Of a stretch of DNA of 64,000 bases, positions 1 to 64,000 are shown piece by piece (the first letter of the stretch is position 1; each line of letters starts with the position of its first letter). Under the pieces are notes generated by a model. The model had not been told where the DNA came from. It made no database searches and was given only the letters and a program-made list of their open reading frames with translations. The stretch is from Macrostomum lignano (Eukaryota), in NCBI GenBank assembly GCA_002269645.1, contig NIVC01000476.1, positions 62,001-126,000 of the forward strand. Direction: 5' to 3'. The position numbers and the translations under genes were made by a program.

Positions 1-68
1 GTCTTTGTTCTCTCAAGATTAGTCTTTGCCATTTACATAGTCCATGGCTTTGTGACACAACACCGCAG

Positions 69-2762
69 GCGCTCAACTATCACGTGGTGCCGCACTGCCA
101 GCCGCTGTGCACCCCGCCAGACATGTGGCTGCGCTGCTACCGGGAGCAGCTGGTCTGCGTTGGCGGCCGCGACCTTCAGCCGACCACGCCCGGTCTGGTA
201 GAGGACTGCTCAGCCCTGCTGCTGCCGAAGCCGTCTCAGGGCGCCACCGCTGCCGTCGCTGCGGCTGAGTCCCCGCTGATGTCGGCAGGCAGGAGCTCTT
301 CAACTATCCGTCGTCACACCCTCGCTTCCCTGCCTACGCCTGTCAGTCACGCCCAATGCGTTGTGCTCAACAACTTTCTGTACGTCCTGGGCGGCTGCGT
401 CACCCAGTGCGCTCACGCCGAGTCGGCTGTGAACGCTGTGAGCCGATTCGACCTGCGCTTCAACGCCTGGTACCAGTGCGCCCCGATGCTGCAGCGGCGC
501 GCCTACTTTGCCGCCGGCATTGTGATGGTGAACCGGCGGCCAAGGATTATGGTGGTGGCCGGCCGGCGGAAGGAGGGCGCCCTGCAGCACTGCGAGCTGT
601 ACGATCCTGAGGCCAACTGCTGGACTGCCGGCCCGTCGCTTGGGCAGGCCTTCTACTCCCATGCTGGGGCTGTGTATAAGGATACGGTGAGGGATTTAGG
701 GGGGCTGCTTCCATTCTGGGGGCTGTTAGGTCACGCAGAGGTTAACGTTTTTCGATTGTCGTGTCATCTGGGGGCTGTTAGGTCACACAGCGCTTAACGT
801 GTCCGATTGTCGTGTCATCTTGGGGCTGTTAGGTCACACAGAGGTTAACGTGTCCGATTGTCGTGTCATCTGGGGGCTGTTAGGTCACGCAGAGGTTAAC
901 GTGTCCGATTGTCGTGCAATCTGGGGGCTGTTAGGTCACACAGCGCTTAACGTGTCCGATTGTCGTGTCATCTTGGGGCTGTTAGGTCACACAGAGGTTA
1001 ACGTGTCCGATTGTCGTGTCATCTGGGGGCTGTTAGCTCACGCAGAGGTTAACGTGTCCGATTGTCGTGTCATCTGGGGGCTGTTAGCTCACGCAGAGGT
1101 TAACGTGTCCGATTGTCGTGTCATCTGGGGGCTGTTAGCTCACGCAGAGGTTAACGTGTCCGATCGTCGTGTCATCTGGGGGCTGTTAGCTCACGCAGAG
1201 GTTAACGTGTCCGATTGTCGTGTCATCTGGGGGCTGTTAGGTCACGCAGAGGTTAACGTGTCCGATTGTCGTGTCATCTGGGGGCTGTTAGGTCACGCAG
1301 AGGTTAACGTGTCCGATTGTCGTGTCATCTGGGGGCTGTTAGGTCACACAGCGGTTAACGTGTCCGATTGTCGTGTCATCTGGGGGCTGTTAGGTCACAC
1401 AGCGGTTAACGTGTCCGATTGTCGTGTCATCTGGGGCTGTTAGGTCACACAGCGGTTAACGTGTCCGATTGTCGTGTCATCTGGGGGCTGTTAGGTCACA
1501 CAGCGGTTAACGTGTCCGATTGTCGTGTCATCTGGGGGCTGTTAGGTCACACAGCGGTTAACGTGTCCGATTGTCGTGTCATCTGGGGGCTGTTAGGTCA
1601 CACAGCGGTTAACGTGTCCGATTGTCGTGTCATCTGGGGGCTGTTAGGTCACACAGCGGTTAACGTGTCCGATTGTCGTGTCATCTGGGGGCTGTTAGGC
1701 CACACAGCGGTTAACGTGTCCGATTGTCGAGCCAAAATTCTTGGTCAAACTAGCCTGTTGAAGAAAAGGTTACCTTGACAAGTAGGGTCAATCTGCTGGA
1801 TAAACTTTTTTTGTTGCACTACTAATGGAACACATATTGACTTCATTTGGAATTCGGCAGGTCTAACATTCGCAATCTAAATCCCTTGGTCAGAAGGTTG
1901 GATTTGTTATGCGATTCACAGTCGTGAGGACCAATCCCCAAGTCACTAAGGGTCATTGCAAACAACTAACTGGGGGACTCTAGCGACTCCTGTGACTTTT
2001 TAACGACTTTTTGCTGAGTTGTACAATCGTAAAAGAGTCGCGAAAAAGTAGTTGTGTTAGCGCTTAAATGTCTACTAACTCATGTAGACTAAATTAGAGT
2101 GCTGTTATAGACGCGAAATGCGATTCTGATCTCGTCGAGCGAGATCTCGTCGTTTTAAAGTCGTCTAGAGCCACTGAAACTGGCGCGCTTGCATGTGCTT
2201 AGGAGGCAGTCAGCTGAATGCATGGACAAAACTGCCGTCATATCGCCGAAGGCATTGCGCCACTGTCCTACGCCCCCGTGTTATCCCGCAGATGTACATC
2301 TCGGGCGGCTACGCCAACGAGAATTTCTATCCAGACGTGCACAAGCTCCGCCCTGCCGCCCAGTTCTGGGAGGAATGCGCGCCAATGCTGGCCGCCCGCG
2401 GCTGGCACTGCATGGTCGAGGCCGCCGGCCGTCTCTACGTCTGCGGCGGCTGCTCGTTGAACGCGGCAAACAACGCCCTGCCGGTGCTGCAGTGCGAGCA
2501 GTACAACGCCGAGGCTGACCAGTGGACCATCGTGTCCCCGATGCCGGTGTCGCACAAGGAGGCCTGCGCCGTGGCTGTGGATCGGCATGTCTACGTTCTG
2601 GGCGGGTTCAATGTGCACACGAAGACTGGGCAGCGGCTGGTGTGCCGGCTGGATCTGGACTCGCATCAGTGGGAGACTGTTGGCTCGTTTAGTCACAGCA
2701 CCACTGGGGTCTGCGCCTGTCTGCTTAAGGTGCCGCCTTATCTGCTGCCGTATGAGGACTGA
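69..2762 (+). CDS. Kelch-like (KLHL26/9/13-type) protein, 3' part; exons 69-686 and 2292-2762; 5' BTB/BACK exons lie outside the window
   Basis: Acceptor CAG at 66-68, then ALNYHVVPHCQP (end of BACK-like region) and six Kelch repeats (FLYVLGG..RFDLRFNAW, VVAGRR..ELYDPEANCW, MYISGG, RLYVCGG, HVYVLGG). Donor GTGAGG at 687, acceptor at 2290-2291, phase 0 on both sides, TGA at 2760-2762. Confidence 0.9.
715..1727 (+). repeat. 51-bp minisatellite, about 20 copies, in the Kelch-gene intron
   Basis: Unit GTGTCCGATTGTCGTGTCATCTGGGGGCTGTTAGGTCACACAGCGGTTAAC, head-to-tail with no spacers. Confidence 0.95.
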
Positions 2763-2861
2763 CGCTCTGGCATTGTTGCTGCTGCTGCCGCACTGTCTTT
2801 TCTGGTAATTGGAGCTGTGTGACCTAGACTGATTTAGGTTAGTTAGATCAGATTGTGAATG

Positions 2862-3322
2862 CTAATTAGATTGTGTGAATCCTGATTAGATTTTGTGAAT
2901 GTTGATCAGATTTTGTGAATGTTGATTAGATTGTCTGAATGCTGATTAGATTGTGTGAATGCTGATTAGATTGTGTGAATGTTGATCAGATTGTGTGAGT
3001 GTTGATCAGATTGTGTGAATGCTAATTAGATTGTGTGAATCCTGATTAGATTGTGTGAATGTTGATCAGATTTTGTTAATGATGATTAGATTGTGTGAAT
3101 GCTGATTAGATTGTGTGAATCCTGATCAGATTGTGTGAATGTTAATCAGATTGTGTGAGTGTTGATCAGATTGTGTGAATGCTAATTAGATTGTGTGAAT
3201 GCTGATTAGATCGTGTAAATGTTGATCAGATTTTGTTAATGATGATTAGATTGTGTGAATGCTAATTAGATTGTGTGAATGCTGATTAGATCGTGTAAAT
3301 GTTGACCAGATTGTGTGAATGT
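2862..3322 (+). repeat. 20-bp minisatellite (GATTAGATTGTGTGAATGCT)
   Basis: About 23 degenerate tandem copies just after the Kelch stop codon. Confidence 0.9.
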
Positions 3323-3799
3323 TAGTTTGGTTGAATAATTAATACTGCTTGTATTGTGTGAGCATTGGTCACATTGTGTAGGAGGTTGCTGTGAAATGTG
3401 ATCCAGTTGTGAGTCATAATCCCCGTTTAGTGTGAGAAAAAGTTTCGCTGCAGTCTATTTTTCGGTTTCATTCTTGCTTTGTCTTGATATTTCGCTAGGC
3501 GCATTTCTCCTCTGTATATTATTGATTTTTTCACCTCATAAAATACTTATCGCGCACCTGTAAAGCTGGGATACCCTGTTGCTGATTACCTGTGTCTCTA
3601 TGGATCATCTTCATTCGCTAATGCGTGTAAATTTTTAAATGTTATGAGAAGAGATGGCCACCAGTCCATCAAGCCTTATTTTTAATTTGATTTGTATTGT
3701 TAATACCTTTATTTCAATATCAAGTAATATCTTTGCCCACACCCCCTACCATGCGCTGTGTGTTTATCACAATACGCTAGGGCTAGCTTCCATCTCACA

Positions 3800-4150
3800 T
3801 GCTAGACTATAGATCCCATCTCACACGATAGATCTCATCTCACGCTAGATCCCATCTAAACACGCTAGATCCAATCTCACACACTAGATCCCATCCAAAC
3901 ACGCTAGATCCCATCCAAACACGCTAGATCCCATCCAAACACGCAAGATCTAATCTCACACGCTAGATCCCATCCAAACACGCTAGATCCCATCCAAACT
4001 CTCTAGATCCAATCTCACACGCAAGATCCAATCTCACACGCTAGATCCCATCCAAACACGCTAGATCCCATCCAAACACACTAGATCCCATCCAAACACG
4101 CTAGATCCCATCCAAACACGCAAGATCCAATCTCACACGCTAGATCCCAT
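3800..4150 (+). repeat. ~20-bp minisatellite (ACGCTAGATCCCATCCAAAC)
   Basis: Tandem copies between the Kelch gene and ISCU. Confidence 0.9.
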
Positions 4151-4242
4151 CCTTCTCTCGAGAACCCATCCCACACAATATATCCCATCAGCCTCTTTAA
4201 CTCCCTACAAAATCCTAACTATCTGCAACATAATCTTGTTTC

Positions 4243-4289
4243 AATAAAGCTTCTTTGCTTGTTTCTGCGAGTAATTTTCTTTCTCCTAG
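4243..4289 (+). promoter_or_regulatory. AATAAA followed by a pyrimidine tract and AG acceptor upstream of ISCU (candidate trans-splice site)
   Basis: AATAAA at 4243-4248; TTTTCTTTCTCCTAG ends at 4289, 24 nt before the ATG at 4314. The function is inferred. Confidence 0.45.
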
Positions 4290-4313
4290 CAACCGAAATC
4301 CAAGCAACCAAGC

Positions 4314-5270
4314 ATGTCCAGCGCTCTGCTCCGCACCCTGTCGCCTGGCCGTCACTGCCAGCGCCTCACCCAGGTGGCCACGGCCGCCTACCACAAGAAC
4401 GTGCTGGACCACTACGAGAACCCGCGCAACGTGGGCTCGCTGGACAAGGCCAGCAAGCGGGTCGGCACCGGCCTGGTCGGGGCTCCCGCCTGCGGCGACG
4501 TCATGAAGCTGCAGATCGAGGTTGACGATAATGGGCGCATTGTTGACGCCAAGTTCAAGACCTTCGGCTGCGGCTCCGCCATCGCCAGCAGCAGCCTAGC
4601 CACCGAGTGGGTCAAGGGCAAGTCTGTGGACGAAGCCTCCGGGATCAGGAACTCGGAAATCGCCAAGGAGCTGCGCCTGCCGCCAGTCAAGCTGCACTGC
4701 TCCAGTGAGTGCTCCGTGACACCACTGCCATCCCACACTGCCATCCCACACTGCCATCCCACACTGCCATCCCACATTCCCATCCCACACTGCCATCCCA
4801 CACTGCCATCCCACATTCCCATCCCACACTCCCATCCCACACTGCCATCCACATTCCCATCCCACATTCCCATCCCACATTCCCATCCCACTCTCCCATC
4901 CCACACTCCCATCCCACACTCCCATCCCACACTGCCAATCCACACTCCCATCCCACACACCCATCCCATATCACACTGCCATCTTCCACTGACTTTTCCC
5001 AACCCCATTTCACAGATCCCATCCCACAGGCCCATCCCACAGATCCCATTTTACAGGATCCCATCCCACAGATCCCATTTTACAGGATCCCATCCCACAG
5101 ATCCCATTTCACAGGATCCCATCCCACAGATATTGAACTAAGCCTGACTGACCCGCACGCACCGCCTCCCCCTCGCATCCCCTTCAGTGCTGGCCGAAGA
5201 CGCCATCAAGGCGGCCCTGAAGGACTTCAAGGTGAAGAACGCTGACGAGGCCGGAGTGATGGAGAAGTAA
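4314..5270 (+). CDS. ISCU: Iron-sulfur cluster scaffold ISCU, 157 aa; exons 4314-4704 and 5188-5270
   Basis: YHKNVLDHYENPRNVG, GAPACGDVMKLQI, FKTFGCGSAIASSS and LPPVKLHCS|MLAEDAIKAAL motifs. GTGAGT donor at 4705, AG at 5186-5187, phase 1 (A|TG). N-terminus resembles a mitochondrial presequence. Confidence 0.97.
4722..5130 (+). repeat. C-rich satellite (CCCATCCCACA core) filling the ISCU intron
   Basis: Degenerate CCATCCCACAC(T/A) units changing to GATCCCATCCCACA/GATCCCATTTTACAG units. Confidence 0.9.
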
Positions 5271-6247
5271 CTCCGTGTGGCTCCGGCCGATCTGCACTGC
5301 CGGTGTGTTAGCAGTGCAAACAGGAGTTTTCCGTCTTGACCAACCCGGAAATTGTTTACGTTTCTGCTTTCATTAATTCGCTTCATCTTGATTGCATCAA
5401 TTTTCAGTTGTCTAATACAAAATACGAGTATTAATTTTTATGTAGGATTAGTGTAGGAATTGATTAATTTAATCAAGTAGTTTATTAGGAGTATTAATGT
5501 CTGTTTCTCTCTACTTATTACTGTCGTTATATTTTATCCAGACGGGTTATCCAGCCCCTTCAGTACTTAAACTTTCTTTTTCATCAACTTTTAATATCTA
5601 ATTTGAAATCAAGCTTAGTTTAGCAAATCAGTTTTAAATCTATTTTGTTTCAACTTATTTTAATCAAAGTAGCTCCATGCCATCTCCATGTCATCAGTGT
5701 GTACTCGTAATGATGCAGAATAATACACTTGAAAAATAACAAAATACCTTTGTTTTAATTTTCTCCATCTTAGCTTTGTACATGAGTAGTCTTCATCATA
5801 ACCATAATTTATAGCAAATTTAAGTTTCTTCACTTTAAATCATTTGCTAAAAGCAAAAAGTGTTAGTTTGTATTTGTATAAATTTCAGTCAGTGTCATTA
5901 TTTGCTAGTAATCTTTATCATATTTGTAAATATGTATAGTAGATTAAGTTAATTAATTTTAGATTGCAAAGTGCATAATGTACGCGTATTTCAGGTATAT
6001 ACAGAGGTCAGGCTTCAAGATAACAGTTTAAGTTAGCCGGCTATTTATAGATTTTAATAATTGGTCTCGTTATTACAAAATCACAGCGGGGAAAATAGAA
6101 TATTCGCCTAACCGCACTACTGCACTCGCTATTTAGTAAGTAGTGCGTAGCAGATTTTGTTGCAACAATTTACTGACGACAGCTCTTGAAAGACAGGGTA
6201 TTAGACTGCGAGTTGGGAAGAGAGTCTCCGGTTAACGTGAGCTGCAG

Positions 6248-30105
<23,858 letters not shown>

Positions 30106-30341
30106 TAGAAGAGCAGGTAGAAGATGTTGAATTCTTTTGTTATGCTAATTAGCCGTTTATGACTCGGTCCAGTTTGGCATGGATCGGTCTGAGATGGGGT
30201 ACTCAAGCTGCTGTGGCTTGAATTCACTCGCTTAAGGAATTCCAGAGACTCTGGGGGGCCAACCCCCCCCCCCCCGAGCTGATATATTAATTACTGCTGG
30301 AGAGAGGTAGGGATGGAACCGGACCAGCATGCCGGGTGCTG

Positions 30342-30364
30342 ATTGGCTGGGGCCAGCAGCCAAT
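30342..30364. promoter_or_regulatory. Inverted pair of CCAAT boxes about 240 bp upstream of the anosmin ATG
   Basis: ATTGGCTG-gggccag-CAGCCAAT: 8-bp inverted arms, each containing a CCAAT/ATTGG motif. Confidence 0.4.
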
Positions 30365-30559
30365 GGCGCTGCTTGGACTGAAAATTTCTTTCAATGCATC
30401 TGGAAAGTAATGAATTTCCACTGCTAAATTCTAATCCTTCGCGTTTGCGTTCTTCTTGCTTTCGGATGGCGCCTCGGCGTACTGGCTTCTCCGCATGCTT
30501 CCTTTCGCATCTCGCGTCATTGTTCTTTAATATATCTCCATCTCTCCCACTTCCCTCCC

Positions 30560-31300
30560 TATCTTTCCTTAGTTCCCCTCTATCTCTCCCTCTTCCCTCC
30601 CTATCTCCCCTTAATTACCCTCTATCTCTCCTTAATTCCCCTCTATCTCTCCTTAATTCCCCTCTATCTCTCCCTCTTCCCCTCTATCTCTCCTTAATTC
30701 CCCTCTATCTCTCCTTAATTCCCCTCTATCTCTCCCTCTTCCCCTCTATCTCTCCCTCTTACCCTCTATCTCTCCCTCTTCCCCTCTATCTCTCCTTAAT
30801 TCCCCTCTATCTCTCCCTCTTCCCCTCTATCTCTCCTTAATTCCCCTCTATCTCTCCCTCTTCCCCTCTATCTCTCCTTAATTCCCCTCTATCTCTCCCT
30901 CTTCCCCTCTATCTCTCCTTAATTCCCCTCTATCTCTCCCTCTTCCCCTCTATCTCTCCTTAATTCCCCTCTATCTCTCCCTCTTCCCCTCTATCTCTCC
31001 TTAATTCCCCTCTATCTCTCCCTCTTCCCCTCTATCTCTCCTTAATTCCCCTCTATCTCTCCCTCTTCCCCTCTATCTCTCCTTAATTCCCCTCTATCTC
31101 TCCCTCTTCCCCTCTATCTCTCCTTAATTCCCCTCTATCTCTCCCTCTTCCCCTCTATCTCTCCTTAATTCCCCTCTATCTCTCCCTCTTCCCCTCTATC
31201 TCTCCCTCTTCCCCTCTATCTCTCCCTCTTCCCCTCTATCTCTCCCTCTTCCCCTCTATCTCTCCCTCTTCCCCTCTATCTCTCCCTCTTCCCCTCTATC
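30560..31300. repeat. CT-rich 20/21-bp alternating minisatellite (41-bp dimer)
   Basis: CTATCTCTCCTTAATTCCCCT alternating with CTATCTCTCCCTCTTCCCCT. Confidence 0.93.
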
Positions 31301-31764
31301 TTTTCCAAACCAGCTACGCTCCCCAGCGCCACAAAATTTTGAAGAAGACACGTCATCCAGTTTTTCAGTCCGACTGGCTTGCTTGCGGGAGGGGGTTGGT
31401 GGCGCTTCCTTGGAGCTCAGCACTTGTCAGTCAGTCAAGTTAATTCAAAGGGGGTGTCAAGTCAGACACCCAGCAGTCCCCCGTCTCCCCGCCTCACACC
31501 CTGCTGGTCAAGTCAGGTTGTCTAGCGGTCCAAGGCGGTCCAACAGTATTTTAAAAAAATATTTCCCACAAGCCAATGCTGGTGGCTGATTCTCGGTGCG
31601 TGCTGCATTGAATTTTACTTTGCTACAGCCGCTCCCAACGTTTTTGCAATTCGCTGTCCATTGAAAAATGAAGCCAATTATGGGGGTTGCCAACAGCACC
31701 GGAGAGAAGGGCTTAAAGAGGCCATTTTAACTTTAATAAAAGTTCAGCTTGAAATGAATTCAGG

Positions 31765-32360
31765 ACCTGTGAATCTTAATTTAGAACAAGTGAATCTTAA
31801 TATAGAACCCGTGAATCTTAATTCAGAACCTGTGAATCTTATTTAGAATCCGTGAATCTCATTTAGAATCCGTGAATCTAATTTAGAATCCGTGAATCTC
31901 ATTTAGAATCCGTGAATCTAATTTAGAATCCATGAATCTAATTTAGAATCCGTGAATCTCATTAAGAGTCCGTGAATCTCATTAAGAGTCCGTGAATCTC
32001 ATTAAGAGTCCGTGAATCTCATTTAGAATCCGTGAATCTCATTTAGAATCCGTGAATCTCATTAAGAGTCCGTGAATCTCATTAAGAGTCCGTGAATCTC
32101 ATTAAGAGTCCGTGAATCTCATTTAGAATCCGTGAATCTCATTTAGAGTCCGTGAATCTCATTAAGAGTCCGTGAATCTCATTTAGAGTCCGTGAAACTC
32201 ATTTAGAGTCCGTGAATCTCATTTAGAATCCGTGAATCTCATTTAGAATCCGTGAATCTAATTTAGAATCCGTGAATCTAATTTAGAATCCGTGAATCTA
32301 ATTTAGAATCCGTGAATCTAATTTAGAATCCGTGAATCTAATTTAGAATCCGTGAATCTC
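31765..32360. repeat. 20-bp minisatellite (GTGAATCTCATTTAGAATCC)
   Basis: About 30 copies. Confidence 0.93.
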
Positions 32361-32664
32361 AACCCAACCACAAAGAGTCACTAAGCTGAAAGTCAGAACC
32401 CCAACCCCAATACCCAATCAACCCCATTTTGTCGGCACAAAAAGAGCGCATGGTGCAGTCACCCCAGCAACAACAACGAAAACAGGTCCGGGTGGAGTGG
32501 GTTGCAGCAGCAGGCAGCCTGCCCTGCCATTGTCACGGAGGTGTCAAGAGACTGCCGTTTTCAAAAGTTGAAGCCAAAGATTTTCTTCACATAAAGAAGC
32601 CTCTTATAGACCATGCCGCCACTCCCGCGGGGTTCTGAGATCGAACCGTTTGCCCTAAAGATAA

Positions 32665-32806
<142 letters not shown>

Positions 32807-32822
32807 AGAACAGAATTGTCAG

Positions 32823-35567
32823 CAGGCATACAAGACTTCCAGGGGGCAGTAAGAGGATCTTGGAAGCGGAGGCTGAGGATGCAGTTTCAAAGAAGGTGCC
32901 GCGACCTCTTCCCAGCGCTCAGCCTGGCGATCCCGAGGGGAAAGCTATTTGCAGCTGGCAAACTTCCCCCCTCCGGTAAGTGCGGCAGTGGACCTGGAAA
33001 AACTTTCAGCAGGGTCTGTAGGCAGCAGCTCAGTCAAACAATTCACTCGCGCACCCAAGACTCGCCGTCTCATTTCCCAATGATGAATTATTTATGAATT
33101 GGGGCTACCGCTGCAGGGGGGCTACTCAACAACAATGGACTGCGCTGAGTTTTGAGGAATTCGGTGTCCACTGCTGCCTGCGTGTGGGCGACTGAGTGCA
33201 CCTGCTGAGCGGGGCCTAAATCCAGAGCCTGCTGCTCGGTTTGCTGAGAATTGCCTAAAATACCATGCGGTCTCAATTTCCTCATCTCTTCATTTTCATT
33301 ACTGCCTTCTTTATCCTGTCACTCCCAGCTTTATCCTGTCACTCCCAGCTTTAAACTGTCACTCCCAGCTTTAATCTGTCACTCCCATCTTTAATCTGTC
33401 ACTCCCATCTTTAATCTGTCACTCCCATCTTTAAATGTGTCACTCCCATCTTTAACCTGTCACTCCCAGCTTTAATCTGTCACTCCCATCTTTAATCTGT
33501 CACTCCCAGCTTTAATCTGTCACTCCCATCTTTAATCTGTCACTCCCATCTTTAAATGTGTCACTCCCAGCTTTAATCTGTCACTCCCATCTTTAATGTG
33601 TCACTCCCAGCTTTAATCTGTCACTCCCAGATTTAATCTGTCACTCCCATCTTTTTTGCCTGTCACTCCCTCCCATTTTGCCTGTCACTCCCCTCCTCGA
33701 TATCCATTTTATAATTTCTATCTTTTCTCTCCATTCCGACTGACCCTTCTATTTTCCCTTTCGCACCCCTGTCAGATCCCAAACGTTTTAAATCTTCAAT
33801 ATCTTCGCTTTCACACGAATGCAACAGCAAGGTTTTAGCCATTTTTATCACCATGTCGGTCGCGAAAGAAAAGTGGCGGGCTTTTAGCCTCCCTGGTGCT
33901 TCACCACGGATCAGCAGATTGATGACTCACTCAGCCAGACTGGGGATAAATTCCTAAGATGCTCCCCTCAGGACTGCAGACCAGAGTTCCTTTTATATGG
34001 GCATTCTTTTTCCACTCGCGGTGTGAAACTGCGGAACCGCAGCTGTTGCCCGAGTCGCTTCAGGGCTGAGGATTGTATCGCCTTCACTTGGCCGCCTGCA
34101 GCTTGCACTGCTTCTGTGGCGCCGAGATGTTTATTTTTAGTGGCGCCGAGATGTTTATTTTAAGTGGCGCCGAGATGTTTAGTTTGTGGCGCCGAGATTA
34201 TTAGTTTTAGGCGCCGAGATGTTTAGTTTTTGGCGCCGAGATGTTTTAGTTTTTTGTGGCGCTGAGATGTTTAGTGTTTGGCGCCGAGATCTTTAGTTTT
34301 AGGCGCCGAGATGTTTAGTTTTAGGCGCCGAGATCTTTGGTTTTAGGCGCCGAGATGCTTAGTTTTAGGCGCCGAGATGTTTAGTTTTAGGCGCCGAGAT
34401 GTTTAGTTTTAGGCGCCGAGATGTTTAGTTTTAGGCGCCGAGATGTTTAGTTTTTGGCGCCGAGATCTTTAGTTTTAGGCGCTGAGATGTTTAGTTTTAG
34501 GCGCCGAGATGTTTAGTTTTAGGCGCCGAGATGTTTAGTTTTAGGCGCCGAGATGTTTAGTTTTTGGCGCCGAGATGTTTAGTTTGTGGCGCCGAGACTA
34601 TTAGTTTTAGGCGCCGAGAAGTTTAGTTTGTGGCGCCGAGATGTTTATAGTTTTTTGTGGCGCTGAGATGTTTAGTGTTTGGCGCCGAGATGTTTAGTTT
34701 TAGGCGCCGAGATGTTTAGTTTTAGGCGCCGAGATGTTTAGTTTTTGGCGCCAAGATGTTTAGTTTGTGGCGCCGAGATGTTTAGTTTGTGGCGCCGAGA
34801 TGATTAGCTTTTGGCGGCGAGATGTTTAGTTTTTGGCGCCGAGATGTTTAGTTTTTGTGGCGCTGAGATGTTTAGTTTTAGGCGCCGAGATGTTTAGTCT
34901 TAGGCGCCGAGATGTTTAGTTTTAGGCGCCGAGATATTTAGTTTTAGGCGCCGAGATGTTTAGTCTTAGGCGCCGATATGTTTAGTTTTAGGCGCCGAGA
35001 TGTTTAGTTTTAGGCGCCGAGATTTTTAGTTTTTGGCGCCGAGAAGTTTAGTTTTTGACGCCGAGATGTTTAGTTTGTGGCGCCGAGATGTTTAGTTTGT
35101 GGCGCCGAGATGATTATTTTTTGGCGCCGAGATTTTTATTTTTAGGCGCCGAGATGTTTAGTTTGCAGCGCCGTAATGTTTAGTTTGTGGCACCACAATT
35201 TCAACTTCATTCCAAAGTCTAAAATGTCTGTTATTTAATTAAGAAAGTATTTCTCGTACCAGAAATTTTGAGCTACACTACTTTAGAGTAGGCATGAAGT
35301 ACTCGTAGCAGCTTGTCGTGCAAAAATGACAAAACTCTTCATTATGGCATTTTTGTATAAGTTAAAAATGTTGATTGAAACTGAGATTGCAGATGGAACA
35401 TAACAGGTACTCAGACACAGTGGTGCGATCAGGGGCAGAGGTGAGTGAGGGGTGAACTCTGTGTTTGTAATTGTGAAACACTTGCTTTTTCCTACAGAGC
35501 TGGCGTTGCAAGCATCGACTGCGAATGTACTTTTGAGTACCAGCATAGAGCACCAAGTAGCTGCTAA
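32823..35567 (+). CDS. Putative unknown gene, 3' exons 32823-32975, 35393-35440 and 35498-35567, giving a Cys-containing C-terminus
   Basis: Strong donors (GTAAGT at 32976, GTGAGT at 35441) and acceptors (TTGCAG at 35392, TTTTTCCTACAG at 35497), all phase 2. Spliced peptide: ..GKAICSWQTSPLRWNITGTQTQWCDQGQRAGVASIDCECTFEYQHRAPSSC*. No family recognised. Confidence 0.3.
33310..33670. repeat. 20-bp minisatellite (CTGTCACTCCCAGCTTTAAT)
   Basis: About 18 copies. Confidence 0.92.
34115..35190. repeat. ~22-bp minisatellite (GGCGCCGAGATGTTTAGTTTTA)
   Basis: About 48 copies with an intact, CpG-rich GGCGCC core. Confidence 0.95.
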
Positions 35568-35589
35568 ATCGCTCTAAAGTCTTGGCATT

Positions 35590-36185
35590 CAGAATCCTTA
35601 GCATAATCATCAGAATTCCCAGCATAATCATCAGAATTCCCAGCAGCATCTTCAGAATTCTCACAATCACTCACAGAATCCCCAGCATCATCATCAGAAT
35701 ACCCAAGCATCATCATCAGAATCCCCAGCATCATCATCAGAATTCCCTAGCATCATCTTCAGAATACCCAAGCATCATCATCAGATGTCCCAGCAGCATC
35801 TTCAGAATCTCCAGCATCATCATCAGAATCCCCAGCATCATCATCAGAATACCCAGCATCATCATCAGAATCCCCAGCATCACTCACAGAATCCCCAGCA
35901 TCACTCAGAATCCTCAGCATCACTCACAGAATCCCCAGCAACACTCGCAGAATCCCCAGCAACACTCACAGAATCCCCAGCATCACTCACAGAATCCCCA
36001 GCAACACTCGCAGAATCCCCAGCATCACTCACAGAATCCCCAGCAACACTCACAGAATCCCCAGCATCACTCACAGAATCCCCAGCATCACTCACAGAAT
36101 CCCCAGCATCACTCACAGAATCCCCAGCATCACTCACAGAATCCCCAGCATCACTCACAGAACCCTCACCATCACTCACAGAATC
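35590..36185. repeat. 21-bp minisatellite (CAGAATCCCCAGCATCACTCA)
   Basis: About 28 copies. Confidence 0.93.
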
Positions 36186-36196
36186 CTTTCAAACCC

Positions 36197-36796
36197 TCAG
36201 GACTCAGCGGATGCCCCAGACTCATTCTCCATCTCAGTCTCCCGCTGTCTACGCCGCCGTCGATCCTTCGTCAGCTGGTTGGCGTTGACCTCCTGCTGCT
36301 CTCCCAGCCCGACATCTTCTCGTCCCTCTTTGCCCACGCGAGCTGCGCGGACCTCCTCCGTGGTGGTCGGCACCACGAAGCTCATCGGCATGAGCAGCGG
36401 GGCGGATCGCCTCGGCGGCGGGCTCCGGGCTCCGCGCTGATGCTCAGCGCCCGGCTCCGACTGAATCGAACCCGACGGCGAACATGTCGACTTCGGCTCT
36501 GGAGCTGCCGCCGCCGCCGCCGTTCCCGCGTCGCCGAGAAGTCGAGTTTGAACAGCGGCCCGACGCCTTTGAAGTCCTTCAGGCCGAAGATCGCCAAGCC
36601 GAAGCTCCGGCCAGGTGGGATATTTTCGGACCGGGGCTGCCGGCGCCGCCCCCGCCGAGGAGAAGCCGATCCAGGGCAGGCGGGTGCGCGACAGGTGCGA
36701 AGACACACTGCCGGCGGCTGCGGAATTCTCTGGTGACGAGTTCGAGCTGGAATCTGGGGCCAGGCTCAGCCGGATCTGGGGGAGTCGGCGGGACAT
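36197..36796 (-). CDS. Hypothetical protein or exon (199-aa ORF across a GC-rich island)
   Basis: ATG-initiated frame open across the whole island, GC3-rich over most of its length. No domain recognised, and a + strand frame is also open. Confidence 0.25.
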   Translation of the reverse strand: MSRRLPQIRLSLAPDSSSNSSPENSAAAGSVSSHLSRTRLPWIGFSSAGAAPAAPVRKYPTWPELRLGDLRPEGLQRRRAAVQTRLLGDAGTAAAAAAPEPKSTCSPSGSIQSEPGAEHQRGARSPPPRRSAPLLMPMSFVVPTTTEEVRAARVGKEGREDVGLGEQQEVNANQLTKDRRRRRQRETEMENESGASAES

Positions 36797-36799
36797 GAT

Positions 36800-37130
36800 C
36801 GGGTGATCTGCTGTCTCGGTGTGACCTGCTGTCTCGGAGTGATCTGCTGTCTCCGAGTGGCCTGATGTCTCGGAGTGATCTGATGTCTCGGAGTGATCTG
36901 CTGGCTCGGGGAGTGATCTGCTGTCTCCGAGTGGCCTGATGTCTCGGAGTGATCTGCGGTCTCAGAGTGATCTGCTGTCTCCGAGTGGCCTGATGTCTTC
37001 GAGTGATCTGCTGTCTCGGAGTGATCTGCTGTCTCAGAGTGGCCTGATGTCTCCGGGTGGCCTGATGTCCCGGAGTAATCTGCTGTGTCTTTGAGTAATC
37101 TGCTAGCTGTCTCGGAGTGATCTGCAGTCT
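36800..37130. repeat. 18-bp minisatellite (CTCGGAGTGATCTGCTGT)
   Basis: About 18 degenerate copies. Confidence 0.9.
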
Positions 37131-37589
37131 GTGGTTCCAACTCAGTGTGCTCAGCCAGTTACCATCCCGGCAGAACCCAGTGTTCACCTAAACCAGATCC
37201 AGCCCTATGCGCTAAGCGGCAGACGCGGTGTCTTGTGCTGATCTTGGCGCATGCAGAACCAGTTAGCGATCTTGTATTTTCTCATTCCATCCAACTGAAA
37301 TATTCATCTGAACCCTGGCTGGGATTAGAGTAAAGTGGGGGCCGGAGAGCGGGCTGGTTGGCTGCCCAGAGTCAGGACAACGGGACCCACTACAGTTGAA
37401 CCGCCACAGCGCGTGGGTGGGCAAGAGTGGAGACATGGAGGACTGCCGTACTGTATGCACAGACCGTGAAAAATTCCCTGTTATACAACCGGTGCAGCTG
37501 GAGACAGAGGAAAACAACAGCCCGCATGCATGAACTGAATCAAGCCCATTGGTACTCGTAAATTTCAAGCCCGAGATGCACTGCACAGA

Positions 37590-37865
37590 TATCTAGAGAC
37601 TAAAATTTGAATGCTGTAGACATCTAGAGAGTAGACTTTCAATGCTCTAGATATCTGGAGACTAGACTTTGAAAGCTGTAGACATCTAGAGACTAGACTT
37701 TAATCTGTAGACGTCTAGAGACTGAACTTTAAGCTGTAGACATCTAGAGACTAGAATTTAATCTGTAGACATCTAGAGACTGGACTTTAATCTGTAGACA
37801 TCTAGGACGACTTTGAAAGCTGTAGACAGCTAGATACTGGACTTTGAATGCTCTAGACAATCTAT
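37590..37865. repeat. ~30-bp minisatellite with a TCTAGA core
   Basis: TCTAGAGACTAGACTTTAATCTGTAGACA-like units. Confidence 0.85.
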
Positions 37866-38799
37866 AGAACAAAACAGCTTGAATAGAAGAAATAAAATTA
37901 AAAAGCCGAGAAACGCAGATGCAATTTTGTTATTCGATAGAACAAATTATAAGCGCTCTCATTATTCATCATTAAAGACTATTTTGTTGCACAATCGATT
38001 TTTTAATTAAAATAGTGGCGGTTTTTCGCTCAACGCTAAAATTCCTTAGTCGCAAGATTTACAAAATCTTGGTAGCATGTGGATAGTGTGAATACAATAA
38101 TTTAAGGAGGATTTTTGTGCAAACATATCGCTGCAAATTATTATTGCACTGCCATAGTACGAGTAATGTATTGGCGATTATGCATTTAAAAAAAATTAGA
38201 TAAATATTTGAATTAGTACTTTTAATCAACTGACGAGAAGGGGACGCTGAAGCCGATAGCGGATTAATAAACGATGCTAAAAGAACAACAGTTACTACTC
38301 TATATAACAGCAAGTAGTATGGCGTGCCTTAAGCGTCAATTTTTTTCAAGGAAAAATAAATTTTAAAAAACCCGCTTATTACTACTGACTTAGAATGAAA
38401 CAATAGGAACGCAAAAGTAGTGCGTATTGAAAATAGCAATAGTAAAAACGCTTAGAAACAAAAAACTTTGGGGATCGCGCATATTGAATAGAGCCAGTGT
38501 TGAGAAATATTTATAAATCGCTTACACAGAGAGACAGACACTAATATAATAGAGAGGATTAACAGAGAAGCAGACGATCTGCGTGTTTAAAAACGAAACT
38601 CTTCTGGACACGAAAAAACGACCGAAAAAAAACGACAGAATTCTTATAAAACACTTCAGTCAGGCTGCCAGAAAGCCGGATTTATCCAGACTAAAAATTC
38701 CTTGGCCTCGAGATTGCCGAATCTGTTTAATCTATTTAACCTCTAGATTAGTCTTATATGATGTACGGATTACCCTAATTATATAATCTTTAGATTAAC

Positions 38800-39330
38800 G
38801 TTAGAGGATATCTAGACTATCCGTAGATGATCTCTAGATTACCTTTAGATGATCTCTGGATTACCCTTAAATGATCTCTAGATGTACCTTGGATGATTTC
38901 TAGATGTACCTTGGATGATCTCTAGATGTACCCTTAGATGATCTCTAGATAACCCTTAGAGATGGTCTCTAGATTACCCTAAGATGGTCTCTAGATGTAC
39001 CCTTAGATGATCTCTAGATAACCCTTAAATGATATCTAGATTAACTTTAGATGATCTCTAGATTACCCTTGGCTGATCTCTAGATGTACCCTTAGAGATG
39101 ATCTCTAGATTACCCTTAGAGATGGTCTCTAGATTACCCTTAGAGATGGTCTCTAGATTACCCTTAGAGATGGTCTCTAGATTACCCTTAGAGATGGTCT
39201 TTAGATTACCCTTAGAGATGGTCTCTAGATGTACCCTTCGAGATGGTCTCTAGATTACCCTTAGAGATGATCTCTAGATTACCCTTAGAGATGATCTCTA
39301 GATTACCCTTAGATGATCTCTAGATGATCT
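38800..39330. repeat. ~24-bp minisatellite with a TCTAGA core (TCTAGATTACCCTTAGAGATGGTC)
   Basis: About 22 copies downstream of the flotillin stop codon. Confidence 0.92.
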
Positions 39331-39381
39331 GAAACTCCAACTCCCAAGCCACAGGTGAAAAGTTGCCAATCAATCGTTAAA

Positions 39382-40024
39382 TCAATTGCGCCTCTTGCCG
39401 CCGCCTCCGTCACCGCCCATTGTCTTGGCGATGTCCACCCCAGCCATGCTGTTGACAATGCGCGGCAGGCGCTCCATGATGTCCATGACTTCGCCGGTGA
39501 TCTTGGCGGCGCCCAGCTCCGAGCCTTTGCCGCCGTTGCTCACCATGGTGATCTTGTTGGCCCCGGCCAGCGGCTGGGCCACCTCGGCCGCGAGCTTCGG
39601 CAGGGTCTTCAGCACCAAATCCAGCTTGGCGGCTTCGCCGTACTCCTTCCAGGCGTCCGCCTTCTTGGCCATCTGCTCGGCCGTGGCCTTGGCCCTGGCC
39701 TCGATAGCGTAGGCTTCAGCCTCGCCCTTCAGCTGGATTGACTCGGCCTCCGCCTGCGCCTCCAGCACGATCTTCTGGTTCTCGGCCTCCGCAATCTTCT
39801 CCAGCCTGTAGCGCTCCGCCTCGGCCGGCTTGCGCACGCTGGCGTCCAGGTGGCGCTCCTTGCGGACAATCTCCAGCTCCTGCGGGCGGGTGCGGGACTG
39901 GCCGTCACTGTCTGTCTGTCTGTCTGTCTGTGTGTCTGTCTGTCTGTGTGTCTGTCTGTCTGTCTGTCTGTGTGTCTGTCTGTCTGTCTTAGTGTCTGTC
40001 TGTCTGTCTGACAGTCTGTGTGTT

Positions 40025-40079
<55 letters not shown>

Positions 40080-41430
40080 CTGTCTGTTTGTCTGTCTGAC
40101 AGTCTGTCTTATTTAGCATAGACAGGGGTCTGTGTGCACCCTGGCGCACAACCGGCGAGAGGCATTACTGCCCATTCCGCCGACTCCCCTGAGCAGGCAC
40201 ACAAGCGTGCGGATACGTACGCAGTCACACACTCACACAGGAGTGTACAGCTACAGCGGCCCTAACTTTATTTATCGTTAGGCATGTACACTTCACTGCG
40301 CCTTGGGGGTTGGCCTTCAAGGGCGTTAATTGCACGAGCAGAGCCAAACCGAAATTAATTTGCAGTGACTGCCTCACCTGCACATTGATCTGCTGAGTCC
40401 GCTCCACCACTTTGATCTGCATCTCCTCCTCCTTGATCTGCTGGCGAGTTTTGGCCGCCTGCAGCTCGTAGGCCAGATCGGACTCGGCCTTCTTAGCCTG
40501 CACCTCCTGATCAAAGGCGGCCTTCTTCAGCTCGTAGTCTCGCTGAGCCTTGGCGATCTCGATGTCGTTCTTGTACTTGGCGGCCATGCGCTCCTGCTCA
40601 GCCATGGCCTCCTTGATGCCCGACTCTTTCTGCGCCTCCGCCTCGCCGATGCGAGCATCTCGCTTCACCTGAGCAGTGCGGGACAGGCCGAGGGCTTTCA
40701 GGTAGCCTTCGTCGTCCTTGATGTCCTTCAGCGTGTAGGACACCACGCTGATGCCCATGTTCACCAGGTCGGAGGAGGCCACCTGGGAAGAGGCAGTGGG
40801 CGGTTGCATTTTTAGTACATAGAAAGATATTCTTCCTGGGAATAGAATCCTATTCTTCCTGGGGATAGACTCCTATTCTTCCTGGGAATAGAATTATATT
40901 CTTCCTGGGAATAGACTCCTATTCTTCCTGGGAATAGAATCCTATTCCTCCTGGGAATAGAATCCTATTCTTTCTGGGAATAGAATACTATACTTCCTGG
41001 GAAAACAATCCTATTCTGCCTGGGAATATTACAAAACAAACGCATCTGGGACAATAGAATCAGTGCAGAATTACCTCGAACACACACTTGCTGAACTTTT
41101 TCCTGTCCTTATAGATCTCCTCCACAGTCATGTTACCCATGATGGCGCGCTGATGACCTTCAAGAGTTTCCCGAGAGATCTCCGTAATCTCGTGCTCACT
41201 CTTTCCTAGAAATTGTTCAGCTGCCGCGGCCAGCATCTCCTGATTCTGGCCCTTGATGCGCAGCTGGGCAACCCCCGTGACAGTCACTGGGACGCCGAGC
41301 TGGGTGTAGATTCTCGGCGACTCGATGGTGATGGTCATGGTGTTGAGAGAGAGGCGCTGGACCTGCTGAATGCCGGGAAGCACAAACTTCCTGCCGCCAG
41401 GGATGTACATTGGCTTGCTGTGGCAACAGC
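39382..41430 (-). CDS. FLOT1: Flotillin-1, 5'-partial; exons 41430-41075, 40782-40378 and 39879-39382; the first ~15 codons are not found
   Basis: SPFH domain ([51 protein letters not shown]) and flotillin coiled-coil ([25 protein letters not shown]). GT-AG introns with phases 1, 0 and 0. Confidence 0.95.
39908..40110. repeat. (TGTC)n microsatellite in a flotillin intron
   Basis: Degenerate tetranucleotide array. Confidence 0.93.
40830..41030. repeat. 23-bp minisatellite (TATTCTTCCTGGGAATAGAATCC)
   Basis: About 9 copies with internal dyad CTATTC..GAATAG. Confidence 0.9.
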
Positions 41431-42124
41431 CTGGCGGTTATTTAGTGGTTGATAATTTGAGATTAGTAGTCCTTTCAACAAGTATTGTTTCTTATGTCTT
41501 TAATATACAAAAAATGATTATGTCCCTCGGCCCTCGGGTCCTTTGAAACTTCACGAAAGCAATGTCTATCTCTTCTCAGCTCTCTTCTCTCTAATATACT
41601 CCCTGCTATTTCTCATCTCCTCTTCTCCCCTCTTCTCTCCTCTAAACTCTTCTTCTCTCCTCTCTCCTCTTCGATTTCATCCTGCCTCTCATCTCTCATC
41701 TCCTTTCTATCTCTATTCTCTCTATTCCCTCTCCTCTGGCCTGCAGTCATGCGCTAGGTTATCTATCTGGCCCTCTTGAGTTAGAAAAAATTTGCTGACC
41801 CCAAATATATTCCTGTATATCCTATATACTAAAATTAAAAACTATATACCTACCTACCTATCAATCTATAGGAACTTTGGTTCAATCTAATATACAAAAA
41901 ATTGTGATTAGTTTAGAAAAAAGCAGGTCAACTAATTTTCTTCAAACTTGTACCATTCAATCAGAAATTGATAGCATAGGTGTCTTGTAATATTAACCAT
42001 TTAAATCAAAATATAATATAAACATGGTACCTAAAAATGTTTATACATCGCATATAGGGTAGCCAACGTAACATGCCTGATTTAAATAAAATGTTAATAA
42101 CTTTTGTTATTTGCAACTAACTTG

Positions 42125-42356
42125 TTGACAAAATGTTAACACAATGTTGCCACAAATATAGCATTATATTTGCAAAAATTACATATACAAGCACTTGCAC
42201 ACACAAATGATTTCATTGTCAGTTCAACAGCACACTTTGATGTGACTTCCATCTTTTTCTATCACTTGCTTGAGGCACTTGCGGTACTTCAGAACTGTTT
42301 TCTAATGCCAATTATAATGCTATACTTGTGGCAACATTGTGTTAAAATTTTGTCAA
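42125..42356. mobile_element. Fold-back/MITE-like element
   Basis: 44-bp inverted repeats at 42125-42168 and 42313-42356 with 2 mismatches. No TSD resolved. Confidence 0.6.
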
Positions 42357-42545
42357 TTTTGTAGGCCAGCCTGTATAGTTGAGAAATAACCCATGACACA
42401 TTGTACCTTATGCTAAGCCTAATAAAATGAGGGAGACTATAGCCCAGTTGACTAGTATGGCACTCTTGTGTACTAGTAGCCTAGTCCTAATTCCAAATGC
42501 AATCATATTAATTTTAGGCTAAATTGGAATCTTGGCTTGCATACA

Positions 42546-43118
42546 TGCACAACCTTGGGAATCACTTGGCCATTTCTATTGGCAACACACTAGAGGTTGG
42601 ACAAGCAGAAAATTTTGGTTGGGTGTGAAATTTTGTGAAATTTTCAAAGTCAGGCGTGATCGTGATTGTGATCATGAATTTATATTTGCATACACGTATT
42701 TTGAGCTCGTAAGTTACAAGTGTTGGAAAAAACAAAAGAAGAAAAGAAATATTTTTAAATTGATAATAGCTACTTAGTAATGCTGTCAAGTCAACAAATT
42801 TAAAATTTAATACTCTTGACACATTTGTGTTCACATATTTTTGGTAAACCAAGTAGAAAAGTTATACTTCTAATAAAAATCTAATAAAGCGGAAATTCAC
42901 AACTGTCGTGAATGGGTTTCAAGGAAATAACGATTGTGAAAAAATGGTCGTGAATTCACGAAATTGTGATCACAATTGTGATCACGTCCGACCCCTACAA
43001 CACACACATGTAAGTTGTTATTGGCTAAGAGCAGTTGCGTGACTACTATTGCATCCAATAACAACTTACATGTACGTCTTGCCAATAGAAATGGCCAGGT
43101 GAATCCCTAGGTTGTGCC
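42546..43118. mobile_element. Long-hairpin (fold-back) element interrupted by a hAT-type MITE
   Basis: Outer arms 42546-42584 and 43079-43118; inner perfect 19-bp arms 43006-43024 and 43055-43073. Confidence 0.65.
42591..42997. mobile_element. hAT-type non-autonomous DNA transposon (MITE), 407 bp
   Basis: Ends TAGAGGTTGGAC and GTCCGACCCCTA (10/12 inverted match). Perfect 8-bp TSD CAACACAC at 42583-42590 and 42998-43005. Confidence 0.85.
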
Positions 43119-44304
43119 CAAGCATGTTGGCTTGGGTCTGCTTATGCAATTAATGAACTGAAGGCCAACCCCCAAGGAATAATTAAGTGTAAATACTTGA
43201 TAAAAATAAAGTCTAAGCCTCTATATACTCATATAAATATATGCCTATGTACATAACTATATATATTTGTATATTTATATGCCTACTAAGGGAATCAATA
43301 AAATGGGTAATAATTCATCTTGCTAGTTGTATAACAATATTACTTAGTAGGTACATTAGGCTAAACATAGCTACCTGTCACTGATAAAAAAATAAAAAAG
43401 GAAATATATCTTAGCTTTGACTGCATTGATTATACAAGGGCTATACCAAAAGTAATATTACTTTTTATTATATCTCTCATAATAATGATCCAAATAATAT
43501 CATTTTGAACAAATTTAAATTGGCCACTCTCTTCTTTATATTAACTTTACCACCTTTAAAACAGACAATAGAAGCAAAAGCTACAAACTTAAATATAGCA
43601 AGAGTTTAACCATAGACCTAAAATAAGTTAAAAGTTTGTGCATGAATCTTGGCTACATTGTGCCTTATCCTCCAAATGATGTAAATCACACTCCCCCAAG
43701 CAACATTTGAATGCATATTCATGACTTTTGGCATTGCAAAAGGAGGGAACAAAAAGCAATAAAGCTAAAGCCTAGTGTGAAATATTCAATTGCTTTAAAA
43801 GTTTTATGTTTCTCTAAGTTTTTCCATAGATATCTCTTTGTCAAAGCAGCCTAATAAAGAAGTCTAGTATATTCAATCAAAAGTTTTGCTACTTTCTAAT
43901 GGCTTATTGACTTACTATAAGTCTATAGTCAACTCCTGCTATATTTTAGTTTGTAACTTTTGTTTCTAATGTCTTATTTTACAGTTGTTAAAGTTATTAT
44001 GCAGAGAGTTTCCACCATAAATTTGTGCAAAATTATGATATTTAGATCATCAGAACAAGAGATATAATGAAAAATAATACTTTTGGGTATTATTATTTCA
44101 ATTAATAATATATTAATTCATATATTCATATATTAATTCCCTTATATTTCAATTGTTTTTGAACTTTAAAAACAAAATTATAAATTATTTTAAATATTAT
44201 ACTTGCATTAATCATTTTTATCCATATTTTTAATATCTACTTTGCTATATGATTATCTACTTGGATAAACTATAGAATAAATATATAACTAGGAGTATAG
44301 CTCC

Positions 44305-44910
44305 AAAGACATTATCAACTGGATGGCAACATACCATCTTATTGCAAACCAATGGTCTTGCTTGACCTGCCCTGGAGGTGGCGCCGGCAATATAATGGCA
44401 CAACAAATGTGATTGCAATGGCATATGGGTGATTGATTCTTGGATGGACTAGCATGGGCATACACCAGCTGTCATGCCCAGGTGTCAATTTGGAAAGGTT
44501 CATTTTTTGAAGCTAATCATCTTACACTAAAGCAACTGCTGGATCTCATTTGGTGGTAGGTTACAGAAGCAAAGCAGGGTGAGTGTCAATGACAATGGAA
44601 TATTGGTCATAATGCTATTGTTGACTGGCAAAACTTCATCAGGGACATCTGTTCTTAGTACCTGATTGACCATCCAGTGGAACTAGGTGGTCCTAATAGA
44701 GATATAGAGATAGACAAATCCTATTTCTTTCACCGAAAGTACCACCAAGGTGCCCACTAGCCTGGACAGTGGGTACTAAAGCATGGTTGAACGTGGTGCC
44801 AGGAAGTGTGTGATGATTGCTGTTCCTAACCGCACTGCTGCAATGCTGCTACCTTTGATTCAATGCCACATTCTCCCTGGTACGTGTGATTACTGATGGT
44901 TGGCAAGCAT
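44305..44910 (+). pseudogene. Merlin (IS1595/IS1016-like DDE) transposase remnant
   Basis: Across stops and frameshifts: SIWKGSFFEANHLTLKQLLDLIWW, IVDWQNFIRDIC, LGGPNRDIEIDKSYFFHRKYHQG, MVERGARKC..VPNRTAAMLLPLIQCHILPGT, VITDGWQA. The first two catalytic Asp regions are present; the 3' end is missing. Confidence 0.8.
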
Positions 44911-45469
44911 GCTTATGCCTACCTTTGGCAACCTTTGGCCTTTGGGCATTGGCCTTTGGGCAACATACTCTTTTGGATTGCCCAGCTATTACCCCTGATA
45001 AACCAAACTTCAAAGTTTTGACTTTTGAACTTCATCATGTTTTCTAGTGATATCCCTGCAGTTTTAACCATAGACAGTTGCTAAAAGACAATTGTTGCTT
45101 CATTTTCTTATATGCCTTAGAGCGATTTCAATTTTGTAGCTTTTCTAAATGCTACGAAGGTTTCCATGACATACTATTATCGTTTTTTGTCATTTAAGTT
45201 AGTACTATTTGTGTTTAAATGAAAAATTAATTAATTTAACGAATGAAAAAGGAAAATTGCCAAAATTTATAATAAAAATTAAAATGTTTTAAACAAATAT
45301 AAAGTTTTTAAAGCTTTAACTGGCAATTTATAGACCTATATATTGTTTTGAAATTCTATAGATATAATTATTTTTTTGCAGAACTTGTATTGATATTAGA
45401 GCAAAACTTATATTCTAAGAAATAAATGCCAATTATTCAAGTTAAATTTTGCCCTAGGCCTACTTATTA

Positions 45470-45894
45470 ACCATGGTCAGGAAGGTGCGCCATGTGCGCC
45501 GCAACAAATCCTTTGAAATTTTTTTAACTGTGTACCAAAAAAATTATGTTTTTACATACATAATTTTATGTCTTTTTTTAATTTTTAATTTTGAGTTAAA
45601 AAAACAATTGTGGTAATATTTTCTTAGGTACACATGTAATGTTACCATAATTTAAAAAACCTTTTTGTGCCATTTTAAATTGAAAAAAGCAAGTTTGTCA
45701 TTATGTTTCATCTTTTACATGTGAACTAAGAAGTTAATATAGTATAGACTGCACTAGGTAAGATGCTCTGTACATTGAATGTGCACACACGGTGCATAAT
45801 AAACTTTCTTCTGTGCCATTTATGCCATGTGTGCCAAAAAAATCCTATGTGCGCCACAATTTTGCATGAAATCTACCACCTTCCTGACTGTGGT
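45470..45894. mobile_element. MITE, 425 bp, 18-bp TIR, TTA/TTATTA flanks
   Basis: Left end ACCATGGTCAGGAAGGTG; right end (reverse complement) ACCACAGTCAGGAAGGTG; TTATTA on both flanks. Confidence 0.75.
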
Positions 45895-48609
45895 TTATTA
45901 ATATCAAGTAAAAAATTGGCTCCAAATATAAATACAACTAAATCGGAAAGAATTTTTTTAATTTTATTATGACCTACAATTGTACATTGAAATTTTCAAA
46001 TTTTTGAACCCTAAACAAAAGAAGAACCTGACTTAAATTTTAAAGTAAAGTTAAATTTACTTAAAATAATTATTCTTTTGAATTGACCTAGCTAATTATT
46101 TCAACTCGACTTCTAATTTATAATGGTTTTTATATTACCAATTAGAGGAAATAAAGCAATAGACATCACTTCATCAGCTGACGACCTAAATACGACCTAA
46201 ATTACGATGGCTAATAAAAAAATTATACAAAGTATAGTCTAACTAAAACTTACCCGAAATGACAAGGGCCTCATTAGGGCCGCATGTTTGAAAACCCCAA
46301 GGCATTGTAACTTGCAACTTCTGTACGAAAAATATTAATAAGAGTAAGACTTTAAGATCTTTAGTTCTACTCTGATGATTGTTATGATGGTCCTAACTCT
46401 CTCGTGGTCAACCCTCCTTAAAGTTTACAATGAATAAATAAATGTTGATAGTATTTCAAAATTATCTAAGTTCAACAATCGCTTTGCACAACAACAAAGT
46501 TTTCAGTTATTAGATGATTTCAAAGCCAAATTTTGAGCAAAATTCAGTTAAGAAAGGCTTTACCTATCATTTTCATTTGGATATCAACGACAGATTTGTT
46601 TTTTTATACGTTTCAAATTACATACGGCACGCGCAACCGTGACAAAGAGAACAATAACCCCAGTTTTTAGGCAGGGGGCGGATTTGAGCTCTTCTAAATG
46701 GTTTCCCATAACAAATTTTAAGGCGGTGCCCCATCTCAATGCTAGGAGCAGCTGCCCTATCCGGCAGGGTAAGCAACTTGAATTTAATCAAGTTGCCCAT
46801 GGATAGATTGATACGAGCTAACACTTGCACATTTAAGTGTAAAAGTAAAGGTGTACAAATATTTTTGGAGTTCAATTCTAGGAACATGTGGTCATTTTCA
46901 TTGTAATCTTAATCTTTATTTAATAAACCCGCTATATCTTTTTGCGCAACTCCAATCAAAAAATAGTTTTGCATGTTTCAAATTCAAATTCATGAACAAA
47001 ATGTATAGCATTTTGAAGCCTATTTATAATCTAGCGGTCATTCAATTTAGGCCTCAACGGCAGAATCAACGCGTGACAATTAAATTAAACCACCCAGCTT
47101 CCATTTTAAATGTGTGGTAAACAAAAATTTAAATGAAAAATTTGTTTTTTACTAAATTTGACTAAGTAGCTCTGCAGATGCGATGTCTTCGATCAAGGAC
47201 TATAGAATCGCATCGGCAATATAGAAAAAAGATTTTAAAATTGTTAGCTGCCCTATACTGATTCTTTCTTTCGTTTATTTACTTTTCATTAAGGGAACTA
47301 CTTTACCTAAAACTGAAGTGTGCGAAAAAGTTCTACTACAGCTACATATAAAATATAACAGACTAACACGCTGTGCATGCTAATTAAAATAATGGTAATC
47401 TTCACTGCCCAGATCAAATGCAATCATAGATTTTGTGATGAAAAAAGATTTTTTCTATCTTCGCAGTGTATTTTTTACAGGAAATTGGCCTCCAAAATTG
47501 CGCGATCTTTGCATGAGTTTTATACGTCCTGTTACTCATATACACTACAGTGGTCCAAACAAAAACCCCTTTAGTTGTCTCTCCAGAGGTCTACCTTGCA
47601 GAGTTAGTGTCATCGGGGTCTTTGAATCGATATCGTCTAAAAGCAGCCGAATATTCTCGGTTTTTTCCGAGCCAGGAATCCGCAAGCTTTCATCACTGCT
47701 CAAAACGTTTTAGACTTTCATTTGTAACAGCTACGGAATCTACATGTAAATCTAGTTATTGCTGCGAAGCTGCCAGGCCGCGGCTTTCAGAAACCAGCAG
47801 GACGAAAATCTTGAATAAAATTAAAATTTTGACAATACTAAGCAAATGGCTTCCCAAAAGAGTCAAATTCAATGTTTGCCTATCTGCGATTTGAGCAGAT
47901 CGAGCCATTTTTCTGAATTTTTAAAAGGACAGGTGATTAAGCTGGAAATTAATTAAGTAAGTAAACGAAGAGTTCTAGACTTCTAGAAGGTTTGCGCACT
48001 TTTCGCTTTATGGCTACTAAATAAAAAAAATTGCCATGGGAAAAAATATTTATTAATCGAAAAATTTGCATTCATTGTTTGAGTTCAATACAGGTGGAAA
48101 AGCTGCGGTAGGCCGACTTCGGGACTATAAAAATGTCTCAAATCTCAAGTGGGGAGATGAAATCTATAGTCAACCTTCGACTGTAACAATAACAGTTAAA
48201 AACTTACAGACATCTTATTAGCGCAACTTGAGGCTCATCTTTTTGCTGCTTCTGGTCATCGCAGCTGCTGCAGCGGTAAGTTTTCTTCATATCGGCACCA
48301 TCATCATCTGAAGCGTTGGAGAAAACAAGTTATTATAATATTATCCCTTTGATAATTAACTTTGCCAATAAAACATTTTCAGATGCCGCAAGGTCAGAGG
48401 CCGGAGACCGACTTGAGTTCTAAGCGCGACGCTGACGATTCTCCACTGATGGGGTCCGCCGGCACCGGTTCTGATGTGGCTGACGACGATAAGGACGTCG
48501 ATGAAGACGACAAAAGCGACAGGGATGCAGACAAGGATGATGATAAAGAGGAGGATGACAAAGACGATGATGAGCTCGATGAGGACGACAGGGACGACAA
48601 GGATGACAA

Positions 48610-48851
48610 ATATCAAAGTCAAATCTAGCGAGACACCGCAAGAGCTGCGGTACAACGCGGGAAGAGACACGGTCCCCGGGAGGTGAGAGAAAATACCGCG
48701 CGAAAACAAAGCAATGCGAAGGATGTGGGCGTACGCTAGCAGCAACGAACATGGCACGCCACCAACGCATCTGCAAGGACTGCTAACGACGGACCACGCC
48801 CCTAACGACTGCCCATGCCACATAAGGCGAAAAAGGGAAGAAGAAGAAGAA
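48610..48851 (+). mobile_element. Severely 5'-truncated RTE-like non-LTR retrotransposon (242 bp, 3' end only)
   Basis: Encodes ISKSNLARHRKSC..KQCEGCGRTLAATNMARHQRIC*, homologous to the C-terminus of the neighbouring element. (GAA)n tail. TSD-like flanks 48578-48609 and 48852-48883 (30/32 identical). Confidence 0.85.
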
Positions 48852-48974
48852 GATAAGGACGACAAGGACGACAAGGATGACAAGGACAAAAGGGACGCCG
48901 ATAAGGATGATGATGATGAAGAGGAAGACGAAGAGTAAGATAAGGACGACAAGGACGACAAGGATGACAAGGAC

Positions 48975-51805
48975 TTTCTTTTCTAAAAAGTTTAGAGCTC
49001 TCACAGAAGAGAAACTTCAAAGGACACTGGAAGAAATGAAGAATGAAGGGGTAGCAGATACGGAGAAAGAAAAAATGAAAGACTGGGACACACTCTCCAA
49101 GATACTTAACGAAGCCGCCAAAGAGGTGTGTGGCACAAACAAGAAGACCGCCCCAAACCCGTGGTTAATCGGACACGAAGAAGAATTAACAAGACTACAT
49201 GAAAACATTGACGCTAGAGTCCAAGACAGAAACAGAGCGGCGATATGTTTAAACGAAGCAGATTCGGACAGAGCAAGAAGAAATGGACACAGAAGGATGC
49301 AAACTGCCGCAGAGGACTTAAGAACGGCAAGGAAAGACATGAAGAACAGACTTAAAGAACTCGAAGAAGAATGGTGGGACGAGATAATCGAGATGAGTGT
49401 AGAAGCAAGCATCCGCGGAATCTCCGTGGAGTGTACAAAGCGCTTAGACGGCTAGGACAAAGGTAGAGTAAACCTAGAACTGAAACTACAATCACCACCG
49501 AAGAATTCAAAGAACATTTTGAGAAAGTCTCTAAAGATCGTTTTGAACTTAACCGTGAAGAACTTTTCAGAGTAGTGGATAAAATGCAGGACCTAAGGAG
49601 GAACAAAGAAGCAAAGGAGGCAAACAATGAAATGAACGAAGAACTAACGGAAGCAGAGATACTACAAGCGATAAAGGAAATGAGAGAATCTGAACCAAGC
49701 AAAGACGGTGTCAGAATTTGTTAAATTAAGGAAGCAGACAAAGCCACAAGAAACGAAATAATCAAAGTGGTACAACAGATGTTCAAATACAAAGCAGAGA
49801 AATGGAGTGAAAGCCTGAAAATTGGACAAATCATCCCACTCCACAAGAAGGGCGACATCAACAACCCGAACAATTACAGAGGGGTATGTCTGCTTGCAAT
49901 GGGTAGCCGCATTCTGGCGAGAGTACTCGCCACACGGCTGAGAACAGGGACAGAGAAACTTAAAATACTGAGTGAAAACCAAAATGGATTCCGTCAGAAC
50001 AGATCAATAGCAGATGCAACCCAGATCATGATACGCATCCAAGAAGATATGGAAGACCTACGAAAAAGAAGAACTCAAACAGGAACGCAGCCAGAGACAG
50101 AAGCAGACCCAGAAGCGAGACTACTTGACCTAAAAAAGGCGTACCCACGCGTCAACAAGCCGGCACTGTGGAGAATACTAAGTATACTGGGTCTTAAAGG
50201 ACGCTTCCACCAAACAATATGTAATCTACACGAAACAACGGAGTACTGCATCCGAGGAAAAGAAGAAGACAGCGAAAGCTGGCACCCGGAAAGAGGCCTC
50301 AGGGAAGGATGCCCAACATCCCCAATACTCTTCAACATCTTCCACCAAACAGTGATGCAACAAGCGGAAAAGGAAAGAAAGACAGCTGCACAAGAGAAAG
50401 GACAGACGGCAGGCATCAAATGGCATTGGATACCAGATGGGGGCCTACCAGGCGACACATCCAGACACGCCAACAACAGTGAACTGGTCGAAGAATCTAT
50501 GTCGTCCATCCTATTCGCGGATGACACAACGATCATTGGCCCAACAAAGGAAATGGAAGAGGGCATAACAACGATCAAATCCTCAATGGAGAGGTTCGAA
50601 GAAAAAATGAACGACGACAAAGAAGAGAGAGTCATCTTTGGAAGAACGAACCAAGCAGAAACCCGTTTCCTCGGCTGCTGGATAGAATCAAAACATGATG
50701 TAACCGACCGAAAACGAAGAGCACGCAGTCTATGGGGAAAAGTTAAGATCCAACTGAATAAAAAGTCGAATCAGCAAAAAGAAGCAGGCAAAAATTGTGG
50801 AAACTTGCGTTGAGAGTGGCTTACTCTTCGACTGCAACACAAGGCCTTGGTCGACCAACGAAATTAAGTCGCTTCAAAGCTGGGTGGACAAATGCTACAG
50901 ACATATCTGGAGTAACAAACGCGAGCCACCCCTGAAGCAGATGGAACGAGAACGAGTCAACATGCAAGACATAAGAAACGAACTGGAGATCAAATCTATT
51001 AGGTGGAAAATTGAAAAAAGGACCCTCGAAAGGATCGGTCACATAATGCGCTTGGAAAACACCAGAATGGTAAAAATTGCAACGCTAGTATGGCTCAACG
51101 ATCTTAAACAAATCAAGAAATGCCGAGGCAAGAAAAAGAAGACCCTCTTTTACTGGAAGAAACTACTAAAGGAAACAAGCATCGACTGGAAAAGGATCAA
51201 AGAGGAAACAAGAGACAGAAAGAAATGGAAGGAGACCATCATGAAGAGAATGAAACACCTGGAAGAGTTTGAGAAAAGGAGAGGTCATCGACACAGCGGA
51301 GAACAAACACTGGAAAGGAACGAGAAAACAGTAACCAGCAAGGAGATTATCTGCGACTGGCCCGGATGCGGTAAAAAATGTAAATCCCGAGGCGGTCTCG
51401 CAATCCACATGAAGAGAATGCATCGAGAGCAGAAAGTCACGTTTAAATGCGATATATGCACCACCACTTTCAAGAGCGAGAACACACTCAAAAACCACAG
51501 AAAAGCATGTAATGGAATTGACAGAACAGAAGAAGAGATGAGAATATGCGGAAGATGTGGCGCCAAAATTCACCGGAAAAACATCGCAAGGCACAGACGC
51601 AGTTGCTCACATGACAACACAGGAGAACCTAACATCAACAACACAGTGAGAGTCTACAAGAGGAAATGGAAAGAATGTCCGGGTTGCAAAAGAATGCTGG
51701 CGGCGACAAACATGGCTAGACACAGAAGAAATTGTGACATCGACGACCCCTAGCATCGTGGGGTGAGGCATACCCTCAGTGAGGGTGAAAAGCCTAAATG
51801 GAATG
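48975..51805 (+). mobile_element. RTE-clade non-LTR retrotransposon, 5'-truncated (no endonuclease), degenerate RT plus four C-terminal zinc fingers
   Basis: RT motifs IPLHKKGD..NYRGVCLL, QNGFR, LLDLKKAYPRV, GLREGCPTSPILFNI and LFADD; RTE-type IGHIMR..W..RDRKKW tail. Frameshifts near 49.43 kb and 50.78 kb plus stops. AATGG-type tail. TSD 48939-48974 / 51806-51841 (35/36 identical). Confidence 0.9.
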
Positions 51806-52696
51806 GATAAGGACGACAAGGACGACAAGGATCACAAGGACGACAAATGCGACCGGGACGCCGACAAGGATGACGATGAGGATGCCGATGACGATGGAAA
51901 GGAAGAAGATGATTATGACAAGTGACATATGTTCTCAATTGACAAACGACGCTAGCCTGTTGATCATGGCTGTTTGCAAAATAAATCTGAGGACCAAATA
52001 TATTTGTTGACTTTGCAATCTAAAACAAACTCGACTTTTATTGTTGGTGTTTACCTTAAGCTTTTGCTATATTGCGTTGTATAACATTCTCTAGATTTAT
52101 ACTGGGAAAATACTCGTAGCAAAGCGACACCGCCAAAATTCATTAATTCAACGTTGGGAAGCTCGGTTGAGAGCGTGTTGCGTTCTACATGTAACAGACT
52201 TTAGAACAAAATCCTACAAGAAGTTGACAATCTTCAATAAGAATATTGGCCAGTAAGCCTCTTAAAATGTAGTGGCTATATTAAAATAAATCATTTACAA
52301 ACTGATCGACCGGTGATTTACCTACAATACATCGACTTCATGGGTCTCTCCAGCTGGAAAAAAAAGCTATAAGTGCGACTTGTTTTCGTTTCATAGACCG
52401 GTTTGAAATCTCGCGACAAGATACAAGACGTCTGAATCATGGATGAATAAAGCATGGATTGCTCGTGGCCTTAAATTTAGGGGTGCAATTTTGCTCGCGA
52501 AGCCCCCGTTCGCACCCATTGGCTATTGAAGATTTCTATTTTGTCTATGGTAAAACGTTGTAAGCTGCAGTGCTGATTCATGTACAACTGCGATGGCCTC
52601 TCTTTATTTGCATATCCTGTCAAACATGCACAGAGGCTGGCTATTTGGCTCGACAACGTTGAAACAGATCGAGGACATCTAGCAAGTCCTATGTGA

Positions 52697-53241
52697 NNNN
52701 NNNNNNNNNNNNNNNNNNNNNNNNNNNNNNNNNNNNNNNNNNNNNNNNNNNNNNNNNNNNNNNNNNNNNNNNNNNNNNNNNNNNNNNNNNNNNNNNNNNN
52801 NNNNNNNNNNNNNNNNNNNNNNNNNNNNNNNNNNNNNNNNNNNNNNNNNNNNNNNNNNNNNNNNNNNNNNNNNNNNNNNNNNNNNNNNNNNNNNNNNNNN
52901 NNNNNNNNNNNNNNNNNNNNNNNNNNNNNNNNNNNNNNNNNNNNNNNNNNNNNNNNNNNNNNNNNNNNNNNNNNNNNNNNNNNNNNNNNNNNNNNNNNNN
53001 NNNNNNNNNNNNNNNNNNNNNNNNNNNNNNNNNNNNNNNNNNNNNNNNNNNNNNNNNNNNNNNNNNNNNNNNNNNNNNNNNNNNNNNNNNNNNNNNNNNN
53101 NNNNNNNNNNNNNNNNNNNNNNNNNNNNNNNNNNNNNNNNNNNNNNNNNNNNNNNNNNNNNNNNNNNNNNNNNNNNNNNNNNNNNNNNNNNNNNNNNNNN
53201 NNNNNNNNNNNNNNNNNNNNNNNNNNNNNNNNNNNNNNNNN
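52697..53241. other. Assembly gap (545 N)
   Basis: Run of N. Confidence 1.
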
Positions 53242-54440
53242 TGTGAAATTTAGGCGATATGAAATTTAGGCGTTGTGAAGTGTGGTGGTTTTAGGCGTTG
53301 TGAAATTTAGGTCTTATGAAAGCGTCCCCTTTTATTCATCCATGGTCTAAATACGAGGTATGTGAACAAAAATGTCTATGACCTAAACATCAGGCGCAGG
53401 CCACAGCCGACTCCCCTTGGACCCTGGATGTGCTCAAATTCTGTATAGAGTTTTTCTTACACGGCCGTACCAACTAGCAAGCGTCAGAATGCCTCTCACT
53501 GTTGAAAAAAATTGCCATACTGCGTCTGCTCAACGCAACAAAAACACTGCTCATGCCCTGGGACCGGACCTCATGCTGTATCAGCTGGCAGAATGTCTAT
53601 AGTCTATGTCCGGTCCTCCAGCGAGACTACAGACTGGGCGGGGTGCTTCTCTAGAGAAAAAATGTAGCCTAAAAGGGGCTGTAGAAACCGAGCGAGAGGA
53701 TTTACCATAGACAGTCACTGCAGGCGTGAAAAGCATTTCGTTCCCGTTGTCTTTGCACTGAATTAATAACCTTCTGTCCATAAGAGTTATATGAAATAGG
53801 CTTGGCCCTGCAGTGCATTTTAAAATCATTTTAAACAAACATAGGTTGATTACAACGTTGAAACGAGGGTTTCGCTTGCAGTCAAGCAGATCAATAAGCA
53901 AGCAAGCAGCCTCAAAGTGAAATCCAGAAAATCTGCAGCTTGCGAAGGATTTTTGTTTTTTAATGTTGGATCGCGTCTTCCACGATCTGCTAAAAGTGAG
54001 TTTCTGTTATTTGTTATTATATTTAAACATTACTATGGCCTTTTTTATCATTAAATTTGAACTTGCGCTCTTCGAGTGCGTAGGTTGTTGCTAAAATGAT
54101 ATATGCATCTGTTTCGCCATTTATATTCGAACTGTTATAAAAAATGAAAAACCGGATCTTGGATCGCTCGAGACAACGCTCGTAATCTATTGCACCCTAA
54201 AATGGCAGATCCAAAAATTAGGGCGGTAAGAGGAATTTTCGCACCACATTGTCGGCTGATTTTCCATGCAAGAATGGCATTCTTGCACTCTTTTGCGTGC
54301 AGGAATGGATGTCTATGGTAAAATCTCACTGAAAAAGCATTAGGCGCAGAAATGCATTCCTGCACGGTTTTGTGCATTCCTGCACGATGAATCATCCGAC
54401 AATGGAATTCCTGCACGGTCACGAGTGCGGGAATGACATC

Positions 54441-56800
54441 TGCACGAGTGCGCGCTAGCGTGCAAGAATGCCATTCCCGCATGCCTTTGCGTGCCGGAAT
54501 GCTTTTGTCTATGGAAAAATTTCACTTGTGGCTACACAAAAATCAGTGCACTGCACCCATGGAACGAATGTATTTAAACATAGTGAAACGTAGAACAAGA
54601 ATGAAATTGCAAAGTGACGATAAATTTAAACAAGTAACGCTAAGGTCAGCATGAAGTCAATATTGAGCGTAGTAGACTGCATCACATATCACTCAAATGT
54701 AAACTCCACCACGTTGCGTTCGCCGTTGGCTACGATCTTCATGCACTTCGTTAAGGCAGTAGAAACCGTCACAGTGGATGCGCCGGCGCTTGACATTGTT
54801 GTGATGACAGGCTGGTTACCAGTAGAAACCGGTGCCAAAGCAGTCTCTCTGCCACCGAACTGCACGTTGTCGCTGTCAGTCAGGGCACGTGTCAGTTGCC
54901 CGCTCATGCCTGCGACGATTGTCTCTCTCTTTTTTCCGCGACGGATGTAGCGCTCCACGGATGTGGACGACTACGAAACAAAAAATATATGGTAATGATA
55001 GTCATATTGCATGCATGACATGAATCAAAATTAGAGCAGAATAAGGACGAAAAATGCGCTGACCTTATGACCTGTGGCCTTCGCGATTGTTTCGATTGCA
55101 AAGCCGGATTCATGAAGAGTGGTAACGACCGTCGGACGTACGCAGTGGGCGGTGTACACCCTGGAGAGCTGGGCATTGGTAGAAATATTTTTCAGTAGAG
55201 GCCCGAGAGTTTGGACGCCGACTGGTTGCTTTGTGTACCACACACCGTCTGGACCGACTCGAGACTTTGGTCGCAGGAAAACGTCGCGTCCGTTCCAACC
55301 GGGAACATCGTTGATCTTGGCTTTGTAGAGCAGAAAAGCACGAACCGGACATTTTGCAGCTACTGACGTCGCCACCATCATCGCTTCCTTGTTGTCGTCG
55401 CACTCCCTCATGTCGGTGGAACCATGCACATTCTTTGATGTACCGCCCTGCAGCTTGATTTCAAACGACCCATTGGCCAGTTTTACCTGGCTGAACGACT
55501 GCATGGTGATTCCACGAACCCACTCTCTGCCCCGATTGCCAAAGTAGTATAGCAGATTGAAGTACACCTCCTCCTGAAGTCGCGACGGTGTTGCCCTGTC
55601 GAAGTATGCACTAAGCTTGATCAAGTCGTCAGACTCTATGGCCCCGTAGTGGCGGATCCGACCACCATTCTGCAAAAAAGCGTTGCAGACATACTTGATC
55701 ATCAGGTTAGCCGCATGAAAAGCTGGATCCACAATGATGTCGAGGCCACGCAGCTGTACAGTTTGTTTTGCTTAAAATATTAGAAATAGAGCAATAGATA
55801 GAGAGAGATGGCGAGAGATCTGCTCTATAGTAATAGAGCAGAATGAAGTACACCTCGTGTAGAAGCTTCGTCCCATTTGAGCGGTCGAAGTACGTCCACA
55901 GTTTGTTCAGATCGTCCTTCTCCATCGCCTCGTAATGCCGAATGCGACCGCCATTTTTTAGGAACATTCGACAAACGGCCTTCAAGGCTAAATTCGCAAT
56001 ATGAAACTTTTCACCTTCAATGATGACCTTCAATGTTAATGGCCCTGGTACGCCTGAAATACCGAAACAAGCCGGCTCGAAAGCAGATTAGACTAGACGG
56101 TGCGTAGAAGCTCCCATCCTGCTTTCTAAGAGTGGCATAGAAGAACTTCAGCTTTTCCGCAAGCTCGTCCTCAGTGCAGGATCCAGCTTCAAAGCTTTCG
56201 AATTTGTACTCTCGAAGAAATACTTGGAAGCGGGCAATAGCCGATTCTTCTTGCTTTTCGGTAGAGATGACCTTGGTCTCCTCGTCCTGTCTGTCGACAA
56301 TCGCTTGCAGTTCAGTTGTGGAACCTCCAACATCCGGAATTGATTCCGAGTCTTCACCCTCCACCAAGGGAATCAGATTGAACAGTTCTTCCAGAGTAGG
56401 TAGGAGCGGCACATCATCGAACATCGTCCGCTCGATCAACGAATTTCTGTCCATGAGCTCTACATGCTTCTCGATTTCTGCCGTAGTCAAGCCGGTTATG
56501 CAATTGTCCGGGAATTGAGACAGATGAATCATGTTTTCAAATGAACGCACACTGAGACGAACAAATATCGCGCTGTAGTGGAGAGAAAGATATTCCTTGC
56601 CTCCCTCAACCCTGTTCTTTGCAAATTGCCATAGACAAAAATGAATAGCCACTGTTGGCTAGTCTATATGATAATGTGATAGAAGCACGGCTTGCGCGTG
56701 CAACAACGCCATAGACACTCGTGCGCGTCACTATCTTTCCATTATTTTGACTCACTTGTTGGCTAGTCTATATGATAATGGCAAATGCACGAGTGCGCGC
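54441..56800 (-). mobile_element. Crypton-type tyrosine-recombinase DNA transposon (boundaries approximate)
   Basis: Recombinase gene flanked by a 15-bp direct repeat TGCACGAGTGCGCGC (54441-54455, 56786-56800) and a 12-bp inverted repeat TTTTGTCTATGG (54503-54514, 56629-56640). Confidence 0.65.
54689..56652 (-). pseudogene. Crypton/DUF3504 (KIAA1958/ZMYM-like) tyrosine recombinase, chimeric: copy A 56652-~55830, copy B exons 55753-55064 and 54970-54689
   Basis: LKFFYATLRKQDGSFYAPSSLICFRAGLFRYF, FGNRGRE, TSKN, CPVRAF, WYTKQPVG, YTAHCVRPT and TGHK|SSTSVERY motifs. 93-nt GT-AG intron at 55063-54971. Confidence 0.85.
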
Positions 56801-56885
56801 ATATCAGTCTACCAACTGGTAAGAAATCGTAGATAAAATCAAGCAAATTTTAATCCACCCTCGAAGCAGGATAGATATCAAAATC

Positions 56886-57946
56886 ATGGACCTTCTTCAA
56901 CTGTGGAATATCAACGAAGAGCCCGTTCAACGAGCACAGATGGTATACATCCAGAGAGAATTCTTTGGGGACGACAGGGACTTTGTTCAACGCTTCAGAT
57001 TGAACAGAAATACGTTTGAAGAATTGGAACGCCTGATCGGACCTGTGCTCCAGCGACAAACTCTTCGTAGCTGCGCATTGATACCTACTCAGCAAATGCT
57101 GACGGCGCTACGTTTCTACGCTACAAACTCGTATTACCATTTGATCAGGGACGCACATGGACCGTCTGAGGCAACAGTGTGTAAAGCGTGTCACTCAGGC
57201 ATGAATGATACACTATTTCAAGATGTCGTGTGCTGGCCCCAGAAAGGTGTGAAGAATCTGGCAGTGGAATTTTTCCAGCTTGGTGGAATGCCTAGCATAT
57301 GTGGCGCAGTAGATGGAACATTGATTAATATTCGCACCCCACATGAGAACGAGGCTCAGTTCGTGGACAGAAAGGGAGGACATTCACTGAATATCATGGT
57401 TGTCTGCGGACCGAAGCACCAACTTTTCTATATGAACTCCTCGTGGCCAGAGAGCGTGAACGATGTACGTGTGCTACGAAACTCCAATCTGTTTACTAGT
57501 TTCGAGCGACACGGCTTCCGCTTTTTTTCCTGGATGTGTCCTGCTTGGTGACTCAATATATCCCTGCCTTCAGTGGTTGATTCCCCCCATTCTACGGAAC
57601 AACCTGACTCAGGCAGAGAATCGGTTTAACTCAGCTCATTGCTGCTCACGCAGCATCGTTGAAAGGGCCATTGGCTTGTTAAAAATTCGATTTCCATGTC
57701 TGCGCATGTTAAGAGTCAAGGGATCCGCGTACGCCATGTGAAATCGTGAAAGCTTGTTCAGTGCTGCACAATTTGTGCATCGTACACGAGGGTGCCATTG
57801 ATGACGGTGCAGTTCTGCAGTATTTCGCTGAAATTGAGAACGTTGCGATTGGTGTCGATGGCATTCAGCAAGACTTTACGCGACGCGATCAACTCGTTGT
57901 CTTTTTCAATGAAGTTATACGCAGGATTACTGTGTCTTCTTCTTGA
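56886..57946 (+). pseudogene. Harbinger (HARBI1-like DDE) transposase with two frameshifts
   Basis: QRFRLNRNTFEEL, LTALRFYAT, CGAVDGTLI, SLNIMVVC, SWPESVNDVRV, LLGDSIYP, RSIVERAIGLLKIRFPCL and ACSVLHN motifs. Frameshifts near 57530 and 57735. Confidence 0.9.
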
Positions 57947-58197
57947 AGCTAGTTTTTCGACTTCTATTCGAATTCTTCTTGTTCTATTTATTCATCAATA
58001 TCGTTTCGCTGTGTTTCGAAAGTGTTAAGACTATAACGACAAGATAAGTAGCTCGTATATTAAACATATTAACACACTTTAAACTGCGATCGTCACATTA
58101 AACACTGCAGCGGTAATAAAAAATAAAACACAACAGCAAAACACCAGTTATATCGATCGCTCAGTCAGCGTCCCATCTGATTCCCTTTGAAGACAGT

Positions 58198-58859
58198 TCA
58201 TATTAATTGGATCAAAGCCATCTCCACTATCAGCTTCTTGTTTCTGAGTTCTAGATGTTCCAGTAGTAACTCGTCCTGCGATCCATACTCCCACCACTGC
58301 TAATCTGGCGTTTTGGTGTAGATGGAAGCGATGCACATTGCCATCCAGATAGAAAATTCTGAAGGTCTTGCTCATTCACGTCTCCAGTAAGCAGCTGCAG
58401 CATTGATGGCGTAGAACGTGACTGTACAGCAGACGGAGCACTGAGCGACATGCTCAACGCGCTAGCTGATGTGGCAGCATAGGACGGAGTATCTTTGAGC
58501 ACGGTGCTCTCAGTGACTCGCAGTCCTTGCGTCACTGGTGATTCTCTGCCTATGATTTGTAGGACGATCTCGTCTACGTCAGAAAACTCCGCTGCCTTGC
58601 CTCCAGCAGCGCCAGTCTGTTTACTGTTGTCGACTTTCTTTAGAGTCGCACTCCGCAGGTTCTTCCACGTCACGTCACGGAGATGCTGCACGGTGGCCGC
58701 ATCCGTGTATCCGTTTGCGCGCAACACCTCAATTATTTCCGACTATGCTTCCTTCTTCCGTCGGTTTCCATCACTGATGTTGGTAAAGCTTCCAAACAGG
58801 ATTTCTTTGCGCTCTAAAAGTTCGCTCAAAGACAAACGCTTCTGATCCCTGGACAGCAT
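58198..58859 (-). pseudogene. Harbinger Myb/SANT-like DNA-binding protein 1
   Basis: KEILFGSF..KKEA*(W)..LRDVTWKNLR..QTGAAGG; C-terminal coiled-coil ELLLEHLELRNKKL after a frameshift near 58290; TAG at 58745-58743. Confidence 0.82.
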
Positions 58860-59464
58860 GGCCCAAGCTCTATTGAGTCACAGTGGCGAACCAAGAAAGC
58901 TAGTGAGCTCTTTCCACTCAGAAATGGAGAAATACGAAGCGACTTTTAAGAGAAGATGTCTCGTCCCTTTCTACTTGTCGCGACTTTCGTTTTGTTTGCC
59001 TTATGGGCCGGGCCAACTTCCAAATTTGTTAGCAAGCGAGCTTCAGTCCATTCACCAAATTTTACGCACTGGTTGGCTACTTATCAACCAAGCAACATCT
59101 TTTATCAAGATGTAAAATCTTCGTAAATCGAAATTGTCAGCACTGGTAACTGATAGGCTACCGGTGATAGGCCCTGGGACCGATTTCATGAGCAACTGGT
59201 AACTGGTAAATAACCGCAGCTACTTGAAGTTTGGTTTCATGGCGAACTTTAGCAGCTGCTAACTATTAGCAGTCTGGTGAGCTGTGGTTTCACGAATTGA
59301 CTGGTAAAACTTGTATTGATTTAGAACGTCTATGTCTATGGCTCAAAGTAAGATATGGTGTTCTCGGGGGTTGGTAACGGTTGGTTTCAGGAGTATACCA
59401 GCGCTGCTAAAATAACCACATTTTCCACGGTTAAAACTTAGCATCCTACTTAGGTGTCTAAGAA

Positions 59465-60491
59465 ATGGAGCTGCCTATATACGACGCCCTTAATTTGCTC
59501 GAAGAGGAACCTGGGCCGCGTCCAAGGGAATTTCGAGAGCGCATGAACTTCGTCGAGGACTGGGATTTTAGACAGCGCTTTAGAATGTTGCCACCTACGT
59601 TCGAGCATCTGCTCGAACGAATTCGCCCAACCTTGGAGTATGGTAGCGTTCGAAGAGGTCAATTGAGTGCCAAGGAGCAAGCGTTGACCGCATTGCGTTT
59701 CTACGCCTGTAACGGCTTCTACCACGTACTTCCAGACGCACACGGGCCTTCCGAGTCGCCTGTCACAAGAGTTGTGCGCCGCGTAACGACTGCCATTAAC
59801 TCTGAGCTTTTTCACCATACCGTTGCTTGGCCGGACATCAACAACGTTGTGCAGAAGTTCTTTAACATCGCAGGAATGCATTCTGTCTGTGGACTCATCG
59901 ATGGGACCCTTATTCCCATTAAGAAACCTGGACTTCACGAAAACCAGTTCGTGGACCGTAAAGGTCAACACTCGTTGAACGTGCTTCTTGTGAGCGGACC
60001 AGATCATTAATTTTATTACTGCAACGCATCATGGCCGGGAAGTGTAAGCGACGCAAGGGTGTCTGTTTACACGTTTCCAGATGGAGCAATGGCGTCCAAT
60101 CCCAGGAGCCGTCATACTCGGTGACAGTATTTTTCCTTGCTTGGATTGGTTAATACCACCTGTTCTAGGCGACAATCTGCCTCCAGCAACCGCCGCATTT
60201 AACAGGGCTCAAAAGAAGACGCGATCAGTCGTAGAGCGCAGTATCGGACTGCTAAAATTGCGCTTCCCCTGTCTCAATGGTCTGCGCGTTCAAGGTCCTG
60301 CTTACTCTGCTGAGATAGTCAAGGCGTGTGTTGTTCTGCACAATCTTTGCATTCAACTCGAAGGACAAGTTGACGACAATTTGGCAGCAGAGCTTTTGCA
60401 TCCGATGGTGGGCATCGATATACCCATGGAGGGCGAAGTAGTGAACGCAAACGACAACCGGGGGAGACAACTTATTGAATTATTCCAATGA
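59465..60491 (+). pseudogene. Harbinger transposase 2 with a premature stop and a frameshift
   Basis: RQRFRM, LTALRFYAC, CGLIDGTLI, SLNVLLVSGPDH*FYYCNASWPGSVSDARV, ILGDSIFP, TRSVVERSIGLLKLRFPCL and ACVVLHN motifs. TAA at 60008-60010. Confidence 0.9.
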
Positions 60492-60709
60492 CTAATTTCA
60501 ATCGATAACAGAAACTAACTATTGAAAAGCATGTTAAAGAACAAATGTTAATGTTAATGTTAAACGTTTATGTATGCAACTTTTGCGAACACAGCGTTAT
60601 TCAATTTTAATCCTGTCATTTGTTTGAAAGTTAAGGCTTTTAAATTAATTGATAAACACTGTTATAAACACTGAAACTAATAAACGCGTGAATAAATGAT
60701 GCAACAAAT

Positions 60710-61400
60710 TTAAACAACACAATGCGTTTTTTGGTGTTCATTCAATCTAAATAACAGCTTTAGCATAGTACGAGCTATATCATCTTGCTGCTCGAGTTCA
60801 AGTTTTCGGATTTCCAGGCGCAGCTTTTTGTTGCGTAGTCGTAGAAACTCGAGAACCAACTCTCCTTTTTCCGTCATCTTCTCCGGCTTCCTTCGACGTG
60901 GGGTCGATGGCGCTTCGCCTGCTACGTCGCTGAGCAGGGCCAACATCGAAGGCCTGGCCATGGATGGCTTTTCCGCCGAGCTGCTAGGCATAGTACGGTT
61001 TAAGTTGTCTATATGGACAGATGCATCGGAAGCGGCATCGGGTCTTCGGCACACTTTCTTCGACATCAAGCCCACATACCGAAGGACTTTCCTTTCCAAT
61101 GACTTCTAGAACCATACGATCCACATCTGTCTCCTTGGCGAGAGTCCCTCCTCCGGCGCCCGTCTGACGACTAGCGTCTCGCTTCTTCATTGTTGCCATC
61201 CGAATATTTTTCCACATTGTGTCGCGCAGATATGCAACTGTCTTGCACAACCCATTTGCCTCCATCGTGGTTCGGATTTCCTCCCAAGTGTGTCGCTTTT
61301 TCGATTTGGCTTCTGCGTTATCCGCAAAACTACCGAACAAAACGGCCTTTTTGTCTCTCATGCGAGACAGAAAGAGGAGCTTTTGTTCCGGCGTGGACAT
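60710..61400 (-). pseudogene. Harbinger Myb/SANT-like DNA-binding protein 2
   Basis: KAVLFGSF..KKRHTWEEI..LRDTMWKNIR..QTGAGGG; frameshift near 61050 leads into ELVLEFLRLRNKKLRLEIRKLELEQ. Confidence 0.85.
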
Positions 61401-61680
61401 GGTTGTGCACTTTTAAAATCTTTTCAGTTTTGACTTCTAAGCTAGCGAAACTAGAGCCTTATATACTACCCGCTCCTTCTCTTTCTCCTTCTCCAACTCA
61501 GCTTCTTCTTCAGCTGCAAAACGCATGTCTATGGCACGAATTCTATGCTAGGGAGAATAGCAGTACTGATATTTACTAGCAGATATTTACCAGTTCCTTC
61601 ATGAAACCAGATTTTAGCAGACTGCTGAATATCCGCGGTAATTTTAGCTGCTGCTAACTGGTAATTTACCAGTCGCTCAT

Positions 61681-61852
61681 TGTAGTGACTGACGCGAGAG
61701 ACAGAAGTTTAGATGAACCAAAAGCTTATGGCCCCGACTTGGGCGTGGGGTGCGATTATATATTTGAGCTCAAAGCTCTGTAATCGATTGCTTCGATTGA
61801 TTGACAGGAGTTAAAATCAACGTGCCGAGAAAGGGGGGGGCAGAGTACAACA
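61681..61852 (-). mobile_element. 3' LTR (172 bp) of a Ty3/Gypsy element, with adjacent polypurine tract
   Basis: On the minus strand the LTR starts TGTTGTA and ends TACA. PPT GAAGGGGAAAGA at 61864-61853. Confidence 0.85.
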
Positions 61853-61965
61853 TCTTTCCCCTTCGCGGAGATTAACGGATTAAAATCGGATTTAAAAAAA
61901 ATGAATGTCATGCGCAAAAAAGCAAAAAGAGGTTTATAGGTTCGTCAGTTTATGCACGAAAAAAA

Positions 61966-64000
61966 TCAGGTCCTATAATTAGGTTGCGGTAATTTGCAGC
62001 TTCTTGGATGCGGACGGTTCGCGATTGGCAGCTCCCCCGCACCGGCTGCGGCCGGCGGCTCCGCGGGTGCCGAAGCGGCCGTCGGGTCGCCTTCTGGACC
62101 GCCGGTCTCGTCTGGTCCGTCTCCTGTTGGCCGCTCTGGCAGTCGCTTAACGTTGCTGGCGTGGCGCATGCAGTTGCTGCCGCCCGTGCTCTCCAGGATG
62201 ACAGAATCGCCTTTGACCTCCGTGACTGTCCAAGGCTGAATTTCAAATGGCGTGTCCGTTTTCGATGGCTGAATTTTTCTGCGGATGACTTTATCGCCAG
62301 CTTGGATGCGATGCTCTGCGGCTGATCTTGTCGCGTCGGCGTAGTGCTTCATGGCGGCCTTGTACTGACGGTCTCTGTTCCTGACCGTCTTTGCTGCAGC
62401 CTGCGGCTTGACTCCTGCAATGCAGTCTTGGACTGGTCTCCCGAACATCAGGTCGGCTGGGGCGACTCCTGTGGCCGTGTGCGGAGTGCTGCGGTACGCG
62501 GCGAGCCACTCCTGCAATGCCGTCCTCCAGTCGGTTCCTTGGGCGTTGGAGATGCGGAGCAGCTTGTTCAGGGACCTGTTGATTCGCTCGGTAATGCCAT
62601 TGGCCTCGGGATGGTACGGTGTGATGCGCCGGTGGCTGATTCCGTGGCTTGTGACAAAACTTCTGAAGGCTTCTGATGTGAATGTCGGACCGTTGTCCGT
62701 CACGATTTGCTGGGGAATCCCGAAGGTCGCGAAGACCTGCTGTAACTGTCTGGTGGTGCGGTCAGCTGTGATCGACTTCATCGCCACGACGATGGGGTAG
62801 CGCGAGTAGTGGTCTATGATCACCAGGAAATGTCGACCGTTGGCAGGTCCAAGAAAGTCGATGCCGATGGTGGACCAGGCAGACTCTGGCAGCTCAGTCG
62901 GTTGCAGTGGGGCTGCCAAAACTTCCGCTTGATGGTTGGTGGCCGCACATTCCAGGCACTGTGCCACCAGTTGCTTGGCCTCAGCTGTCATTCCGGGCCA
63001 CCAGACCTTGGAGTTGAGTCGGCGCAGTGTTTTGGTCTCGCCTTGATGTCCTTGATGAGCCAGCTGCAGGACAACGGGCCGCTGGGCTTTTGGGATTACC
63101 AATCTTTGGTCTCGCAGCAGAACACCAGAAGCCTCGTCAACTCGTGCCTGGCGGCGTGCAGTCGTCGGATGCTGTCGTCCCGCAGATCCCAATTGCCTGT
63201 TCTCAATGATGACAGCACAGTCGATAGAATGGCATCACGGGCCGTGGCTTCCCGGACTTGCTGCAGGGACAGGCCTCTCGGCGTCGACGCTTGCGCGATG
63301 CTGCCGATGAAGTTTGTGTCCAGGATCTCGCCGATGTTGATCGATGTCGGAGCGGGCTCTGGCTGCCGGCTGAGGATGTCGCTCGGGTTGAACGGGCCTG
63401 GCCGATAGATGACACTGAACTGCATGTCCTGGATGCTGAGCGCCATGCGCTCGATGCGTGGAGGTGGGCGCGAGCCGGGCTTGAGCATGAAGGTCAGCGG
63501 CTTGTGGTCGGTGGCGACAGTAAAGTTGGCGGCGCCGCTGAGATAGTGTCGAAATTTCAGGCAGCCGAACTTGATTGCGAGAGCCTCCCGTTCCGTCTGT
63601 GAGTACCTCGACTCGACTGCCGATAGGGCTCTGCTTGCGAATGCAACCGGCTTGGATGAGCCGTCGGACTGAATCTGGCAAAGAATGGCGCCGAGTCCGA
63701 TGGGGCTGGCGTCGACAACGAGTTCGGTATGCCGGTGCTTGTCGAAGAAGATCAGTGTGCTGTCGACTGCGATGCGATCTTGGACTTCTTGAAAAGCCTT
63801 GGCCTGCTGCTCGCCCCACTGCCAGCTTGCACTCTTCTTGGTCAGGTCCCGCAACGGCTTCGTCATGTCCGCCAGGCCTGGCATGAAGCGACTGACAAAC
63901 GTAACCAGACCGAGGAAGGAGCGGACTTCCGAGGCGTTCGTTGGCTCTTTGAAGCTTTTGATCGCCGACACCTTGGCTTCAGCTGGCTGGATCCCTTTTG
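61966..64000 (-). mobile_element. Ty3/Gypsy pol (end of RT, RNase H, integrase), one frameshift near 63140; runs off the window
   Basis: EVRSFLGLV, LVVDASPIGLGAIL, YSQTEREALAI, TDHKPL and ADxLSR-like SDILSR motifs; HHCC (HQGH..CLEC); DDE (GIDFLGP, VTDNGP, NGITERINR). The domain order RT-RH-INT is that of Ty3/Gypsy. Confidence 0.95.

What the first reader, a model, noticed from the sequence alone, without database searches (positions are those of the whole stretch)
48578..51841. Two diverged RTE retrotransposons inserted at the same target sequence: candidate site-specific RTE lineage
Seen: both 3' junctions fall immediately before GATAAGGACGACAAGGACGACAAGGAT (48852 and 51806). Both have long TSDs (32 bp, 30/32 identical; 36 bp, 35/36 identical). 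The elements are different families, with divergent C-termini and different tails ((GAA)n vs AATGG), so this is not a tandem duplication. Known: site specificity among APE-type elements is typical of the R1 and Tx1 clades, not RTE. Inference: this lineage targets (GACGACAAG)n tracts, i.e. Asp-rich coding repeats, possibly through its zinc-finger array. Only two events are visible, and because the target is itself repetitive the TSD limits are ambiguous.
Basis: partly seen in the sequence, partly recalled or inferred. Interest (0 to 1): 0.8.

Follow-up and report, generated by a model that had tools for sequence, protein, structure and literature searches.

The report
LINEs that home to Asp-codon repeats
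Two decayed retrotransposon fragments from different families sit at exactly the same sequence inside an aspartate-rich gene, and relatives in another genome also insert into GAT-type repeats, so this is probably a real target preference; the elements are not RTEs, and their zinc fingers show no sign of choosing the target.

Summary
E1 (48610-48851) and E2 (48975-51805) are 5'-truncated copies of two different families. Both end immediately before the same 27-mer, GATAAGGACGACAAGGACGACAAGGAT. Their target-site duplications match at 30/32 and 35/36 bases.

- **Clade:** full-length relatives encode a 2A-like NPGP motif, an APE endonuclease, RT, two C2H2 fingers and two CCHC fingers. Their nearest outgroups carry an RNase H domain between fingers 2 and 3. 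This is an Ingi/Vingi-like (I-group) architecture, not RTE.
- **Target:** it is broader than (GACGACAAG)n. One related family (P0119) lies in (GAT)n-type repeats at all six loci seen, in one orientation, with 12-13-bp duplications and SINE-like partners stacked in the same repeat. Several other families show unrelated 3' flanks (one has a GAT-rich 5' flank). The preference is therefore lineage-specific and not monophyletic.
- **Zinc fingers:** their helices do not differ between targeting and non-targeting families. Those of L1Tc act as a sequence-independent nucleic-acid chaperone. The endonuclease is the likelier determinant, but this is inferred.

The segment between the two elements (48852-48938) looks like a paralogous gene end, possibly carried in by E1 as a 3' transduction. 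No further copies of the E1 or E2 families could be retrieved, so their specificity rests on this one locus.

The parts
48222..48275 (+). Putative upstream exon of the host gene, encoding a hydrophobic signal-peptide-like stretch (RNLRLIFLLLLVIAAAAA). It lies between an AG acceptor and a GTAAGT donor.
   Evidence: Read directly from the sequence. Inferred only; the start codon was not found.
48383..48609 (+). Host Asp-rich exon, left part (MPQGQRPETD...DDRDDKDDK).
   Evidence: ORF listing and translation. The pre-insertion reconstruction reads in frame.
48578..48609 (+). Left copy of E1's target-site duplication (GATGAGGACGACAGGGACGACAAGGATGACAA).
   Evidence: 30/32 identical to 48852-48883. 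Its limits are ambiguous because the host tract has a 9-bp period.
48610..48851 (+). E1: a 242-bp 5'-truncated LINE fragment. It holds the last 58 codons (two CCHC fingers), a TAA stop at 48784-48786, a 3' UTR hairpin and a (GAA)5 tail.
   Evidence: Translation; alignment to the family C-terminus; 3' UTR fold.
48852..48938 (+). U1: 36-mer copy A (48852-48887) followed by 51 bp of Asp/Glu codons ending in TAA. It is a paralogue-like copy of the gene's 3' coding end. It is either a host internal repeat or sequence carried in with E1 as a 3' transduction.
   Evidence: Aligns end to end with 51806-51925. All four indels are multiples of 3 and the stop codons align. About 80% identical by blastn.
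48939..48974 (+). 36-mer copy B, the left copy of E2's target-site duplication.
   Evidence: 36/36 identical to copy A and 35/36 to copy C.
48975..51805 (+). E2: a 2831-bp 5'-truncated, decayed LINE. It lacks about the first 363 codons (2A-like motif and APE). It carries RT (about 49842-50684), a post-RT region, two C2H2 and two CCHC fingers (about 51349-51750), a TAG stop at 51751-51753, a 3' UTR hairpin and an (AATGG)2-like tail. It has at least two frameshifts (near 49455 and near 50800), an in-frame stop at 49722-49724, and possibly a second in-frame stop soon after the first frameshift.
   Evidence: ORFs and frames; Pfam RVT_1 and zf-C2H2 hits; homologues at about 50% identity over 99% of the query; 5' end aligns from residue 374 of P0001.
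51806..51841 (+). 36-mer copy C, the right copy of E2's target-site duplication.
   Evidence: 35/36 identical to copy B.
51806..51925 (+). U2: the resident 3' end of the Asp-rich coding sequence, running to TGA at 51923-51925. An AATAAA signal follows at 51980-51985.
   Evidence: Translation; sequence.

Best explanation
The last exon of a secreted, Asp-rich protein gene was hit at least twice by target-primed reverse transcription. The two elements belong to different families of one clade of APE-type LINEs. Full-length members encode a single ORF with a 2A-like NPGP motif, an APE endonuclease, RT, two C2H2 fingers and two CCHC fingers. They end in a short 3' UTR hairpin followed by a 3-5-nt repeat tail. 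The clade is an RNase-H-less relative of elements with the layout APE-RT-fingers-RNase H-fingers.

Shown: both first-strand nicks fell at the same position, just 5' of GATAAGGAC on the sense strand (that is, after ...GTCCTTATC on the bottom strand). The second-strand breaks fell 32 and 36 nt downstream.

Shown for a related family: some lineages of this clade prefer GAY-rich, (GAT)n-like DNA in one orientation.

Inferred: the coincidence in the window reflects this same preference. Here the preferred sequence happened to be a coding Asp repeat rather than a microsatellite.

Inferred only: the determinant is the element's endonuclease, by analogy with Ingi/L1Tc. The 2-nt GA overlap between every tail and the target may help priming. 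The C-terminal fingers more likely act as a nucleic-acid chaperone or RNA binder than as the target reader.
For: **Same junction, independent events.** The junction sequence is identical, the duplications match at 30/32 and 35/36, and the families differ.

**P0119 family, (GAA)n tail, one HiFi assembly.** All six independent loci lie in GAT-type repeats:
- L009: duplication GATAGAAGTGGTG.
- L023: duplication GATGATAATGAC.
- L024: both flanks lie in a (GAT)n tract.
- L004 (same site as L005): 3' flank begins GATGATGGTGATGG.
- P0126 and P0130: their N-terminal read-through peptides are poly-Asp.

**Stacking.** SINE-like elements sharing the 3' hairpin are stacked in the same repeats. This mirrors the arrangement of E1 and E2 around the shared 36-mer target in the window.

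**Flank scores.** The first 42 nt of 3' flank hold 5-14 GAY codons for E1, E2, three of the four P0119 loci scored (the fourth, L004, scores 2), three SINE-like copies and L003. The other families score 0-3. The background probability of a score of 5 or more is 0.0055.

**Location and orientation.** In the 13-kb locus L023, GAY-rich DNA occurs only at element ends and always on the element's sense strand.

**The tract is not a tail.** All families share a hairpin, a GAAA(A) loop and then a short repeat. The flanks differ.

**Precedent.** L1Tc/NARTc and ingi/RIME show relative site specificity attributed to their endonuclease (PMC5814959).
Against: - Only one insertion each of the E1 and E2 families is available. 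No closer relatives exist in the databases searched.
- Many families of the clade show no GAY preference at the 3' junction: P0018 (six copies, one of them with short GAT runs in both flanks), P0013, P0099, P0031 (three copies), P0023, P0105, L022 and L025 (whose 5' flank is GAT-rich).
- Targeting families are scattered in a rough NJ tree. The trait is patchy, and E2's nearest neighbours do not show it.
- Duplications are 32-36 bp in the window but 9-13 bp in relatives.
- E1 and E2 lack their endonuclease domain, so nothing about the determinant can be read from them.
- Flanks from short-read metagenome contigs may be chimeric.
Confidence: 0.6

Rival explanations
1. This is a strictly site-specific RTE-clade lineage that recognises (GACGACAAG)n tracts through its zinc-finger array, in the way R2 uses its N-terminal fingers.
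For: - The junction sequence is identical for two families.
- The two C2H2 fingers resemble classical DNA-binding fingers such as CTCF and Zif268. They also weakly match the finger region of an R2 protein.
Against: - The architecture and the nearest outgroups are not RTE-like.
- Relatives that do target hit (GAT)n-type sequences, not GACGACAAG.
- The finger helices are equally conserved in non-targeting families.
- The homologous L1Tc fingers are a sequence-independent chaperone (PMC5814959).
- Several families of the clade have unrelated 3' flanks.
Confidence: 0.1
2. There is no target preference. The shared junction is a by-product of local rearrangement: tandem duplication of the gene's end, gene conversion between paralogues, or one complex template-switching event that joined an E1 read-through RNA to E2.
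For: - U1 is a diverged copy of U2, stop codon included.
- Copies A and B are 36/36 identical, while the rest of U1 and U2 differs by about 16% plus four indels. Some homogenisation or transduction therefore occurred.
Against: - E1 and E2 are different families, each directly abutting the 36-mer. Any rearrangement still needs each element to have entered at that sequence, here or in a paralogue.
- A 3' transduction model adds a third hit at the same sequence rather than removing one.
- E2 has clean flanking duplications.
- The same stacking of different elements in GAY repeats recurs in an unrelated genome.
Confidence: 0.1
3. The preference is real but is not set by the endonuclease. Either the nicked target anneals to the repeat tail and this selects the site, or GAY repeats are fragile or structured DNA that captures LINE cDNA without sequence-specific nicking.
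For: - Every junction has a 2-nt GA overlap between the next tail unit and the target.
- One P0031 copy with a (GAA)n tail sits in a GAA-rich tract.
- (GAA)n tails match (GAT)n at two of three positions.
Against: - Tails as different as (GAA)n, (AAGAC)n, (CCAGA)n and (AATGG)n all go to GAY-rich sites.
- (GAA)n-tailed P0031, P0023 and P0105 copies do not.
- Regular duplications and a strict orientation argue for ordinary two-nick target-primed reverse transcription.
Confidence: 0.15

Closest known systems
Ingi clade (L1Tc of Trypanosoma cruzi; ingi/RIME of T. brucei)
   Same: A single ORF with an N-terminal 2A-type motif, then APE, RT and two C-terminal C2H2 fingers. Relative site specificity attributed to the endonuclease. 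A 12-nt stretch follows the cleavage point in the published L1Tc target pattern, close to the 12-13-bp duplications of P0119. Non-autonomous partners share the elements' ends (PMC5814959, PMC3708506).
   Different: Ingi and L1Tc have an RNase H domain and a poly(A) tail. This family has no RNase H and ends in a hairpin plus a short tandem repeat. Its target is a GAY repeat, not the L1Tc motif. RT relatedness to trypanosome elements was not tested.
Vingi clade (an Ingi-related clade without RNase H; Kojima et al. 2011, from my knowledge; that paper was not available)
   Same: An RNase-H-less relative of an RNase-H-bearing lineage, with a single ORF and non-autonomous or SINE derivatives that share LINE ends (PMC5786205).
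   Different: Published Vingi ORFs are about 1000 aa and the elements about 3.1 kb. No 2A motif was found in them (PMC3708506). No target preference is known to me. Membership was not tested.
Microsatellite-specific APE-type LINEs: Kibi and Koshi (Tx1 clade), Waldo and Mino (R1 clade)
   Same: They behave alike: orientation-specific insertion into simple repeats, and repeated stacking in one repeat tract.
   Different: They belong to different clades. A family profile finds no R1Bm or TRAS1 endonuclease among the 60 best PDB matches shown, and only remote L1 similarity. Their targets are (TC)n, (TTC)n, (ACAY)n and (AC)n (from my knowledge), and their tails usually copy the target repeat. Here the tails differ from the target.
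RTE clade (RTE-1, Bov-B)
   Same: An APE-type LINE with a very short 3' UTR ending in short tandem repeats, a GHxxRM-type post-RT motif, and SINE partners.
   Different: RTE proteins are about 1000 aa with APE and RT only. This family adds a 2A-like motif and four fingers, and its nearest outgroups carry RNase H. A Bov-B C-terminus recalled from memory gave no significant BLASTP match.
Crack clade (CR1 group), e.g. Crack-15_BF
   Same: A 2A-like motif with the Glu-to-His change (TIHPNPGP here) is reported for Crack-15_BF of amphioxus (PMC3708506). One family member comes from Branchiostoma belcheri.
   Different: No sequence comparison was possible. The post-RT region is not CR1-like: a recalled CR1 C-terminus gave no match. 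Zinc fingers and RNase-H-bearing outgroups are not CR1-group features, to my knowledge.

Membership tests
RTE clade | ORF of about 1000 aa with APE and RT only, and no C-terminal Cys/His domain. | tested here: not met
   E2 carries two C2H2 and two CCHC fingers. Full-length relatives are 1250-1310 aa and have a 2A-like motif and the same fingers.
RTE clade | RT groups with RTE references in a phylogeny. | tested here: inconclusive
   No reference set was available. In a profile search of 1.84 billion representatives, the next-best group after the family consists of 1400-1650-aa proteins. Where examined, these have RNase H and Cys/His fingers. That points away from RTE.
RTE clade | Very short 3' UTR ending in short tandem repeats. 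| tested here: met
   3' UTRs are about 17-70 nt and end in (GAA)n, (AATGG)n, (AAGAC)n and similar repeats.
Ingi/Vingi (I group) | Single ORF with an N-terminal 2A-type motif upstream of APE. | tested here: met
   An NPGP motif (TIHPNPGP, TIEPNPGP or VEKNPGP) occurs in the full-length relatives. This cannot be tested in E1 or E2, which are 5'-truncated.
Ingi/Vingi (I group) | Two C2H2 fingers C-terminal to RT. | tested here: met
   Pfam zf-C2H2 hits in E2 and in relatives; alignment.
Ingi/Vingi (I group) | RNase H domain: present in Ingi, absent in Vingi. | tested here: met
   Met for the Vingi state. The family gives no RNase H hit. The outgroups P0226 and P0232 have an RNase H inserted exactly between fingers 2 and 3.
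Ingi/Vingi (I group) | RT groups with Ingi or Vingi references. | not testable with these tools
   No Repbase or trypanosome reference sequences were available. The Kojima 2011 and Kapitonov 2009 papers were not held.
R1 and Tx1 clades (the known target-specific APE-type LINEs) | Endonuclease and RT similar to R1Bm, TRAS1 or L1/Tx1. | tested here: not met
   A family profile against the PDB gave only remote L1 ORF2p matches (about 61 bits over 730 residues). No R1Bm or TRAS1 endonuclease chain appeared among the 60 best matches shown (93 matched in all).
Repeat-targeting non-LTR elements (a functional class) | Most copies of a family are flanked by the same repeat, in one orientation, with duplications taken from that repeat. 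| tested here: met
   Met for the related P0119 family: 6 of 6 loci, with sense-strand GAY flanks and 12-13-bp duplications. For the window's own E1 and E2 families only one copy each exists, so the test is inconclusive for them.

The most novel reading that the evidence does not exclude
A previously undescribed guild may exist. It would consist of RNase-H-less, Ingi-like LINEs that carry a 2A-like motif and a four-finger C-terminus, together with SINE-like partners that share their 3' hairpin. Their endonuclease would nick GAY (Asp-codon) repeats in one orientation. They would therefore pile up in (GAT)n microsatellites and would also invade the coding repeats of acidic, Asp-rich proteins. 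This behaviour would be found in several marine-animal genomes.
Probability: 0.45. Interest if true: 0.65.

Novelty: new variant of a known kind. Interest (0 to 1): 0.55.

Why it matters
[quoted passage not shown] A GAY-repeat-targeting lineage with an Ingi/Vingi-like architecture would add a new clade and a new target. It would also give a natural comparison set. Sister families share the same fingers and 3' hairpin, yet some target and some do not. That contrast could be used to map which residues of an APE-type endonuclease set sequence choice.

The target matters too. Here a "safe-haven" microsatellite preference spilled into a protein-coding Asp repeat and disrupted a gene. Such elements could be recurrent mutagens of acidic repeat proteins. 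No function was tested for this gene.

Tried and rejected
- **More copies in the window.** None of E1 or E2 was found.
- **Closer relatives.** The best protein match to E2 is 53% identical. E1's 58-aa peptide found nothing.
- **Collection scans with the C-terminal alignment.** The metagenome scan gave six loci, the prokaryotic genome scan gave one (a probable eukaryotic contaminant) and the viral scan gave none. The first attempt failed because the short E1 row broke the conserved blocks.
- **Assigning the clade.** BLASTP against Bov-B and chicken CR1 C-termini written from memory was not significant in either case. The PDB holds only L1 and R2. The Kapitonov 2009 and Kojima 2011 papers were not held, and Odon 2013 has no supplements.
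- **Identifying the source organism.** The LTR-element integrase has best hits at only about 44% identity, with one named hit from Hydractinia. The organism remains unknown.
- **Rejected: the Asp-coding tract as part of the tail**.
- **Rejected: tandem duplication of a single insertion**.
- **Rejected: a monophyletic targeting sub-lineage**.
- **Rfam.** No RNA family was found in the window.
Full report
**Anatomy**

The region reads as follows on the + strand.
- Asp-rich host exon, 48383-48609. It is preceded by a putative signal-peptide exon at 48222-48275.
- E1, 48610-48851.
- 36-mer copy A, 48852-48887.
- 51 bp of Asp/Glu codons ending in TAA, 48888-48938.
- 36-mer copy B, 48939-48974.
- E2, 48975-51805.
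- 36-mer copy C, 51806-51841.
- 84 bp of Asp-rich codons ending in TGA at 51923-51925, then AATAAA at 51980-51985.

E1 holds only the last 58 codons of an ORF, a stop codon, a 65-nt 3' UTR and a (GAA)5 tail. E2 is 2831 bp. Its first residues align from residue 374 of a 1292-aa relative, so the 2A-like motif and the endonuclease are missing. It has an RT domain, zinc fingers, at least two frameshifts and at least one in-frame stop. Its tail is AAATGGAATG.

**The observation**

Both 3' junctions are followed by the same 27-mer. The duplications match at 30/32 for E1 and 35/36 for E2.

E2's duplication is clean. E1's is the best of several possible registers, because the host tract has a 9-bp period.

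The elements share no nucleotide similarity. Their C-termini are 55% identical. They are therefore two families, not a duplicated insertion. Removing each element with one duplication copy restores a continuous Asp-rich reading frame.

The segment 48852-48938 (U1) aligns end to end with 51806-51925 (U2). All four indels are multiples of three and the stop codons align. Outside the 36-mer the two differ at about 16% of aligned positions. Copies A and B, however, are 36/36 identical.

Two diverged copies that both keep their frame look like the ends of two paralogous genes. A coding copy followed by a decaying UTR copy would not look like this.

My preferred reading is a 3' transduction, but it is not proven. 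On this reading U1 is the flank of E1's source copy in a paralogue. It was carried along by read-through transcription and primed at its GAA-like end, GAAGACGAAGAGTAA. That would make three hits at the same sequence rather than two. The alternative is a tandem repeat within the host exon. Either way, each element entered at GATAAGGAC.

**What the elements are**

E2's conceptual protein finds 292 homologues at about 45-53% identity. Most come from marine metagenome or host-associated assemblies, and one comes from Branchiostoma belcheri.

Full-length members are 1250-1310 aa. Their layout is:
- an N-terminal 2A-like motif (TIHPNPGP and variants);
- an APE endonuclease;
- RT;
- a post-RT region with a GHxxRM motif;
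- two C2H2 fingers;
- two CxxC...HxxxC fingers.

A profile search of 1.84 billion representatives shows what lies just outside the family. The next group consists of 1400-1650-aa proteins. Those examined have APE, RT and Cys/His fingers, and several have RNase H.

In the alignment, the RNase H of these outgroups sits exactly between fingers 2 and 3 of the family. The family is therefore an RNase-H-less derivative of an APE-RT-finger-RNase H-finger lineage.

This is the plan of L1Tc/Ingi, which has 2A, AP endonuclease, RT, RNase H and two C-terminal C2H2 fingers (PMC5814959). From my knowledge, its RNase-H-less sister is Vingi. It is not the RTE plan.

A family profile finds no R1Bm or TRAS1 endonuclease among the 60 best PDB matches shown, and only remote L1 similarity. 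The family is therefore not close to the R1 or Tx1 clades either.

The Glu-to-His form of the 2A motif is reported for Crack-15_BF (PMC3708506). The Repbase name of this family remains open.

**The 3' end**

All families share a small two-tier fold. An outer stem encloses an inner hairpin, with a GAAA(A) internal loop on the 3' side. The tail repeat follows directly. The SINE-like elements found beside them share this fold. Tails differ by family: (GAA)n, (AATGG)n, (AAGAC)n, (CCAGA)n, (TAGTG)n and (CAAGT)n. This defines the true element ends and shows that the Asp-coding tract is flank, not tail.

**Flanks of relatives**

*P0119 family.* It is 44% identical to E2's C-terminal region, has a (GAA)n tail and comes from one HiFi assembly. 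All six independent loci lie in GAT-type repeats.
- L009: duplication GATAGAAGTGGTG.
- L023: duplication GATGATAATGAC.
- L024: lies within (GAT)n.
- L004 (same site as L005): 3' flank begins GATGATGGTGATGG.
- P0126 and P0130: their read-through N-termini are poly-Asp.

In these loci, SINE-like elements with (AAGAC)n-type tails sit in the same repeats. This gives SINE, repeat, LINE, repeat, SINE stacks that mirror the E1 and E2 arrangement in the window.

In the 13-kb locus L023, GAY-rich DNA occurs only at element ends and only on the sense strand.

L003 has a (CCAGA)n tail and is also followed by GATGATGATGG.

*Other families.* Their 3' flanks are unrelated to GAY repeats.
- P0018, six copies. 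One of them (L010) has short GAT runs in both flanks.
- P0013, two copies.
- P0099, two copies.
- P0031, three copies. One of these sits in a GAA-rich tract.
- P0023, P0105, L022 and L025, one copy each. L025's 5' flank is GAT-rich, but its contig is a short-read metagenome scaffold.

*Score.* I counted GAY codons in the best frame of the first 42 nt of 3' flank. E1, E2, three of the four P0119 loci, three SINE-like copies and L003 score 5-14. The fourth P0119 locus, L004, scores 2, because its GAT-type flank is short. The other families score 0-3. The background probability of a score of 5 or more is 0.0055.

*Tree.* Targeting families are not monophyletic in a rough NJ tree.

**Mechanism**

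*Shown.* Duplications are regular and orientation is strict. The junction is a fixed one in the window. The preference is lineage-specific. Tails differ from the target apart from a 2-nt GA overlap.

*Inferred.* The endonuclease nicks the bottom strand after ...ATC within GAY-rich DNA. The freed end pairs with GA in the tail. RT, docked on the hairpin, then starts synthesis. The second nick follows 12-36 nt downstream.

*The fingers.* They are an unlikely reader of the target. Their helices show no residue that separates targeting from non-targeting families. The L1Tc fingers bind nucleic acid without sequence preference and act as a chaperone (PMC5814959). This is not excluded, however, because R2 does use fingers for target recognition.

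**Comparison and novelty**

[quoted passage not shown] My literature searches found no report of a (GAT)n- or GAY-targeting LINE. Repbase itself could not be consulted.

I rate this a new variant of a known kind. It is a repeat-targeting non-LTR element, but in a different clade and with a new target.

**Limits**

- There is one copy each of the E1 and E2 families.
- The source genome is absent from the databases.
- There is no reference phylogeny.
- Some relatives come from short-read contigs, whose flanks may be chimeric.

Noticed in passing
window 1-42000: Almost the whole stretch is tandem repeats of dozens of unrelated units. Examples are (AGAC)x373 at 12202-13690, (TGTC)x172 at 15262-15948, (CTAT)x875 at 20286-23782 and a 15-mer x81 at 24234-25449. 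Composition shifts sharply to AT-rich DNA at about 42 kb.
   Followed up: no
window 52697-53241: A run of 545 N, which is an assembly gap, lies about 770 bp downstream of the host gene's stop codon.
   Followed up: no
window 55031-63971: Other mobile-element ORFs are present. There is a tyrosine-recombinase-like ORF (DUF3504/Phage_integrase) at 55031-55732 on the minus strand. Harbinger-type DDE_Tnp_4 pieces lie at 56886-57551 and 60081-60491 on the plus strand. An LTR-retrotransposon RNase H and integrase lie at 61966-63971 on the minus strand. The integrase's best public relatives are only about 44% identical.
   Followed up: partly
window 48222-48609 and 51806-51985: The disrupted host gene looks like a small secreted, extremely acidic protein. 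It has a hydrophobic leader exon, then Asp/Lys/Glu-rich repeats and a polyadenylation signal. Pfam finds no family for it.
   Followed up: partly
window 48852-48938 vs 51806-51925: A second, diverged copy of the gene's 3' coding end, including its stop codon, lies between the two elements. It may be a 3' transduction carried in by E1 from a paralogous gene.
   Followed up: partly
L009:730-1057; L023:6025-6165 and 10355-10677; L024:1-79 and 4347-end: SINE-like elements of about 140-330 bp share the LINE family's 3' hairpin and (AAGAC)-type tails. They are inserted in the same (GAT)n tracts as the LINE.
   Followed up: partly
3' UTRs: window 48787-48851 and 51754-51805; L002, L009, L010, L016, L020: A conserved two-tier 3' UTR fold precedes the tail repeat in most of the families folded (it is not evident in L025). 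It has an outer stem, an inner hairpin and a GAAA(A) internal loop. The stem sequences differ between families, which suggests compensatory change.
   Followed up: partly
L022 (CBDHFQ010000038.1, 227180-237908): A decayed LINE of this clade lies in a 353-kb contig filed as a Bacteroidia MAG. This is most likely eukaryotic contamination of that bin.
   Followed up: no
L010:1-60: The 5' flank of one copy of the otherwise non-targeting P0018 family reads AAGGATGACAAGGATGACAAC, which resembles the window's target. Its 3' flank has ATGATGATGAT runs.
   Followed up: no
Full-length relatives, e.g. P0001 residues 47-54: A 2A-like NPGP motif with His in place of the usual Glu (TIHPNPGP) lies upstream of the endonuclease. 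The same substitution is reported for Crack-15_BF of amphioxus, where its recoding activity was very low (PMC3708506).
   Followed up: partly
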